64,000 nt of DNA, taken from positions 160,001 to 224,000 of the forward strand of contig CAVYRH010000004.1 of NCBI GenBank assembly GCA_963770835.1, read 5' to 3'. The notes beneath the pieces are model-generated. The model was given only the letters and a program-made list of their open reading frames with translations. It ran no database searches and was not told the origin of the DNA. The stretch is from an uncultured Pseudomonadota bacterium (GTDB lineage: Bacteria > Oederibacteriota > Muellerivitia > Muellerivitales > Muellerivitaceae). Numbering within the stretch: position 1 is the first letter of the stretch; each line of letters opens with the position of its first letter. Below, one piece after another: positions 1 to 64,000 of this stretch. Made by a program: the position numbers and the translations under genes.

Positions 1-1331
1 AACTCATCATGGAAAACCTGGGGGGATACAACGCCCAGGCCTTCGGCGGCGACGTGGGCGTCCTGCTGACCCCCATTGACCGCCTGGGCATCGGGCTGGC
101 GGTCCTGGACGTGGGCCAGCAGGTGAAATTCATTTCCGTGGGGGACCCCCTTCCGACTACCGTGAGGCTGGGGGTGTCGTATAAAGTTTTGGACATCCCC
201 CACCATTCGGTCCTTTTGTCCGTGGACAACGGCTACCAACTGGGGAGCCAAAGCTATATCGGCGGGGCGGGCGCGGAATACTGGTTCGACAAAACCCTGG
301 CCCTAAGGGCGGGCTATACGGGGGACGCCTACCAGCAGCATTTGACGGCGGGCCTGGGCGTGAACGTGGACATGGCGGAATTCGACTATGCCTATGCCCC
401 GATCGCGACCCTCGGCGACACCCACCGCTTTTCCATTACCCTTCGCCTGGACACGGGGGAGGGCGGCCTGGCGGCGCCGATGGACTTCGCGGCCCGGGCG
501 ATGGACGGCGCCGTGGCCTTGAGCTGGAAACCAGCGGCTTCCTCCTCGGTGGTGGGCTACAACCTTTACGTGAAAAAACCAGGCTCCGAAAAGCTGGGCC
601 TGGTCAATAAGAACCCCATTAACGACACCGTGGTCAAGTTGAGGCACCTGCAGAACGGGGAAAATTACACTTTCGCCATCACCTCGGTCTCGGCGGCGGG
701 GCGGGAAAGCTCTCCGGTCCAACTCTCTGCCGTGCCGGGAGCCTCCGCCGTAGGCTCCGGTTTGATGGCCCCCACGGGCTTCAAGGCCGCCCCGACGGGG
801 GGTGGATTCACCCTGCTTTGGGACACCTCGGAATCGAGCGATGTGGCGGGCTACAACCTTTACATCGCCGACGACCAGGGCAAGCCGGCCAAGAAGCTCT
901 CCGCCCAGCCCATCACAAACACCAGCATCACCCTGAAAAACGTGAACGCGACCCGCGTTTATAACTTCGTCCTGACCACCGTCAACCGGGCGGGGGGTGA
1001 AAGCCCGGCCACACCGGTTTTAAAGGTGAGCCTGGCGGACTTGACCAACGCCTTGGTATCGAAATTCGTCCCGCCCTCCGGCCTGGCACTCCAGGCCTCG
1101 GGCGGCAAGGTGCACATGACCTGGGACGCGGCCGCCGGCGCCGTTAAGTACAACATCTATATTTCCCACGACGGGACGAACTTCAAGCTCCTCACCCCCC
1201 AAGGTCTTTCCAAAACCGAAGTCACCATGGGCGGTATGAAGGCCGGCAAGGCCTATACCTTCGGCGTCAGCTCGGTTTCCGCCGCCGGCAAGGAAAGCGA
1301 AAAGGCCGTCCAAACCCTGCCGGCGCAGTAA
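1..1331 (+). CDS. PorV/PorQ-family (FadL-like) outer-membrane beta-barrel, 5'-truncated by the window edge, with three C-terminal fibronectin type III domains
   Basis: Frame is open to the window start. Barrel motifs DPLPTTVRLGVSY, GAEYW, LALRAGY, FDYAY..LGDTHRFS, then three FN3 repeats (LSWK/LLWD/MTWD...(G/K)YN(L/I)Y...Y.F.(I/L/V)...GRES/GGES/GKES). Confidence 0.75.
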   Translation, partial: LIMENLGGYNAQAFGGDVGVLLTPIDRLGIGLAVLDVGQQVKFISVGDPLPTTVRLGVSYKVLDIPHHSVLLSVDNGYQLGSQSYIGGAGAEYWFDKTLALRAGYTGDAYQQHLTAGLGVNVDMAEFDYAYAPIATLGDTHRFSITLRLDTGEGGLAAPMDFAARAMDGAVALSWKPAASSSVVGYNLYVKKPGSEKLGLVNKNPINDTVVKLRHLQNGENYTFAITSVSAAGRESSPVQLSAVPGASAVGSGLMAPTGFKAAPTGGGFTLLWDTSESSDVAGYNLYIADDQGKPAKKLSAQPITNTSITLKNVNATRVYNFVLTTVNRAGGESPATPVLKVSLADLTNALVSKFVPPSGLALQASGGKVHMTWDAAAGAVKYNIYISHDGTNFKLLTPQGLSKTEVTMGGMKAGKAYTFGVSSVSAAGKESEKAVQTLPAQ

Positions 1332-1421
1332 TCCCCAAAAACACTCGGTAGCCTAGCTTTTAACTGAAGATTCAAGGTAACTTGACCTCTCTTTCCACCC
1401 TATTACCCTACGGAGTTACCC

Positions 1422-1760
1422 ATGAGCGAGACCGAAGAGCTTTCCCAAAAAAAATGCAAACCCTGCGAGGGAGGAACCAAACCCTTGAACCGCGTGATGG
1501 TGGAGGGCTACCTGGCGGGCCTGCCGGGGTGGCAACTGCGTGAAAATTGGATTGAGAAAACCTTTGGCTTCCAGAATTTCCACGAGACCATGTCCTTCGC
1601 GAATGCCGTGGCCTTCATCGCCAACCGGGAGGACCACCATCCGGACATGGAGGTGGGTTACAAGGCCTGCAAGGTCAAGTACACCACCCACGCCATCAAA
1701 GGGCTCTCGGAGAATGATTTCATCTGCGCGGCGAAAGTGAACAGACTGCTTGAAGGCTAG
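1422..1760 (+). CDS. phhB: Pterin-4-alpha-carbinolamine dehydratase
   Basis: C.PC N-terminus, EDHHPD and YTTHAIKGLSENDFICAAK motifs; GGAG RBS. Confidence 0.92.
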   Translation: MSETEELSQKKCKPCEGGTKPLNRVMVEGYLAGLPGWQLRENWIEKTFGFQNFHETMSFANAVAFIANREDHHPDMEVGYKACKVKYTTHAIKGLSENDFICAAKVNRLLEG

Positions 1761-1863
1761 TTTTGAGTTCTGAGTTTTAAGTTTTGAGTTGTTGAAGATT
1801 TCCGTTGTAAGAAACAACGGAAATCAACATTAACTCAACACTCAAAACTAAGAACTCATAACT
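1759..1863. repeat. Heptamer-tandem inverted-repeat element with central hairpin
   Basis: TTTTGAG/TTCTGAG/TTTTAAG/TTTTGAG left arm; perfect 12-bp IR GATTTCCGTTGT (1797-1808) / ACAACGGAAATC (1814-1825); complementary AACTCAA-type right arm. Confidence 0.85.
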
Positions 1864-1878
1864 TTTTCTGGAGGAATT

Positions 1879-3765
1879 ATGCCCACTACTGAAACAGTCA
1901 AAACAAACAATGTGATGACCCTCGCGGAATTCTTAAACCGCTATCCCTGGCCCGCCGAATGGCTTAAAAAGGGAAAGCCGATGCATTTCTTTTGGACCTT
2001 CGACCTGCCGGTTGCTGTGGAGAAACTATGGCCCTTTATCGCCGACCTGTCCTCCTTCAACAAGCGGGTGGGCCTGGGGGAGATGAAGTTTACCGAAAAA
2101 AACGGCCGGCTCCAGGGCTTCGCGGTGAACGTCGGCACCAAGATGTACTGGGAGGAAGTCCCCTGGGAATGGGAATACGGGAAGCAATTCAGCCATGCCC
2201 GGGTTTACAGCCAGGGCCTTCCCCATTACATGCGGGCCCGGTACCTTTTCGAGGAGCCCCAGCCCGGAAAATGCCGCCTTTATGTTTACCTCTCCTGGAT
2301 TCCCCGGGGCCCGGTGAGCCGGCTTTTGATCAATATCGGACTCAAGCAAATCAAAAAGGGATATGAGAAGGCCCTGCGGGAAATCACCGAGGCCATCCAA
2401 AAGCAGCAAAAACCGGTGTTTGTGCCGCAGGCCGTCAAACTTCCACCGCAGGCGAAAGACCGGCTTCAAAAGATCCGCCAGAAACTGGTGGAAGAGGGAA
2501 TCACCGCCGGACTGGCCGACCGCCTCATCCGATACGTGGAAACGGAGCCGGATGAAACCCTCTACCGAATCCGGGTGAAAAGCCTGGCCCGCGAGTGGCA
2601 GGTCAGCGAAAAGGAGCTGCTTTTGGCCTTCCTCACCGCCACCCGCCAGGGGCTTTTCAACCTGACCTGGGACGTCCTCTGCCCCCATTGCCGGGGCGTG
2701 CGCAATGAGGTGAAGAGCCTGGGGGCCCTGCCCAAGCGGGGAAACTGCGAAGTCTGCAAAATCGACTTCGACGCGACATCCTTCAACACGCTGGAAGTAA
2801 CTTTCCACGCCCACCCTTCCATCCGGCCCGTGGAAAAAAGGGTTTATTGCGCCGCCGAGCCCGGCACCAAGCCCCACATCAAACTGCAAAAGACCGTCCA
2901 ACCCAAGGAAGAGCTGGCCTTGAAGACCCTTTTAAGCCTCGGCCGATACCGCCTGCGGGTCCAAGGAGCGGAAGTTTATAACCTGTTGGATATCAGCGAC
3001 GAATCGTCCGGCGACCGGGTCTTGTGGCAGGACTCCCTGGCCCAGCAAAACTTGAAGAGCGCCTATTTTCCCACGATGGTCCTCCAGAACACATCGCCCG
3101 AGGCGAGAACCTTCATCCTGGAGGAAAACAAGTCGGACCAGGATACCCTGCGCCCGGTGGACCTCTTTTCCTTCCAGGGGTTCCGCGACCTTTTCTCGGA
3201 AGAAGCTTTGGCCGCCGACCTTAAGCTGGATATCGGCGTGCAAACCATCCTTTTCACCGACCTGGTGGGCTCAACGCGTTTTTACGAGGTAGAGGGGGAT
3301 ACGGTGGCCTTCACCGAGGTGAAGGAGCATTTCACCAAGGCCTATGAGGTGGTGAAAAAGCACGGTGGGGCGGTGGTGAAGACCATCGGGGACGCGGTGA
3401 TGGCGGCTTTCGCCCACCCCGCGGACGCCATGAAGGCCGCAGTGGAGTTCCAGGGCTATTTCAACGGTCATAACCCGGAAACCCGCCTGCGGCTAAGAAT
3501 AACCCTGAACACGGGTTCCTGCCTGGCGGTGAACCTGAACAGCAGCATCGACTATTTCGGCAATACAGTGAACCTGGCGGCCAAGATCCAGGCCATCGCC
3601 AGCGCGGGCCAGGTGGGCTTCACGGAAAGCGTCCTGAACGATCCGGAGGTGAAAAACCTGCTCAAGGAGAAGGGTCTCCAGCCGGAGAAGCTGGATTTCG
3701 AGATGAAATGGGCCAAGCGTATGCTGCCTGTTTACCGGGTGGAAATAAAACCAATTCGAAATTAG
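1879..3765 (+). CDS. Class III adenylate/guanylate cyclase with N-terminal SRPBCC-like and DUF5939 (CPHC...CEVC) domains
   Basis: TILFTDLVGST, KTIGDAVMA and DYFGNTVNLAAK motifs; WEEVPWEW in the N-terminal domain; GGAGG RBS. Confidence 0.88.
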   Translation: MPTTETVKTNNVMTLAEFLNRYPWPAEWLKKGKPMHFFWTFDLPVAVEKLWPFIADLSSFNKRVGLGEMKFTEKNGRLQGFAVNVGTKMYWEEVPWEWEYGKQFSHARVYSQGLPHYMRARYLFEEPQPGKCRLYVYLSWIPRGPVSRLLINIGLKQIKKGYEKALREITEAIQKQQKPVFVPQAVKLPPQAKDRLQKIRQKLVEEGITAGLADRLIRYVETEPDETLYRIRVKSLAREWQVSEKELLLAFLTATRQGLFNLTWDVLCPHCRGVRNEVKSLGALPKRGNCEVCKIDFDATSFNTLEVTFHAHPSIRPVEKRVYCAAEPGTKPHIKLQKTVQPKEELALKTLLSLGRYRLRVQGAEVYNLLDISDESSGDRVLWQDSLAQQNLKSAYFPTMVLQNTSPEARTFILEENKSDQDTLRPVDLFSFQGFRDLFSEEALAADLKLDIGVQTILFTDLVGSTRFYEVEGDTVAFTEVKEHFTKAYEVVKKHGGAVVKTIGDAVMAAFAHPADAMKAAVEFQGYFNGHNPETRLRLRITLNTGSCLAVNLNSSIDYFGNTVNLAAKIQAIASAGQVGFTESVLNDPEVKNLLKEKGLQPEKLDFEMKWAKRMLPVYRVEIKPIRN

Positions 3766-3821
3766 TAATTTGGAATTAGGAATTTAAAGACTCAATTCCC
3801 AACTCCTCATTCCTAATTCCT
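3753..3821. repeat. Heptamer-tandem inverted repeat (AATTAGG/CCTAATT type) between convergent genes
   Basis: AATTCGA AATTAGT AATTTGG AATTAGG AATTTAA followed by CTCAATT CCCAACT CCTCATT CCTAATT; overlaps the cyclase stop codon. Confidence 0.8.
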
Positions 3822-4474
3822 CATTTTTTTGTGGACTTCTTGTCCTTGGAACCACCCATCAGCGCCTTGGCGATTTGGACGAAGGTTGGAATGAGCGATA
3901 CGAAGACGATGCCGAGGATCACGACCTCAAAGTGCTGGTTCACCCAAGGCAGGTTCCCGAAGAAATACCCCGACCCGATGCAGAGGACGGTCCAGGAAAG
4001 CACCCCGATGAGGTTGTAGCGGGCGAACTTGCCGTAGGTCATATGCCCCACCCCCGCCACGAAGGGAGCGAAGGTGCGGAAAATGGGCGCGAATTGGAAG
4101 AGGATGAGGGTTTGCACCCCGTGCTTCTCATAGATCTCGTGGGTTTTATCCAGGTACTTCTTGTTCATGAACCTCCCGAAAACGTTGGGCCCGAAGAAGC
4201 GGCCGATCCAGTAGTTGCTGTGATCCCCCATCAAGGCCGCCGCGGTCAGGAGGGCCCAGGAAAATACTACATTCAATTGGGCGGTGGCGCAGAGGGCGCC
4301 CACGGTGAAAAGCAGGGAATCCCCAGGAAGGATGGGAGTTACCACCAAGCCCGTCTCGCAAAAAATGACCCCGAAGAGAACGGCGTAAATATAGGTCCCG
4401 TAGGTTTGGACCAACTCGGGCAGGTACTTGTTCAAATGGAGGATGTGGTCGAAAAAAAGGTGCAGGGAATCCAT
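3821..4474 (-). CDS. dedA: DedA family membrane protein
   Basis: IFCETGLVV.PILPGDSLLF, GDHSNYWIGR and PIFRTFAPFVAG motifs. Confidence 0.93.
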   Translation of the reverse strand: MDSLHLFFDHILHLNKYLPELVQTYGTYIYAVLFGVIFCETGLVVTPILPGDSLLFTVGALCATAQLNVVFSWALLTAAALMGDHSNYWIGRFFGPNVFGRFMNKKYLDKTHEIYEKHGVQTLILFQFAPIFRTFAPFVAGVGHMTYGKFARYNLIGVLSWTVLCIGSGYFFGNLPWVNQHFEVVILGIVFVSLIPTFVQIAKALMGGSKDKKSTKK

Positions 4475-4493
4475 GAGGCCTCGCTTTGCTCGG

Positions 4494-4570
4494 AATTATG
4501 AATTTGTAATTATGAATTTTGAATTTCGGTGATTTCCGCTTAGCGGAGATGCCCGTTCATTCATGATTAC
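4494..4570. repeat. Heptamer-tandem element (AATTATG type) with central hairpin
   Basis: AATTATG AATTTGT AATTATG AATTTTG AATTTCG, then a TCCGC-TTA-GCGGA hairpin, then a degenerate right arm. Confidence 0.7.
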
Positions 4571-4616
4571 GGCTGTGGAAGCGACGACAGTTTAGCAAGA
4601 AAAACTTTAAAGCATG

Positions 4617-4702
4617 GCCGCAAATCAGCGCAAATTTACGCAGTTAAGATTGGTTTTTAGAAGGTTTTGTCTCAATAGCGATGATTTGCGTTAATTTGCG
4701 GC
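4617..4702. repeat. Palindromic element with internally repeated CGCAAAT units
   Basis: Perfect terminal IR GCCGCAAAT / ATTTGCGGC; CGCAAAT repeated in the left arm and ATTTGCG in the right arm. Confidence 0.75.
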
Positions 4703-6192
4703 TAAGATTTTTCCCCGGGTTTGGGGGTTTCTTCGGGTTTAGAAGAAGCTTCCACGGCGGCTGGCACCGGGGCGGCTTCGGCTGGAACCGGGAGCGCCGG
4801 TTCGGCGGAAGGATCCCCCGGAGCGCTCCCATTGCCGTCGGTTTTTCCATTCGTCTTGGACTTCGGTTTGTACTGCCGCTTGCGCGGGTAAAAAAGTTTC
4901 TGGGTTTCTTCCTCATAGGCGAAGAGGTTGCCATACTTCGCCCATTGGATGAAGGTATCAAAGGTCTTTTCAAAGTTCTCGTTGGGCAGGTTGAAGATGA
5001 TGACCTCCTGCACCAGGTCGGCGTCCAGTTTGGCCCGGGGGTGCTTGGCCAGCATGTCGTTGACCTGCTTGAAGAGGCGCAACTTTAAAAGCTGTTCCTT
5101 CCAGATGTTCTGCCTTTCCTGGGGTGTGGCTTTCATGAAGCGCTGGCCGTCGGGTGTCAGAACCACCATGCGCTTGGGAGTATCGACGAAATCCAGGAGT
5201 TCGGCGGCCTTCACGGCCTTGAGGACCTCGCCGAATTCCCTTTCGGTTTCGGTGGCGATGCGGAACACATCCTCTTTTCCCTCGCGGGCGTCCAGGTACT
5301 CCAAAATACCGACAATGACGGTGGGGGGGGCGTCGGGAAGGGATTCGGCGGGCGGGACTTCATTGGGTTGGAGAACGGGCTCGGGAGCGTCGGGAATTTC
5401 ATGGCCCGTGATGATTTCATGCAATTGGTCCACCAGCTTGCTGAACTCGGGGGAACGGTAGTCCCGGGGGCGGGAGAGCTTGTTTTCCACGATCTTGACC
5501 ATGTGCCCCGGGTTTGTGCCCAGCACCACGATGCGGTCGGCCATGTAAACCACTTCGGGAATATCGTGGCTCACCATGAGGATGGACGAGGGATTTTTGT
5601 CGTGGGCCGCCCAGATGTCGATGACTTCCGCCCGGAGCGACTCGGCGGTGAGGGCATCCACGTGGCTGAAGGGTTCGTCCATGAAAAGGATCTCGGGGTC
5701 CACCGAAAGGGCGCGGGCCATGCCCACCCGCTGTTTCATCCCGCCGGAAAGCTCCCGGGGATAGGTTTCCTCGAAGCCGGCCAAGCCCACCATTTGGATG
5801 GCCTTTTGGGCGCGGTCGTCGATCTCATTAGCCGGAAAGCCCCGGGACTGCAAGGCGGTCTGAATGTTTTCCGCCACCGTCATCCAGGGGAAGAGGGCAA
5901 AGCTCTGGAAGACGATGGAAACCCCCGTGTTCAGGTCGTGAAGGGGCTGGTCATGGTAGAGAACCTCGCCTTTGGTGGGGGAGATCAGGCCGGCCAGGAT
6001 GCGCAAGAGGGTGGATTTGCCGCAGCCTGAGGGGCCCAGGAGGGCCACCACTTCGCGCTTGTTGATGCAGAGGTTGATGTTCTCCAAAACCTTCAACTCT
6101 TTGCCGTTGGGAAGTTTGAACTCTTGCGAGACGCCTTTGACCTCGCTGAGCTTCAGGTTTTCCGGAGCTTCGGTTTTAATGTCCACCGCCAT
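4702..6192 (-). CDS. NitT/TauT-family ABC transporter ATP-binding protein with C-terminal AAA-associated domain
   Basis: Walker [10 protein letters not shown], signature LSGGMKQR, Walker [12 protein letters not shown]-terminal extension typical of this subfamily. Confidence 0.92.
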
Positions 6193-6203
6193 CGCTTACC
6201 CCC

Positions 6204-7988
6204 TTATTTGCTTAAAGAATACTTATCCTCGGCCATCCGATAAAGCCTCTTCCAGACCAGCCGGTTAAAGGTCACCACCATCAGGGACATCACCAACACA
6301 CTGGCCGCCAGCATAGGGTAGTCCTCATTCCCCGCGGAAATGCTAATTTGGGAACCCAAACCGAAGGCTGTCAGGGTTTGGTTGCCGTTGGTGATGATTT
6401 CCGCCACGATACTGGCATTCCAAGTGCCCCCTGCCGCAGTCACCATGCCGGTGACCAAATAAGGGAAAATGCCCGGCAGGTAGACTTTCCAGAACCGCTC
6501 CCAGCCCGTGATCCGGTACATCCGGGCCGCCTCCAGGAGGTCGGATGGGATCGCCATGGCCCCCGCGATGACGTTGAACAAAATGTACCATTGGGCTCCC
6601 AAGACCATCAAGGCGATGCTGCCCCATCCAAGAGAGATGCTGAAAAAATTCATGATGAAAATTACATAGGAAAATAGCATGGGCGAGGGAAAGGAAGCGG
6701 CGATTTGAACGAAGGGCTGGGCGATGCGGGAAAGACGCGGCGAAAGGCCGATCCAAAGCCCCACCGGAATGGTCCAAACCGCCGAAACCCCCACGGCCAC
6801 CAGAACCCGAGCCAGGGTAACCAAGGCCTCCTGGACGATGAGTTTCCATTGATCCAGATGCACCCTGCTGAAAAGCTCAATGATTTTCCAGGCCCCAAAC
6901 AGCATCAAGCCCACCAGCGTGATAAATGCCAAAATCGAGAAGATCCTTACCCAGGCCTTGTCGGAGGGCTTGGAGGAGGCCGCCGGCCTGGCGCCGGCCT
7001 TGTCCGCGGGCGGCATGGCCGCGGAGGAAACGGTCTGTTTCGCCTTGAACAGGCCCTGAAAAATTTTGAAAATTTGGGAGCGGTTCAGGAGATCTAAAAA
7101 CCAAGAATGCAGGCCTTCCTCATTTCCGCCCTCCTCCACGCGGAACTTCTGGCCCCAGACCACCAGGGGCCGCCAGAGGAACTGGTCCAGGAAAACAATC
7201 ATGAGGATCATGGCGACGATTCCAAAAAATTTAGCCCAACCGTTATGGTGTTCGTCCGCGTAGCTCATATAGGAACCGAGGCCCGGAAGACGAAAGTCCT
7301 TATCCTTAAATTGGAAAGATTCACAAACGGTGAGGAAAAACCAACCTCCCGCCATACTCATCATGCTGTTCCAAATAAGCCCAATGCCCGAAAAAGGAAT
7401 TTCCAATTTGGTGGCCTTTTGCCACCAGTTAAAGCGGTAGACCGCCGCCGCTTCCAGGAGATATTGGGGGATGGACCTCAGGGACTGGTAAAAACTGAAG
7501 GTCATATTCCAAACCTGACCCGTGAAAATACTGATGACGCACGCCAGCTCCAGGCCGATATTGCTGTTGGGGAAAAGCGCCACCATGGCTAAAAGAAGAC
7601 CGGGTAAGATGGCCAAGACCGGAATGCTCTGTAGAATATCCAGCAGGGGAATGAGGACTTTTTCAGCGATGTGGTCCTTCGCGGCCCAATAACCGTAAGC
7701 GAAGGTAAATAAAAGGGAAAGAATGTAGGCCAGCAAGCCGCGGCAAAGGGAGAAAAAGGTGTATTTGGGTAGGGCCCAGGGCGAAAGATCGATCTCCACG
7801 GCGGCGCGGTGGACTCCCGTCCACTCGCTTGCCACCTTCAAGATGCCGAAGATGAGGCCGATCAAACCCAATAACAGCGAGACATCAATCCACCAGACTT
7901 TTTGATAGCGGGTGATGAAGGCAGTCGCATTTCCCCATACTTTCTTAATGGGGATCGGGGGAACGTTGAGGAGTTTTTTGATTTCCAT
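6204..7988 (-). CDS. NitT/TauT-family ABC transporter permease with a duplicated membrane domain
   Basis: DILQSIPV, WNSMMSMAGGWFFL, QWYILFNVIAG and GGTWNASIVAE motifs; two EAA loops; adjacent to the ATPase. Confidence 0.92.
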   Translation of the reverse strand: MEIKKLLNVPPIPIKKVWGNATAFITRYQKVWWIDVSLLLGLIGLIFGILKVASEWTGVHRAAVEIDLSPWALPKYTFFSLCRGLLAYILSLLFTFAYGYWAAKDHIAEKVLIPLLDILQSIPVLAILPGLLLAMVALFPNSNIGLELACVISIFTGQVWNMTFSFYQSLRSIPQYLLEAAAVYRFNWWQKATKLEIPFSGIGLIWNSMMSMAGGWFFLTVCESFQFKDKDFRLPGLGSYMSYADEHHNGWAKFFGIVAMILMIVFLDQFLWRPLVVWGQKFRVEEGGNEEGLHSWFLDLLNRSQIFKIFQGLFKAKQTVSSAAMPPADKAGARPAASSKPSDKAWVRIFSILAFITLVGLMLFGAWKIIELFSRVHLDQWKLIVQEALVTLARVLVAVGVSAVWTIPVGLWIGLSPRLSRIAQPFVQIAASFPSPMLFSYVIFIMNFFSISLGWGSIALMVLGAQWYILFNVIAGAMAIPSDLLEAARMYRITGWERFWKVYLPGIFPYLVTGMVTAAGGTWNASIVAEIITNGNQTLTAFGLGSQISISAGNEDYPMLAASVLVMSLMVVTFNRLVWKRLYRMAEDKYSLSK

Positions 7989-8013
7989 GGGCGAATTCTT
8001 TAGAGGTTTAATT

Positions 8014-8164
8014 TGTCATTGCGAGGAATACCCGACGAATAGGCGGGTGGTAATGACGAAGCAACCTCAGTTTAAATATGCTGTTGTGAAGGATCGACAA
8101 CCAAGGCTAAAACCACCCTTGAACTGGGGTTGCTTCGCCTCAAAATTCGAGGCTCGCAATGACA
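8014..8164. repeat. GTCATTGCGAG-type palindromic (RPE/REPIN-like) element
   Basis: Perfect 12-bp terminal IR TGTCATTGCGAG / CTCGCAATGACA; inner IR CGAAGCAACCTCAGTT / AACTGGGGTTGCTTCG. Confidence 0.85.
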
Positions 8165-8315
8165 GCTATCAATGATTTATTCGAACCGCCGGGAAATCAT
8201 AAGCCGGGGGCGGGGGGGAGGAAAGAAAAAAGTGGCGGAAGGTGAAGGAAAAGGAATAGTGTAGCCAACGGACGGTTGACTGCGAGTTTACCGAAGGTTA
8301 ACAAAAGGGGATTTC

Positions 8316-9245
8316 ATGAAGCGGCTTCTATTCCTGTTTTTACTCTTATGCGGTACGCGGCTTTGGGCGGATTCGACCCCTTCGGCAAACTCAGAGCGGA
8401 CAGGCTCGTCCCCCAGGGATTCAGGATGGAGCTCCGTTGAAAAAATCCTGGGGCGGCCGGGGAAGGATCAGGGGCAGGGGCTTCAGGTTCTTTTCCCCCG
8501 TACGGATTTAAACGTGGTGGTCCAGGGTTTTCCCCTGGATTCGGCCAATGTGCTGGTGAGCCGGCTCCTCTTCCAATCCGCGCCCCCAGGCAAGCCCCAG
8601 AAGGCCCGAATGGAGGGGCGGGTTTACCTGTTGGACTCGGAGGTCCCCCAAACCATGGCCCAGGCCGCCCGGGGCGGCCTGGAAATCACGGCCCTTTATG
8701 GGCCTTTCTTGGAGGAATCCCCGGCCTTGAAATGCCTGCGCCTGAGGGGGGTAGGGTCCCGGTCCAGCCTGGCCTGGGCGGCTCAAATGGTTCTTTCCAC
8801 CACCGGAACGCCGATGGACCCACCAGCCAAGAATGTAACACCAGTGGGGTCTCCAACGGCCTCGGCGACTGCTTCCGCGAATCAAGATACCTGGGAAGAT
8901 GTCCAAGACGTCTTAGGACAGGGTGAGCAGAAAGGGTTGACCCTTATGTATAAGTGGGAAGGGAAAGACCGGGACGCCTCCCTTGCCTTCCAAAACCATG
9001 GAAAAGACACCACGGTCTTCGGGGAATTTTCCGTTCCTGAAGAAGAATCTAAGGCGCTGGTGGAGGTCTTCCTCCAGCGGCATATCGTGGTGACATCCCG
9101 GTTTACGGAAGATTCCACCGAACCCCCGCGAAGCTTCGTCGACTTTTGGGCGGTGGGGGATGGAAAGAAACTGGCGGAGGATTTGAAGGAAATTTTACCC
9201 CAAGAAGAAGTGGTTAACCCTGATTCATTATTGGCGAATCCCTAG
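8316..9245 (+). CDS. Exported protein with two degenerate DUF1259 (LppY/LpqO-like) domains
   Basis: Signal peptide; VEKILGRPG...FPRTDLNV and a second repeat ending FVDFWAVGD..KLA; the usual HNH motif is absent. Confidence 0.65.
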   Translation: MKRLLFLFLLLCGTRLWADSTPSANSERTGSSPRDSGWSSVEKILGRPGKDQGQGLQVLFPRTDLNVVVQGFPLDSANVLVSRLLFQSAPPGKPQKARMEGRVYLLDSEVPQTMAQAARGGLEITALYGPFLEESPALKCLRLRGVGSRSSLAWAAQMVLSTTGTPMDPPAKNVTPVGSPTASATASANQDTWEDVQDVLGQGEQKGLTLMYKWEGKDRDASLAFQNHGKDTTVFGEFSVPEEESKALVEVFLQRHIVVTSRFTEDSTEPPRSFVDFWAVGDGKKLAEDLKEILPQEEVVNPDSLLANP

Positions 9246-9258
9246 TGCTTTTAGGCTG

Positions 9259-10083
9259 TCAGTGAAGGGGATTCAACACTGCCTGTAGAAATTCCGAAAC
9301 GGCTTGGATCGTGCCCCGGGTCATTTTATGCCCGATGGGAAATCCTTTTGAAATGGGGCGATAACCCGCCCGCCTTAAAGCCTCGAGGGTCGCCTGGACC
9401 ATCTCTTCCTGGACGATTGGGTCCAGTATCCCGTGCACCACGAGGATGGGCGTTCTGCGGGAAGCCGCCGGATGGGCCAGGGTTTTCTCCGGTTCCCCTA
9501 TATAACCGTTCATCGAAACGACCGCCGCGATGTTTCCTTTGTAGTTCACCCCCGCCTCCAAGGACATCACGGCGCCTTGGGAAAACCCCATGATGACCAC
9601 GGGCCTTCCAGTTCCCCCAGGGTTCGTTTGAACGGGAGCTTGGAGGGGAACATCTGAATCCGAAGAGATTGAATATTGCTTGGAAAAGTAATCCATGACC
9701 GCGAAAAGATAGTCCCGGCTTCTTTCGATATCCTTACGGCTGTGGGTCACGCGGTTGTACCAGGCATGGGTGAAGGAAGAGTATGGAGTCGTAGGAAAAG
9801 GGCCATCCGGCAGGACGATCAAGCAGGGGGGAAGCTGGAATTCCCCGCTAATGCCCAACATCTCGTCGCCGTTGGTCCCGTAGCCGTGCAGGATCAGGAC
9901 GACCGGAGCATCCGGTGGAAGGTCCTTGGGAGCCACCACCAGGCAACGGTGACCCTGAACGTACTCCGTGGAATAGGGAGCTTGGGCCCCGGCGGTTCCG
10001 GTCCCCAAAAGGATTCCCAAAGCCACAAAGGCAATTCGAACAAAGTTTAATGTGTTGAAGACATTTTTCCTAAACCGAATCAA
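9259..10083 (-). CDS. Phospholipase/carboxylesterase (alpha/beta hydrolase), probably exported
   Basis: LHGYG oxyanion motif, GFSQG nucleophile, HG..DPIV and GH; hydrophobic N-terminus. Confidence 0.88.
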   Translation of the reverse strand: MIRFRKNVFNTLNFVRIAFVALGILLGTGTAGAQAPYSTEYVQGHRCLVVAPKDLPPDAPVVLILHGYGTNGDEMLGISGEFQLPPCLIVLPDGPFPTTPYSSFTHAWYNRVTHSRKDIERSRDYLFAVMDYFSKQYSISSDSDVPLQAPVQTNPGGTGRPVVIMGFSQGAVMSLEAGVNYKGNIAAVVSMNGYIGEPEKTLAHPAASRRTPILVVHGILDPIVQEEMVQATLEALRRAGYRPISKGFPIGHKMTRGTIQAVSEFLQAVLNPLH

Positions 10084-12191
10084 CGTTTTTTCCCTCGATT
10101 CCCAAAGTTATAAACGAACCCCGGAATAATCCTCAAAAACCCCGCTGAAAAACCCGCGAGGGCGAGAAGAGTGATGAAAAGCCCCAGGCGGAAGGTGGCG
10201 GGTTCATAGCGGAAATCCGCCTGCTGACCGCCTGATTCCACAGCCACGGCCATGAAAAGGCCGTAAGCCCTCAAAATGGGCGTGGGTTTTCCATCCACCC
10301 AGGCGTGCCATCCTGGTGCGTAGCTTTCATTAAATACCACATAACCCGGTGCCGGTGAATCGGTGAAAGCGAAGATCCAGTTTCCGGAGGGACGGTAAAT
10401 ATCCTTTGTCGGCCGAAGGGCCAGCAGCCGTGAAACCGGGGAAAGCTGAACGAGAGTTCTATCGGAATTCCTCTCCAAATAAATTTTCTCCCGCCATTGG
10501 CTGTTGGGCTGCGCCAGGACGTTGAGAAGGGAAGGGCGGTCGGGAAATTCCGCAGTTCCAGGAACCCGGCGCATATCCACGGAAGCTTGAGAATCCAGGG
10601 AGAGGAAATTTTTCCCTATTTTCCCAGCCAATCGGTATTTGGGGGCAGGAAGGGGCTGTGGCAGGAGAAAGGCGCGCACCCCGGCGATCTCCAAGAGGTC
10701 ACCCGAATAGGGGAATCCCAAGTTTAAGTAACGCATGGTGTCCTTCAAGTTCTCCGTCTGGAGGGAAAAATAACCGGTCACCGTTCTTAAGCCCCAAACC
10801 ATGTTGGTGTTGGGCAGGAGATTATCCGGGAAAACCCGGGACAGCCTTTCCTTCATTTCATCGTCCGTTTTTTCACCCGCCACGGACATGAAGAGGGAAG
10901 TTTGCAGGGCCAATAGTCTTTCTCCGTCGGCTTCCTTCTGGATTTCCCCCACTTGCCGCTGGAGGATCGGGTCCCGGTAAGGGTTCGGAATCCGGTCGGT
11001 CAGGCGGAAGGGTAACACCAATAGGTCCACAAGCCACAGGGCGGCGAGGACCCAAACCCAGGAGGTCTTTTTTATTCCTTCCGCGGATGGGTCCGCCGGG
11101 TTCCCCAGGAAACGGCAAAGGGAGGTACAAGCGGCGAAAAGAAAAAGCCCCACCGCTTTGGAAGGTTCCAGGAGGTTAAAGGCCGTGGCCGGTATGAGCT
11201 TCCACAAGAAAAGGGAGGGCCCGGCCATCCACACGAGCAGCAGAAGCGACAAGGGCCCCCAAAACCCGGCGCGGGTTCTTTTAAACACAAGGGATGCCAT
11301 CCAAACCAGGCATGGGATGAGGCCGAAGTAAAGGTCGCCGAAGAGGGAGTTGGTGGAATCACTCCGGTAGTCGGAAGCGCCTGGAACCCCCAAGAACGTG
11401 GGATGAAAGAGGGTCAGGTATTCCCAAGGATGGGTGTAATAGGGGAACAGGTTCCAATGGTCGTGGGTGGTGTAGGTTAAAAATTCAAAAAAAGGAAACC
11501 ACTGAAGGGATGTCAAAAGAAGCGAAGCTCCCAAGAGAATCACCACCCGGCCGATGACAGACGCTAAAGGGTGCTCCAAAGCCATCCAAAACAAAAGAAC
11601 AACCCAGGTGTAAAAGACAAAGGTGGGATATCCAGCCAAGAGTTGGAGGCTCAAGACGGCCACCGCCAGCAAGGATTCCTTCAGCCTTCGATGTTGGAGG
11701 GCCTGGTGGACGGACAGGAAAACCCAGGGGATCCAGCTTGCGGTGGCGATGAAAGGGAGGTTGATCCAACAACGGATGAAATGGGCCGAACCCGCGAAGG
11801 AAAGGGCGCCCAAGGCCGCGACCCACCCCCCGCTTTTCTGGGACCGGGCCCAAAAAAAGAATCCCACGTAGGCCCAGGCCTCGTGCAAGAGCGCGAGCCA
11901 AACCAGCCCATGGGGAAGGCCCAGGGTGTTTAAAAGCCAATAAGGCGGGTAAAAAAAGGCCGACTGCCAATTGGCCAGGTGGGGTATGCCGCAGCTGAGA
12001 TAAGGGTTCCAGAGGGGGATTAGCCCTGCCCGGAGACTTTCCAGGTTAAAGGCCCTCTCCGGATAGACGTAAGCCAGGATGTCATTGTGAAAGGGAAGCC
12101 GGTTCCCCAGCCAAAGGGCGGAGGCGGCCAGGGTTAACAAATAAAGTCCGGGCATCCATTTAGAGGAGAGGGGAAAAGGATACTTAACCAA
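10080..12191 (-). CDS. YfhO-family polytopic membrane protein (GT-C-like glycosyltransferase)
   Basis: PLWNPY..CGIP.LA..Q...FYPP at the N-terminus and ESYAPGWHAWVDG...FRYEP at the C-terminus; many TM segments. Confidence 0.88.
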   Translation of the reverse strand: MVKYPFPLSSKWMPGLYLLTLAASALWLGNRLPFHNDILAYVYPERAFNLESLRAGLIPLWNPYLSCGIPHLANWQSAFFYPPYWLLNTLGLPHGLVWLALLHEAWAYVGFFFWARSQKSGGWVAALGALSFAGSAHFIRCWINLPFIATASWIPWVFLSVHQALQHRRLKESLLAVAVLSLQLLAGYPTFVFYTWVVLLFWMALEHPLASVIGRVVILLGASLLLTSLQWFPFFEFLTYTTHDHWNLFPYYTHPWEYLTLFHPTFLGVPGASDYRSDSTNSLFGDLYFGLIPCLVWMASLVFKRTRAGFWGPLSLLLLVWMAGPSLFLWKLIPATAFNLLEPSKAVGLFLFAACTSLCRFLGNPADPSAEGIKKTSWVWVLAALWLVDLLVLPFRLTDRIPNPYRDPILQRQVGEIQKEADGERLLALQTSLFMSVAGEKTDDEMKERLSRVFPDNLLPNTNMVWGLRTVTGYFSLQTENLKDTMRYLNLGFPYSGDLLEIAGVRAFLLPQPLPAPKYRLAGKIGKNFLSLDSQASVDMRRVPGTAEFPDRPSLLNVLAQPNSQWREKIYLERNSDRTLVQLSPVSRLLALRPTKDIYRPSGNWIFAFTDSPAPGYVVFNESYAPGWHAWVDGKPTPILRAYGLFMAVAVESGGQQADFRYEPATFRLGLFITLLALAGFSAGFLRIIPGFVYNFGNRGKKR

Positions 12192-12366
12192 TTGTATTTA
12201 TCCCCTGGGAGCATGAAAAATAGCCGGGGAAACAACGTTCCGGGCTTGAAAGCCGGGATGGAGCCCCGATCGATCAGAAACCATTATAACGGGTGGGCAT
12301 CTTTTTGACCGGGGGTCCATGCTAGAATACGCCCCCTGTCGGGCAAACTTTACGAGGAGGCGGGTC

Positions 12367-13809
12367 ATGGCGGCTACAGCGGAACAAGTGAAGCAAGCGG
12401 ATTTCGGGGTGCTGGGGATCGCGGTAATGGGTGAGAACCTGGCCATGAATATCGAGGACCACGGCTTTTCGGTGGCCGTCTGCAACCTCCGGAGCGACCG
12501 GGTGACGCCCTTCATGAAGCGTAACGCGGGAAAGAAATTCGTCGGCGCCCATACCCTGGAGGACTTCGTGAAGGCCCTGAAGCCGCCCCGCCGCGTCATG
12601 CTGATGGTCAAGGCCGGGGACCCGGTGGATGACGCCATCAAACTGTTGAAGCCCCTCCTGTCCAAGGGCGACATCATCATCGACGGCGGCAATTCCTGGT
12701 TCAAGGACACCCAGCGCCGGGAAGCCGAACTGACCAAGGAAGGTTTTTACTTTTTCGGCGCCGGAGTCTCGGGCGGCGAGGAAGGGGCCCGCTTCGGACC
12801 CTCCATCATGCCGGGCGGAAGCCCCCAGGCCTACGAGTTCGTGCGGCCGGTTTTCGAGGCCATCTCCGCCAAGACCGAGTCGGGCCCCTGCGTCACCCAT
12901 TGCGGCCCGGACGGGGCCGGCCATTTCGTGAAGATGGTGCACAACGGCATCGAGTACGGCGATATGCAATTGATCGCCGAGGCCTACGATATCCTGCGCA
13001 AAGTGCTCGGACTTTCCGCCGCCGAGTTGGCGGATATCTTCAATGGGTGGAATAAAGGGATCCTGGATTCCTTCCTCATTGAACTCACCGCCAAGGTTTT
13101 CACCGTCAAGGACGACGAGACGGGCAAGCCCCTAGTGGACATGATCCTGGACAAGGCGGGCCAAAAAGGAACGGGCAAGTGGACCGCCCAAATCGCGCTG
13201 GACTTGGGAATCCAAATCCCCACCATTGTCGCGGCTTTGGATGGGCGCGGCATGTCGAGCATTAAGGAAGAAAGGGTGGAGGTCAGCAAGCAAATCAAGG
13301 GTCCCACCATCTCCTATAAAGAAGATAAGAAGCAACTCATCGACGCCGTACGGGACGCACTTTACGATTCCAAGGTTTGCTCCTACACCCAGGGGATGAG
13401 GCTTATCAAGGCCGCCTCGGATGAGTACAAATGGGGCGTAAATTTGAAGGAAATGGCCCGCATTTGGAAGGGCGGGTGCATCATCCGGGCTAAACTCCTG
13501 GATGAGATCATGCAGGCTTACGGCCGTAACCCCAATCTGCAGTCCCTTTTGTTGGATGAGTCCTTTAAAAAGCGCATCGAATCCACACAAAGCAATTGGC
13601 GCAAGGCGGTTTCGGTGGCGGTGGCCAACGGCATCCCGGTGCCAGCCATGGGGGCCAGTCTGTCGTACTTTGATTCCTACCGTACGGCGGACCTGCCGCA
13701 AAACCTGACCCAGGCCCAGCGGGATTTCTTCGGGGCCCATACCTACCAAAGGGTCGACCATCCGGAGCGAGGATTCCTCCATACCGATTGGCTGTCAAAA
13801 ACGAAGTAA
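12367..13809 (+). CDS. gnd: NADP-dependent 6-phosphogluconate dehydrogenase, decarboxylating
   Basis: GIAVMGENLA, DGGNS, GVSGGEEGA, KMVHNGIEY, QKGTG and QAQRDFFGAHTY; GAGGAGG RBS before ATG 12367; extended -10 TGcTAGAAT at 12320-12328. Confidence 0.97.
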   Translation: MAATAEQVKQADFGVLGIAVMGENLAMNIEDHGFSVAVCNLRSDRVTPFMKRNAGKKFVGAHTLEDFVKALKPPRRVMLMVKAGDPVDDAIKLLKPLLSKGDIIIDGGNSWFKDTQRREAELTKEGFYFFGAGVSGGEEGARFGPSIMPGGSPQAYEFVRPVFEAISAKTESGPCVTHCGPDGAGHFVKMVHNGIEYGDMQLIAEAYDILRKVLGLSAAELADIFNGWNKGILDSFLIELTAKVFTVKDDETGKPLVDMILDKAGQKGTGKWTAQIALDLGIQIPTIVAALDGRGMSSIKEERVEVSKQIKGPTISYKEDKKQLIDAVRDALYDSKVCSYTQGMRLIKAASDEYKWGVNLKEMARIWKGGCIIRAKLLDEIMQAYGRNPNLQSLLLDESFKKRIESTQSNWRKAVSVAVANGIPVPAMGASLSYFDSYRTADLPQNLTQAQRDFFGAHTYQRVDHPERGFLHTDWLSKTK

Positions 13810-13879
13810 TTTCAGCGAAACCTTGTCCTCCACCCCCTCGTCTAAAGAGGGTGGGACAAACACCACTAAGGAGGAGAGA

Positions 13880-14446
13880 ATGAACTTTAAAGCTTTGATG
13901 TTGGGTTTAGTCTTGGCGGCCTTGGCTTTTGGCCAAGCTTCGGCCCAGAGCTTCGATTTGGGAGTAGAAGCGGGAGCGAACTTCTCAAATTTCATCGGAA
14001 GCGCAGCCCCCAGCGGGAACTTCAACAGCGACAAGCTGGGATTCGTGGGTGGCGGGTTTTTGTGCCTGAATTTCGGGAGTTCCTTTGGAATCCGTCCCGA
14101 GGTTCTTTACGAGCAAAAGGGCAACCAGATTTCAGGGACTAGCACCACCACTGAACTGGATTACATCGAAATACCGGTGCTTTTGAAGCTTTCCCTGGGA
14201 ACGCCGGTTTTCAACCCGTCGATTCTTTTGGGCCCTTCCTTTTCGTGGAATTTGCTGGCCCAAGGCGGCGGGGTTAATATCAACGGCGTCAACAGCTCCG
14301 ATACGGGGTTGGTCGGCGGAGTGGAATTTGATTTCAGCAAGTTCCTCATATCCGGCCGGTACGAATTGGGATTGGATAATGTGAAGAGCGATTCCAACGT
14401 CCAAAACGGAACCCTTACATTCCTGATCGGTTATAATTTCATGTAA
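13880..14446 (+). CDS. Small outer-membrane beta-barrel protein (PorT/OMP_b-brl_2-like porin family)
   Basis: Signal peptide; G..AG.N.S, RPEVLYEQKG, LDYIEIPVLLK, RYELGL and terminal GYNF; AAGGAGG RBS. Confidence 0.85.
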   Translation: MNFKALMLGLVLAALAFGQASAQSFDLGVEAGANFSNFIGSAAPSGNFNSDKLGFVGGGFLCLNFGSSFGIRPEVLYEQKGNQISGTSTTTELDYIEIPVLLKLSLGTPVFNPSILLGPSFSWNLLAQGGGVNINGVNSSDTGLVGGVEFDFSKFLISGRYELGLDNVKSDSNVQNGTLTFLIGYNFM

Positions 14447-14473
14447 CTGGTGGTTTAGATGAGCAGGACCATG

Positions 14474-14506
14474 ACAAAAGGCCCGGGAGGTTCCCGGGCC
14501 TTTTGT
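14474..14506. terminator. Rho-independent terminator (bidirectional shape)
   Basis: ACAAAAGGCCCGGGA-ggt-TCCCGGGCCTTTTGT, a perfect 15-bp IR. Confidence 0.9.
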
Positions 14507-14552
14507 ATTTGTGGCTATTGCTGGTATTCCAGCTTTCAAGGGCTCCCAGGGC

Positions 14553-14570
14553 TTGTGAAATCTTTCACAC
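14553..14570. promoter_or_regulatory. Rex-type operator 1 (also fits CRP-type TGTGA-N6-TCACA)
   Basis: TTGTGAA-ATCT-TTCACAC versus Rex consensus TTGTGAA-N4-TTCACAA; upstream of nuoA. Confidence 0.8.
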
Positions 14571-14635
14571 CCTCATTTGTCAAACGCTCCGTTAAGGGCA
14601 AAAAACGGCAAATTTAGGAACTCGAAAAGCCTAGT

Positions 14636-14653
14636 TTGTGAAATGTTTCACAT
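14636..14653. promoter_or_regulatory. Rex-type operator 2 abutting the nuo promoter -35
   Basis: TTGTGAA-ATGT-TTCACAT. Confidence 0.82.
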
Positions 14654-14682
14654 TGATTCTTCCATCTAAAAGTCCTTATAAT
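14653..14682 (+). promoter_or_regulatory. Sigma70-type promoter of the nuo operon
   Basis: TTGATT (14653-14658), 18-nt spacer, TATAAT (14677-14682). Confidence 0.7.
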
Positions 14683-14766
14683 CCAGCCAATTCCACCCTT
14701 TCTCCTCCTGCAATCCTCTCCAAAATCCTGAAAAGGTGGCATTAAACCTCCCACCGGGGCCAGCAC

Positions 14767-15144
14767 ATGAATTTTGAAATGATTCAAAATCTTTTGCCTT
14801 TAGCCCTGGCCTTCGTACTGGCTCTCGCGGTACCGGCGGCCATGTTTATCCTGTCGGCTTTCCTGGGACCCCGCCGCGACAACGAGGCGAAACTTTCCTC
14901 GTATGAGTGCGGCATCCAGGCCGAGGCGGTTTCGGGCGACGCCCGCCACCATTTCAACGTGAAGTTCTACCTGATCGCCATGTGCTTCCTGGTCTTCGAC
15001 GTGGAGGTTGTTTTCCTTTTACCATGGGCCGTATTGTTCCAGAAGATGGCCTGGGGAGGGTTCTTTTCCATGCTGGCCTTCCTGGGTGTCCTGGCTTTCG
15101 GCTGGTTTTACCTCTTGAAAAGGGGGGCACTGGAATGGGAATGA
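14767..15144 (+). CDS. nuoA: NADH-quinone oxidoreductase subunit A
   Basis: [22 protein letters not shown] and KRGALEW. Confidence 0.96.
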
Positions 15145-15644
15145 CAGGCGAAGGTTTTCCGGCCATCACCACCCGCAGGGACGCGGTCGTCGCCTGGGGA
15201 CAGAAAAATTCCCTGTGGCCCATGCCCTTCGGCACGGCCTGCTGCGCCATCGAGTTCATGGGCGTGGCCGCCTCCGTTTTTGACATCTCCCGCTTCGGCG
15301 CCGAACTGGTCCGCTTTTCCCCGCGCCAAGCCGACCTTCTTTTGGTGGCGGGCACCGTCACCTTCAAGCAGGCTCCCATCCTGAAACAAATTTATGAGCA
15401 GATGTGTGAGCCCAAGTGGGTCATCTCCATGGGCGTCTGCGCTTCCGCCGGCGGGTTCTACAATAACTACTGCACGGTGCAGGGCATCGACCAGGTGATC
15501 CCCGTGGATGTTTATATCTCCGGCTGCCCCCCCCGTCCCGAGGCCATCCTGCAAGGGGTCCTGAAACTCCAGCATAAGATCGCGAACCCCAAGGCGGTTC
15601 CTCCGGCGCAGTTCAAGGTGAAAGAGCCTCATTTCGACTACTAA
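15141..15644 (+). CDS. nuoB: NADH-quinone oxidoreductase subunit B
   Basis: [23 protein letters not shown] and [17 protein letters not shown] 15141 overlaps the nuoA stop (ATGA). Confidence 0.96.
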
Positions 15645-15691
15645 AGCCAGCTCACAGTCGACGGTTCACAGTTCACAGGTAAGGCGAAAAG

Positions 15692-16231
15692 ATGAACAAC
15701 GAAAACCTATTAGCGAAATTAACCCAAAAGCATCCCGAAGCCTTGTTGGGTTCGGTGGACCGTTTTGGCGCGCTTGAAATTCAAGTCGCGGGCGAATCCA
15801 TCGCCGAAGTTGTCGTGACCCTGCGGGACGATCCGGACTTCTCCTTTAACATGCTCGTCGACCTGGTTTCCATCGATTATTCCGCCTACCAAGGTTGGAC
15901 GGGCGAGAGGTTCGGCCTGGCCTACCTCTTCAAGTCCCTGACCCTGGGCCACCGCCTGCAGTTGAAAGTGTCTGTGCCCGAGGATGAACCGATCGCACCG
16001 ACGATTTCCACGCTTTACGCCAATGCCAATTGGCTGGAAAGGGAGGCTTACGACCAAATGGGAATCCGCTTCGCCCACCATCCCAACCTGAAACGGATCC
16101 TGAACCACCACGAGTTCGTGGGGCATCCCTTGCGGAAGGATTATCCCATCACCAAACGCCAATGGCTTTCGGCCAACGAGTCCCTGATGGATGAGATGGA
16201 AGTACGGTTGAAGGCGAAGGGCTACGAATGA
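15692..16231 (+). CDS. nuoC: NADH-quinone oxidoreductase subunit C
   Basis: ANWLEREAYD, HPNLKRIL and GHPLRKDYP. Confidence 0.96.
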   Translation: MNNENLLAKLTQKHPEALLGSVDRFGALEIQVAGESIAEVVVTLRDDPDFSFNMLVDLVSIDYSAYQGWTGERFGLAYLFKSLTLGHRLQLKVSVPEDEPIAPTISTLYANANWLEREAYDQMGIRFAHHPNLKRILNHHEFVGHPLRKDYPITKRQWLSANESLMDEMEVRLKAKGYE

Positions 16232-17482
16232 ACAACATTGATCCCCAAACCCTGCTTCCCAAAACCAACGACGAAAACTCCGCGTCCGGCTTAGATTCGG
16301 CAAGACACAAAGACAGGAAAGACCTGGTTTTCGTCAACCTGGGCCCCAGCCACCCCGCCACCCACGGCTGCCTGCGGGCCCTTTGCGCCCTGGACGGGGA
16401 AACCATCGTGGCCGCCGTGACCGAAATGGGTTACCTGCACCGGGGTTTCGAGAAAGACTGCGAAGTCCACACCTTCCAACAAGTCATTCCCTACACCGAC
16501 CGGCTCAATTATGTTTCTGCCATCATGAATAACGTGGGTTACTGCAAGGCCGTGGAACGGATGCTGGGCATCCAAATCCCCGACCGGGCGGCCTATATCC
16601 GCGTCATTACTTGCGAGTTCAACCGCATCATCGACCACTTGGTCTGCGTGGGCGCCAACCTGGTGGACATCGGGGCCCTGACCAATTTCTGGTACTCCTT
16701 CAACGCCCGCGAGAAGGTCTACGACATCCTGGAAAAGCTCTGCGGGGCCCGGCTGACCTCCAGCTACACCCGTATTGGGGGTCTTTCCCGGGACGTTTAT
16801 CCCGCTTTCGGCGACGAAGTGAGGGCGGTGCTGAAGGATATTAAAAAGAGCGTCTCCGAAATCACCAAACTAATTTCCAAAAACCGCATTTTCCTGGACC
16901 GTACCCAGGGCGTCTGCGTCGTCTCCAAGGAAAAGGCCATTTCCTACGGCTGGACCGGGCCGACGCTCAGGGCCTGTGGGGTGGAATACGACCTGCGCAA
17001 GGCGGACCCCTATTACCACTACGAGGATTTCAAGTTCGAAGTGCCGGTGGGCACCAAGGGCGATATCTACGACCGCATCTTCGTGCGGCTCTACGAGATC
17101 GAGGAATCCATCGAGCATCATCGAACAAGCCCTGAGGAAACTCCCCAAGGGACCCATCCTGACCGACGACAAGCGGGTGGCCCTTCCTCCCAAACAGCAG
17201 ACCTACGGCAATATCGAGGGGCTGATGAACCACTTCAAGATCATCATGCACGGCATCTGCCCGGAACCGGGCGAGGTTTATGACTTCACCGAGGCTGCCA
17301 ACGGCGAACTGGGGTTTTATATCGTTGCCGACGGGGGCAAGAATCCCTACCGCATCAAGTGCCGCCCACCCTGCTTCATGAACTTCGCGGCCTTCCACGA
17401 GATGATCGAGGGCGGCATGATCGCGGACGCCATCGCGAATTTGGGATCGATCAACATCATTGCCGGAGAGCTGGACCGGTAA
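16228..17482 (+). CDS. nuoD: NADH-quinone oxidoreductase subunit D, split by a +1 frameshift near 17113
   Basis: NLGPSHPATHG, GYLHRGFEK and YTDRLNY in the first frame; ...SIIEQAL...EAANGELG...GELDR in the next frame. Removing one base in ATC-G-AGC restores EESISIIEQA. Confidence 0.93.
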
Positions 17483-17507
17483 ACGGAATAAAAAACCCGA
17501 GGGTGTA

Positions 17508-17987
17508 ATGGCCGTTCAGTTTAAAAAAGAAACGAAGAACGAGTTCGAGACGATTGCCGCCCGATACCCGGTGCGGCGCGCGGCGCTGTTGCCCGCCCTG
17601 TGGCTAGCCCAGCGGGAATTCGGCTTCATCTCCGTGGACGCCATGAAGGCGGTAGCCGAGATGGTGGGTTGTTCCCCGGCCCAAGTGCTGGAGACCGCCA
17701 GCTTTTACACCATGTACCACAAGGAAAAGCCGGGCAAGTACCACCTGCAAGTCTGCCAGACCATCTCTTGCCTCTTAAACGGGTCGGAAGAGATCAAGAA
17801 GACCATTGAAGCGAAGCTCAACCTGAAGCCGGGACAAGTAACACCCGACGGGCAGTTCAGCTACCAGCCTGTGGAATGCCTGGCGGCGTGCCATAACGGG
17901 CCCTGCATGCGGGTGAATGATGACTACCACGAAAACCTGACGCCCGAAGGCGTTGGGAAACTGATTGATGAACTGAAGAGAAAATGA
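17508..17987 (+). CDS. nuoE: NADH-quinone oxidoreductase subunit E
   Basis: ASFYTMY, VCQTISC and VECLAAC (2Fe-2S ligands). Confidence 0.95.
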   Translation: MAVQFKKETKNEFETIAARYPVRRAALLPALWLAQREFGFISVDAMKAVAEMVGCSPAQVLETASFYTMYHKEKPGKYHLQVCQTISCLLNGSEEIKKTIEAKLNLKPGQVTPDGQFSYQPVECLAACHNGPCMRVNDDYHENLTPEGVGKLIDELKRK

Positions 17988-18451
17988 ACATTATGAAAGG
18001 CCTTCTTGGAAGAAAGGGACTTGTTTTTGCGGCGATCCTTTTTGCTGTGCATTGCACGCCAGCTCGGGCGGAGGAATTATCAAGTGGGAACGAGGTCGTT
18101 AATTACGGGGTTGGAGTGACGTTCACCGGAAAGATCGCAACCCGGTTGGAATATGGAGCACCGGGTTTTGGGGAGGACCCAAAGACAGACGCAAAGGAAA
18201 ACATCTTCTTGTTGGTGTTGGATAAACCCATTGATGTTCATGTGGATCAGAGCCGTCCGGGCGATGTTACCGATACGAATGATTTCGATGGAGTGAAAGA
18301 AATGCAGGTGGTTTTTACCGGCAAAAGAATGTTTTCGAAAAAAATAATAGGGAAGAAGGTCAAAGTGACCGGAACATTATTCCAAGCTCATACCGGCCAT
18401 CATCATACGGACGTTTTAATCGAAGTAGATACTGTAGAAAGATTGAAGTGA
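17984..18451 (+). CDS. DUF4431-like exported protein inserted in the nuo operon
   Basis: Signal peptide; YGAPGFGEDP..D, LVLDKPI and VTGTLFQAHTGHHHTDVL; visibly AT-richer codons than its neighbours. Confidence 0.75.
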   Translation: MNIMKGLLGRKGLVFAAILFAVHCTPARAEELSSGNEVVNYGVGVTFTGKIATRLEYGAPGFGEDPKTDAKENIFLLVLDKPIDVHVDQSRPGDVTDTNDFDGVKEMQVVFTGKRMFSKKIIGKKVKVTGTLFQAHTGHHHTDVLIEVDTVERLK

Positions 18452-18466
18452 ACCCGGAGCGAATCA

Positions 18467-19747
18467 TTGCCTGACTTTCAACCTCAATTAACCAAACGTT
18501 TCGGACTCAAGGACAGCCATATGCTCAAGGTATTCCTTGAGACGGGTGGCTATGCGTCCTTGAAGAACCTTTTCGCCAAGAAGCCAGCCGAAGTCATCGA
18601 GGAAGTGAAGGCCTCCGGCCTCAAGGGCCGCGGTGGGGCCGGGTTCCCGTGTGGTATGAAATGGTCCTTTGTGCCCCAGAACACGGGCAAACCAATCTAC
18701 CTGGCGGTCAATGCCGACGAGGGCGAACCGGGGACCTTCACCGACAATTACATGCTCTTAAACGACCCTCATCTTTTATTAGAAGGCATCCTATGCGCTT
18801 GTTATGCCATCAACAGCCATACGGCTTATATTTATGTCCGGGGTGAGTTTTATGCGCATATCCAGCGGCTGAACGCTGCCATTGATGAAGCCCGGAAAGC
18901 TGGATATTTAGGGAAAAACATCCAGGGTTCGGGTTTCGATCTGGAAGTTTACGTGCACCGGGGTGCGGGGGCCTATATCTGCGGCGAGGAAACCGGGCTT
19001 TTAGAATCGCTTGAGGGAAAACCCGGAAAACCGCGCATTAAGCCGCCTTTTCCGGCGGTGGTCGGACTCTTCGGTTGCCCCACCATCGTCAACAACGTGA
19101 AAACCCTGGCTTCCGTCCCTTGGATCATCGCCAACGGTGCGCCGGCCTATGCCGTCATCGGTACCAAGGAATCCACCGGCACCCACGTCTTCGGACTCTC
19201 GGGCCACGTGAACCAGACCGGCTATTGGGAAATGCCCTTCGGCCTTCCCATGATGGAATTCATCAACAACTACGGCAAGGGAGTGAAGGGCGGGGCGCTC
19301 AAGGCTGTCATTCCCGGCGGTTCTTCCTGCCCTGTACTAACTGCCAAGGAATGCGAAGACTTGACCCTTACATATGAAAGTATGCGGGACCACAAAACCA
19401 TGTTCGGAACAGGTTGCGCCATCGTGATGAACGAGCACACCGATATGGTGAAGGTTTTGAAAAATCTGACCCATTTTTATTCCCACGAGTCCTGCGGCCA
19501 GTGCACGCCCTGCCGGGAAGGGACAGCCTGGGAAGACCGGCTGATGAAGAAGTTTTTGAACGGGGAAGCCACGACCCAGGAATTGGGAATGATGCTGGAG
19601 ATCGCCGACAACATGGAGGGCAAGACCATCTGCGTTCTTTCGGCGGCCCTGGCCATGCCGGTCCGAAGTTTCATCCAGAAATTCCGGCCGGATTTTGAGA
19701 AATATTGCAAGCCGACCTCAGTGGCCGTGCCGGAGGCGGTTTCCTAA
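18467..19747 (+). CDS. nuoF: NADH-quinone oxidoreductase subunit F
   Basis: GLKGRGGAGFP, NADEGEPGT, GAGAYICGEET and HESCGQCTPCREG. Confidence 0.97.
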   Translation: MPDFQPQLTKRFGLKDSHMLKVFLETGGYASLKNLFAKKPAEVIEEVKASGLKGRGGAGFPCGMKWSFVPQNTGKPIYLAVNADEGEPGTFTDNYMLLNDPHLLLEGILCACYAINSHTAYIYVRGEFYAHIQRLNAAIDEARKAGYLGKNIQGSGFDLEVYVHRGAGAYICGEETGLLESLEGKPGKPRIKPPFPAVVGLFGCPTIVNNVKTLASVPWIIANGAPAYAVIGTKESTGTHVFGLSGHVNQTGYWEMPFGLPMMEFINNYGKGVKGGALKAVIPGGSSCPVLTAKECEDLTLTYESMRDHKTMFGTGCAIVMNEHTDMVKVLKNLTHFYSHESCGQCTPCREGTAWEDRLMKKFLNGEATTQELGMMLEIADNMEGKTICVLSAALAMPVRSFIQKFRPDFEKYCKPTSVAVPEAVS

Positions 19748-21372
19748 TGGCGAAAATCACCATCGACGGAAAACCCATGGAAGTGCCCGACGGCACCAAC
19801 GTGCTGGAGGCGGCAGTTTCCAACGGCGTGCCACTGGAGCACTTTTGCTACCACCGCTATCTGCCCGTTGCCGGCAACTGCCGCACTTGCATGGTGGAGA
19901 TCGAGGGGCCCAAGGGGCGCATGCTTACTATCGGCTGCAACACCAAGGTGGCCGAGGGCATGGTGATCCACACCGACACCCCCAAGGCCAAACAAGCCCA
20001 AAAGAGCGCTCTGGAGATGCTCCTCCTGGACCACCCACTGGACTGCCCCGTCTGCGACAAGGCGGGGGAATGCAAACTGCAGAACCAATATATGGAATAC
20101 GGACTTTACGATTTCCGCCGGGGGGTGCCCCGCTACTTCAAGGGCGGAAAGGACGAGGATATCGGCGAGCACGTCATCCTGGACCAGGAACGCTGCGTGC
20201 TATGCACCCGGTGCATCCGCTTCGTCGACGAGATCCCCAAGACGTCCGAGCTGGGAATCATGAACCGCGGCCATGAATCCGTCCTCAGCATTTTCCCGGG
20301 AGTACGGTTGGATAACCCCTATTCCGGAAACGTCACGGACGTCTGCCCGGTTGGTGCGCTCACCTTGAAGGAATTCCGCTTCAAGCAAAGGGTGTGGTTC
20401 CTCAAGAAAGCCGAATCCGTCTGCCCGGGCTGCGCTAGGGGCTGCAACATCACGGTGGAACATAACCATGGGCGGATTTACCGCTTCATGCCCCGTGAAA
20501 ACGCAGAACTGAACAAGACCTGGATCTGCGACGAAGGGCGTTTTTCCTTTAATCACTGGCAGGACAACCGGGTGGAAGAAGTGCGGTTGGGGCACGGAAG
20601 TTCAAACCTGGATGACGGCATCGCCCAATTGGCCAACCTCTTGGAAGGCCTCTCACCGGAGGAAGTCGCGGGCATCGCCTCCCCCGCCGCCGCCCTGGAA
20701 GACCTTTATGTTATGAAGAAACTGTTCGAGAAGCGTTTCCGGCTGAAGAACCTCGCCGCGCCCTTTTGGGGCAAGAAAGGCGACGAGGATAAAATCCTCA
20801 AGCTCGCGGACAAGATCCCCAACACCCAGGGTCTAAATCTTTTGGGCATCGACACCGAGGGAAAGGACCTTTTAGCCCGCATTGAAAAAGGAAACTTTAA
20901 GGCCGTCCTCATCATGCACAACAACCCCTTCGGACAGGACGAGGAAAAGGCCCAAAAGGTCTATGGAAACGTGAAAGTATTGGTTGTGCTTTCGGTCCAT
21001 AAAACCAAAATGGCCGAGCGGGGCTCTATGGTTTTCCCCGTGAGGCCTTTCACCGAGAAGAATGGAACCTTCGTGAACGCCACCAGCCGTCTCCAGCGGT
21101 TCCGGCAGGCTATTGAACCCGGAAACCCCGACGTGGTGGAGGCTTCGTTATGGATGTGCCGATTGGCCAAGGCCCTGAAGGTGGAAGGCCTAGATTTTGA
21201 GGACACTCCCTCGATCTTCAACGCCATGGCCAAGGAAGTGGAGGCTCTCAAAGGGCTGACGTTTAATTCCATTCCCGCCACCGGCAAGGTTTTGGATTTG
21301 AAACCCCTGGCCCCGGAACCTTTCCAGGGCGTGAAGGCCCAGCCCAACGTGTGTGGAAAGGCCAAGGCATGA
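19747..21372 (+). CDS. nuoG: NADH-quinone oxidoreductase subunit G (short form)
   Basis: FCYH..L..AGNCRTC, HPLDCPVCDKAGEC, RCVLCTRCIRF, CPVGAL and CPGCARGC. Confidence 0.95.
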   Translation: MAKITIDGKPMEVPDGTNVLEAAVSNGVPLEHFCYHRYLPVAGNCRTCMVEIEGPKGRMLTIGCNTKVAEGMVIHTDTPKAKQAQKSALEMLLLDHPLDCPVCDKAGECKLQNQYMEYGLYDFRRGVPRYFKGGKDEDIGEHVILDQERCVLCTRCIRFVDEIPKTSELGIMNRGHESVLSIFPGVRLDNPYSGNVTDVCPVGALTLKEFRFKQRVWFLKKAESVCPGCARGCNITVEHNHGRIYRFMPRENAELNKTWICDEGRFSFNHWQDNRVEEVRLGHGSSNLDDGIAQLANLLEGLSPEEVAGIASPAAALEDLYVMKKLFEKRFRLKNLAAPFWGKKGDEDKILKLADKIPNTQGLNLLGIDTEGKDLLARIEKGNFKAVLIMHNNPFGQDEEKAQKVYGNVKVLVVLSVHKTKMAERGSMVFPVRPFTEKNGTFVNATSRLQRFRQAIEPGNPDVVEASLWMCRLAKALKVEGLDFEDTPSIFNAMAKEVEALKGLTFNSIPATGKVLDLKPLAPEPFQGVKAQPNVCGKAKA

Positions 21373-22682
21373 TGGACTCGAACCAAGTTTTCACCCTTAT
21401 CAACATCGCGGTGATGACGGTGGTGATGTGGCTTATTCCCCTCCAATTCATCCCGGTTTTCATCTGGCTGGAGCGCAAGGGAAGCGCTATCATCCAGGAC
21501 CGCATCGGTCCCAACCGCACGGGAATCCTGGGGTTCCGACTTTTCGGCATGGTCCAGAATTTCGCGGACGTCGTGAAACTTTTGATGAAAGAAAACATCG
21601 TACCCACCAAGGCCAACCGCTTTTATTTCATGCTGGCGCCCTTTTGGGCCATGACCATCAGCCTCCTGCCCCTTTTGGTGGTTCCCCTCGCCGCCCCCCT
21701 CAACTTGATGGGACATACCATCCGTTTCCAGGCCGCCGACCTTGGCGTGGGGCTTCTCTTCATCCTTTCCATCACCAGCATGGGAGTCTTCGCCATCATC
21801 CTGGCCGGGTGGTCCTCCAACAACAAATTTTCCCTTATGGGGGGGCTGCGTTCCTCGGGCCAAATGATTTCCTACGAGCTTTCCATGGGCCTGGCAATGG
21901 TGGGGCTCTTGATGGTCTACCAGGATGTCCGGATGAGCTCCATCGTGGAAGCTCAAGGAAGGCTTTTGACCGCATGGGGCCACACTCTGCCGCTGCCCAA
22001 TTGGGGTATATTCCTCCAGCCTGTCGGGTTTCTCCTTTTTTTGGTGGCTTCTTTCGCTGAAACCAACCGAAATCCCTTCGATTTGGCGGAAGGGGAGTCG
22101 GAACTGGTGGCGGGCTTCCACGTGGAATACTCCAGCGTCAAGTTCTCACTCTTCTTCATGGCCGAGTATTCCAACATGGTGGTGGCGGCCTTCGTGATCT
22201 CGACCCTATTCCTGGGTGGCTACCAGGTGCCCTTCGCCTCCACTGATACCCTGTTGCAAAACCCGAAACTAACCCTGGCCCTTTTATGCGGATTAGTGAT
22301 CCTACTCATGGGGCTTACCGGCCTATTCCTCTATAAGAGGGGGAACCAGCAAAAACACCTTTTCGCCAACGGGGTGAAAAGGGCTGAGCCCTTTCTTTTC
22401 GCGGGGCTTTGCTTTGCGGTTGCGACGGCGGCCCTGGCATTCCTGGCTGTGGGTTTGACAACGGAACTTGCCCCATGGATCTACGGGATCGCCACCACCC
22501 TGTTGCAATTGTTTTGCCTGGTCCTGAAGGTGCTGTTTTTCTGCTGGCTCTTCGTATGGGTACGCTGGACCCTGCCGCGGTTCCGTTACGACCAGCTGAT
22601 GAAGATGGGATGGAAGCTCATGCTGCCGCTGGCCTTGTTGAACTTGCTGGTGACCGGCGTGATTATTTTGACACAAAAGTGA
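21369..22682 (+). CDS. nuoH: NADH-quinone oxidoreductase subunit H with an extra hydrophobic insertion
   Basis: ERK..A.IQDRIGPNR, ISYE, AETNRNPFDLAEGESELVAGF and WVRWTLPRFRYDQLM. Confidence 0.95.
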   Translation: MMDSNQVFTLINIAVMTVVMWLIPLQFIPVFIWLERKGSAIIQDRIGPNRTGILGFRLFGMVQNFADVVKLLMKENIVPTKANRFYFMLAPFWAMTISLLPLLVVPLAAPLNLMGHTIRFQAADLGVGLLFILSITSMGVFAIILAGWSSNNKFSLMGGLRSSGQMISYELSMGLAMVGLLMVYQDVRMSSIVEAQGRLLTAWGHTLPLPNWGIFLQPVGFLLFLVASFAETNRNPFDLAEGESELVAGFHVEYSSVKFSLFFMAEYSNMVVAAFVISTLFLGGYQVPFASTDTLLQNPKLTLALLCGLVILLMGLTGLFLYKRGNQQKHLFANGVKRAEPFLFAGLCFAVATAALAFLAVGLTTELAPWIYGIATTLLQLFCLVLKVLFFCWLFVWVRWTLPRFRYDQLMKMGWKLMLPLALLNLLVTGVIILTQK

Positions 22683-22718
22683 TGAATAGCCGAGGGAACA
22701 GAGGAGTTTGAGGTTTTT

Positions 22719-23264
22719 ATGAGAATTGTGCAACGGCCCGAAATGAAGGGCTCTGAAAAAATATACGTGGTGGAAGTGGTCAAGGGCCTTTGGCTGACGA
22801 TCGGCCACGTCGTTACCAACCTATTCCATCCGGAAAACTTGCCCACGGTCTTCTTCCCCGAGGAAAAGAAGGCGCTTCCACCCGCCACCCGCGGGAGACA
22901 CCGCCTCATGAAACGGGAAGATGATTCGCCGCGTTGCACGGCCTGCATGCTGTGCGCCACGGCCTGCCCGGCCGAGTGCATCCACATCCTAGCCGCCGAG
23001 TCGCCCGATCCGAACATCGAGAAGCTCCCTGAGAAATTTGATATCGATATGCTGCGCTGTGTGTATTGCGGCTTTTGCGTGGACGCCTGTCCCCTGGACG
23101 CCATCCGGATGGACATTCCGGAGGTTACTGTCGCCGGTTACACGCGCGACAGCCTGGTGTACCACAAGAAATTCTTGATGGATCACGACAACAAAGACGT
23201 AGTGCCGGATTATAATCCGCCCCGGCCAGTCCTTTGGACACATGGGCCCCATGCAAAGCCTTAA
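22719..23264 (+). CDS. nuoI: NADH-quinone oxidoreductase subunit I
   Basis: CTACMLCATACP and CVYCGFCVDACP. Confidence 0.96.
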   Translation: MRIVQRPEMKGSEKIYVVEVVKGLWLTIGHVVTNLFHPENLPTVFFPEEKKALPPATRGRHRLMKREDDSPRCTACMLCATACPAECIHILAAESPDPNIEKLPEKFDIDMLRCVYCGFCVDACPLDAIRMDIPEVTVAGYTRDSLVYHKKFLMDHDNKDVVPDYNPPRPVLWTHGPHAKP

Positions 23265-23267
23265 GAA

Positions 23268-23345
23268 GCAGTCAACAGTTGGCGGTCGGCAGCCGGAAAT
23301 AAGTAAAAGACGCTGGTTTTTAGTTGTCGACCGTCGACTGTCAGC
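23268..23345. repeat. Degenerate heptamer inverted-repeat element between nuoI and nuoJ
   Basis: CAGTCAA CAGTTGG CGGTCGG CAGCCGG ... TGTCGAC CGTCGAC TGTCAGC. Confidence 0.65.
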
Positions 23346-23362
23346 TTGGAGAAAGGGAAGTC

Positions 23363-23866
23363 ATGATTGAAGCGGTTTTGTTCTATATTCTGGCCGCGGT
23401 TCTCTTGGGCATGGGTTTGCTGGTGATCACCAGGACTAATCCCATCGCCTCGGCCTTGGGGCTGGTGGCTGCCTTCGCGGCTTTGGCGGCCCTTTACGCC
23501 CTTTTGTCCGCTTCGCTGGTGGCCATCATCCAAATCCTGGTTTACGCGGGCGGCATCATGGTGCTCATGATCTTCGTGATCATGCTTTTGAACCTTCATC
23601 CGGACGACCTCAAGCCCATGCGGGCCAAGGGAATCGTCGTGGCATTGGCCCTGGTTATGGTTTTGGGGTTGGTCTTAGGCCCGGTTTTCCTGGTGGTTTT
23701 CCCCGCCGGGACTTGGACCCTAGCGCCCGTGGCGGCGGGCTTTGGGGACATTTTCTCAGTCGGTGAAAAAATATTCTCGGATTATTTGTTTCCCTTTGAG
23801 ATGCTCTCGCTGGTGCTTTTGACGGCCATCGTGGGAGCTTTGGTCCTCACGAAAAGGAAACTTTAA
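23363..23866 (+). CDS. nuoJ: NADH-quinone oxidoreductase subunit J
   Basis: QILVYAGGIMVL..FVIMLL and PFEMLSLVLLTAIVGA. Confidence 0.94.
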   Translation: MIEAVLFYILAAVLLGMGLLVITRTNPIASALGLVAAFAALAALYALLSASLVAIIQILVYAGGIMVLMIFVIMLLNLHPDDLKPMRAKGIVVALALVMVLGLVLGPVFLVVFPAGTWTLAPVAAGFGDIFSVGEKIFSDYLFPFEMLSLVLLTAIVGALVLTKRKL

Positions 23867-24184
23867 ATGGAGCTTTTATATCCCATCACGCCCACGCATT
23901 ACCTGGTCCTGTCGGGCTTGTTATTCGGCATTGGAACGGCGGGGGTGCTGTCGCGCAGGAACCTGTTCGTCGTCTTGATGTCCCTGGAATTGATGCTGAA
24001 CGGGGTGAACCTTTCCTTCATCACCTTTTCCAGGGTGAACGGCGATTTGACGGGCCATGTGATCGTCTTGTTCGTGGTGGCCATTGCGGCGGCGGAAGCC
24101 TGCGTGGGATTGGCCATCGTGATCGCCCTTTACCGCCTGAAGGAAACGGTGGATTTGGATTTATTTAAGAGCTTGAAAGGCTGA
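23867..24184 (+). CDS. nuoK: NADH-quinone oxidoreductase subunit K
   Basis: RRNL..LMSLELMLN and AAAEACVGLA. Confidence 0.96.
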   Translation: MELLYPITPTHYLVLSGLLFGIGTAGVLSRRNLFVVLMSLELMLNGVNLSFITFSRVNGDLTGHVIVLFVVAIAAAEACVGLAIVIALYRLKETVDLDLFKSLKG

Positions 24185-24185
24185 A

Positions 24186-26165
24186 ATGGGAATCGAAGCG
24201 TTCCAATATAAGTCCCTGATCCAGTTCGACTGGATTTGGCTCATCCTTGCCGCTCCCCTCCTGGGGGCGGTTGTGAACGGTGCTTTGACCCTTTTCGCAG
24301 CGGGCCGCAAAACCAACATCGCCCATGGGTTTTACGCCACGGTTGGCTGTGGGGGGGCCTTCCTTTCTTTTATCGCCTCCTGGCTAACCTTCCTTCATTT
24401 TAAGGAGCTACCCGCCGGCAGCGTTTTGACCCAGGAATTGTTCGATTGGATCGAGGCGGGGGCCTTCCACACGAAGATGAGTTTCGAACTGGACGCCCTC
24501 TCCATAAGTATGGTGGTGTTCATTACCTTCGTTTCAAGCCTTATCCATCTTTATTCTGTGGGGTACATGAAGGACGATCCAGGTTTCGGCCGGTATTTCA
24601 CTTACCTGAATATTTTCCTCTTTTCCATGCTGGTCTTGGTGATGGCCCAAAATCTTCTCGTGCTCTTTTTGGGATGGGAAGGCGTGGGGTTTTGTTCCTA
24701 TCTTTTGATCGGTTTTTGGTTCGACGATGCCGCGAAGGCCAACGCGGGCAAGAAAGCCATCATCGTCAACCGCATCGGGGACGCGGGCTTCCTGGCCGGC
24801 CTACTGATCCTCTTCGCGCTGGCGGGGACCTTCAATTTCAACGAACTGCAAATGGGGAAGCACGCTTTCACTGAGCTTTCCGCCACGGTGATCTGCCTTT
24901 GTTTCTTCTTCGGCGCGGCGGGCAAGTCGGCCCAGATCCCCCTTTACGTCTGGCTGCCGGACGCCATGGCGGGCCCCACGCCGGTATCGGCCCTCATCCA
25001 CGCCGCCACCATGGTGACGGCGGGTATTTACCTGGTGGCGCGCCTCAATTTCCTCTTCGTCCTGGCGCCCTGGGCCTCCATGGTGGTGGCGGTTATCGGC
25101 GTTTTAACTGCCCTCTTCGCGGCCACCCTAGCCCTGGCCCAAAACGACATCAAAAAGGTTTTGGCTTACTCCACCATTTCCCAACTGGGGTTCATGTTCT
25201 TGGGGGCGGGGGTCAGCGCCTACGGCGCCGGACTCTTTCATCTCATCACCCACGGGTTTTTCAAGGCTTGCCTCTTCCTGGCGGCAGGCTCGGTCATTCA
25301 CGTTTTGAAGGGAGAGCAGGACATCCGCAAGATGGGCGGGCTGCTGAAACATATCCCGTTGACGAGCATCTCCTTCTTCCTTGGTTGGGCCGCCATTACG
25401 GGCGTCCTGCCTTTTTGCGGGGGATTTTTCAGCAAGGACGAAATCCTCTGGCGGGCCCTGGCAACCCCCAACCCGGTCATTCCCTTTTTGCCGGAAGCGC
25501 TTTATTTCACCGCCCTTTTCACCGCCTTCCTGACGGCTTTTTACATGACCCGCCTTTTCGTGACGGTTTTCTTCGGGGAATACCGGGGGGACCGCGAAAT
25601 CTTCGAACACCTGCACGATTCACCGAAGGTCATGACGGTGCCGATGCTGCTTTTGGGAGTGGGTTCCATCGTCGTCGGCTGGATCGGAGTGCCCGAGGCC
25701 ATCGGCGGGGGAAATTCCCTGGGTAAGTTCGTGGAACCGATTTTCCATCTTTCCACCCTGGAGGCCAACAACATCTCCCCGAAATTGGAGCCGCTTTTGA
25801 TGCTGCTTTCCTTCTTAGTGGCGGGCTTGGGGGTCCTGGCCGCCTGGTATGTCTATGGGTGGAAGCACAACATCAGCCCGGTTCTTTTAAAGTTGATTCC
25901 TGGCGGTAAGAAGGCCGTCGAGAAAAAATATTATGTGGATGAGATTTACGAAGTGTTGGTGGTGCGTGCGGTTAAGGGGTTTGCCCATTGGGTCTCCGAC
26001 AGGCTGGTGGAACAAATCCTCATCAACCGGGTACTGGATGTAATCACCCAAGGGGTTTACGCGGTCGCGAAGTTATTGAGGAAAACCCAAGTGGGCCTGG
26101 TGCGGGTTTACTTGGCCTACGTCGTGGCGGGCGCCGCACTGTTGATTTATCTCTTACTTCATTAA
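24186..26165 (+). CDS. nuoL: NADH-quinone oxidoreductase subunit L
   Basis: GWEGVG..SYLLIGFW, NRIGD and GKSAQIPL.VWLPDAMAGPTPVSALIHAATMV. Confidence 0.97.
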   Translation: MGIEAFQYKSLIQFDWIWLILAAPLLGAVVNGALTLFAAGRKTNIAHGFYATVGCGGAFLSFIASWLTFLHFKELPAGSVLTQELFDWIEAGAFHTKMSFELDALSISMVVFITFVSSLIHLYSVGYMKDDPGFGRYFTYLNIFLFSMLVLVMAQNLLVLFLGWEGVGFCSYLLIGFWFDDAAKANAGKKAIIVNRIGDAGFLAGLLILFALAGTFNFNELQMGKHAFTELSATVICLCFFFGAAGKSAQIPLYVWLPDAMAGPTPVSALIHAATMVTAGIYLVARLNFLFVLAPWASMVVAVIGVLTALFAATLALAQNDIKKVLAYSTISQLGFMFLGAGVSAYGAGLFHLITHGFFKACLFLAAGSVIHVLKGEQDIRKMGGLLKHIPLTSISFFLGWAAITGVLPFCGGFFSKDEILWRALATPNPVIPFLPEALYFTALFTAFLTAFYMTRLFVTVFFGEYRGDREIFEHLHDSPKVMTVPMLLLGVGSIVVGWIGVPEAIGGGNSLGKFVEPIFHLSTLEANNISPKLEPLLMLLSFLVAGLGVLAAWYVYGWKHNISPVLLKLIPGGKKAVEKKYYVDEIYEVLVVRAVKGFAHWVSDRLVEQILINRVLDVITQGVYAVAKLLRKTQVGLVRVYLAYVVAGAALLIYLLLH

Positions 26166-26180
26166 GGCAGCTCTTAGAAG

Positions 26181-26226
26181 TTTTAGCTGTTAGCCAAAAA
26201 CTAACAGCTAAAAGCCAAAAGCTGAT
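26181..26226. repeat. Heptamer inverted-repeat element between nuoL and nuoM
   Basis: Perfect 13-bp IR TTTTAGCTGTTAG (26181-26193) / CTAACAGCTAAAA (26201-26213), plus further GCCAAAA-type units. Confidence 0.75.
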
Positions 26227-26243
26227 TTAAAAAGAGGTTTATT

Positions 26244-27827
26244 TTGATCCTATCCATTCTCATAGGTCTTCCCGTGCTGGGAGCGGTGTTGGCGGCGCTT
26301 TTTCCCCAAGAAAAGGCCACCAAGACCATTTCCCTCCTGGCTTCCCTCACCACCTTCGTATTTTCCCTCCTGCTTTACGTTCGCTTCGACGCGGCGGATG
26401 GGGGGTTTCAGTTCCAGGAACTCATCCCGCTGGTCCCCCGGCTTTCCATCAATTACAGCCTGGGCCTGGACGGTTTATCCCTTTGGCTCATTCTCCTCGC
26501 CACTTTCCTCACGCCACTTGTGGTTCTGGGAAGCTTTGGAATGATTAGGAAAAATGTCAGGGGATATTACGCCTGCCTGCTTTTGCTGGAGGCTTCCGTC
26601 ATCGGAACCCTGGAGGCCACGGACCTGTTCCTTTTTTATATTTTCTGGGAGCTCATGTTGATTCCAGCTTTCTTCCTGATCGGCGTCTGGGGCGGGCCCA
26701 ACCGCGTGAAGGGAACGGTGAAATTCATCCTTTTCACCATGGCGGGGTCGCTTCTGATGCTGGTGGCGCTCATTTATGTGACCCACGAAGTGAAAAGCTT
26801 TGATTACGCCAAGGTCTTCGAGCACGCCTTCCCGGAAGACGTTCAATTCTGGTGCTTCCTGGCCTTTGCGATGGCTTTTCTCATTAAAATCCCCCTCTTT
26901 CCTTTCCACGGCTGGCTCCCGGACGCCTACACGGAGGCGCCTGCGGGCGGTACAGTGATGCTTTCCGCAGTGCTGGTCAAGCTGGGGGCCTACGGCCTCT
27001 TGCGTTTCTGTATCCCGCTTTTTCCCGACGCAGCCAAGGCCTTCGCCCCCTGGATCATGGTGCTGGCCGCGGCCGGAGTGGTGCATGGGGCCTTCATGGC
27101 CATCCTTCAAACCGATTTCAAACGGTTGATGGCTTATTCCTCCCTCTCCCATATGGGGTTGATCACGCTGGGGATTTTCACTTTTTCGCTCACGGGTCTC
27201 GAGGGCGGCATGATCCAGATGGTCGGCCACGGGGTTTACATGGGGGGGCTTTTCCTTTTAATTGGGATGCTTTATCAACGCCGGGAATCGCACGAGATGG
27301 ATGCCTACGGCGGGGTCGCGAAGGGGGCGCCGCTCCTGGCGGCGGCATTCCTTTGGATGATTCTTTCATCAGCCGGCCTGCCCGGCTTTGCGGGTTTCGT
27401 GGGTGAAATCCTGATTTTGACTTCCGCCTACAAGGTTTGGGCCCTGCCGGCCCTCGTCGCCATCACGGGTTTTGTCCTCTCGGCTTGGTACCTCTTCAAT
27501 TTGTACGGGAAAGTGTTTTTTGGACCGGATAAAGCCCACCGCCAAGACGCCAAGGCGCCAAGTAAGACAGATCCTGAAAACAAAGAACAAACCCAGAAGT
27601 TTAAGGATCTGTCACTGTCAGAAGGTTTGGCGCTATTGCCGCTGGTTTTGGCCGCCCTTTGGATCGGTCTGAACGCCAATTTTTTCCTGGCACCCATAGA
27701 AAAGACCCTTCAAATGAAAGTTATTGAAAAGTTGAAACCACCGCCACCCATGATGGATTTCGCCGCCGAGCAGCGACGCCTCCAAGAAGAAATGGACAAC
27801 GGCAACAAGAAGCATCCGAAGCGTTAA
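26244..27827 (+). CDS. nuoM: NADH-quinone oxidoreductase subunit M
   Basis: FYIFWELMLIP, KIPLFPFHGWLPDA, AYSSLSHMG and GLPG..GFVGE. Confidence 0.96.
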   Translation: MILSILIGLPVLGAVLAALFPQEKATKTISLLASLTTFVFSLLLYVRFDAADGGFQFQELIPLVPRLSINYSLGLDGLSLWLILLATFLTPLVVLGSFGMIRKNVRGYYACLLLLEASVIGTLEATDLFLFYIFWELMLIPAFFLIGVWGGPNRVKGTVKFILFTMAGSLLMLVALIYVTHEVKSFDYAKVFEHAFPEDVQFWCFLAFAMAFLIKIPLFPFHGWLPDAYTEAPAGGTVMLSAVLVKLGAYGLLRFCIPLFPDAAKAFAPWIMVLAAAGVVHGAFMAILQTDFKRLMAYSSLSHMGLITLGIFTFSLTGLEGGMIQMVGHGVYMGGLFLLIGMLYQRRESHEMDAYGGVAKGAPLLAAAFLWMILSSAGLPGFAGFVGEILILTSAYKVWALPALVAITGFVLSAWYLFNLYGKVFFGPDKAHRQDAKAPSKTDPENKEQTQKFKDLSLSEGLALLPLVLAALWIGLNANFFLAPIEKTLQMKVIEKLKPPPPMMDFAAEQRRLQEEMDNGNKKHPKR

Positions 27828-27851
27828 ACACGGAGCCGGTAAAGTTATTCC

Positions 27852-29309
27852 GTGACTCAAGATTTTCCGAGGTTTAAGTTGGGCCCATTACCGAACGAAT
27901 TAACCCCGCTCCTGCCCCTGTGGATCGTCGTGGCGGGGGCGCTTGCGATCCTTCTGCTGGAAGCCCTCTTGCACGAGGAAGGGCGCAAGGCGGCGCCCGT
28001 TTTGGCCGGAACCGCCCTGGTGCTTTCACTGGGGAGTGTCTTTCACCTGCTTTCCTTGCGGGGAATGCCCGGGCCTCTTTTTCACGGCGCGGTGGTCGTG
28101 GATTTGTATTCCCTAACCCTCCAGGGAATTTGCCTGTTGTCGGCCCTTTTGACCTGCGTTTTTTCCGCTTCTTATTTGAAGCGGGAAAAGGCCGTGACCG
28201 GCGAATATTACGCCCTTCTTCTTTTGGCCGTGGCGGGCATGTTCACCTTGGTCCTCGCCGCCGATTTCCTGACCTTTTTCGTGGGTCTGGAACTCATGTC
28301 CCTGGCCGCTTACGTTTTGGCGGGATACCTGCGGGTCCAGGAACGCTCGACCGAGGCGGCCTTGAAATATTTCATGCTAGGAGTTTTCGCCTCCGGATTT
28401 CTTCTTTACGGTGTCGCCCTAATTTACGGGGCCTCTGGGACCATTCATTTTTCGGACTTGAGGCATTTCTTGGAACAAGGGCATACTTCCTCCCTTTTCG
28501 TGGATTTAGGTGTGGGGTTTCTTTTGGTGGGTTTGGGATTCAAGGTCGCCTTGGTCCCTTTTCACGGTTGGGCGCCGGATGTTTACGACGGGGCCCCAGC
28601 CCCCGTATCGGCTTTTCTTTCGACGGGTGTTAAAACCGCAGCCTTCGGCGCGTTTGCCCGCCTTTTCGCGGAGGCATTCGGCTTGCCGGGAACCTGGGTT
28701 CCGGTTTTCGCGGTCCTGGCCATTCTCACCATGACCCTGGGCAACCTGGGGGCCCTGGCCCAGGAAAGCGTCAAGCGTATGCTCGCCTATTCCAGCGTCG
28801 CCCATGCCGGGTACCTTATGGTGGGGCTTGCCACCGTATCCCTCGCCCCGGCGGATGACCTGGAACGGGCGGTGGCTTTTTACCTTTTGGCTTACACCCT
28901 CATGACCGCGGGGGCTTTTGGCTGGATCGCCTGGGCATCCGGAAAGGGCGAGGCGGGAACGGGGCTCGAAGATTACCGGGGTTTGGGCCTGAAATGCCCT
29001 TGGATGGGGTTGATGATGGCGCTTTTCATGTTTTCCCTGGCCGGCATGACACCCACCGCCGGCTTCTTCGGAAAATACTACCTTTTCAAATTGGCGGTGG
29101 ACCACGGTTTGATCGGATTGGCCCTCATCGCGGTTTTGAACAGCTTTCTCTCGGCTTATTACTACCTGCGAGTGGTCGTGTTCCTCTACATGAAACCCTC
29201 AAAGGAAGGGGTTGGCTCCGTCCCATTCGTCCCCTGGGATCTTCGCCTCGCCTTTTTTCTTTGCGGTTTGGGTGTGCTGGCCGCGGGGTTTTTCAAATTT
29301 CCTTTTTAA
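27852..29309 (+). CDS. nuoN: NADH-quinone oxidoreductase subunit N
   Basis: EAALKYF, FKVALVPFHGWAPDVYDGAP, KRMLAYSSVAHAGY and YYYLRV. Confidence 0.96.
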   Translation: MTQDFPRFKLGPLPNELTPLLPLWIVVAGALAILLLEALLHEEGRKAAPVLAGTALVLSLGSVFHLLSLRGMPGPLFHGAVVVDLYSLTLQGICLLSALLTCVFSASYLKREKAVTGEYYALLLLAVAGMFTLVLAADFLTFFVGLELMSLAAYVLAGYLRVQERSTEAALKYFMLGVFASGFLLYGVALIYGASGTIHFSDLRHFLEQGHTSSLFVDLGVGFLLVGLGFKVALVPFHGWAPDVYDGAPAPVSAFLSTGVKTAAFGAFARLFAEAFGLPGTWVPVFAVLAILTMTLGNLGALAQESVKRMLAYSSVAHAGYLMVGLATVSLAPADDLERAVAFYLLAYTLMTAGAFGWIAWASGKGEAGTGLEDYRGLGLKCPWMGLMMALFMFSLAGMTPTAGFFGKYYLFKLAVDHGLIGLALIAVLNSFLSAYYYLRVVVFLYMKPSKEGVGSVPFVPWDLRLAFFLCGLGVLAAGFFKFPF

Positions 29310-29331
29310 ACGGGAAAGGGATGGCCACTCC

Positions 29332-29634
29332 ATGAAAGTTATCGCCGATTTGTGCGTCGTGCCCTTAGGGGTCGGCGTCTCGGTATCGGAATACGTAGCG
29401 GCTTGCGAGAAGGTTTTAAAAGAAGCGGGACTGAAAACCCAACTGCACGCTTACGGAACCAATATCGAAGGGGAGTGGGATCAAGTGTTCGCGGCCATCA
29501 AACGTTGCCATGAGGTTGTTCACCGAATGGGCGCGCCCCGCATCTCCACGGTCCTGAAATTCGGCACTCGCACTGACCGCAAACAGACCATGGATGAAAA
29601 AGTAAAAAGCGTCAAAAACCGCCTGAAAAAATAA
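29332..29634 (+). CDS. MTH1187/YkoF-family thiamine-binding protein
   Basis: VVPLG..VSVSEYVA, LHAYGTNIEGEWD and RTDRKQTM..KV.SV. Confidence 0.9.
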   Translation: MKVIADLCVVPLGVGVSVSEYVAACEKVLKEAGLKTQLHAYGTNIEGEWDQVFAAIKRCHEVVHRMGAPRISTVLKFGTRTDRKQTMDEKVKSVKNRLKK

Positions 29635-29740
29635 GTTCCGTCCCTTCCGTCTTAAAGATGACTACCACGTGGAAATTTTAGGTACAATTGGATTGGGTCG
29701 GGCCTCCCCTGCGGGAAGGCCTTTAGGAAGGGGTGGGTTG

Positions 29741-30202
29741 ATGCGTAAAATCTCGGGAAATGATCGCGGATTTACACTGATTGAACTCATGATCGTGGTG
29801 GCCATCATCGGTATTTTGGCGGCTATCGCCATTCCCCGTTTCGCCCAGATGCTGGAAAAGGGCCGGGAAGGCGACACCAAAGGCAACTTGAACAGCATCC
29901 ATTCGGCGGCTTCCATTTATTACGGGGATCAAAGGGGCATATGGCCCACAACCCTGAGCACCCTTTCAATTTACGACTTCAGCCAATACCTGGACAATGT
30001 GGCCCCGGTCAAGGTCACGGGCAGTTTCGTGATGGGCGCCCTGAGCCCCAGCGGAGGGTTGATTACTATGACCACCCAGTCTTCTGTTCCTACGGGCAGC
30101 GGTACCGGTTGGCTTTACGACAGTACAAACGGCGAAATCTACGTCAATAGCACGGTAACTGATTCCAAAGGGCTTCCCTATTCTTATTACGGTTTCGAAT
30201 AA
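29741..30202 (+). CDS. Type IV pilin / pseudopilin
   Basis: Class III signal peptide RG|FTLIELMIVVAIIGILAAIAIP. Confidence 0.92.
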   Translation: MRKISGNDRGFTLIELMIVVAIIGILAAIAIPRFAQMLEKGREGDTKGNLNSIHSAASIYYGDQRGIWPTTLSTLSIYDFSQYLDNVAPVKVTGSFVMGALSPSGGLITMTTQSSVPTGSGTGWLYDSTNGEIYVNSTVTDSKGLPYSYYGFE

Positions 30203-30547
30203 AAGTCCGGACAACCTTTTGATTCTTCCGTCGTTTTCTCCACGGCACGTGAGGCCTCAGCTTCCAGGCAAATATGCGAATCCCAAAGATGTTTGAAAAA
30301 TACCCGAGAGTGTAAGTTTTTCATTCCATTTTCTTAAAAACGATTTCCTCCCTCCCGAATTCTTTCGACAAAATTCAAGTTTCACGTTTCTGTTCCCCAT
30401 GATTTTCGGAATAAAAATTGCATTTTAAAACCGTGATTCAACGCGCCTTGCGGAAAATCTCTGTGACATTCGTCATTATGAAAAATGCTGATTTATTCGA
30501 AACTCTTAACCACTTGAGCGATTATCCCCGTAGCCAGGAACGATTCA

Positions 30548-32080
30548 ATGTCTGGGAATCCAAATTTAACTTCGCCACCGGTTATTTCCATCCACAGGGA
30601 ATATCCATTCCCCTTTGGAAAGGCAATATTGGCTGCGGCGTTCCTTATTGGACTCGTCGTGGTTTGGACTTATGGCATGGCCCATGGCCGCAATTCAACT
30701 CTCCGGCCCGCCTTCAGTATGAGGGATGGAACTGTTCTCATCCCCGAATCCGAGCGGCCCTTGGATTTCTGTGTCATCGGGGTTGATCCAAGCCGGAGCC
30801 TATTTTGTTTTTTGCCTTTCCTTCAGCAAGAGGCGCTGATGCCTCCTTCCCGGTTCCAGGAAATCCACCGTCAATTGTACTGGCTTAATTTTGAGATATC
30901 CCACGGGCGGCTCCTGAACGCCCTTCCCCGCAGTACGCAAATCTACGTGGCCCTGCCGGACCCGAAAAGCGTGAAAGAAGCGGACGGAACCGAAGAAGGG
31001 CTTTTCCGGGGTTACTTGAAGGCCCACTGTGGATGGACGGAAGCAGACATCCAGGGGCGCATCCATTTCTTTAAGACGCCCGTTCCCATCGTTTGGGCCC
31101 AGGATATCGGCAAAATCCTCGGCCACGACGCCCAAGGCCGGTGGATCATTTCCCGCGGTTCTAATGACCAACGCGGTTATGGGGAATCCGTGGGTGCCCT
31201 TTGCCAGGCTTATCCTAACCTTTTCACTTTTCGCGACTTGCCTGCGGGAGTCAGCGCCGAAGGGGGGGACGAGGACCTGGTCCGTACCCCCGACGGAAAC
31301 CTGGCGATGTTGGTGGGGCGCCACCGGGCGCGCAATTACCTAGAATGGGCCGGCGGGCGGTCCTTGAACGCCCAGGTTTTAAGCCAGGACGATCTCCTCA
31401 AGGCGGAAGACCTTTTTTCAGGAGCCTTCGAAGGCGTGCCGGCAATTTTTATTCCCAGCCGGGCCCTGGAAAACCCAGCGCTTGGCAACAATGAGCTGTT
31501 CCACCTGGATATGTCGGTCGTTGTTCTCTCCGTGGGAGGAAAGACCCATGCCTTCGTGCCCTCTTATATCGATCATCCGATCGACCGTGTGACCGGCCAG
31601 CCCTTGGACCCCGCCTTCGTGAAAAGCCTGCAGGACGAATACGACCTGATGGCCTCCGAGCTGACTTCCTTAGGTTATCCAGTCGACCGTCTGGCAATTA
31701 CGGACCATCCCGTTCGCAGTCCGGCCAATTTGGTGAGATATTACGATCCCACAACCGGGCACTGCACGGTTCTTTTGGCGAGATATCCCTACAATTTTTC
31801 CGGTTCCGGGGGGTTCGTGCCCCAGGAAAGGGTTATGGACAGCTTTAAGGATTTAAGGGAAAAGGGTGAGGCTTGGGAGAAAGCCTCCAACGAATACAAC
31901 TTCCTGCAATTGCGCCGGTCCATTGAAGTTGCCTGGCAAACTATGGATGGGGCGGGCTCCCAAAGCGATCCCTTTTTCGAAAAGAACCGAGAACTTTTCC
32001 AAAAAGCGGGGGTCGATGTGGTGGCCGTACCGGATTTCGCCTGGGGCTCGGGCGGGCTTCATTGCCAAATACTGCATTAA
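30548..32080 (+). CDS. Membrane-anchored pentein-superfamily enzyme (peptidyl-arginine/agmatine deiminase-like)
   Basis: N-terminal TM helix; WAQD, EGGD, HLD and C-terminal GGLHC in the order of the Asp/His/Asp/Cys catalytic motifs. Confidence 0.6.
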   Translation: MSGNPNLTSPPVISIHREYPFPFGKAILAAAFLIGLVVVWTYGMAHGRNSTLRPAFSMRDGTVLIPESERPLDFCVIGVDPSRSLFCFLPFLQQEALMPPSRFQEIHRQLYWLNFEISHGRLLNALPRSTQIYVALPDPKSVKEADGTEEGLFRGYLKAHCGWTEADIQGRIHFFKTPVPIVWAQDIGKILGHDAQGRWIISRGSNDQRGYGESVGALCQAYPNLFTFRDLPAGVSAEGGDEDLVRTPDGNLAMLVGRHRARNYLEWAGGRSLNAQVLSQDDLLKAEDLFSGAFEGVPAIFIPSRALENPALGNNELFHLDMSVVVLSVGGKTHAFVPSYIDHPIDRVTGQPLDPAFVKSLQDEYDLMASELTSLGYPVDRLAITDHPVRSPANLVRYYDPTTGHCTVLLARYPYNFSGSGGFVPQERVMDSFKDLREKGEAWEKASNEYNFLQLRRSIEVAWQTMDGAGSQSDPFFEKNRELFQKAGVDVVAVPDFAWGSGGLHCQILH

Positions 32081-32212
32081 CCGGCCGCTGAAAAAACAGT
32101 CGTACCGCAAAGTCGCCTTTATCCCCTTCCAACCTCCTTATAAAACTAGAAAATTGATTTCAGGAAGGTCTTTCATCCTCGGCGAAAGGCCTTTTTCTGG
32201 TCGGTGTTCAAA

Positions 32213-32241
32213 GTGACATTTGGAAGACCGGGGGATATAAT
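32213..32241 (+). promoter_or_regulatory. Sigma70-type promoter
   Basis: GTGACA, 17-nt spacer, TATAAT upstream of the 32304 gene. Confidence 0.6.
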
Positions 32242-32303
32242 TTGCCAACTATTTACGGATGAATGCCTTCCACCCTTTTTCTCGGTTTAACAAGGAGACT
32301 TTT

Positions 32304-33155
32304 ATGAAAAGTATTTTGATCTTTGCACTTTTCCTGGCTTGGGCCCCACTTTTGTGGGCCGATCAACCCAATCCCCCACTGGTTCCCGTCCCAAGTGGCG
32401 AAGACACACTGCCTCCGCCTCTTGACCAGATGACCCCCGTAACCGTTCCCTCCCTCCCTGGAAATGAAAACACAAAGTCCGAGCCTCCGGAAAAAGTGGC
32501 TCCGCCGCCGATGGTTCCACCCAAATCGGCGGTTTCGGCATCGACTCCCGGGCCAACCATTCAAAGTCCAGTTCCCGAAAAGGTTTCCTCGAATACGGTG
32601 ATTTCAGCAGGGGCCCTCACGGATTATTTTCCAGTCCATGAAGGCGCCAAGTGGAACTACGAATACTTGAAACCGGCTTCCGGCGAAACCGCCAAGGGAA
32701 CCTATTCAGTTCAATGCACCGAGGCCAAGCAAATGCCGAATGGAACGGTACGCGCCGTTTTTGAGACCACAGAGAACGGTCAAAAGGCGCAGGATCACTA
32801 TTCGTTTTATGACAATAAGATTGAGCACATGGGCGAAGATGGCCAAACTTCGACGGGTGACTTTGTGTTTAAGATCCCCTCCGCCGGTGGTAGCTCCGCT
32901 TGGTTGGTAACGGAAAAAGACGGGACGGTCCACAAATCCAAGGCCGCCTTCGGCCAAGCCCAGGTTTATCAGAAAACTTATCCTGATTGTGTGGTGGTTA
33001 CGGAAAAAGTCGTTAAGGGCGGCAAAACGGCCAATACTGTCATTTATTATTACGCCAAGGGAACCGGCCTGGTGGCCGTGGAGGTTTATTCGCCGAAGAT
33101 GAAGCTGGTCCAGGACAAATCCGTCGCCCTCGTGAGCGGTTCCGGCTCTCATTGA
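32304..33155 (+). CDS. Exported hypothetical protein with Pro-rich N-terminus and a beta-rich domain
   Basis: AAGGAG RBS; signal peptide; DYFP..EG.KWNY and YYYAKGTGLV motifs. Confidence 0.75.
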   Translation: MKSILIFALFLAWAPLLWADQPNPPLVPVPSGEDTLPPPLDQMTPVTVPSLPGNENTKSEPPEKVAPPPMVPPKSAVSASTPGPTIQSPVPEKVSSNTVISAGALTDYFPVHEGAKWNYEYLKPASGETAKGTYSVQCTEAKQMPNGTVRAVFETTENGQKAQDHYSFYDNKIEHMGEDGQTSTGDFVFKIPSAGGSSAWLVTEKDGTVHKSKAAFGQAQVYQKTYPDCVVVTEKVVKGGKTANTVIYYYAKGTGLVAVEVYSPKMKLVQDKSVALVSGSGSH

Positions 33156-33314
33156 AAAAATCGGGAGATCGACCCAGTTTTTGAATTCCCAAGGGTTTTG
33201 GTATTAAAATTGTGGTGAGTTTTGTTTTGGCCCTCAATGGGTTGTAATTCCCCCGAAAAACTGGAAACAAAATCCTTCCTCGGAGTTCCTTGCCGGTAAA
33301 ATCCCTTAAAATAG

Positions 33315-33344
33315 TTGCAGTTACTCGGTTTCTACGGGTATCAT
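33315..33344 (+). promoter_or_regulatory. Putative sigma70 promoter for korAB
   Basis: TTGCAG, 18-nt spacer, TATCAT. Confidence 0.5.
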
Positions 33345-33563
33345 GCTTCCCCTGGCCTCCATCCAACTCATGTTTTTCCCCCGATTGGTAAGTTTACCGA
33401 GGCTCTTTGAACCAAAGAAATAGGGTATGAAGCCCGTTACCCTGCGTGCGTTGCCGTCTTTTTATTCCGCCCTGGGGGTGGAATTCATGGGGGATCCAAC
33501 GGCCCACGTTTTTTGTATCGGGAAATTTAAGGCAATCCCAAATTTTGAGGAGGAAGTACTTCA

Positions 33564-35388
33564 ATGGAAAATGAAATTATCGTCGGTATCGGTGGGGCAG
33601 CCGGAGACGGTGGCGCATCCACCGGGGACAACCTGGCTTTGGCCAGCGCCCGGCAAGGTCTTTTCGTGTACGTCTATACGAGCTATCAATCCCTGATCCG
33701 CGGCGGCCACTCCTGGATACGCCTCCGGATTTCCAGCAAGAATGTCACCAACGTCGGCGACCAAGTGGGCGCCATGATCGCCTTGAACCAGGATTCGATG
33801 GACCGCCACCTGCAGGAATTGACAACCGGCGGCATCTGCGTTTACAACGGCGATAAGGTCAAGCCCGGCAAGGCCCCCGAGGGCGTGCAGCTGTGTCCCT
33901 TGCCCGTGTTTGAGCTGGCGGGCAAGGATGCCCTTCCGATCATGCAGAACACTGTGGCCTTGGGCGCCCTCACCGGTCTCCTGGGATTGGAATTTTCGTC
34001 CCTTTCCTCAGTCTTCGAACACACCTTTAAGAAAAAACCCCAGGTCGTCAAGGCCAACATCGATGCCGCCAAGGCTGGCTACGATTTCGCGGTGAAGACC
34101 TACAAGAAAATCGCCAATCCCCTCGGCAAAACCCCGGCCAAGCTTGCTATGGTGCACGGCAACAACATGTTCGGCCTCGGCGCGGCCAACGCCGGCTGCA
34201 AGGTTTATTGCGCCTATCCGATGAGCCCGGCCACCGGCATCCTTCATTGGATGGCGGGACACGGCAAGGACTTGGGGATCTGCGTTCGCCAAGTGGAGGA
34301 TGAAATCGGCGTCGCCAACATGACCATCGGCGCGGGCCAAATGGGCGTGCGCGCCATGTGCGCCACATCGGGCGGCGGATTCGCCCTCATGACCGAAGCC
34401 ATCGGCATGGCCTCCATCATGGAAATTCCGGTCGTCATGATCAACGTCATGCGCGGCGGACCTTCCACGGGGCTTCCCACCAAGCAGGAACAAGGTGACC
34501 TGAACCAGGCCATCGGGGCCTCCCAGGGTGATTTCCAGCGCGTGATCATCGCCCCCACCTCCATCGCGGACTGCTACTCCACTATGGAAGAAGCCTTCAA
34601 CTTACGCCGAGAAATTCCAGATGCCGGTCCTCATCCTTTCCGACCTCCTGATGAGCGAGGGCCACATGACGCTGGAAACCTCCTTCCTGGACCGTGAGTT
34701 CAAGATCGACCGCGGCGAGATGATCTTCGAGGACGACGGCAAGCCGAAGAGCTACCTTCGTTATAAGGACACCCCTTCGGGCGTTTCGCCCCGGGCCATC
34801 CCCGGACTGTCAAACCACCTTTACGTCTCCGCTACCGACGAGCACGACGAGGACGGGGTCACCATCTCCGACGTCTATACCGATCCCGTCACCCGCAAGA
34901 AGGTCGTGGACAAGCGCGAGCGCAAAATGCAGGGAGTCCTGGCCGCTTTGCCTAAGCCTAAATTGGAAGGATCGGCCGACGCCGACACCGTCATCGTGAC
35001 TTACGGCTCCACCTACGGGGCCGCCAGCGAGGCCGTCGAGCGCATGAACAAAGAGGGCGTGAAGTGCAGCCACCTTTCGGTCAAGTACCTGGTTCCTTTC
35101 CAGGAAAAGGAAGTTACCGCACTTTTGAAGGGTAAGAAAAACATCATCGTGGTAGAAATGAACAAATCGGGCCAATTCGCCCGCCATTTGCGCGCCGAAA
35201 CGGGTATCACGTCCACCGGCAACGTCCGCAAGTACGACGGCGAGCCGTTCGAACCCAAGCATGTCGTCGCGGGCATCAAGGAAGTCTTGAAGGGCAAGGC
35301 GGTCGTCGAGTCCGAGTCGTTGGAACCGGGCTGGCGCACGCCGCATCCTCCGGGACCGGGAGTCATGGCTACTTCGTCGACGCATTAA
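33564..35388 (+). CDS. korA: 2-oxoacid:ferredoxin oxidoreductase alpha subunit (gamma-alpha fusion), +1 frameshift near 34602-34605
   Basis: YQSLIRGGHS, AYPMSPAT, QVEDEI, ATSGGGF.LM.E and RGGPSTGLPTK.EQ.D; continues in the next frame as ...AEKFQMPVLILSD...VEMN..GQ...KYDGEPF. Confidence 0.92.
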
Positions 35389-35394
35389 CAAAAG

Positions 35395-35446
35395 GTAGGG
35401 GCGGGCCTTCGTGCCTACCCTGGGCAGGCGTGGGAGCCTGCCGTAC
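35395..35446. repeat. GTAG-family REP doublet between korA and korB
   Basis: GTAGGGGCGGGCCTTCGTGCCTACCC followed by the inverted GGGCAGGCGTGGGAGCCTGCCGTAC. Confidence 0.65.
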
Positions 35447-35493
35447 GAAAATCATCCGTCCCCTTCCAGGGGGACCACTTTTAGGAGGAAATT

Positions 35494-36390
35494 ATGGCGA
35501 CAGCAGTAGCAGCAGCACCCAGGGACGCGAAACTTTATAAGCCGGAAATCCCGCCCGATTGGTGTCCGGGCTGCGGGGACTACGGGGTCTTGACCGTCCT
35601 CCAGCGCGCCTGCGGCGAGCTAGGGATCCCCAACGAGCAATTGATGGTGGTGTCGGGCATCGGATGCTCGTCCAACCTGCCGGGTTTCTTCCGGTCCTAT
35701 GGCATGCATTCCCTGCACGGCCGTTCCCTGCCGGTGGCTACCGGCGCCAAGATGGGCAACCACGACATGACCGTCATCGCCTGCGGCGGCGACGGGGACG
35801 GCTATGGCATCGGCCAAGGCCATTTCATCCATTCCATGCGCCGTAACGTCAACATGACCTATATCGTCATGGACAACGAAATCTACGGATTGACCACCGG
35901 TCAGACTTCGCCGACTTCCGAGCCCGGCATGAAGACCAAGTCCACTCCTAACGGAAATCCCGAGGGGCAGTTGAACCCGATCGCCTTGGCGCTGGCCGCC
36001 GGCTGCGGGTTCGTGGCGCGTGGATTCTCCGGCGACATCAACCACCTGAAGAGCCTCTATACCCAGGCCATCCAATATCCTGGCTTCGCTCTGATCGACG
36101 TCTTCAGCCCCTGCGTCACCTTCAACAAACAGAATACCTTCGGTTGGTTCAAGGAACGCGTGTACAAGCTGGAAGACAAGGGCCACAATCCCACCGATTG
36201 GGCTTCGGGCATGGAGCGCTCCAAAGAATGGGGAGCGCAGATTCCCATCGGGGTCTTCTACAAGAATCCGAATCCCCAACCTTCGCTCGACGCGGCAGAT
36301 CCGGCCCTGCAGGACGCGGGCTTGTCCAAAACGAAGAAGCTGGGTTTAACGGCGGAACAGCGTAAAAAGCTGATTGAGGAGTACGTATAA
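35494..36390 (+). CDS. korB: 2-oxoacid:ferredoxin oxidoreductase beta subunit
   Basis: WCPGCGD, SGIGCSS, HGR, GGDGD (TPP motif), YGLT.GQ.SPT and SPCVTFN. Confidence 0.95.
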   Translation: MATAVAAAPRDAKLYKPEIPPDWCPGCGDYGVLTVLQRACGELGIPNEQLMVVSGIGCSSNLPGFFRSYGMHSLHGRSLPVATGAKMGNHDMTVIACGGDGDGYGIGQGHFIHSMRRNVNMTYIVMDNEIYGLTTGQTSPTSEPGMKTKSTPNGNPEGQLNPIALALAAGCGFVARGFSGDINHLKSLYTQAIQYPGFALIDVFSPCVTFNKQNTFGWFKERVYKLEDKGHNPTDWASGMERSKEWGAQIPIGVFYKNPNPQPSLDAADPALQDAGLSKTKKLGLTAEQRKKLIEEYV

Positions 36391-36431
36391 ATCCGGTACT
36401 CGGCCGTCAGTAAAAACTAAACATGACAGCG

Positions 36432-36473
36432 AAAGGCTCTTCTTTCCAACAAAGAAGGGCCTTTTCTTTTTTT
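36432..36473 (+). terminator. Rho-independent terminator after korB
   Basis: AAAGGCTCTTCTTT-loop-AAAGAAGGGCCTTT followed by a T-run. Confidence 0.8.
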
Positions 36474-36638
36474 GAGGGGTTTGGTTAAATACTTCTGTTA
36501 AATCCACCCCCCGGAGTACCTGTTGCCCGTCAGACCAAAACGGGTGTCCTTCATGGGATTCAGGACACTAGGTCTGAGGGCGACAAAAACATTTGAGCTT
36601 TGGAAGCCCCATCTCAAATGTATAATAAAGGATTTGCC

Positions 36639-37082
36639 GTGCCTCATGTGATTCTCGACAACTGTATCGGCTGCACCCTTTGCGCGGTGAAATGCCCCAC
36701 TGAGGCCATTGCCGGCGAAAAGAAATCCATTTTTCATATTGATCCAGCCCTCTGTATCGACTGTAGCGTGTGTGGTATCTATTGCCCGGTTGAGGCCATC
36801 GTGGACGCGCGGGGGGAGACGGTTAAGAAGATCAAGCCTCTGGAGATCCCCAAGGCCAAGGTGGACCCCGATACCTGTACGGCCTGCGAGTTTTGCGTGG
36901 ACGTCTGCCCCTTCGACTGCATTTCCATGCAGCCCCGTAACGACCATCCCGAATTCTTCAAAATCGCGGTGGTGGACGAGAAAAAATGCGTCAGCTGCAA
37001 GCTTTGCGAGACTGTCTGCATCAAGGGCAGCATCACGGTAGCCCGGCCGGCGGAACTGATGAGTTATCAGCCCCACCGCTGA
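36639..37082 (+). CDS. Polyferredoxin with four [4Fe-4S] motifs
   Basis: CIGCTLC...CP, CIDCSVC...CP, CTACEFC...CP and CVSCKLC...C; GTG start after AAAGGA. Confidence 0.92.
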   Translation: MPHVILDNCIGCTLCAVKCPTEAIAGEKKSIFHIDPALCIDCSVCGIYCPVEAIVDARGETVKKIKPLEIPKAKVDPDTCTACEFCVDVCPFDCISMQPRNDHPEFFKIAVVDEKKCVSCKLCETVCIKGSITVARPAELMSYQPHR

Positions 37083-37128
37083 GGCAATGAAGCCGCGGAT
37101 TCAAGGTTGAATTTCGTAATGTTAAGTC

Positions 37129-37163
37129 GAGGAAACGAACCTCCGGTTCGTTTTCTTTTTTTT
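37129..37163 (+). terminator. Rho-independent terminator
   Basis: GAGGAAACGAACC-tcc-GGTTCGTTTTCTT plus T-run. Confidence 0.85.
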
Positions 37164-37271
37164 GCGCCTATTAATCCGCTTTTATGATGCCTGTCATAAA
37201 GGGGGAGTATTTACATCCGATAGAGTCGGGACCGGTTCAACCGGCCCGGTGGGATTGAAAGGGGAAGTACC

Positions 37272-38261
37272 ATGGCGGAAGAAGTATTTGACCTCATCAT
37301 TATCGGTGCCGGACCCACGGGGATGTTCGGGGGCTTTTACGCGGGTCTAAGGGGCATGAAATTCAAGATCATCGATTCCATGGAAGCTTTGGGGGGTCAG
37401 GTTTCGGCCATGTATCCGGAAAAGGACATCTTCGACGTGGCAGGTTTTCCCCGGGTCTCCGGCAAGCGCCTCGTGGCCGACTTGGAGGAGCAATTGATAC
37501 GCTTCAAACCCCAGGTGATCTTAGGCGAGAAGGTGCTCAAGCTCAACCGGCGGATGGACAACGTTTTCGAGCTCACCACCGACAAGGGCGGCAAGCATTA
37601 TTGCAAAGCGGTCGTCTTGACGCTGGGCATGGGATCCTTCACTCCCAAAAAGCATCCGAACGCCGAGCTTGTTCCCTTCGAGGGCAAGGGCGTGCAATAT
37701 GGCGTCCTGTCGCTGGACCCCTTCAAGGGCAAACGCGCCCTGATCGTCGGCGGCGGCGACTCGGCCCTGGACTGGGCGCTCATGCTGGAGCCCATCTGCG
37801 ACAAGGTCACCCTTATCCACCGGCGCGACGAGTTCCGCGCCCACGAGGATTCGGTCAAGAAGCTCAAAGCCTCCAAGGTCGAGATCAAGCTTTGGTACGA
37901 GTTGAAGACCGTGCGGGGCAAGGACAAGGTGCAGGAGGCGGTCATTTATGAAAACCACACCATGGCCGAGGAAGTCCTGCCGATGGACTTCGTGGTGTTG
38001 AACTTTGGTTTCCAGGCCTCCCTTTCCTTCCTCAAGGACTGGGGATTGACCTTGGAAAAGAACAAAATTCCCGTGAACCAGAAAATGGAAACCAACGTGC
38101 CTGGCATCTACGCGGCGGGGGACATCGTGACCCATCCGGGAAAATTGGACCTGATCGCCACGGGCTTTGCCGAGGGCGCTACGGCCGTCAATTTCGCTAA
38201 GACCTATATCAACCCCAACGAAAGGGCCGAACCGGGGCACAGTAGCAGCTTGAAATGGTGA
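37272..38261 (+). CDS. Ferredoxin--NADP(+) reductase, thioredoxin-reductase-like (YumC type)
   Basis: IIGAGPTG, YPEKDIFDVAGFP, GGGDSALDWA, HRRDEFRAHE and C-terminal HSS; no CxxC. Confidence 0.92.
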   Translation: MAEEVFDLIIIGAGPTGMFGGFYAGLRGMKFKIIDSMEALGGQVSAMYPEKDIFDVAGFPRVSGKRLVADLEEQLIRFKPQVILGEKVLKLNRRMDNVFELTTDKGGKHYCKAVVLTLGMGSFTPKKHPNAELVPFEGKGVQYGVLSLDPFKGKRALIVGGGDSALDWALMLEPICDKVTLIHRRDEFRAHEDSVKKLKASKVEIKLWYELKTVRGKDKVQEAVIYENHTMAEEVLPMDFVVLNFGFQASLSFLKDWGLTLEKNKIPVNQKMETNVPGIYAAGDIVTHPGKLDLIATGFAEGATAVNFAKTYINPNERAEPGHSSSLKW

Positions 38262-38326
38262 GACGAAGAGCGAGAAACTAAAACTAATTATCCTCACTTC
38301 TATCTCCTAACAACAGGGAGGCTCAG

Positions 38327-39091
38327 TTGGCAAACACGGACATTCGAACCCAAAAAGGGCTGGGAGTCACTTTGCGAACCGACAATTGGTTTGGCGAGCC
38401 TTTGGCCATCGCGGCGGGCCTGATCGCCTTCGTTATTTATATGACCTACGCGGCCTTCACCCCCTACGGCCCCGCCGGCCAGGTTTGGTACAAGTGGGGT
38501 TCCTATATTTCCCCGGCTTTCTCCCCTTATATCAATCCCTCCTGGTATAAATGGTCTCCCGCCATCCTCATCCTTTGGGCGCCTGCGGGTTTTCGGGCCA
38601 CTTGTTATTACTTCCGTAGGGCCTACTACCGGGCCTTTTTCCAGGACCCACCCGGTTGCGCGGTGGGCGAGGAATCCCGCGAGTACAAGGGTGAGACGGC
38701 CTTTCCCTTTATCCTGCAAAACCTACACCGTTATTTCCTTTATTTCGCCATTCTGCTAGTCATCAATCACTGGTTTGATTTGGCTGTGTCCTTCACCAAG
38801 GAGGGACCAAAGGATTATTACGTCGGGATGGGCACGGTTGTTTTGGCGATTGATACGGTGCTTTTGACCCTTTATGTGGGAAGCTGCCACGCTTGGCGCC
38901 ACTTGATAGGCGGTAAAGAGGACTGCTTTTCCGCCTGCCCTTCCTACCGCTACAAAATCTGGTGCCAGGTTTCCAAGTTCAATGAGAAACACGGCCTTTG
39001 GGCCTGGTTGTCCCTTTTCACCGTGGGCTTCGCGGACCTCTATGTGCGCATGGTGGCCATGGGCATTTGGACGGACATCAAGATATTTTAA
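38327..39091 (+). CDS. Succinate dehydrogenase membrane subunit, Sdh1 type (Rv0249c-like)
   Basis: FRATCYYFRRAYYRAF..DPPGCAV, QNLHRYF, SCHAWRH and H..WAW.SL; directly precedes sdhA. Confidence 0.88.
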   Translation: MANTDIRTQKGLGVTLRTDNWFGEPLAIAAGLIAFVIYMTYAAFTPYGPAGQVWYKWGSYISPAFSPYINPSWYKWSPAILILWAPAGFRATCYYFRRAYYRAFFQDPPGCAVGEESREYKGETAFPFILQNLHRYFLYFAILLVINHWFDLAVSFTKEGPKDYYVGMGTVVLAIDTVLLTLYVGSCHAWRHLIGGKEDCFSACPSYRYKIWCQVSKFNEKHGLWAWLSLFTVGFADLYVRMVAMGIWTDIKIF

Positions 39092-39097
39092 AAATAC

Positions 39098-39190
39098 TCG
39101 CCGCAAAGACGCAGGGGCACAGAGTAAAGGAAAAGATTTTTTTAATCGGTTTCTTTCGCCGCTCCCTGTGTTCCTGTGCCTCTGTGGCGA
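39098..39190. repeat. Palindromic element of the CACAGAG...CTCTGTG type
   Basis: TCGCCGCAAAGACGCAGGGGCACAGAG ... CCCTGTGTTCCTGTGCCTCTGTGGCGA, an imperfect IR with 8-nt periodicity. Confidence 0.75.
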
Positions 39191-39211
39191 GAATCTTTCG
39201 AGGTGACGAGT

Positions 39212-41092
39212 TTGAGCGATAACTACCAAAGTTTCGAATACGACGTTCTCGTGATCGGCGCCGGTGGGGCGGGCTTGCGCGCCGCCATCGAGGCCTCAGC
39301 GGCGGGATGCAAGACCGGCCTGGTCTGCAAATCCCTCCTGGGAAAGGCCCACACGGTCATGGCCGAGGGCGGCATCGCGGCGGCCCTGGCCACGGTGGAT
39401 TCGCGGGATTCCTGGAAACAGCACTTCTGCGACACTTTGATCGGCGGCAACTTCGCCAACCACTGGAAGATGGCGGAGATCCACGCCAAGCAGTCGCCGG
39501 ACCGCGTGCGGGAGCTGGAAAAATGGGGCGCGGTGTTCGACCGCACCACCGACGGCAAGGGAAACATCAACGTCCGCCATTTCGGCGGGCACACCTACAA
39601 GCGCCTGGCCCACGTTGGCGACCGCACGGGGTTGGAGCTAATCCGCACCCTGCAGGACAAGGGCGTGCATTCCGGCATCGACGTGCACATGGAATGCACC
39701 ATTTATTCCCTCCTTAAGGACGGCGACCGCATCGCCGGAGCCTACGGTTATTTCCGTGAAACAGGCCGCCCCGTCCTTTTCAAAGCCAAGTCCATCATTC
39801 TTTCCACGGGGGGCATCGGAAAACTTTACTCGGTCAATTCCAACTCCTGGGAATGCACAGGCGACGGTTTCGCGCTGGCCTACCTGGCCGAGGCCGAGCT
39901 GGCCGACATGGAGTACGTTCAGTTCCACCCCACGGGCATGGTCTGGCCCGCTTCGGTCAAGGGCCTCCTTATTACCGAGGGCGTTCGGGGCGAGGGCGGG
40001 GTTTTGAAGAACAATAAGGGCGAGCGGTTCATGTTCAAGTACATCCCCCCCAAGTACCAGGGCAAGTACGCCGACACCGAGGCCGAAGCCAACGCCTGGT
40101 TCCAAAAGGTAGTGGTGGAGGGCCAGAAGGAAGAAAACGTCAAGGAACGCAAGCCTCCCGAACTCATGAGCCGCGACGTTACGGCGAGAGCCCTTTGGAC
40201 TGAGATCAAGGAAGGGCGGGGAACGGAACACGGCGGCGTGTACCTGGATATCGCCTCCCGCCGGACCCCCGAGGACATCAAGAAAAAACTCCCTTCCATG
40301 TACCACCAGTTCAAGCAGCTGGCGGACGTGGACATCACCAAGGTACCCATGGAAATCGCCCCCACCTGCCATTACATGATGGGCGGCATCAAGGTCGATC
40401 CCGAAACCCAGATGTCCAACGTGCCGGGCCTTTTCGCCGCGGGCGAATGCTCGGCGGGCATGCATGGCAGCAACCGCCTGGGCGGAAATTCCCTTTCCGA
40501 CCTCGTGGTTTTCGGCAAACTGGCTGGGGAAAACGCGGCGGCTTTTGCCAAGAAAAACGGCGCCCCGAAGATCAACGATGCCGTCTTCACCGACTTGAAC
40601 AAGGAAATGAACCGTCCCTTTGAGAACGTGGGAGGGGAAGTATCCTACGCCATCCTGGCCGACCTCCAGAAGGCTATGGAAAAAGGCGCGGGCATGTACC
40701 GGGAAGAAGCTCTGCTGGAAGGCTGCATCAAGGATTTGGCTTCCCTTCGGGAACGCCTCAAGAAGGTTTCCGCCGAGGGCAACCGCATATTCAACCCCGG
40801 CTGGCACGTGGCGCTGGACTTAAGGAACATGCTCGTCGTGGGCGAAGCCATCGCCCGGGCAGCCAAGGAACGCAAGGAATCCCGCGGGGGCCATACCCGC
40901 ACCGATTACAGTACCTATTCGAAGGATTTCGCCAGGAAGCGCGTGGTTGTGCGCCAGAAGGGCGAGTCCATGGAAGTGGCACAGGAAGACCTACCCCAGG
41001 TTCCGGCGGACCTGGAAGCGGAGCTGGTGAAGGAAGGGTTTTTGAAGGCTGAAATTTTGAAACAAATCCGAGGAGAAGCCCCAGCGCATTAA
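39212..41092 (+). CDS. sdhA: Succinate dehydrogenase / fumarate reductase flavoprotein
   Basis: IGAGGAG, KAHTVMAEGG (covalent FAD His), QFHPTG, TEGVRGEGG, HY.MGG, HGSNRLGGNSL and ESRGGH; GAGGTG RBS before TTG. Confidence 0.96.
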   Translation: MSDNYQSFEYDVLVIGAGGAGLRAAIEASAAGCKTGLVCKSLLGKAHTVMAEGGIAAALATVDSRDSWKQHFCDTLIGGNFANHWKMAEIHAKQSPDRVRELEKWGAVFDRTTDGKGNINVRHFGGHTYKRLAHVGDRTGLELIRTLQDKGVHSGIDVHMECTIYSLLKDGDRIAGAYGYFRETGRPVLFKAKSIILSTGGIGKLYSVNSNSWECTGDGFALAYLAEAELADMEYVQFHPTGMVWPASVKGLLITEGVRGEGGVLKNNKGERFMFKYIPPKYQGKYADTEAEANAWFQKVVVEGQKEENVKERKPPELMSRDVTARALWTEIKEGRGTEHGGVYLDIASRRTPEDIKKKLPSMYHQFKQLADVDITKVPMEIAPTCHYMMGGIKVDPETQMSNVPGLFAAGECSAGMHGSNRLGGNSLSDLVVFGKLAGENAAAFAKKNGAPKINDAVFTDLNKEMNRPFENVGGEVSYAILADLQKAMEKGAGMYREEALLEGCIKDLASLRERLKKVSAEGNRIFNPGWHVALDLRNMLVVGEAIARAAKERKESRGGHTRTDYSTYSKDFARKRVVVRQKGESMEVAQEDLPQVPADLEAELVKEGFLKAEILKQIRGEAPAH

Positions 41093-41123
41093 TTTTTTGG
41101 TGTTTTGGCCAGGAGGTGTTGTT

Positions 41124-41615
41124 ATGGCTTCAAGTTCGCCCCAACCGCCTCCGCTTCGCGTTTGTGAGGTTTGTGGCCAGACAAGCGCACAAAAGATTTG
41201 TCCAAATTGCGGGACTTCGGCCGCTTTTGTGGGCTGGTTTACCCGCAAGGTAAAAGACAAGATAACAATCATCCTTTTATGGTTAGCATTAATTTTTGCT
41301 TGGATCGAATTGTTCGTCTTGATGAAGGTTGTGCCTACGTTTGCTGACGTATTTGCAAGTTTTGGCGCAAAGTTGCCAGGGCCAACTGTTATTTGGATTC
41401 AAATGAGCAATGGAGTGAAGTTGTTTAATTCTCCTTTTCTTATGTGGATTCCATTTGGGGCGCTTTACCTTTTGATTGTATTTCCATTTGAACGCTTAAG
41501 GATTTTTGGTCTCAAAACGGCAGTTGGGTTGTTTGTTTTTTCAATTTTATTTATTTTTTTTACCATTATTTCGTTGTTCATGCCGATGTTTGAAATAGGG
41601 AATGTCGTCAACTAA
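41124..41615 (+). CDS. AT-rich hypothetical membrane protein with a Zn-ribbon and PilC/GspF-like membrane segments
   Basis: AGGAGG RBS; CEVC...CPNC; VVPTFADVFASFGAKLPGPT...MS and C-terminal SLFMPMFEIG. Confidence 0.6.
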   Translation: MASSSPQPPPLRVCEVCGQTSAQKICPNCGTSAAFVGWFTRKVKDKITIILLWLALIFAWIELFVLMKVVPTFADVFASFGAKLPGPTVIWIQMSNGVKLFNSPFLMWIPFGALYLLIVFPFERLRIFGLKTAVGLFVFSILFIFFTIISLFMPMFEIGNVVN

Positions 41616-41628
41616 AGGGTGGTATGAA

Positions 41629-42360
41629 ATGTCCAACATTCACATGAGGGTCTACCGGGGCAACTCGGAGGGCGGACAACTCAAAGACTACAACGTCGAA
41701 GTGGACGAAGGCATGGTGGTCTTGGACGCCATCCACCGACTCCAGGCCACCCAATCCTCCGACCTCGCCTGCCGCTGGAACTGCAAGGCCGGCAAGTGCG
41801 GAAGCTGCTCGGCGGAAATCAACGGTAAACCCCGTCTCATGTGCATGACCCGCCTGAACGAGTTTGAGGAGGGGGAAACTATCACGGTCGCGCCCATGAA
41901 AACTTTCCCCCTGATGAAGGACTTAGCCACCAATGTTTCCTGGAACTACGAGGTCAACAAGCGCATCCCGCCCTTCACGCCCAAGGACGGGGCCGACTGG
42001 CATTGGGAACAAAGGGACGTGGACCGCATCCAGGAATTCCGCAAATGCATCGAGTGCTTCCTTTGCCAGAACACCTGCCACGTCCTGCGGGAGCACGACA
42101 AGAAGACCGCCTTCGCGGGTCCGCGCTTCTTTGCCCGCATCGCCTCCCTAGAAATGCATCCCATTGACGCCCTGGATCGCACGGGGCTCTTGAAGGACCA
42201 GCAGGGCCTGGGGCTCTGCAACATTACCCGTTGCTGCACCGAGGTCTGTCCCGAGGACATCCACATCACGGATAACGCCATCATTCCCCTGAAAGAACGG
42301 GTGGTCGACAAGTATTACGACCCCCTAAGGCTCCTTTGGAACAAGGTGTTCGGAAAATAA
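41629..42360 (+). CDS. sdhB: Succinate dehydrogenase iron-sulfur subunit
   Basis: WNCKAGKCGSC, CIECFLCQNTC and CNITRCCTEVCP. Confidence 0.96.
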   Translation: MSNIHMRVYRGNSEGGQLKDYNVEVDEGMVVLDAIHRLQATQSSDLACRWNCKAGKCGSCSAEINGKPRLMCMTRLNEFEEGETITVAPMKTFPLMKDLATNVSWNYEVNKRIPPFTPKDGADWHWEQRDVDRIQEFRKCIECFLCQNTCHVLREHDKKTAFAGPRFFARIASLEMHPIDALDRTGLLKDQQGLGLCNITRCCTEVCPEDIHITDNAIIPLKERVVDKYYDPLRLLWNKVFGK

Positions 42361-42647
42361 AAAATTTCAGAAGCCCTGATCTTGAATCGGCCATCCACTG
42401 GCGTCCCTGGTCGGTGGCCATCGTCCTGGCAATCTTCCTCGCTGTTTTTTCCCTCACCGAGTTCAACCTGCTTCAATGGTCTTTTTCAATTGAATTGGGC
42501 TGTGCCGTATTGTTCGTCTCAGCGGGATGGAATATCTACGTCCTGCTGCGGGCTCGATCGGGCGGGAAGCCGGGCTTGAATCCCGAAATCGCCGACGGCC
42601 TTCTTCTCGTAGGACTGATTTTGGTTTTCCTCGGAGCGTTTTTTTAA
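42336..42647 (+). CDS. Possible small 3-TM hypothetical protein (start uncertain)
   Basis: Three hydrophobic stretches; fills the gap after sdhB; no clear start codon or RBS. Confidence 0.35.
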   Translation: MEQGVRKIKNFRSPDLESAIHWRPWSVAIVLAIFLAVFSLTEFNLLQWSFSIELGCAVLFVSAGWNIYVLLRARSGGKPGLNPEIADGLLLVGLILVFLGAFF

Positions 42648-42704
42648 AACGAAGTTTGGGCTTCGTGGCCCTATGGGCGGGACCGGGGAGCCGCCACAGG
42701 CGGA

Positions 42705-44015
42705 CTAAACCTTCGCCGCGTTCAAGTCGGCGCAAAGAATGTAAAAGTCTCCCGTCGGATCCCCTACCACCATGGCCACAGTGACGCAGAGATGGCCGGA
42801 ATTCATCGATAAGTAAGGATCGGTGAGGTAGCGATGTTGGGTGGGGGTTGAAAGAAGGGCGTAGTAAATCTCCCTCAATGAGTGATCGCTGCCCTTGGGC
42901 GAGGGGTGAAAAAGGATGCCCTTGCGCTCGGGAATGTGGTATTGACTGCAAAGGGTCTCGGTGACTTGGATTCCCTCAGCGTTCAAAAGATAAAGGCACT
43001 CCAGTGATTGGAAATGAGGGAAAAGGGAAGGAAGTTCCGCCTCCCAATCCTCAACTGGCTTATTCGGAAGGCAGGCGGCGAGGGCCTCGGCGACCAACGC
43101 ACAACGGTTTTTCAGGCCCCGATCCTTATTGGCTTTTCCGGTCATTCGGCGCTTAAACCGGGAGGCCAGGAACTGCATGCGGGATTTTCGGTTGAGCATG
43201 AAGATTGTGTTTTTTTTGTAATTCTTGGAAAAATACCGGCCCTGGACCAAGTCGGTCCCAAACTCCAGGGCCACCAAGGCATCTTCCTCACTCTCGATCC
43301 CGCTCGCAACCACCAAAATGCCCAGCGAATGGGCTCTTTTCAAAATGTTCATGAAAATCGCCTGTTTCTCCTTGCTGTTCGCCAGACCCCGGACCAGGCT
43401 TTCCTTCACCTTCACCATGTCGGGGTTGAGCCGCAGGAGAATGTCCAGGTGCTGGGGGCTGCTGGTGACATCCTTGAGGGAGACCAGGAAACCGTAACCA
43501 CGCTGGCTTTCCGCGAATTTCCATATTGATTGAAAGTCCGCTTGACCTGTAAGGGCGATTTGCACCACGATCCGGCGGGGATCGAGGGACCACTCGGCGG
43601 CTTGCCGGAACCAATGGCCGGGTTCTTCCAGGGACTCCTCTAAGACGGAAGGTTCGGCATCCATGAACATCAGCAAATGCGGCGCCTGGGACTGGAGGGG
43701 GAAAAAAGTTTCAAGGGAATTTTGTAAGAAAAGGCGTTCCAGGGGCAGCCGAAGGTGGGAATCTGCCACGGTCATGGAACGGAATAGGTCCTCGGGTTCG
43801 AATAAACGGCTGGGGTCATCCGGATCCACGGCCCGGCGAACAGCCTCCAGGCCGATCACGCTCATTTTTTGAACCGATAGGAGGGGTTCGAAAAGGCAAG
43901 TGACGCTGCGCTGGTCTAAAATGTAAAAAGGATGGATGGGATAGGCGGCAACCAAGGCCTCTTCCAAAACTTCGTCCTTGCTTAAATCCTCCAGCTTCGG
44001 CAGTTCCAAAATCAT
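42705..44015 (-). CDS. YkuI-like protein: degenerate EAL domain plus EAL-associated PAS-like domain
   Basis: FEPL..GLEAVRR, PDMVK, SGIE, QGRYF; C-terminal YLLN..G.Q..., GSDHS.R.YY and TDPYLS..SG..C.T. Confidence 0.85.
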   Translation of the reverse strand: MILELPKLEDLSKDEVLEEALVAAYPIHPFYILDQRSVTCLFEPLLSVQKMSVIGLEAVRRAVDPDDPSRLFEPEDLFRSMTVADSHLRLPLERLFLQNSLETFFPLQSQAPHLLMFMDAEPSVLEESLEEPGHWFRQAAEWSLDPRRIVVQIALTGQADFQSIWKFAESQRGYGFLVSLKDVTSSPQHLDILLRLNPDMVKVKESLVRGLANSKEKQAIFMNILKRAHSLGILVVASGIESEEDALVALEFGTDLVQGRYFSKNYKKNTIFMLNRKSRMQFLASRFKRRMTGKANKDRGLKNRCALVAEALAACLPNKPVEDWEAELPSLFPHFQSLECLYLLNAEGIQVTETLCSQYHIPERKGILFHPSPKGSDHSLREIYYALLSTPTQHRYLTDPYLSMNSGHLCVTVAMVVGDPTGDFYILCADLNAAKV

Positions 44016-44062
44016 GTCTCAACCTCCCCGATCCTTCGTTAAGCTGACCCAGGGCTTGAATG

Positions 44063-44079
44063 TGCAATGGATATGCCAA
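44063..44079 (-). promoter_or_regulatory. Sigma54 (-24/-12) promoter of the EAL gene
   Basis: Minus strand reads TTGGCATATCCATTGCA (GG-N10-GC), about 50 nt upstream of the ATG, with AT-rich upstream DNA. Confidence 0.75.
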
Positions 44080-44463
44080 GAAAAACATTATGAAGAAATC
44101 GTTTGTCGGATCTTCAACGAGGACAATTCCGTGGATCCCAAAGGACCGTGAAGTTTGCGGAGTTTAAAATTTTGAAAGTAAAATCGTTTGGCTTGTCGGA
44201 AAGGAAACAATGAAGGGATTTTTCATAAAACTGAAACGTTATCAGAGGAAATTATTCAAGATTTGAAAAGATTTTAGGCGGGCCGCCGAATATTTATACA
44301 TCCGTCAGATTAATTCGCCTAGGAAGCGGCTGAATTATAGGTCTATTTGTTCCACCCCGTGACGGGAAATCGGGAACAGGCTGAAATTTTTTAATATTAA
44401 AATTTGGACCGAAAAAATTTTGAAGAAAACCCTAGTGAGTCTTCCGGGGGATTTTAAATCCGG

Positions 44464-45744
44464 CTAAGGGCGGAGGTTGGCTCCGGACCGGTAAACCGAA
44501 ATACTCCTCAATGGTTTGCCATCCTTGTAAAAAATAACAAAATACTTCCCGATGGGCATGTCCCGTCCCTGGTTGTCCTTACCGTCCCAAGTCACCCAAC
44601 TTTCCCCTTCACCAACGATCTTCTTATCAAAAATCAGCCGCAAGGGATCGCCCCTTTCGTTCACTACCTCAAGTTGGTATCGCCCGGCGCCGTCCTCAAA
44701 GGTCACGTAAATCTCGACCGGGGGGGTTTGAAAAACAATGGCTTGCGCCTTCACCAAGGGGAGAAGCCAGGTGGGGATGGGCGTGGGTTTTGGTGGGACG
44801 GGCGGCGGAACGGGCGTCCAAAGGGCGTGGTGTAGGGGAGTCCAAGTGGGGGTGGGACGCACCCAAACGTAAGTAGATGTGGGTCGGACCCTCACCCGCC
44901 GCACTGTGGGGACCGCCCGCACCGGCCTGGGGGTCGGAAGGGGTGTCGGGGTAGCGCGGCGCCGGGGCCGGAGGGTAGGCGTAGGAGAAGGTGGCAAAGG
45001 CGTTGGAGTCCATGTTGGAATCGCTGTTGGAATGAAGGTGGGCGTGAAAGTCTTGGTAGGGGTGAAAACTACGATGGGCGTCGCGGTGGGAACCCAAGCG
45101 GGCAGTTGGGCGATCTGGCGCCAATAAAGGATGCCGCAGGCGCTGGTGGGCCCCGACCCAACGGCGGCACCGTCATAGGAAACATAGTGAATGACGAAGC
45201 CGGTTAAGGCGTCGGTGATCTGGGCGCAAGTCCATGTAGTGGTGGTGACAGGCTCTCCGGTCAGGGTGAAGGGATTGGAAGCCGGGTTGTAATTCAAATC
45301 CGTCCAGCTATTTCCCCGGGGGTCCACAGGCGGTGGAGCGCCTAGGCCACATTTGGAACCCCCCGTGGGGTCCCAATAAAGGGAAACCCCCGACTTGGCG
45401 GGGTTTTCATTGTTAACCACGAAAGGTTTGCCGCCCGCGCAGTCCACCTCCAACTCCCAGGAGCTGAAAACCAGCACGGGATTGACGTTGGTGGTCTTAA
45501 GGGCCAGGCAAACCTGGGGGCCCCTGAGCATGGGAAGGGGGACATCCACGCACAAACTTTCCGGTTTGCAGCCGGTGCTCAGGTTGCAATAATCCTTGGA
45601 GCCCAGGAAGGATCCGTTCAACCAAACCAAGGTGGTGTCGTCACCCGACACGCAAACCCGAGCGCTGACCGGCGCGCATTGGCCCAAAACGTAAAGAGGC
45701 CGCATCAGGCCTGTAAGAAGGACAATCCATAGGAATTTTTTCAC
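44464..45744 (-). CDS. Exported protein: Cys-containing N-domain, Thr/Pro/Arg-rich linker, C-terminal FlgD-like Ig domain
   Basis: GTG start with AAGGGG RBS; signal peptide; TPT repeats; VTWDGKDNQG..MP.GKYF. Confidence 0.8.
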   Translation of the reverse strand: MKKFLWIVLLTGLMRPLYVLGQCAPVSARVCVSGDDTTLVWLNGSFLGSKDYCNLSTGCKPESLCVDVPLPMLRGPQVCLALKTTNVNPVLVFSSWELEVDCAGGKPFVVNNENPAKSGVSLYWDPTGGSKCGLGAPPPVDPRGNSWTDLNYNPASNPFTLTGEPVTTTTWTCAQITDALTGFVIHYVSYDGAAVGSGPTSACGILYWRQIAQLPAWVPTATPIVVFTPTKTFTPTFIPTAIPTWTPTPLPPSPTPTLRPRRRATPTPLPTPRPVRAVPTVRRVRVRPTSTYVWVRPTPTWTPLHHALWTPVPPPVPPKPTPIPTWLLPLVKAQAIVFQTPPVEIYVTFEDGAGRYQLEVVNERGDPLRLIFDKKIVGEGESWVTWDGKDNQGRDMPIGKYFVIFYKDGKPLRSISVYRSGANLRP

Positions 45745-46209
45745 GGGTCCCCTTGGGTGAAGTTCTATTCTATCTGACTGATTCGCGCTGGGAGCTGAAG
45801 AAACAAAGAAACGCTGAAAGTTGTGGCAACTTTGAAAACGCTTCTGCGTTGGGTGTGGATGTTTTGTTTCGTGCGGCTTTGGAAGTAAAAGGGGAAATGA
45901 AATGCGGAAACATTCGAAGGCATCCCTCAAAGTTATCCCCGAAGTTGACGAAGACCCTGGCTTTCAATAATGGAAACGTCGTGTTGTGGTATGTACCAAT
46001 GGGATGACTGAAAGCGCCAGGAAAGGAGTCCAAAACCGCTCTAAAAAGTCCACCGGGGCGGTTTAATATTAAGATTGGGTTATTTTCGGCCAAAATCGGG
46101 GGCTTTTAACCGGGGTTATCCATCCGTGTAACTCCACAGAAATCTCCTACCTACATAGTCCTCCCGCCGCATCCGTTAAGCCGCACCATAACCACTCGGG
46201 AGGCCATTT

Positions 46210-47703
46210 GTGGAAATATTCGGGCAACATTTAGGTTTGGGGCATGTTATTTTCCTACTTTTCGCGTTGGGGTTGGCGCTCAGCTTCGAGTTCGTCAACG
46301 GCTTCCACGATACAGCCAACGCCGTGGCCACTGTCATTTACACCCATACGTTGAAACCTTGGATCGCGGTGGTCTGGTCCGGCTTGTGGAACCTCACGGG
46401 CGTTTTGACTTCCAGCGGCATGGTGGCCTTCGGGGTCATCGCCCTTTTACCCGTGGAATTGGTTATCCACGTAGGTTCGGCCCCGGGCTTCGCCATGGTC
46501 TTCTCCCTGCTCATTTCCGCCATTATCTGGAACGTGGGCACCTGGTATTTCGGCCTTCCGGCCTCCAGCTCCCACACTCTCATCGGTTCCATTATGGGTG
46601 TGGGTCTGGCCAACGCCATGATGTCCCCCGGCCATGTTTTCGGTGAGGGGGTCAACTGGGCCAAAGCCAAGGATGTCGGGATGGCACTTCTCGTCTCCCC
46701 GATTGTCGGTTTTGTCTGCGCGGGCCTGCTTCTTTTGATCTTCAAGGCGCTTATCAAGCGAAAAGACCTTTACGAATCCCCCAAAAAAGACGCTCCACCC
46801 CCCCTCTGGATTCGAATCCTTCTCATTCTTACTTGTACGGGAGTCAGCTTCTCCCACGGTTCCAACGACGGTCAAAAGGGTATGGGACTCATCATGCTGA
46901 TCCTTATCGGCGTAGTCCCGGCCACCTTCGCGGTTAACCTAGACACCAGCCAGCAGGCCCTCCTGGATCTCGCAGCCACCACCCAAACCATCTCCTTCCA
47001 AATGGACAAGCACTCCCCCGGCGCGGCCATGGCGGGCGGCCCGGTGGCGGACCAGATGATTTCCGACTACATTAAAGCCTCGGGCAAAATTTCAAATGAC
47101 ACCTTCGCTGCCATCGGAACCAAATGCAGGGAAATTTCCGCCGAATTGGAAGGTAAGAAAAGCCTGAATGAACTCTCGGAAGACGGCCGCAGGGGCCTGC
47201 GAAATGACCTTTACCTGACATCGGAAGCCTTAGGCAAAGCTTTGAAACAGAACTTGTTGACCGATCCAGCAGAACAAAAGTCGGTTAAGGATCTGAAAGG
47301 ACACATGGACAAACTCACTAAGTTCATCCCGGTCTGGGTGAAATTCGCCGTGGCCTTGGCTCTGGGATTGGGGACCATGATCGGCTGGAAGCGCATCGTG
47401 GTGACGGTGGGCGAAAAAATCGGGAAAGCCCATTTGACCTATGCACAAGGGGCCTCGGCAGAACTGGTGGCCTTTGCCACCATTCAAGCGGCGGACATTT
47501 GGGGCCTACCTGTCAGTACAACCCATATCCTCTCTTCCGGCATCGCCGGCACCATGGCGGCCAACCGGTCGGGGTTGCAGTCGAAGACCCTGATGAATAT
47601 TCTCATGGCCTGGGTCCTCACCCTGCCGGTTTGTATGCTCCTGGGTGGCGCTATCTTCGCCTTCACCTTGAACGTGGTTTTCCACGCGTTTGGGATTAAA
47701 TAA
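46210..47703 (+). CDS. pitA: Inorganic phosphate transporter (PiT family)
   Basis: NGFHDTANAVAT, GLPASSSH, HGSNDGQKGMG and PVSTTH. Confidence 0.94.
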   Translation: MEIFGQHLGLGHVIFLLFALGLALSFEFVNGFHDTANAVATVIYTHTLKPWIAVVWSGLWNLTGVLTSSGMVAFGVIALLPVELVIHVGSAPGFAMVFSLLISAIIWNVGTWYFGLPASSSHTLIGSIMGVGLANAMMSPGHVFGEGVNWAKAKDVGMALLVSPIVGFVCAGLLLLIFKALIKRKDLYESPKKDAPPPLWIRILLILTCTGVSFSHGSNDGQKGMGLIMLILIGVVPATFAVNLDTSQQALLDLAATTQTISFQMDKHSPGAAMAGGPVADQMISDYIKASGKISNDTFAAIGTKCREISAELEGKKSLNELSEDGRRGLRNDLYLTSEALGKALKQNLLTDPAEQKSVKDLKGHMDKLTKFIPVWVKFAVALALGLGTMIGWKRIVVTVGEKIGKAHLTYAQGASAELVAFATIQAADIWGLPVSTTHILSSGIAGTMAANRSGLQSKTLMNILMAWVLTLPVCMLLGGAIFAFTLNVVFHAFGIK

Positions 47704-47844
47704 GGCTCGAAAATTCTCTTGAAATCCGGGTCGAGGGGGAAAAAAGGGCGCGGGAAGGACCCGAAAGCCTCTCCACGCCTCAGCCTGGCGGGGCAGGCGA
47801 TTAACTTCATTTCCTTGGTGGAGCATCTCCCTTACGGCGCCAGC

Positions 47845-48072
47845 ATGCTACAGGAAAAAAAGGTAGCACGGGGCGCCATGGGTTTTGGAATCCTGGTCAT
47901 GGCCGTTGGGGCCGCCATCTTTACCATCGGCTGGTGGCAAAAATGGACCTGGCTCGTCGAGACCGCTTTTTTTATCACGTTGGTAGGCTGGATGATGGTC
48001 ATCCTGGGGTTCGCCTTCGGTGTAGTGGGATGGGCCGCCCGGACCCTCCCATTTAAAATCCGTGGGAAATAA
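47845..48072 (+). CDS. Small 2-TM hypothetical protein
   Basis: Two hydrophobic helices with basic ends. Confidence 0.5.
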   Translation: MLQEKKVARGAMGFGILVMAVGAAIFTIGWWQKWTWLVETAFFITLVGWMMVILGFAFGVVGWAARTLPFKIRGK

Positions 48073-48185
48073 AAGAAAATTGACCTCAGCCTTGAACCCG
48101 TTGATTGAGAGGCCCCAACATCCTTAGCCGGCAAGGGATGGTGTTATAATGGACCTTCTATTGATCTTGTGAGAGGCCCATCTGC

Positions 48186-48413
48186 TTGAAAAAGAGACTC
48201 CACATAACCCTGTTTTTTAGCGCAACTGCCCTTTTGATGGGTTTGCAATCCTGCAACACCAACAACAATAACCCAACGGTCCCCGCGCCTTTGCCGACGA
48301 ATACCTCGACTTTTACCGTTACTCCCACCCACACGATCACGAATACCCCTACCCCTAGGCCCACCCATACCCCAACCCAAACTCCGACCTCCACTCCCAC
48401 CGCGACCCCTTAA
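48186..48413 (+). CDS. Small lipoprotein consisting almost entirely of a (T-X)n tail
   Basis: Extended -10 TGtTATAAT (48142-48150); GAGAGG RBS; lipobox LQS|C; TPT repeats to the C-terminus. Confidence 0.7.
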
Positions 48414-48495
48414 ATTTAAATAAGGCGCGCATCGCCAACCTTTTCTCCCTAAACCCCATCTGACGGAACTTTTTAAAGGCCACCCCATCCCCGGC

Positions 48496-51400
48496 TTAGT
48501 GACGGACTAGCAGCTTGGCGGTTTTATAGCCCACATGCCCATTGGGCCCCTCCACGTCCACGACCGCGATATACAGCCCGCTGGCCATTCCTCCCGCGTT
48601 CCAAACCGCCTGATCCGCTCCAGTGCTCCCTTGGGTAGTCCCCACCAGTTCACCGGCCACGTTGTAAACCCGCACTTTGAGGGTGAATCCCTGGGTTGAA
48701 TTCACCGTGAAGACCGCCGTAGTTTGCCCTCCCGCCAGCACATTGGGCTCCACCAGCAGTTGCCCGGGGACCATTCCCCTTGAGCCGTCCATCACTGATA
48801 CCTGGCGAGTGACAACCTGGTCATTGGGCCCGCTCAGCCAGGAAGCTTCCACGTAGTATTGGCCGTTCGTCACCATGCCGCCCTGGTCATTGGTGCCGTC
48901 CCAAACCAATGTCACGCTTCCGCCGGAAACAGACACATTGATGGTGATTTGCGACGATGAGGTGGAAGAGGCCGAGACGACACCGGGCGCGACCGTATTG
49001 GAGGATAAGTCCAAGGACTGGATGGTGCTGTTGGAGTTCGACACGATTCCCTGGTAGAGGTGTTTCACGATCTCACCGGCCTCGTTATAAACGGCGACTG
49101 AAAGGGTGGAGAGGGAGCGGTTGACGCTGACGTTCTGGGTGACGGAGGTGACAACACCCAAAGAATCGGTGCTTTGGACCTTGATGAAATACTGGCCGCT
49201 GGTGACCTCCGTGCCATTCTGGGCCGTGCCATCCCAGGAAGCCACCGTCGCATCGAGGATGGAGACGGAAGTGGAAGAAACCTGGTTGGTCAAGGACATG
49301 GAGGAGAGTTGGAAGGAGGAGATGGTTTGGGCGAAGTTCTGGACCAGGAGGGTTTTCACCAGTTCACCCGCCGAATTGTAGACGGCGACCTGGACGGTGA
49401 TGGGGAAAATTACCGTCACCGGCGCGGTGACGGACTGGGGCTGTCCTCCCGTCTCTTGCACCTGGGCGTTGTTGAGGAGGACGGTTTGTTCCACCAGGCT
49501 GGAAGAAATGGTCACGGTGTAGGGAAGCTGGTAGACGCCGGGGGCCAGGGAAGGGAAGGCCCAGGTGAGGACGGGGCCGGTTTGACCCATGGTTTCGCCC
49601 GCCACGGCAGGCGAGGGTTGGCCCATCCCCGCGAAAACCACCTGCGCGGGCAGGGTATCCGTAACTTGGACGTTGGAGGCTGTGGAACCCGAGACGGTCA
49701 GCAGGATCCGGTAAACCACGGTATCACCGGGATGGGCTGTGGTTTCGGAAGCGATCTTTTGGATTTGGATTCCCGGAGTGGGGGTCGCCGTGTTGGTGGG
49801 CGTGGAGGTATAGGTGGAAGTGGGAGTGAAAGTGAAGGTGAGGGTCGGTGTAAAGGTGTCAGTGGAAGTGGGCGTAAGCGTAGTGGTGGAGGTCGGTGTA
49901 AAGGTCGATGTCCGGGTGGGCGAGTCCGTCGGCGTCGAGGTGGCGGTCATGGTTGGCGTAAGGGTGGGTGTGGAGGTGTCCGTAACCGTCGCGGTTGGGG
50001 TCGCGGTGAAGGTTGAGGTTAAGGTGGATGTGACGGTGGCCGTTGGCGTGGCAGTCGAGGTCAAGGTAGCGGTGGAGCTGGGGGTGAAAGTTGGGGTGGC
50101 CGTAGGAGTGGCCGTTTCCGTAGACGTGAAAGTGAGGGTGGGCGTGGAAGTCGCCGTAAAGGTGGGCGTGGCGGTGGGCGTAGAAGAAGGCGTGGTGGTG
50201 GGGGAATTCGTCGGCGTATCCGTGGGAGTGGAGGTGGGCAGGGGGGTTGTGGTATTCGTGGGCGTGTTGGTGGCCGTGGCGGTGGAAGTGTTGGTGGGAG
50301 TTAAGGTGGGTGTGGAGGTCGGCGTCGCGGTCGCAGTGGATGTGGGAGTGGCTGTGGGGGTGTAAGAGGGGGTTGGGGTCATCGTGCTAGTGGGGGTGGC
50401 CGTCGGGGATGGGGTCGGGGTATGGGTGACGGTATTCGTGGCAGTGGCTGTCGCAGTGTTGGTCGGAGTTAAAGTCGGCGTCGTGGTCGCCGTGAAAGAA
50501 GGTGTCGAAGAAGGCGTAGGCGTGGGGGTATTCGTCGGCGTATTCGTGGGGGTGGAGGTGGGCAGAGGGGTTGTGGTGTTCGTGGGCGTGTTGGTGGCCG
50601 TGGCGGTGGAAGTGTTGGTGGGAGTTAAGGTGGGTGTAGAAGTCGGAGTCGCTGTGGCGGTGGAAGTGGGGGAATCCGTGGGGGTACGGGTAGCTGTCAG
50701 TGTCGTGGTGTTCGTCGGAGTGGCCGTCGGGGACGGGGTAGGGGTGTTGGTGGCGGTATTTGAAGGGGTATTGGTCGCGGTAAAGGTGGAAGTCATCGTT
50801 GCCGTGGAAGTGGCCGTGGAAGTGGGCGTGGAGGAAGGCGTGGCGGTGGGGGAATTGGTCGGCGTATTCGTAGGGGTGGAGGTGGGGATGGGCGTTGTGG
50901 TGTTTGTGGCCGTCGGGGTAGCTGTGGCAGTGGCGGAACTGGTCGGGGTCAGGGTGGCCGTGGCGGTTGAAGTATTCGTCGGCGTGTTGCTCGGCGTGTT
51001 GGTTGGTGTGTTCGTCGGGGTGGCCGTAGGGCTGTTGGAAGGGGTTGGGGTGGGCGTGTTGGTCGGAGTGTTGGTGGGCGTATTGGTCGTGGTGGCTGTG
51101 GGGGTGTTGGTGGGTGTATTGGTGGGAGTGTTGGGCAGGGTGTTGGTCGGAGTGTTGGTGGGGGTATTGGTTGGAGTGGCCGTGGGGGTGTTGGTTGGCG
51201 TTAAAGTCGGCGTATTGGTGGGGGTTGGGGTATCGGTGACTGTCGGCGTGTCCGTGGGCGTGGCCGAGGGGGTGTTGGTGGGCGTGCAGGTGTATCCCAC
51301 GTTATTGGTCACGGCGTTGGATAAGAGAGTGGAAGGCTGGGTCTCAAAATTTTCCTCCTCGGCGATATTGGTCACAACCCCGGAACAGGTTCCCGCCGGC

Positions 51401-52953
51401 AGGGCTCCGACGGTGACACTGAAGGAAAGGGTTCCCGAAACGCCCGCTGCCAGGTAGTTGATCTGCCAGAGCAAATCCTGCCCCACCAGGGCGGTGACAG
51501 GCTGGTAGGGATTGCTGGTGACCGAATTGGAAAGAAGGTTTGTCCCGGTCGGGATCGTGTCGTTGATTACAACGCCGTCGATGGCGGAGGTGCCGGTATT
51601 CTTATAGGCCAGGGTGTAAGTGATGGTCTGTCCCTGGTTCACCTGGCCGGCCGGGTTGTTGGACTTGGCCAGGGTAATGCTGGGGTTGGGGCAGGAAATC
51701 CACTGGGGACAGTCGAAGTAGCCCCATCCATAATGGCCGCCTTCGCCGCAGTCATATTCGCTCACGACGATGGTGCATTGCTGGCCCGCGTATTGGCACA
51801 GGTTGAAGGTATAGGGGGTCCAGGGAAAAACCCCCCAGTTCGTCCCGTTGGAGGGGTTCACCTGGCAGCCGCCCGCCGCGCCGACCGTTCCGGCGTTGTT
51901 CCCCACCAAGCCGTCCAGGGTCACCAGGCCCGACCCGACCAGGTACTGCCAATTGAGCAGCAGGTCGTAAACCTGCAGGCCGCCCGCGCCGCATTGGCCC
52001 CCGCCGATATAAACCTGGACCTCCAGGTAGGCGTCGTCGTTGGGGTTGCCCGGATTGTTGAGGTAGTGGTAATTCTCGAAAACACCCGCCAGCTCAAACG
52101 ACAGGCAGCAAGAACCGTTGGTTGGAACCGTTGAACTGGTGCAGACCCGGGCGTAATCGCCATGGTTCGTGTCCCCCCGGCCCGAGAAAAGCTGGTAGGC
52201 GCTGGGCTGGCCGGCCGGGACCGTGTTTAGGAGCCCGTTCGAGTTGGGGGCTATCCCGGGACCCACGGGGACGGCCACCGGGTTGCATGCTACGTTGGCG
52301 CCCGTATTAATAAGGGAGGTCCAATTCGTAAATTCGCTTGAACAGGCATTGGGCCAGGGGATGGGAGTGAAAGTCGGCGTAAAAGTGGAGGTGGAAGTAA
52401 AGGTTGGCGTGGGAGTGTGGGTGAAGGTTGGAGTGAAAGATGCCGTCGGGGTAGAGGTGGGCGTGGCCGTATCGGTCAGGGTGAAAGAGGAAGTGGGCGT
52501 GGAAGTGGAGCTAAGGGTGGCCGTACTGGTAGGAGTGAAGCTGGCCGTCGGCGTGAAGGTTGAAGTCGGAGTGGAGGTGCCTGTGTTTGTCGGTGTCACC
52601 GTCGGGGAATTGGAGGCTGTGGGAGTGGGTGTGGCGGTATTCGTGGGAGTGACCGTCGCGGTGTTGGTTGAAGTCGGAGTCTGCGTTGAAGTTGATGTGG
52701 AAGTGGGACTGGGGGTAGCCGTGCCGGTCGGGGTGTCAGTGAAGATGGCCGTATTGGTCAGCGTGAATGTGAAGGTCGGAGTGGGGCTGGGCGTGTCCGT
52801 TGGGGACGCCATGGGCGTCGAGGTTGAAGTATCGGTGGGGGAATCGGACGGGGTTAAGGTCTGGGACCTCACCGGCGCGACCGCGAGGAAAGCCAGGGTC
52901 GTCAAGATCCATAAGACCGATCTTACTGGGGACAGTTGTATCATCTCCGACAT
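48496..52953 (-). CDS. Large secreted surface protein: (T-X)n tract, Cys-rich head, DUF11, about 500-aa (T-X)n stalk, DUF11, two FlgD-like Ig domains, T9SS-like C-terminal domain
   Basis: Signal peptide from ATG 52953 (GAAGGA RBS); DUF11 motifs K...G.TITYTL...N.G...DTIP and K...PGDTV.Y...VTDTLP; WDGT...G.Y twice; EPN...VYNVAGELV...W...MASGLY...KLLVRH. Confidence 0.88.
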   Translation of the reverse strand: MSEMIQLSPVRSVLWILTTLAFLAVAPVRSQTLTPSDSPTDTSTSTPMASPTDTPSPTPTFTFTLTNTAIFTDTPTGTATPSPTSTSTSTQTPTSTNTATVTPTNTATPTPTASNSPTVTPTNTGTSTPTSTFTPTASFTPTSTATLSSTSTPTSSFTLTDTATPTSTPTASFTPTFTHTPTPTFTSTSTFTPTFTPIPWPNACSSEFTNWTSLINTGANVACNPVAVPVGPGIAPNSNGLLNTVPAGQPSAYQLFSGRGDTNHGDYARVCTSSTVPTNGSCCLSFELAGVFENYHYLNNPGNPNDDAYLEVQVYIGGGQCGAGGLQVYDLLLNWQYLVGSGLVTLDGLVGNNAGTVGAAGGCQVNPSNGTNWGVFPWTPYTFNLCQYAGQQCTIVVSEYDCGEGGHYGWGYFDCPQWISCPNPSITLAKSNNPAGQVNQGQTITYTLAYKNTGTSAIDGVVINDTIPTGTNLLSNSVTSNPYQPVTALVGQDLLWQINYLAAGVSGTLSFSVTVGALPAGTCSGVVTNIAEEENFETQPSTLLSNAVTNNVGYTCTPTNTPSATPTDTPTVTDTPTPTNTPTLTPTNTPTATPTNTPTNTPTNTLPNTPTNTPTNTPTATTTNTPTNTPTNTPTPTPSNSPTATPTNTPTNTPSNTPTNTSTATATLTPTSSATATATPTATNTTTPIPTSTPTNTPTNSPTATPSSTPTSTATSTATMTSTFTATNTPSNTATNTPTPSPTATPTNTTTLTATRTPTDSPTSTATATPTSTPTLTPTNTSTATATNTPTNTTTPLPTSTPTNTPTNTPTPTPSSTPSFTATTTPTLTPTNTATATATNTVTHTPTPSPTATPTSTMTPTPSYTPTATPTSTATATPTSTPTLTPTNTSTATATNTPTNTTTPLPTSTPTDTPTNSPTTTPSSTPTATPTFTATSTPTLTFTSTETATPTATPTFTPSSTATLTSTATPTATVTSTLTSTFTATPTATVTDTSTPTLTPTMTATSTPTDSPTRTSTFTPTSTTTLTPTSTDTFTPTLTFTFTPTSTYTSTPTNTATPTPGIQIQKIASETTAHPGDTVVYRILLTVSGSTASNVQVTDTLPAQVVFAGMGQPSPAVAGETMGQTGPVLTWAFPSLAPGVYQLPYTVTISSSLVEQTVLLNNAQVQETGGQPQSVTAPVTVIFPITVQVAVYNSAGELVKTLLVQNFAQTISSFQLSSMSLTNQVSSTSVSILDATVASWDGTAQNGTEVTSGQYFIKVQSTDSLGVVTSVTQNVSVNRSLSTLSVAVYNEAGEIVKHLYQGIVSNSNSTIQSLDLSSNTVAPGVVSASSTSSSQITINVSVSGGSVTLVWDGTNDQGGMVTNGQYYVEASWLSGPNDQVVTRQVSVMDGSRGMVPGQLLVEPNVLAGGQTTAVFTVNSTQGFTLKVRVYNVAGELVGTTQGSTGADQAVWNAGGMASGLYIAVVDVEGPNGHVGYKTAKLLVRH

Positions 52954-53306
52954 TTCAGTCCTTCTTTCGGATTCTAAAAGCCTCTCTGAAACGGGCCTGT
53001 TGATTGAACGGAATCGGGGGTGTCCAGCGGCAACCAGACGGGCGATTAGGAGGAACAAATGGAAAGATATTTTCTTTTGTTTTTTGCATTAGATAGTTCG
53101 AAAAACCACCAAAGTAATGTGGAAATTCTTCCAACATTCCCTTTTAAATGGGAACGCCCGGAATGGACGCGAATAGGGAATGACGCGATTTCATTCTGAA
53201 ATCTTCCCGTCTTTCTGGTTTCCAAAAACGCCTCCTCCATTCGGTTCGCCGGAAATTTTCCGGTGGACACGGAAAAGGGTGACATTTCGACTCTCTCCCC
53301 TAAATG

Positions 53307-53323
53307 AGCACGTTCAATGCCAG
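53307..53323 (-). promoter_or_regulatory. Possible sigma54 promoter upstream of the large stalk protein
   Basis: Minus strand reads CTGGCATTGAACGTGCT (GG-N10-GC). Confidence 0.45.
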
Positions 53324-53632
53324 TTCAAAGCGAGTCATGTTTCAAAAAAGAAAATTTGTCCTGGGAAGCGGGTGGAGTAAAACGAGTAAAAATGTCTTAA
53401 ACACGTCCGAGTTGTATTTTTTTTGAAAAAGATAACGGCAAATTAATTTGGACGGGAAATTCCTCCTTTTGAAACCGATTGAAATTTTTACATCCGCCGG
53501 TTTTTTTAACATCCCACAGGTGGTATCTAAGAGAACTAGTAGAAAAACCCCTTAAATCGGTTATTTCCCCCCGAATCCGCCTTTATCGTGTTCATCGGTG
53601 TTTCACTGACCCCATTTTTGCCTGGGTTTGGT

Positions 53633-56464
53633 TTAATGCCGCACCACCAGCTTGGTGGTTTTGTAGACGACATGCCCATTTGGCCCCTCCAAGTCCACCA
53701 CGGCGATATATAACCCGCTTGCCATTCCCCCCGCGTTCCAAACCGCCTGGTCCGCCCCGGAAGGCCCCTGAACCGCCCCCACCAGTTCGCCAGCCACGTC
53801 ATAAACCCGCACCCTCAGGGTGAAACCTTGGGCCGAATCCACCGTGAAGACAGCGGCTGTTTGTCCGCCGGCCAGTACATTGGGCTCCACCAACAGCTGA
53901 CCCGGAACCATCCCCCGGGATCCGTCCACCACCGATACCTGCTGGGTGACGACTTGGTCGTCCCCGCCGTTCAACCAGGAGGCTTCCACGTAATATTGGC
54001 CGTTGGTCACCATGCCGCCCTGGTCATTGGTGCCGTCCCAGGCCAGCGTCACGCCGGCCCCGGCCATGGCGACCAAAACCGTAATGGACGAGGAGGAAGG
54101 AGAAACGGTAGGGGAACCAGGAGTAACCACGGTGGAGGACAAAACCACGGACTGGATGGTATTGCTGTTGCTTGGCACGATCCCCTGGTAAAGATGTTTC
54201 ACCACTTCGCCCGTCTCGTTGTAAACGGCCACGGAGAGGGTGGAAAGGGATCGGTTGACGCCGACGGTCCGGGTGACGGTGGTGACTACGCCGAGGGAGT
54301 CGGTGCTTTGGACCTTGATGAAATACTGGCCGTTGGTGACCTCCGTGCCGTTCTGGGCCGTGCCGTCCCAAGTTGCCACCACGCCAAGGATGGAGACGGC
54401 GACGGAGGAAACCTGGTTGGTCAAGGACGTAGAGGAGAGTTGGAAGGAAGAGATGGTTTGGGCGAAGTTCTGAACCAAGAGAGTTTTCACCAATTCACCA
54501 ACCGAATTGTAAACCGCGACCTGGACGGTGATGGGAAAAACCACAGTGACCGGCGCGGTGACGGACTGCGGCCGGCCACCGGAGAAGACTACTTGGGCAT
54601 TGTTTAAGAGCACGGTTTGCTCCACGAGGGTGGAGGAGACGGCGACCGTATAGGGCAGCTGGTAGACACCGGGGTTCAAGGAAGGGAAAGACCAAGCGAG
54701 GACAGAGCCGTTTTCGCCCATAGCCTCACCCACCACGGAAGGCGAGGGCTGGCCCAGGCCCAAGAAAGCAACCTGAGCGGGCAGGGTGTCGGTAACTTGG
54801 ACGTTGGAGGCGGTGGAGCCGGAAACGGACAGGAGGATTTTGTAGGTGAGGGTGTCCCCCGGGTGGGCGGAGGTTTCGGAGGCGGATTTTTGGATTTGGA
54901 TGCCGGGCGTGGGGGTGGAAGTGTTGGTGGGAGTGGGCGTAAAGGTGAAGGTGAGGGTGGGGGTGAAGGTATCCGTGGGAGTGGGCGTGAGCGTGGGTGT
55001 GAAGGTGGGTGTGAAGGTCGGGGTTTTCGTGGGAGTGGCGCTTGGAGTGGGCGTATCGGTATTCGTGAAGGTATAGGTGGGTGTAGGGGTTGGGGTGTTT
55101 GTGGGTGTAAGGGTTGGGGTGTTGGAAGAGGTGTTGGTGGGGCTGTTGGTCGGGGTGTTGGTGGAGGTAGAGGTGTCCGTCATGGTGGGCGTGGATGTGG
55201 AAGTGGCCGTGGCGGTTGACGTTGGGGATAAAGTGGGAGTCCAGGTTAAGGTCACGGTGGGTGTTAAAGTGACTGTGAAAGTATTGGTGGCAGTGCCGGT
55301 ATTGGTGCTCGTGGCCGTGGCGGTGAAGGTCGGCGGACAGCCAACGACCGTATTCGTAACGGCGTTGGAGATGAGCCCGGCGGTTTCCAGGTCGGACTCA
55401 ACGGCGGTGTTGGGGATGTCCCCACAAGTGGAGCCAGCCACCACCTGGAAGGAGACGGTCCCGGTGTTGCCCGGATAAAGGTATCCGACGTCCCAAATCA
55501 GGTCATTGCCGATCATGGCGGTGGCGGGGATGCTGGGACTGCTCCCCATGGACCCGGGGACGAAGGCCGTGCCCGTAGGGACGGTATCGTTGATCACCAC
55601 TCCGTCGATGGGCGAGGTGCCCGTATTGGCGTAAGACAAGGTATAGGTGATGGTTTGGCCCTGGTTTACCTGGCCCGTAGGGCTATTGGCCTTAGTGAGG
55701 GTAATGCTGGGGGAGGGACAGACCCCCCAACTGACGTCGTCCAAATAGCCCAGGCCGAAATGCCCTCCCGCCACGCAGTCGTAATCGGTGACGCGCAATG
55801 TGGCCTGCTGGCCCGCGTATTTGCAGAGGTTGATGGTGTATTGGGTCCAGGGAAGGTAGCCGAAATCGTTGCCGCCATCATTGCCACCCCCCCCACCGCC
55901 TGCGTCCTGGCAGAAGCCGGTGTTTCCGACTCCCGTCAAGCCATTCACCACCACCTGGCCCAAGGTATTGGACCAGGTGTAGCGCAAGCTGGCCACCGTC
56001 GTGCCCCCGACGAGGACTTCCACTAAAAGATAAGTGTCCCCAGCCAGGTCGCCTTGCAAGTAATGGTGGTCCTCAAAAACAGCGGCGAACCAGAAAGAAA
56101 GGCAGCAGGTACCGTCAGTCGGCACCGTATCGGTTTGATAGATCTGGGCCCAGTCGGCGTGGTTATTGTCGCCACGGGCCGAAAAGAGCTGGGCGGCGTA
56201 GTTGCCGGTGTGGACCTGGTTCAAACCGGCGGGGGCCAGGGGGCCGGCGGAATCGGGCGCGACGCCCACGGGAACCACGGTGACACTGGGCGGGGCGCAA
56301 ACTACGTTGGGGCCCGAGGCGATCGCGGTGGTCCAGCCGGTCAGGTTGCCCGTTTCAAAACCGGGGTTCACCCAGGCTTGCGCGCTGGAGAAACCCGAGG
56401 CCGTGAAGAGCAATGGCAATAGGAAGGTTCGCGAGGAAGAGAAAAGACTCATTAGTTTTGACAT
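53633..56464 (-). CDS. Paralog of the 48496-52953 protein with a shorter (T-X)n stalk
   Basis: Same head, DUF11, stalk, DUF11, 2x FlgD-like and C-terminal domain order; nearly identical 3' DNA; signal peptide ending AQA|W. Confidence 0.9.
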
Positions 56465-57008
56465 ATCCCTGCGCCTCGGCGTTTAACAAATGGTTTTTTC
56501 AAAAAAGTTAAGTTTGTGATTATGAGAATTTTTTTTGGACCAACATCACTGGCTATTGCGACCCTACCACCGGAAAATGAAAGAGTACAAGCGGCCATTC
56601 CAAAATTTTACCGGGAAGTAAAAATATTTTTGCATCCAGGGAGTTAAACGAAATGGAGTGCCGTAGATTTGTCCGAAATTTTTTTTGACCCTGATCACGC
56701 AGTAAAACGAAAGTAAATGGCGTGCTTAACGATTTTAGAAAAAACGATACCGGTTAATTTTCGAAAAAAACGTTTTCGGATTTTTTCTCCGCGAACAGCC
56801 GGCAAAAAATCGAAAGTTAATCGCCTTTAAATCGGAGTGCTGCGAAAATTATTTCACTGGTTTTTTAATGACATGATGGGAAGGATTCCTTTGGGTGGCG
56901 GCATAATTCACCGATTTTTAATGGGTAATTTCCCGTTGACGGAAACTAAGGGTTGACACGAAGATAAAAGCCGAAAGATCGGCCCTTCGGCCCATTAGGA
57001 GAAAGTCC

Positions 57009-57419
57009 TTGGCGGGTTATTCCCAAACACCCCTTCTGAAGAAACTTGGGATCAAAGGCGAGTTCCGCATGGCTGTCCTTAACGCCCCCCAGGACTATTT
57101 CAAATGGTTGGGCCAACTGCCGCCGGGCGTCCAAGTTGTTTCTTTTCCCAAGGGAGAAATGGATTTCATCCATTTTTTTACCAAGAACCGCAAGGAATAT
57201 GAAAAGAGATTGGTGGACTTTAAAAAAGCCGTAGCGCAGGACGGTATGATCTGGGTTTCCTGGCCCAAAGCGGCCTCCAAAGTGCCAACGGACGTGACGG
57301 AAAAGGTGGTACGTGAATACGCCTTAAAGATCAGCCTGGTGGACATCAAGGTCTGCGCGGTGGATGAAACCTGGTCGGGTTTGAAACTGGTGATTCCGGT
57401 GAAAGACCGTAAAAAATGA
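57009..57419 (+). CDS. DUF3052-family protein
   Basis: MAGYS.TPL.KKLGIK, WVSWPKAASK and LVDIKVCAVDETWSGLKLV. Confidence 0.88.
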   Translation: MAGYSQTPLLKKLGIKGEFRMAVLNAPQDYFKWLGQLPPGVQVVSFPKGEMDFIHFFTKNRKEYEKRLVDFKKAVAQDGMIWVSWPKAASKVPTDVTEKVVREYALKISLVDIKVCAVDETWSGLKLVIPVKDRKK

Positions 57420-57591
57420 ACGAGGCCCTATCGCCAATTGGACTTAGGCTTGGCAATATCAATTGTTGGTCGGCAATCGGGGATTGTTCTTTGTTAGCCT
57501 TGATTTATTGATTTTCTCAAACTTACACTCAAATGCCGTTAGATATTTGGGTGTAAGTTTTTTTGGTTATGGAGTGTATTTATGTTTTTTC

Positions 57592-57713
57592 AAAAAAACA
57601 AAAAGGCCGCACCCACCCGTTTATCCTTTGGGAGAACAAACCGCTTCAGCTTTAGACTAAAGACTTCGAAGCCACGGAGAGAGTTGTGACTTTTCCTTTC
57701 GGAAGGTGCGGTT
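57592..57713 (-). ncRNA. Candidate small RNA 1 (about 120 nt)
   Basis: Promoter TTGAAA-16-TAAATT; 5' CCGCACC pairs with 3' GGTGCGG followed by a U-tract; internal hairpins include UUCC-GAAA-GGAA; G-U pairs favour the minus strand. Confidence 0.5.
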
Positions 57714-57782
57714 AAATTTAATTTAAAAACGAAGGGATAGATTTCAAGGGGGAGGGGGGAGAACCGCAAAATTTTCAAAGGG

Positions 57783-57826
57783 AATAAAAACCCTCAACTG
57801 CCGCCAGGCAGTTGAGGGTTTTTATT
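57783..57826. terminator. Perfect 20-bp inverted repeat / bidirectional terminator
   Basis: AATAAAAACCCTCAACTGCC-gcca-GGCAGTTGAGGGTTTTTATT. Confidence 0.85.
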
Positions 57827-57849
57827 TGGAAATGGAGTTTATTTACAAT

Positions 57850-57940
57850 AAAAAAGGCCGCACGCTCCGGAATTCCGGAGATCAGGGGCTCACCCAGTTT
57901 TTAGTGGTAGTGGCCCGTACTCTGATGGACTGTGCGACCT
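57850..57940 (-). ncRNA. Candidate small RNA 2 (about 90 nt)
   Basis: Promoter-like TTGTAC-16-GAAAAT; 5' GGTCGCAC pairs with 3' GTGCGGCC followed by U6; three-way junction with ATCAG/CTGAT and CTCCGG/CCGGAG stems. Confidence 0.45.
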
Positions 57941-58237
57941 TTTTTCATTTTCTCCCATCCTTCGATGGGTACAAGTGGAATCTTGAAATCCCGGATTATT
58001 TTTAGCGCATAAAGCAGGCCAGTAAAAAAGAACCGGCCGAAAAATAAAAAACGCTTTTTTAACAGGCTGGGAAAAAATAGAACAATCTATTTTCAAAACA
58101 ACGCTTTTGTAAAAACGTTTGAAATTAAAGATAAAAGTGTCCTCCGAAAACCTCCCGAAGTTTGCGTGGGAGAACGATCTTTTTTGGGCTATAACTATTT
58201 GAGTTTTGTTGAGCATCCAAAGCGGCTAAGGAATTTT

Positions 58238-60388
58238 TTGGAATTTTTCAAAAACACCCAGGTGAAAAAAGCGGCTTTTCCGGCAGTGTTTGTTTTAGCC
58301 GCATTGGGCCAATGGTTCATGGCCCAAAACCAGGCAACGGCAACCGTTTTTCCGGCGCTGTTTTTTTACGCTTTCGCGCTTTATCTTTGGTTTCTCACTT
58401 TAAAAAAAGAGAAAACCGGACTCCTGGATGAAAAGCCCCTGACGGCCCGGCTGGAATGGGTGTTGTTTGGCTTTATCCTTTTAATAGCTTTTTTTTTAAG
58501 GGTTTATGAGCTTGATCAAATCCCTTCGGGCATCTACCTGGATGCCTCAGGGCCCGCCCTTTACGCCCTTAAAATGCTTCACGAGCATTTTAAGCCCCCC
58601 TTTATGCTTCCCGCCTTCGCGGCCAATCCTTCGTATTTGGTGTATCTTTTGGCAGTTTGGTTCCGTTGGTTTTCCCCGACCCAGGTGAACCTGTTCCTGT
58701 TTTACGTTGTTTTCGCCATGGCCGCTTTGCCTTTCATTTATTGGACTTTTCGCCAATTGGCAGGCCCCCAGTCCGCTCTTTTAACCGTTTATTTCATCGC
58801 CGTCATGCGGTGGCACATGGTTTTCAGCCGAATCGGCTTTCGGGGAATCCAGGTTCCCTTTTACATGTTTGGAACCCTGGCGTTTTTTCTCTACGGTTTA
58901 AAACTCAAGAAAGGTTGGCCTTTTTTCCTTTCCGCGCTGTTTTTAACAGGCGGGTTATACACTTATCAATCCTTTAAAGCATTCCCTTTAATGATGTTGA
59001 TCCTGTTGGTTTACGAGCATTTCAAAAACCCCAAAACGCTGAAAGCCCTGGCGGTTCCCCTCCTGGCATCGGCCGCTTTGTGCGGTTTCTTCACGGTTCC
59101 CTTACTCCATTACTGGAACCAGCAGGGCAGCCTGGGAACCCGGGAATCGCAGATTTTTATCGGGAAAGAGGTGGTCCAGGAGAAAAGCCTGCGGCCCTTG
59201 GCGGAGAAAGCCCTGCAAACCGCCTTGATGTTTAACCGAAAGGGCGAAGAACAACCGCGGCATAATTTCAAAGATCACCCAATCCTCGACGATGTCACGG
59301 GGCTCTTTTTTATTTTGGGTTTTTTCCTCGCGCTTTGGAAATTCCGGCAAAAGCCTTATTTTTACGCGGTTTGCGGCTTTTTCGTCATGAGCCTGCCCGG
59401 CCTGCTTTCCAGCGAGGAAACCCAATCTCATCGGATGCTGGGCGCCCTCCCTTTCGCGGCTTTTTTCGCGGCCGGCGCGGTTTTAACCTGGCGCAAGGGC
59501 ATGGCCGAGCGTTTTCCTTCCTTTCGTCCCTGGGTTAACGGCCTCGTGATGGGGCTTCTGATTTTCGCGGCCATCGAAAATATCAAAACTTATTTCGTGG
59601 ACCAGGCAGGGGATTATGACTGTTGGAGGGATTTCAACATCGAGGCTACGACCGTTGGGAAAACCGTCGTCCAGCACCCGAACACGGTCTTTTACCTGGC
59701 GCCGGCCTTTTACGACCATTTCACGGTTCAATACCTGGATTATTTCGAGTCCAACCGCGTCCATTTACTGGATTTGGGGGAAATGAACCATCTACCTCTG
59801 GATACCCGCCTTTCCAAGATTTGCTTCGTCCTGGACGAGGGAAAAAGTCCGACTTTGGCCTTTTTGAAAGGCCTCTATCCTCAGGGACAGGAAGAGCCTT
59901 TTAAGGACCGGTACGGGAAAACACTCGCGTTTTTTTATTACGTTTCGGGCCAGGTAAAACCGATTTCGTTTCAAAAGGGCCTCCAAAGATGGGAAAACCC
60001 TAATGAAAACTCTCCCGACTTGGTCTCCACCGGACTTGTACAAGACCCCCTCATTAATTTCACTAATATCGGCGATTTGGGGGTCAGCCATCCGCCGGTT
60101 TTGGCGGTTTGGAAGGGGAAAATTCGTATACCGGCAACGGGTTCTTACGGTTTTCTCATTCTCACCCAAGATAAAGGAGAATTGGATTTGGATGGCCGGA
60201 AAGTGGTGGAGAACCTTCAAGGTGGGGAAGAAGTGATCCGCTTGACGGCAGGGTGGCATTCCGTCGAGCTAACCTGCCAGAGGGACAATAACCCGGATGT
60301 GGCCCTGGATTTCCACCTTCTCTGGAAAAAGCCCGGTAACCTCAACTATGAAGTCGTTCCGAATTCGGCTTTCGGGAAAATCCGATAA
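58238..60388 (+). CDS. ArnT/PMT-like (GT-C) membrane glycosyltransferase with a C-terminal PA14-like domain
   Basis: LRVYEL...P.G.Y.D, WH..FSR.GFR and YTY; C-terminal W.GKIRIPATGSY.F...D...L.LDG...LTAGWH...L.WKKP; TTG start after AAGGA. Confidence 0.8.
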   Translation: MEFFKNTQVKKAAFPAVFVLAALGQWFMAQNQATATVFPALFFYAFALYLWFLTLKKEKTGLLDEKPLTARLEWVLFGFILLIAFFLRVYELDQIPSGIYLDASGPALYALKMLHEHFKPPFMLPAFAANPSYLVYLLAVWFRWFSPTQVNLFLFYVVFAMAALPFIYWTFRQLAGPQSALLTVYFIAVMRWHMVFSRIGFRGIQVPFYMFGTLAFFLYGLKLKKGWPFFLSALFLTGGLYTYQSFKAFPLMMLILLVYEHFKNPKTLKALAVPLLASAALCGFFTVPLLHYWNQQGSLGTRESQIFIGKEVVQEKSLRPLAEKALQTALMFNRKGEEQPRHNFKDHPILDDVTGLFFILGFFLALWKFRQKPYFYAVCGFFVMSLPGLLSSEETQSHRMLGALPFAAFFAAGAVLTWRKGMAERFPSFRPWVNGLVMGLLIFAAIENIKTYFVDQAGDYDCWRDFNIEATTVGKTVVQHPNTVFYLAPAFYDHFTVQYLDYFESNRVHLLDLGEMNHLPLDTRLSKICFVLDEGKSPTLAFLKGLYPQGQEEPFKDRYGKTLAFFYYVSGQVKPISFQKGLQRWENPNENSPDLVSTGLVQDPLINFTNIGDLGVSHPPVLAVWKGKIRIPATGSYGFLILTQDKGELDLDGRKVVENLQGGEEVIRLTAGWHSVELTCQRDNNPDVALDFHLLWKKPGNLNYEVVPNSAFGKIR

Positions 60389-60393
60389 GGGCG

Positions 60394-61365
60394 TTACTTC
60401 GAGTCGGCGGGCGGGGCGGGGTTTTCCTCCACCGGCTTTTGGGTTTCTTGAAAAAGAAAAAGGGTCCCCCAGACCTTGCCCGAAAGGGTGGTACCGGAGG
60501 CGCTGTCCAGACGGAACCGCTTAGGTTTATTGTTCCAAACGATGTCCACATATTCCCGCTTGAGTTCCTTCCGGTCCTTTAGGGATTGGGCCATCCTCGC
60601 GCCGATTTCCCCCAGGGCGTTCTCCTTAAAAAGGTACAAATTAGTCAGGGATTTGGGGTTCATCTCCAGGATTTTCCCGACGGGCGCGTTGACGAAAAAA
60701 ATGTTTCCATCCGTGGAAACGGCCAGCGCCCCAATGGGAAGTGAATCCAAAACGTTCTTCAGAGTGGCCGCGTATTCCAAGGCCATTTGGTCGCCTTCCT
60801 TCACCCTTTCGGACAAAAGGCGCGCCTTCCGGACTAGGTCAGTGATTTCCTTTTCCTCTTGGACGGTCCGGAAGGCCAGGTAGGCCGAATGGATGGAAAC
60901 CACGAAAAGCAGGGCGCAGGACAAAAGCAGGAAGGGGTCCATGTAATTGAAGTTGTCGCTTTTGACGTAAACCAAGTAAATGTAGAGGGCCACCACCGCG
61001 ATGGCCACGAAGAGGCTTCGCCCCACGGACTGGCTCAAGGCCGAAATGAAAAAGGTGAGGAAGGTCAGGATGAGAAGGTTGGTCTCGAAGCGGTCGAAGA
61101 GATAAAGCCCGGCCAGGAGAAAGACGAAGTCCATGGAAAAGACAATGTATTGGAAGCGCACCTTCCCAAAGACATCCTCCTTCAGGAAATAAAAGGGGAG
61201 AAAAGTAGCCGCCAGGGCCAGGGCATAGGCCAGCACGGTGATTTTTTGATCCGGGTGGGCCTGAAGGAAAAGGAAGGCAAAACAATAAAGCGTGAGCGCC
61301 AGCAACAAGCGGATCAAGAAGATGTTCTTCTTGACGCGGGGTGTGGCTTGTTGGATTTCACTCAT
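60394..61365 (-). CDS. Polytopic membrane protein with coiled coil and PAS domain, no output domain (PilS N-terminal-like)
   Basis: About 6 TM helices; NVLDSLPIG..AV..DG.I.FVN PAS start; ends G.LFLFQE followed by a short tail; no H-box. Confidence 0.75.
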   Translation of the reverse strand: MSEIQQATPRVKKNIFLIRLLLALTLYCFAFLFLQAHPDQKITVLAYALALAATFLPFYFLKEDVFGKVRFQYIVFSMDFVFLLAGLYLFDRFETNLLILTFLTFFISALSQSVGRSLFVAIAVVALYIYLVYVKSDNFNYMDPFLLLSCALLFVVSIHSAYLAFRTVQEEKEITDLVRKARLLSERVKEGDQMALEYAATLKNVLDSLPIGALAVSTDGNIFFVNAPVGKILEMNPKSLTNLYLFKENALGEIGARMAQSLKDRKELKREYVDIVWNNKPKRFRLDSASGTTLSGKVWGTLFLFQETQKPVEENPAPPADSK

Positions 61366-61462
61366 GGGGGGTTGAAAACCTTTTTTTATTGCCACAAAAT
61401 CCACGGAAACATTTTTAAATGTCAAAGTGCCGTGGATTCCATCATAAGGCGGGCCAATTTCC

Positions 61463-62399
61463 ATGCAAAGCCAAAAGACAACCTATCCCCCCAGTGTGTG
61501 GCTGGCCCTGGCCTTGGTCTATCTCGTTTGGGGTTCCACCTATTTGGGCATTCACTTCGCTATCCAGTCCATCCCTCCCTTTCTCATGGCGGGAGCCCGC
61601 TTTTTAACCTCCGGCCTGATCCTTTTCGGCTTCGCCGTTTTATACGGCCTGGCTTCCTCCAAGGGATTTCCCCGGATCACCTGGGGCCATTGGAAGTCTT
61701 CCGCCGTCATCGGTTTTTTCCTGTTGCTCATCGGCAACGGCGGCGTGTGCTGGGCCGAACAAAAGGTGCCCTCCGGCATGGCGGCCCTCCTCGTGGGGAC
61801 GGTGCCCCTTTGGATGGCACTCTTGGAATGGACCTGGAAAAAGGGGTCAAGGCCGGGGCCCCAGGTTTGGATCGCCTTACTGCTGGGGTTCACGGGGATC
61901 GCCGTCTTGGTTCTGCTCCGGCCCGGGGATGGGCCCTTGCGGGTGGACCCCCTTTGGGCCCTCTTGCTGGTGGGAACCTCGCTGGCCTGGTCCTGGGGCT
62001 CCCTTTACGTCCGGTCCGCGTCGCTCCCTTCCTCCGCCCTCCTCGCCACGGCCCTGGAAATGATCGCTGGGGGCTTTCAGCTATTGGTGGCTGGGTTCCT
62101 GCTGGGGGAACCCAGCCGGTTCCACTTCTACCAATTGACCACCTCCTCGGTAGAGGCCTGGGTTTACCTGACGCTGGTGGGTTCGCTGATCGGTTTTACC
62201 TCTTAATATTTGGGTCCTGCAAAAGGCCACGCCGGGCTTGGCCTCTACTTATGCCTTCGTGAACCCCGTCATCGCGGTCTTCCTGGGCTGGCTTTTGGCC
62301 GGGGAGGCCCGCTCGCCTTCCCTTTCCCTGGCGGCGGCCCTGATCGTGACGGCTGTCATCCTGATCACCCGCGCCTCCCCCCGAAACCGGGGGAATTGA
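61463..62399 (+). CDS. EamA/DMT transporter (YedA-like), +1 frameshift at 62205-62206
   Basis: VYLVWGSTYLGI, PPFLMAGARF and AEQKVPSG; after TCT-TA(A)T the next frame gives IWVLQKATP..ASTYAFVNPVIAVFLGWLLAGE, stop at 62399. Confidence 0.85.
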
Positions 62400-62481
62400 G
62401 CGGTTTTTAATTCCCACGGTTTCCCCGGCATTTCATTAAAATCCCTCCAGGTTGATAACTCGAAAGACTGGCGGCTTTCCC

Positions 62482-63753
62482 ATGGGCGAAACCATCTCGA
62501 ACATCGCGGTCATCGGCGGCGGCGCGGCGGGGTTGACGGCCGCCTATCTGCTCCAACAACATTACGTGGTCACCCTCTATGAAAAGAACAACTACGCGGG
62601 AGGGTACGCCAATACCGTTGTGATCCCCAACGGGCCGGATAAGGGAAAGCCAGTGGATACGGGTTTCACCCTGCTGAACGACCAGACCTATCCCACTTTT
62701 CGCCGGCTATTGAACCGTCTGGGGGTTGCCATCCGTCCCAGCGAATTTTCTTTCGGCTATTGGGACGAGAAGAGCGGGCTGCAATACGCGGCTACCGGCC
62801 CCAACGGCTTTTTCGCCCAGAGGTCCAACCTATGGAATTCCGCCTTCTGGAAAATTCTCCGCGAGTGGGTGTGGTTCAAGCGCCGGGCTTGGCGGGACAT
62901 GACCACGGGGAAACTTGATTCCCTTACCCTGGGGGAATACATCGAGCAGGGGAAATTTTCCGAAGGGTTCTCAAGGGACTGCCTTCTTCCCCTGGGATCG
63001 GCCATCTGGTGCACCTCCGTGAGGGAAATGAAACAGTTTCCCGCGGCCATGTTCGCAAGAGTTTTGGAGGGTTTTGGTTTTTTGGGCCAATCCCGCCGAC
63101 TTCAGTGGCAGACCGTGGAGGGGGGGAGCCACAACTACGTCAAGGCCATCGTGAGAACATTCAAGACGCGGGTCCGGCTGGGCGACCCCGTGGAGGAAGT
63201 GAAACGGAAGAAGGAACAGGTTTTGGTGCGCACCCGGGCCGGCCAGGAACAGGCTTATGACAAGGTAGTATTGGCATGCCACGCGGACGAGGCCTTAGGG
63301 CTTTTGGCCGACCCCAGCGAAGAGGAACAAAAACTTCTTTCGGTATGGAACTACCAGAAAAACAACGCCGTCCTCCACACCGACCGGGACGTCATACCGC
63401 CCCTTAAAAACGCCTGGGCCTGCTGGAACTATGTGCGGGAAAGGGACGCCACGCTGCCCCAGCCTGTTTCCATGACCTACCACATCAACCGCTTGCAGGG
63501 GCTGGAGTCCCAGGAACCCTATTTCGTGACCTTGAACCGGGTACGGCCCATTCCCGAAAGATATATCCTCAGGGAAATGTATTACACCAACCCCACTTTT
63601 ACGATGACAGCGGTCGAATCCCAAAAGGAGCTGCCCCGCCTGAATGGGGCCAACAATACCTATTATTGTGGCAGTTACTTTGGAGACGGCTTTCATGAGG
63701 ATGCGGTGAAATCGGCCGTGGCGGTGGCTCAATGCTTTGGCATCGATTTATGA
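62482..63753 (+). CDS. FAD-dependent oxidoreductase (amine-oxidase family normally paired with DUF1365 and cfa)
   Basis: IAVIGGGAAGL, VDTGF..N..TYP, ACHADEAL, LHTD, TY..NRLQ and GSYFG.GFHED. Confidence 0.88.
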   Translation: MGETISNIAVIGGGAAGLTAAYLLQQHYVVTLYEKNNYAGGYANTVVIPNGPDKGKPVDTGFTLLNDQTYPTFRRLLNRLGVAIRPSEFSFGYWDEKSGLQYAATGPNGFFAQRSNLWNSAFWKILREWVWFKRRAWRDMTTGKLDSLTLGEYIEQGKFSEGFSRDCLLPLGSAIWCTSVREMKQFPAAMFARVLEGFGFLGQSRRLQWQTVEGGSHNYVKAIVRTFKTRVRLGDPVEEVKRKKEQVLVRTRAGQEQAYDKVVLACHADEALGLLADPSEEEQKLLSVWNYQKNNAVLHTDRDVIPPLKNAWACWNYVRERDATLPQPVSMTYHINRLQGLESQEPYFVTLNRVRPIPERYILREMYYTNPTFTMTAVESQKELPRLNGANNTYYCGSYFGDGFHEDAVKSAVAVAQCFGIDL

Positions 63754-64000
63754 GGGAACTCCAACGAAAAACTGTCGGGGACTGGTAAAGGCCTGTCGAA
63801 ATCTTATGATTAACTGTGGGAATAATTAATCCCACAATACCCTGAAGACCATCTCCCATTGGGAGGGGTTGGCGGTGTTGCCACAATGTATGGATTTTTG
63901 CCGCTTCAACGGGGCAAGGAACCCACCCAGAGGCTGTTTTAAGGTGATAACGCTCCACCCCCGGGGTATAATTTCGTTGGGAATGAACGTCTTCCAAAGG

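Follow-up and report, generated by a model that had tools for sequence, protein, structure and literature searches.

Two adjacent structured units lie on the minus strand of the window, by which we mean the whole 64-kb stretch of DNA analysed, with unit 2 at positions 57939-57850 and unit 1 at approximately 57713-57600. A sequence-only reading had described two minus-strand units here, each with a TTG-type promoter and a CGCAC/GUGCG closing helix, and our reading of the sequence bears this out: in each unit the CGCAC/GUGCG helix joins the 5' and 3' ends, and both units finish with the identical GUGCGGCCUUUUU. The common 3' end was likewise confirmed, as GTGCGGCCTTTTT occurs exactly twice in the window, once at each unit (57600-57612 and 57851-57863, both minus strand). 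The 4.58-Mb genome holds four copies of this sequence, those outside the units being a coding-like stretch and a plain hairpin terminator. The 3' ends of the units are further linked by an 18-nt direct repeat (89%).

The predicted unit 2 RNA (57850..57939, minus strand, about 90 nt), delimited by its fold and scoring 109.4 bits with model R1, is closed by helix P1, in which GGUCGCAC (57939-57932) would pair with GUGCGGCC (57863-57856). Its predicted interior consists of P2 (AUCAG/CUGAU, extended by GGGCCACU/GGUG-A-GCCC) and P3 (CUCCGG-AAUU-CCGGAG), and a U run follows P1 at 57855-57850. The first copy of a common downstream motif, CTCCATTTCCAAA (57825..57837, minus strand), sits between unit 2 and a perfect 20-bp inverted repeat. 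This repeat, said earlier to separate the units, was located at 57783..57826 (minus strand; arms 57783-57802 and 57807-57826, 4-nt loop), and with an A run ahead of it and a T run behind it is terminator-like on either strand. The predicted unit 1 RNA (57600..57713, minus strand, about 114 nt, delimited by its fold; 137.7 bits with model R2) is closed by a P1 helix of CCGCACCU (57711-57704) with GGGUGCGG (57614-57607), which would enclose a GNRA-capped hairpin, a hairpin with AACUCUCUCC in its loop and two more hairpins, one of them CUCCC-looped. Its 3' end reads CC and then a U run at 57604-57600, with further U to 57592. The second copy of the downstream motif, CTCCATAACCAAA (57562..57574, minus strand), follows, as does a 16-bp imperfect inverted repeat (57519..57560), on the plus strand a terminator-like site behind a DUF3052 gene.

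Upstream of unit 2, a glycosyltransferase-like gene on the plus strand (58166-60388, weak PA14 match) separates it from the gene for a 356-aa membrane protein on the minus strand (60394..61464), the C-terminal part of which is PAS-like by reading and for which Pfam gave a weak DUF2142 match only. In other genera the gene for this membrane protein lies next upstream of unit 2, on the same strand. The gene upstream of unit 2 changes between genera, with the promoter set unchanged.

Predicted folds, pairing and distribution

Folding reproduced the structures described earlier, namely a three-way junction for unit 2 and a multi-branch fold with GAAA and CU-rich loops for unit 1. The unit 2 junction, closed by P1, has a predicted energy of -43.2 kcal/mol (z -5.47), and none of 200 shuffles was as good. 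Unit 1, with its GAAA loop and its loops AACUCUCUCC and CUCCC, reaches -38.0 kcal/mol (z -2.14), matched by 5 of 200 shuffles. The plus strands fold slightly more poorly (z -4.53 for unit 2, -1.75 for unit 1). Of 31 unit 2 sequences, 21 have U-G at pair 9-98 and 27 have it at pair 37-61; since the opposite strand, or duplex DNA, would have A-C mismatches at these positions, a minus-strand RNA is favoured, in agreement with the earlier argument from G-U pairs.

Across relatives, 98.4% of 806 cells in the unit 2 helices and 99.0% of 313 cells in the unit 1 helices can pair, versus 28-48% and 36-49%, respectively, when the partners are slid; these figures are biased toward the structure, the underlying alignments A3 and A4 having been fitted to the models. 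Covariation is thin, as the sequences are very alike, with double changes at only three pairs in unit 2 and six in unit 1, so that where homologs with covariation had been anticipated, the homologs exist and the covariation is sparse. Conservation in unit 2 follows the helices: a level of at least 90% is reached by 46 of 52 paired columns and by 13 of 45 unpaired ones (12 of these 13 being flank columns), and junction strand J1/2 is variable. In unit 1 the GNRA loop varies between GAAA, GCGA and GUGA, eight of nine distinct sequences retain the loop A(A/C)CUCUCUCC (the ninth is short of one A), and the second loop, CUCCC/CCCCC, is also kept. Loop indels in relatives have lengths that are not multiples of three, and small-ORF readings of both strands were rejected, their similarity being limited to the RNA overlap; together these two observations indicate that the units are non-coding.

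Using the 746-bp spacer as a BLAST query, we found matches in 18 of 24 family relatives, over query positions 208-324 (unit 2) and 409-608 (unit 1). Both BLAST and covariance-model matches in relatives span just the two units, the flanks being unalignable. Of 30 family relatives, 21 have a single strong copy of unit 2 by model R1 (77-113 bits), which also matches all 11 metagenome loci; the model finds no strong copy in 68 genomes from 22 other families of the phylum, and none in the other nine family relatives, some of which are 96-99% complete. Strong copies of unit 1 (model R2, at least 101 bits) are present in six of the 30 relatives, from four genera including the window's own, where they invariably share the strand of unit 2 and lie 61-284 nt downstream of it. 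The model also matches 4 of 11 metagenome loci. Units 1 and 2 are lineage-specific and conserved at fixed places in one bacterial family. Weaker R1 matches at G000:C26:26909 (26.1 bits) and in G015 (21.7 bits) read as coding sequence and were discarded; weak R2 matches (20.9-24.7 bits) occur in G004 and G076. A loose 16-17-base pattern hit at least 120 stretches in species genomes of unrelated phyla, and since none of the 80 listed loci matches R1, we attribute those matches to chance.

Homology between the two units was rejected, as model R1 scores 7.3 bits on unit 1 and R2 scores 3.6 bits on unit 2, with the closing helix and tail alone aligning. In genera g11 and g7 (G013 and G009) the locus is occupied by a different sealed RNA, whose promoter set is the same and whose hairpins show compensatory changes; a third unit is present in G001 and G010. 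The proposal of a conserved handle with variable cargo stands insofar as helix and tail are common and the interiors unrelated, and it gains from the g11/g7 variant. A genome search for the handle pattern recovered both units and no further RNAs: of its four matches, two are the units themselves, one is unit 2 read on the reverse strand and the last is apparently due to chance, and a reversed-genome control gave six. With the pattern at just these two RNAs, the "family" would have two members per genome at most.

Promoter elements and 3' ends

The promoter scan placed a -35 hexamer TTGAAA (57742..57747) and a -10 hexamer TAAATT (57720..57725) upstream of unit 1 on the minus strand, 16 nt apart (57747-57720); CTTGAAAT is kept at the former in relatives, and the latter is TAnATT-like in most of them. 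The unit 2 promoter, unlisted by the scan, was read from the sequence as TTGTAC (57969..57974, minus strand), a 16-nt spacer and GAAAAT (57947..57952), 7 nt before the first G of the closing helix. Its TTG belongs to a sigma-70-like pattern, TTG-N16/17-nAnnAT-N6-8, that 30 of the 31 distinct unit-2 loci retain; the spacer measures 17 nt in 23 of them and 16 nt in seven, and the RNA start lies 6-8 nt further on.

Further upstream of unit 2 lies a sigma-54-type promoter-like element, TGGCCTGCTTTATGC (58007..58021, minus strand), with GG at 58020-58019, GC at 58008-58007 and 10 nt between them. Its GG-N10-GC core is invariant in all 31 distinct loci, as is the longer form GG-N5-TTTATGC (31/31). 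The C at -12 lies 66-68 nt 5' of the first G of unit 2 in 29 of the 31 loci and at 58 and 70 nt in the other two. The element agrees with the sigma-54 consensus YTGGCACG-N4-TTGCW as given in PMC2725144, and validated Salmonella sigma-54 promoters include ATGC -12 elements according to PMC3844500. It stands in tandem with the sigma-70-like element, about 30 nt apart and without overlap, and a start from it would add a leader of about 55 nt to unit 2. The same GG/GC element is found at the loci of the variant RNA in G013 and G009; none is present upstream of unit 1. Genome profile searches show that rpoN is encoded (Sigma54_DBD, 213.9 bits), together with nine Sigma54_activat loci of at least 137 bits and one split locus; the 64-kb window contains no enhancer-binding protein gene. 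From these elements we infer that sigma-54 may use the conserved upstream site. A genome-wide regulon with the TTTATGC-type element was considered and dropped, as the 56 loose matches mostly fall at start codons or within coding sequence, and no RNA or gene is evident downstream of the look-alikes at C4:613169 and C4:719831.

At the other end, at least four of the six positions directly after the closing helix are U in 30 of 31 distinct unit-2 loci. A closing helix succeeded by a U run would also serve as a terminator, and the shared CGCAC/GUGCG helix appears at least to be placed like a terminator stem. The terminator scan called the closing helix of neither unit, since what each helix encloses in place of a loop is 65-95 nt of branched RNA. 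Both units are succeeded by strong hairpin terminators of the ordinary kind, here and in several relatives, and in the G011 copy of unit 2 the U run is missing and a hairpin terminator stands 15 nt downstream, so the real 3' ends may lie further on. The downstream motif, searched as CTCCATWWCCAAA, has four matches in the genome, two of them coding-like and the other two one after each unit; it is kept in a minority of relatives.

Known families and alternative explanations

The units are uncatalogued by Rfam, in keeping with the earlier remark that they were not recognisable as tRNA, 5S, SRP, 6S or a riboswitch. Rfam 15 gave no match at gathering score in the 64-kb window or at the loci of 10 relatives, and the best sub-threshold scores within 57400-58200, owed to the terminator hairpin, were 28-29 bits where the cut-offs are 45-100. 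SRP RNA (RF00169, G000:C4:717687-717784, 63.8 bits) and 6S RNA (RF00013, G000:C11:304425-304606, 51.9 bits, above cut-off) map elsewhere in the genome. A 6S identity was also dismissed on shape, the units being branched and of 90 and 114 nt and 6S a rod of about 180 nt with a central bubble. The protein partners that had been named fared poorly: in this 96.4%-complete genome we found no match for Ro60/TROVE (PF05731, with positive controls in two genomes), Hfq (PF17209) or CsrA (PF02599), and none for ProQ (PF04352). Hfq and ProQ are likely missing from the genome, though unproven to be so because of its 96.4% completeness. A CsrB/RsmZ-type sponge was rejected, as there is no CsrA gene and the GGA triplets of unit 1 fall in stems of the predicted fold. 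A riboswitch or 5' leader was set aside because the downstream genes are convergent here and in most relatives. A perfect DnaA-box-like TTATCCACA lies upstream of unit 2 in six relatives, but none is near the locus here (the window has nine, against 8.8 expected), and a replication origin was rejected. A search for long antisense targets in the genome returned 13-16-nt matches at chance level (E at least 0.076). Among the papers listed, those on the phylum are community or genome surveys, with none on its RNAs, and nothing relevant was found on sigma-54 combined with small RNAs and a closing stem.

The sealed domains could be the 5' parts of longer sRNAs ending at the hairpins at 57783 and 57519, with single-stranded CUCCAUWWCCAAA as a pairing seed and the sealed domain as a stabiliser. 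The same motif, an A run and a long hairpin do come 13-26 nt past both units, these are the only non-coding occurrences of the motif in the genome, G003, G004, G007 and G075 also have it past unit 2 or unit 1 (in G001 it is degenerate), and the G011 arrangement described above fits as well. We nevertheless regard this reading as doubtful, as the U run comes directly past the helix in 30 of 31 loci, many relatives are without such a tail, the loose motif pattern occurs in only 8 of 31 distinct unit-2 loci (two of these, by eye, within the end of a neighbouring gene), and the hairpins would also suit a role as terminators of convergent plus-strand genes. We consider it improbable that the units act at the DNA level or in cis, as palindromic protein sites, bidirectional terminators or insulators between convergent or divergent genes: the U-G pairs would become A-C mismatches in that setting, promoter-like elements are kept at a fixed upstream distance and stay with the element when neighbouring genes differ, hairpins show compensatory changes, and the branched interior far exceeds what a terminator requires. 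Such a role would nonetheless account for the plus strand of unit 2 folding nearly as well as the minus strand (z -4.53 versus -5.47), for a perfect 16-bp palindrome inside unit 2, for the A and T runs on either side of the helix, and for helices that are kept by sequence and not by covariation.

We think it highly improbable that the units are a diverged Y RNA, 6S RNA, SRP RNA, riboswitch or leader overlooked by the Rfam models in a little-studied phylum. A long 5'/3' closing helix with a U tail is typical of Y, 6S and SRP RNAs, and the literature found on this phylum offers community surveys and no studied RNAs; but SRP and 6S RNAs are accounted for elsewhere at 63.8 and 51.9 bits, there is neither a TROVE/Ro gene nor an Rfam match at gathering score, most loci have no co-oriented gene downstream of unit 2, and the variability of J1/2 is unlike that of a ligand pocket. 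Hardly any weight attaches to the type I toxin-antitoxin arrangement raised earlier, in which unit 1 would be antisense to a hydrophobic ORF (57463-57660). The ORF does run opposite the 3' part of unit 1 and is hydrophobic in its first half, but its similarity is confined to the overlap (residues ~44-65, or 22-65 or 34-65 within the genus), the hydrophobic N-terminal part is lost outside the genus and the start context is unconserved; as the ORF is not conserved, the arrangement fails. Equally remote is an origin as mobile-element ends or remnants or as a dispersed repeat, an idea prompted by the 13-nt terminal inverted repeat formed by the ends of unit 2 and by the repeated 13-mer. There is a single copy per genome in a syntenic place, the handle pattern is confined to this locus (four genome matches against six in the reversed control), plasmid and phage collections gave no match, and no transposase-like ORF was noticed, by reading, among the flanking ORFs; the known repeat or IS end that might have undone the earlier proposal did not appear.

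Proposed function and comparison with known systems

The two adjacent minus-strand units are, in our assessment, most probably independently transcribed genes for small structured non-coding RNAs of about 90 and 114 nt, each closed at its ends by a helix that, with the U run, would double as terminator; from the sequence and the models we put this at roughly 55%. Judged from the same sequence, the units are likely to be regulatory RNA genes. Unit 2 would be transcribed from its sigma-70-type promoter, starting at the helix, and may be further controlled by a sigma-54-type promoter 66-68 nt upstream, by analogy with the dual-promoter genes glmY and glmZ. The closing helix and U run would terminate their own RNA and guard both of its ends. 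What is conserved in unit 2 is its helices, to the exclusion of loops and junction strands, and the RNA is therefore predicted to act through protein binding and not through base-pairing. The unit 1 loops (AACUCUCUCC and the CUCCC type) could block translation by pairing with the Shine-Dalgarno regions (GGAG) of mRNAs, on the model of RsaE/RoxS. The shared CGCAC/GUGCG helix and GCC-U tail would then form a common end module serving as terminator, stability element and possibly recognition handle.

It is tempting to speculate, though we think it unlikely, that the locus is a family-wide slot for sigma-54-gated sealed RNA cassettes, in which interiors are exchanged (unit 2 and the G013/G009 variant) or copied alongside (unit 1 and the third unit of G001/G010) against a constant background of dual promoter, helix and U tail, CGCAC/GUGCG being the handle for an RNA-binding protein that replaces Hfq, ProQ and CsrA. 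If transcribed, the units would give this uncultured lineage its first candidates for regulatory RNAs. The strictly conserved pair of sigma-54-type and sigma-70-type promoters and the sealing helix common to unrelated interiors offer an experimental handle, and as the lineage seemingly lacks the usual small-RNA chaperones, the units could be bait for the protein that does that job. Their practical value is modest pending expression and a target.

Sigma-54-dependent small RNA genes include GlmY/GlmZ, Qrr and Pxr, and Rfam gave no match that would indicate homology to any of them. In GlmY/GlmZ, one RNA of the pair sequesters a protein that recognises the shared stem-loop. According to PMC3844500, glmY and glmZ each have a sigma-54-dependent and a sigma-70 promoter. 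Like this pair in Enterobacteriaceae, the locus would hold two sRNA genes, and unit 2 has conserved elements of both promoter types. Unlike in GlmY/GlmZ, these two elements form a tandem with about 30 nt between them and no overlap, unit 1 is without a sigma-54-like element, the two units have the closing helix alone in common, no enhancer-binding protein gene is adjacent, and neither sequence nor structure matches in Rfam.

For RsaE/RoxS of Firmicutes, PMC6158497 describes binding to Shine-Dalgarno sequences through a C-rich motif that is present in duplicate, one copy being in a hairpin loop, in bacteria with no known dependence on Hfq. Unit 1 resembles them in its invariant CU-rich 10-nt loop and its second CUCCC/CCCCC loop; it differs in that its motifs are CU-rich (CUCUCUCC) and not CCCC, that its predicted fold is closed and multi-branched, and that Rfam indicates no homology.

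Bacterial Y RNAs are small, with a long 5'/3' closing helix and a U-rich 3' tail, and the gene for Ro60 (TROVE domain) usually adjoins them. Units 1 and 2 share the end-closing helix and U-rich tail; unlike the Y RNAs, they occur in a genome with no TROVE/Ro gene found and have no Rfam match (Y RNA models included, if these are in Rfam 15). They are like ordinary bacterial sRNA genes in having a predicted promoter, a short predicted non-coding transcript, a GC-rich stem with a U run and a lineage-restricted distribution. Unlike those genes, however, the terminator stem would consist of the extreme 5' and 3' ends, so that the whole RNA is the terminator "loop", and one sealing-helix sequence serves two unrelated interiors.

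Two candidate sealed RNAs in one spacer

Two candidate small-RNA genes, units 2 and 1, lie on the minus strand of a 746-bp spacer. It is flanked by two plus-strand genes, one for a DUF3052 protein (57009-57419) and one (58166-60388) that resembles glycosyltransferase genes and matches PA14 weakly. In the predicted folds, the helix GGUCGCAC/GUGCGGCC of unit 2 (G57939 to a U run at 57855-57850) closes a three-way junction, and the helix CCGCACCU/GGGUGCGG of unit 1 (about 57713 to a U run at 57604-57600) closes a multi-branch structure whose hairpins include one capped by GAAA, one with AACUCUCUCC as its loop and one with CUCCC in its loop. Both 3' ends consist of the identical 13-mer GUGCGGCCUUUUU, which has just four exact copies in the genome, the two outside the units being unrelated. 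The DNA between the two units contains a 20-bp inverted repeat without a mismatch. Both units fold better than shuffled sequences (unit 2, z = -5.47; unit 1, z = -2.14), and slightly better on the minus strand than on the opposite one. The sequence-only reading had described the shared 13-mer, the helices, the folds and the 20-bp repeat, and was right wherever it could be checked. Closing helix and tail are all that the units have in common, and in the genome the handle (the closing helix CGCAC/GUGCG) has this arrangement at these two units alone.

In alignments that were fitted to the covariance models, the four helices of unit 2 (31 distinct sequences) pair in 98.4% of cells, compared with 28-48% when partners are slid, and unit 1 (9 distinct sequences) pairs in 99.0%, compared with 36-49%. 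Both-side changes occur in three pairs of unit 2 and double changes in six pairs of unit 1, covariation being thin in both because the sequences are so similar. The unit 1 tetraloop varies yet stays in the GNRA class, and the CU-rich 10-nt loop of this unit is essentially invariant. Conservation of at least 90% is seen in 46/52 paired versus 13/45 unpaired columns of unit 2, whose variable parts are the junction strand J1/2, the large apical loop and the loop of P3, the CUCCGG-AAUU-CCGGAG hairpin. U-G pairs are common in unit 2 (pair 9-98 in 21/31 sequences, pair 37-61 in 27/31) and are compatible with the minus strand only, as had been claimed.

The units had not been recognised as tRNA, 5S, SRP, 6S or a riboswitch, and in Rfam 15 no family reached the gathering score in the window, in the spacer under permissive settings or in the loci of ten relatives. 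SRP RNA and 6S RNA were rejected as identities, the genome's own copies being located elsewhere. The units are most likely new families of an already known kind of gene.

Promoter elements and 3' ends

Ahead of the unit 1 helix by 8 nt stands a promoter-like TTGAAA-16-TAAATT of textbook form, retained in relatives; the counterpart of unit 2, TTGTAC-16-GAAAAT, stands 7 nt ahead. The pattern TTG-N16/17-nAnnAT-N6-8 is kept at 30 of 31 distinct unit-2 loci, as is the U run after the helix (30/31). This analysis newly found, 66-68 nt upstream of unit 2, a sigma-54-type GG-N10-GC element (TGGCCTGCTTTATGC, 58021-58007, minus strand) that is invariant at 31/31 unit-2 loci. Judged by its sequence, the element agrees with two consensus sequences given in PMC2725144, YTGGCACG-N4-TTGCW for sigma-54 promoters and TTGGCACGGTTTTTGCT for Geobacter, and PMC3844500 describes Salmonella promoters, validated as sigma-54 promoters, that have ATGC at -12. 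The genome encodes sigma-54 and at least nine enhancer-binding proteins, with none of the latter genes in the window. Both the putative action of sigma-54 at unit 2 and the choice of start are inferred.

Several features adjoin or resemble this element. A 7-bp hairpin flagged as terminator-like (GGCCGGTTCTTTTTTACTGGCC, 58017-58038, minus strand) overlaps its -24 GG. Outside the window, close look-alikes of TGGYnnnnTTTATGCG occur in non-coding DNA of the same genome (C4:613169 and C4:719831, both minus strand), with no sealed RNA or co-oriented gene evident behind them. In six relatives (L173, L175, L176, L177, L183, L184), a perfect DnaA-box-like 9-mer, TTATCCACA, precedes the element by 8 to about 70 nt; the window's own locus has no such box.

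Each unit is followed after 13-26 nt by the 13-nt motif CTCCATWWCCAAA (57825-57837 after unit 2, 57562-57574 after unit 1), then by an A run and a long hairpin, the stretches spanning 57837-57783 and 57574-57519 (all minus strand). The motif occurs at these two sites only in the non-coding DNA of this genome and is also present in a minority of relatives. Because motif and hairpin stand behind each unit, longer transcripts ending at the hairpins are possible; the motif could be a seed within such transcripts, be bound by a protein or belong to a family of terminators. In several relatives, and in metagenome contigs too, the hairpins behind unit 2 or unit 1 are followed by a REP-like element, AACCCTGAG(C/T)(G/A)AGC...CGA(A/G)(G/C)GGGT (L182, L183, L185, L202, L211).

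Distribution and the changeable slot

When the spacer was compared by BLAST with 40 relatives, matches were obtained in 18/24 genomes of the same family and, outside it, as a single spurious match of 28 nt. The matches comprise the two units only, the sequence on both sides being unalignable. R1, the covariance model of unit 2, gave one strong match (77-113 bits) in 21/30 family relatives and, under stricter filters, none in 68 genomes from 22 other families of the phylum; two weak matches were rejected, both reading as coding sequence. R2, the model of unit 1, matched strongly in 6/30 relatives (four genera counting the window's genome), always on the strand of unit 2 and 61-284 nt downstream of it. 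A metagenome search with a specific 29-base pattern found 11 loci, of which 11 match R1 and 4 match R2. On one of these contigs (L203), where both units share a strand, unit 2 (649-744) is downstream of unit 1 (231-346); the genomes examined all show the reverse order. Plasmid and phage collections held nothing similar.

A 356-aa membrane protein (encoded in the window at 60394-61464) is the same-strand upstream neighbour in at least 9/22 loci; in the window's genus and two others an opposite-strand glycosyltransferase-like gene takes this place. The genes downstream are convergent. Whatever genes adjoin, the unit 2 promoter set is unchanged, which favours a gene of its own over a leader or 3' UTR.

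In five genomes of the family that lack a strong unit-2 match, we surveyed what follows the membrane-protein gene. G013 carries a different sealed RNA of 99 nt at the unit-2 position (L215:1218-1323, minus strand), with the same sigma-54-like and sigma-70-like elements and a predicted GGCCGC.../...GCGGCC helix with U run, three hairpins and a four-way junction. R1 scores it at 10.5 bits, recognising the handle alone. A homolog in G009 (L221, about 1501-1610, minus strand) shows compensatory changes in two hairpins, so that this RNA takes the place of unit 2 in two genera without it. One of its hairpins, CUCUCGAAUUCGAGAG, is similar to P3. The slot holds a tiny lysine-rich ORF in G006, G015 and G073, and in G019 the membrane-protein search gave a weak match only. 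ORFs of this kind, about 16-19 codons long, of type MAKKAKKAAKKKKK and served by a strong ribosome-binding site (GGAGG), recur at the locus in several genera: no more than about 400 nt behind the membrane-protein gene in L212, L213 and L214, and 300-560 nt downstream of unit 2 in L169, L186 and L187. Between unit 2 and unit 1, G001 (L168) and G010 (L174) carry a third candidate for a sealed RNA, about 95-115 nt long, with its own promoter TTGAT-N17-TATGA, a U run and a closing helix GCCUCGYCUCC/GGGAGRCGGGGC in which the two genomes differ by a compensatory change. A partial copy is seen in L166 (G002), and BLAST found none in the window's genome.

Interpretation and known systems

Each of the two units is most likely a gene in its own right, encoding a small structured RNA with sealed ends that is restricted to a single bacterial family. 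A type I toxin-antitoxin pair had been offered as an alternative, unit 1 being antisense to an ORF at 57463-57660; this ORF is conserved solely across its overlap with unit 1, and the proposal therefore fails. A repeat or IS end is ruled out by the single copy per genome at a syntenic place, and a genome-wide search found no long antisense target of the units. The common helix and U tail of these RNA genes would act as terminator and end protection. The helix may also be a protein handle, though this is unsupported. Genes for the partners suggested earlier (Ro60, searched as TROVE/Ro; Hfq; CsrA) and for ProQ did not turn up in the 96.4%-complete genome.

Since helices hold the conserved positions of unit 2, it is predicted to be a protein-binding RNA. 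Control by both sigma-54 and sigma-70 is predicted as well; in this it would resemble glmY and glmZ, as described in PMC3844500. The CU-rich loops of unit 1 are predicted to pair with Shine-Dalgarno regions, which likens it to RsaE/RoxS, which, according to PMC6158497, pair with such regions via C-rich motifs.
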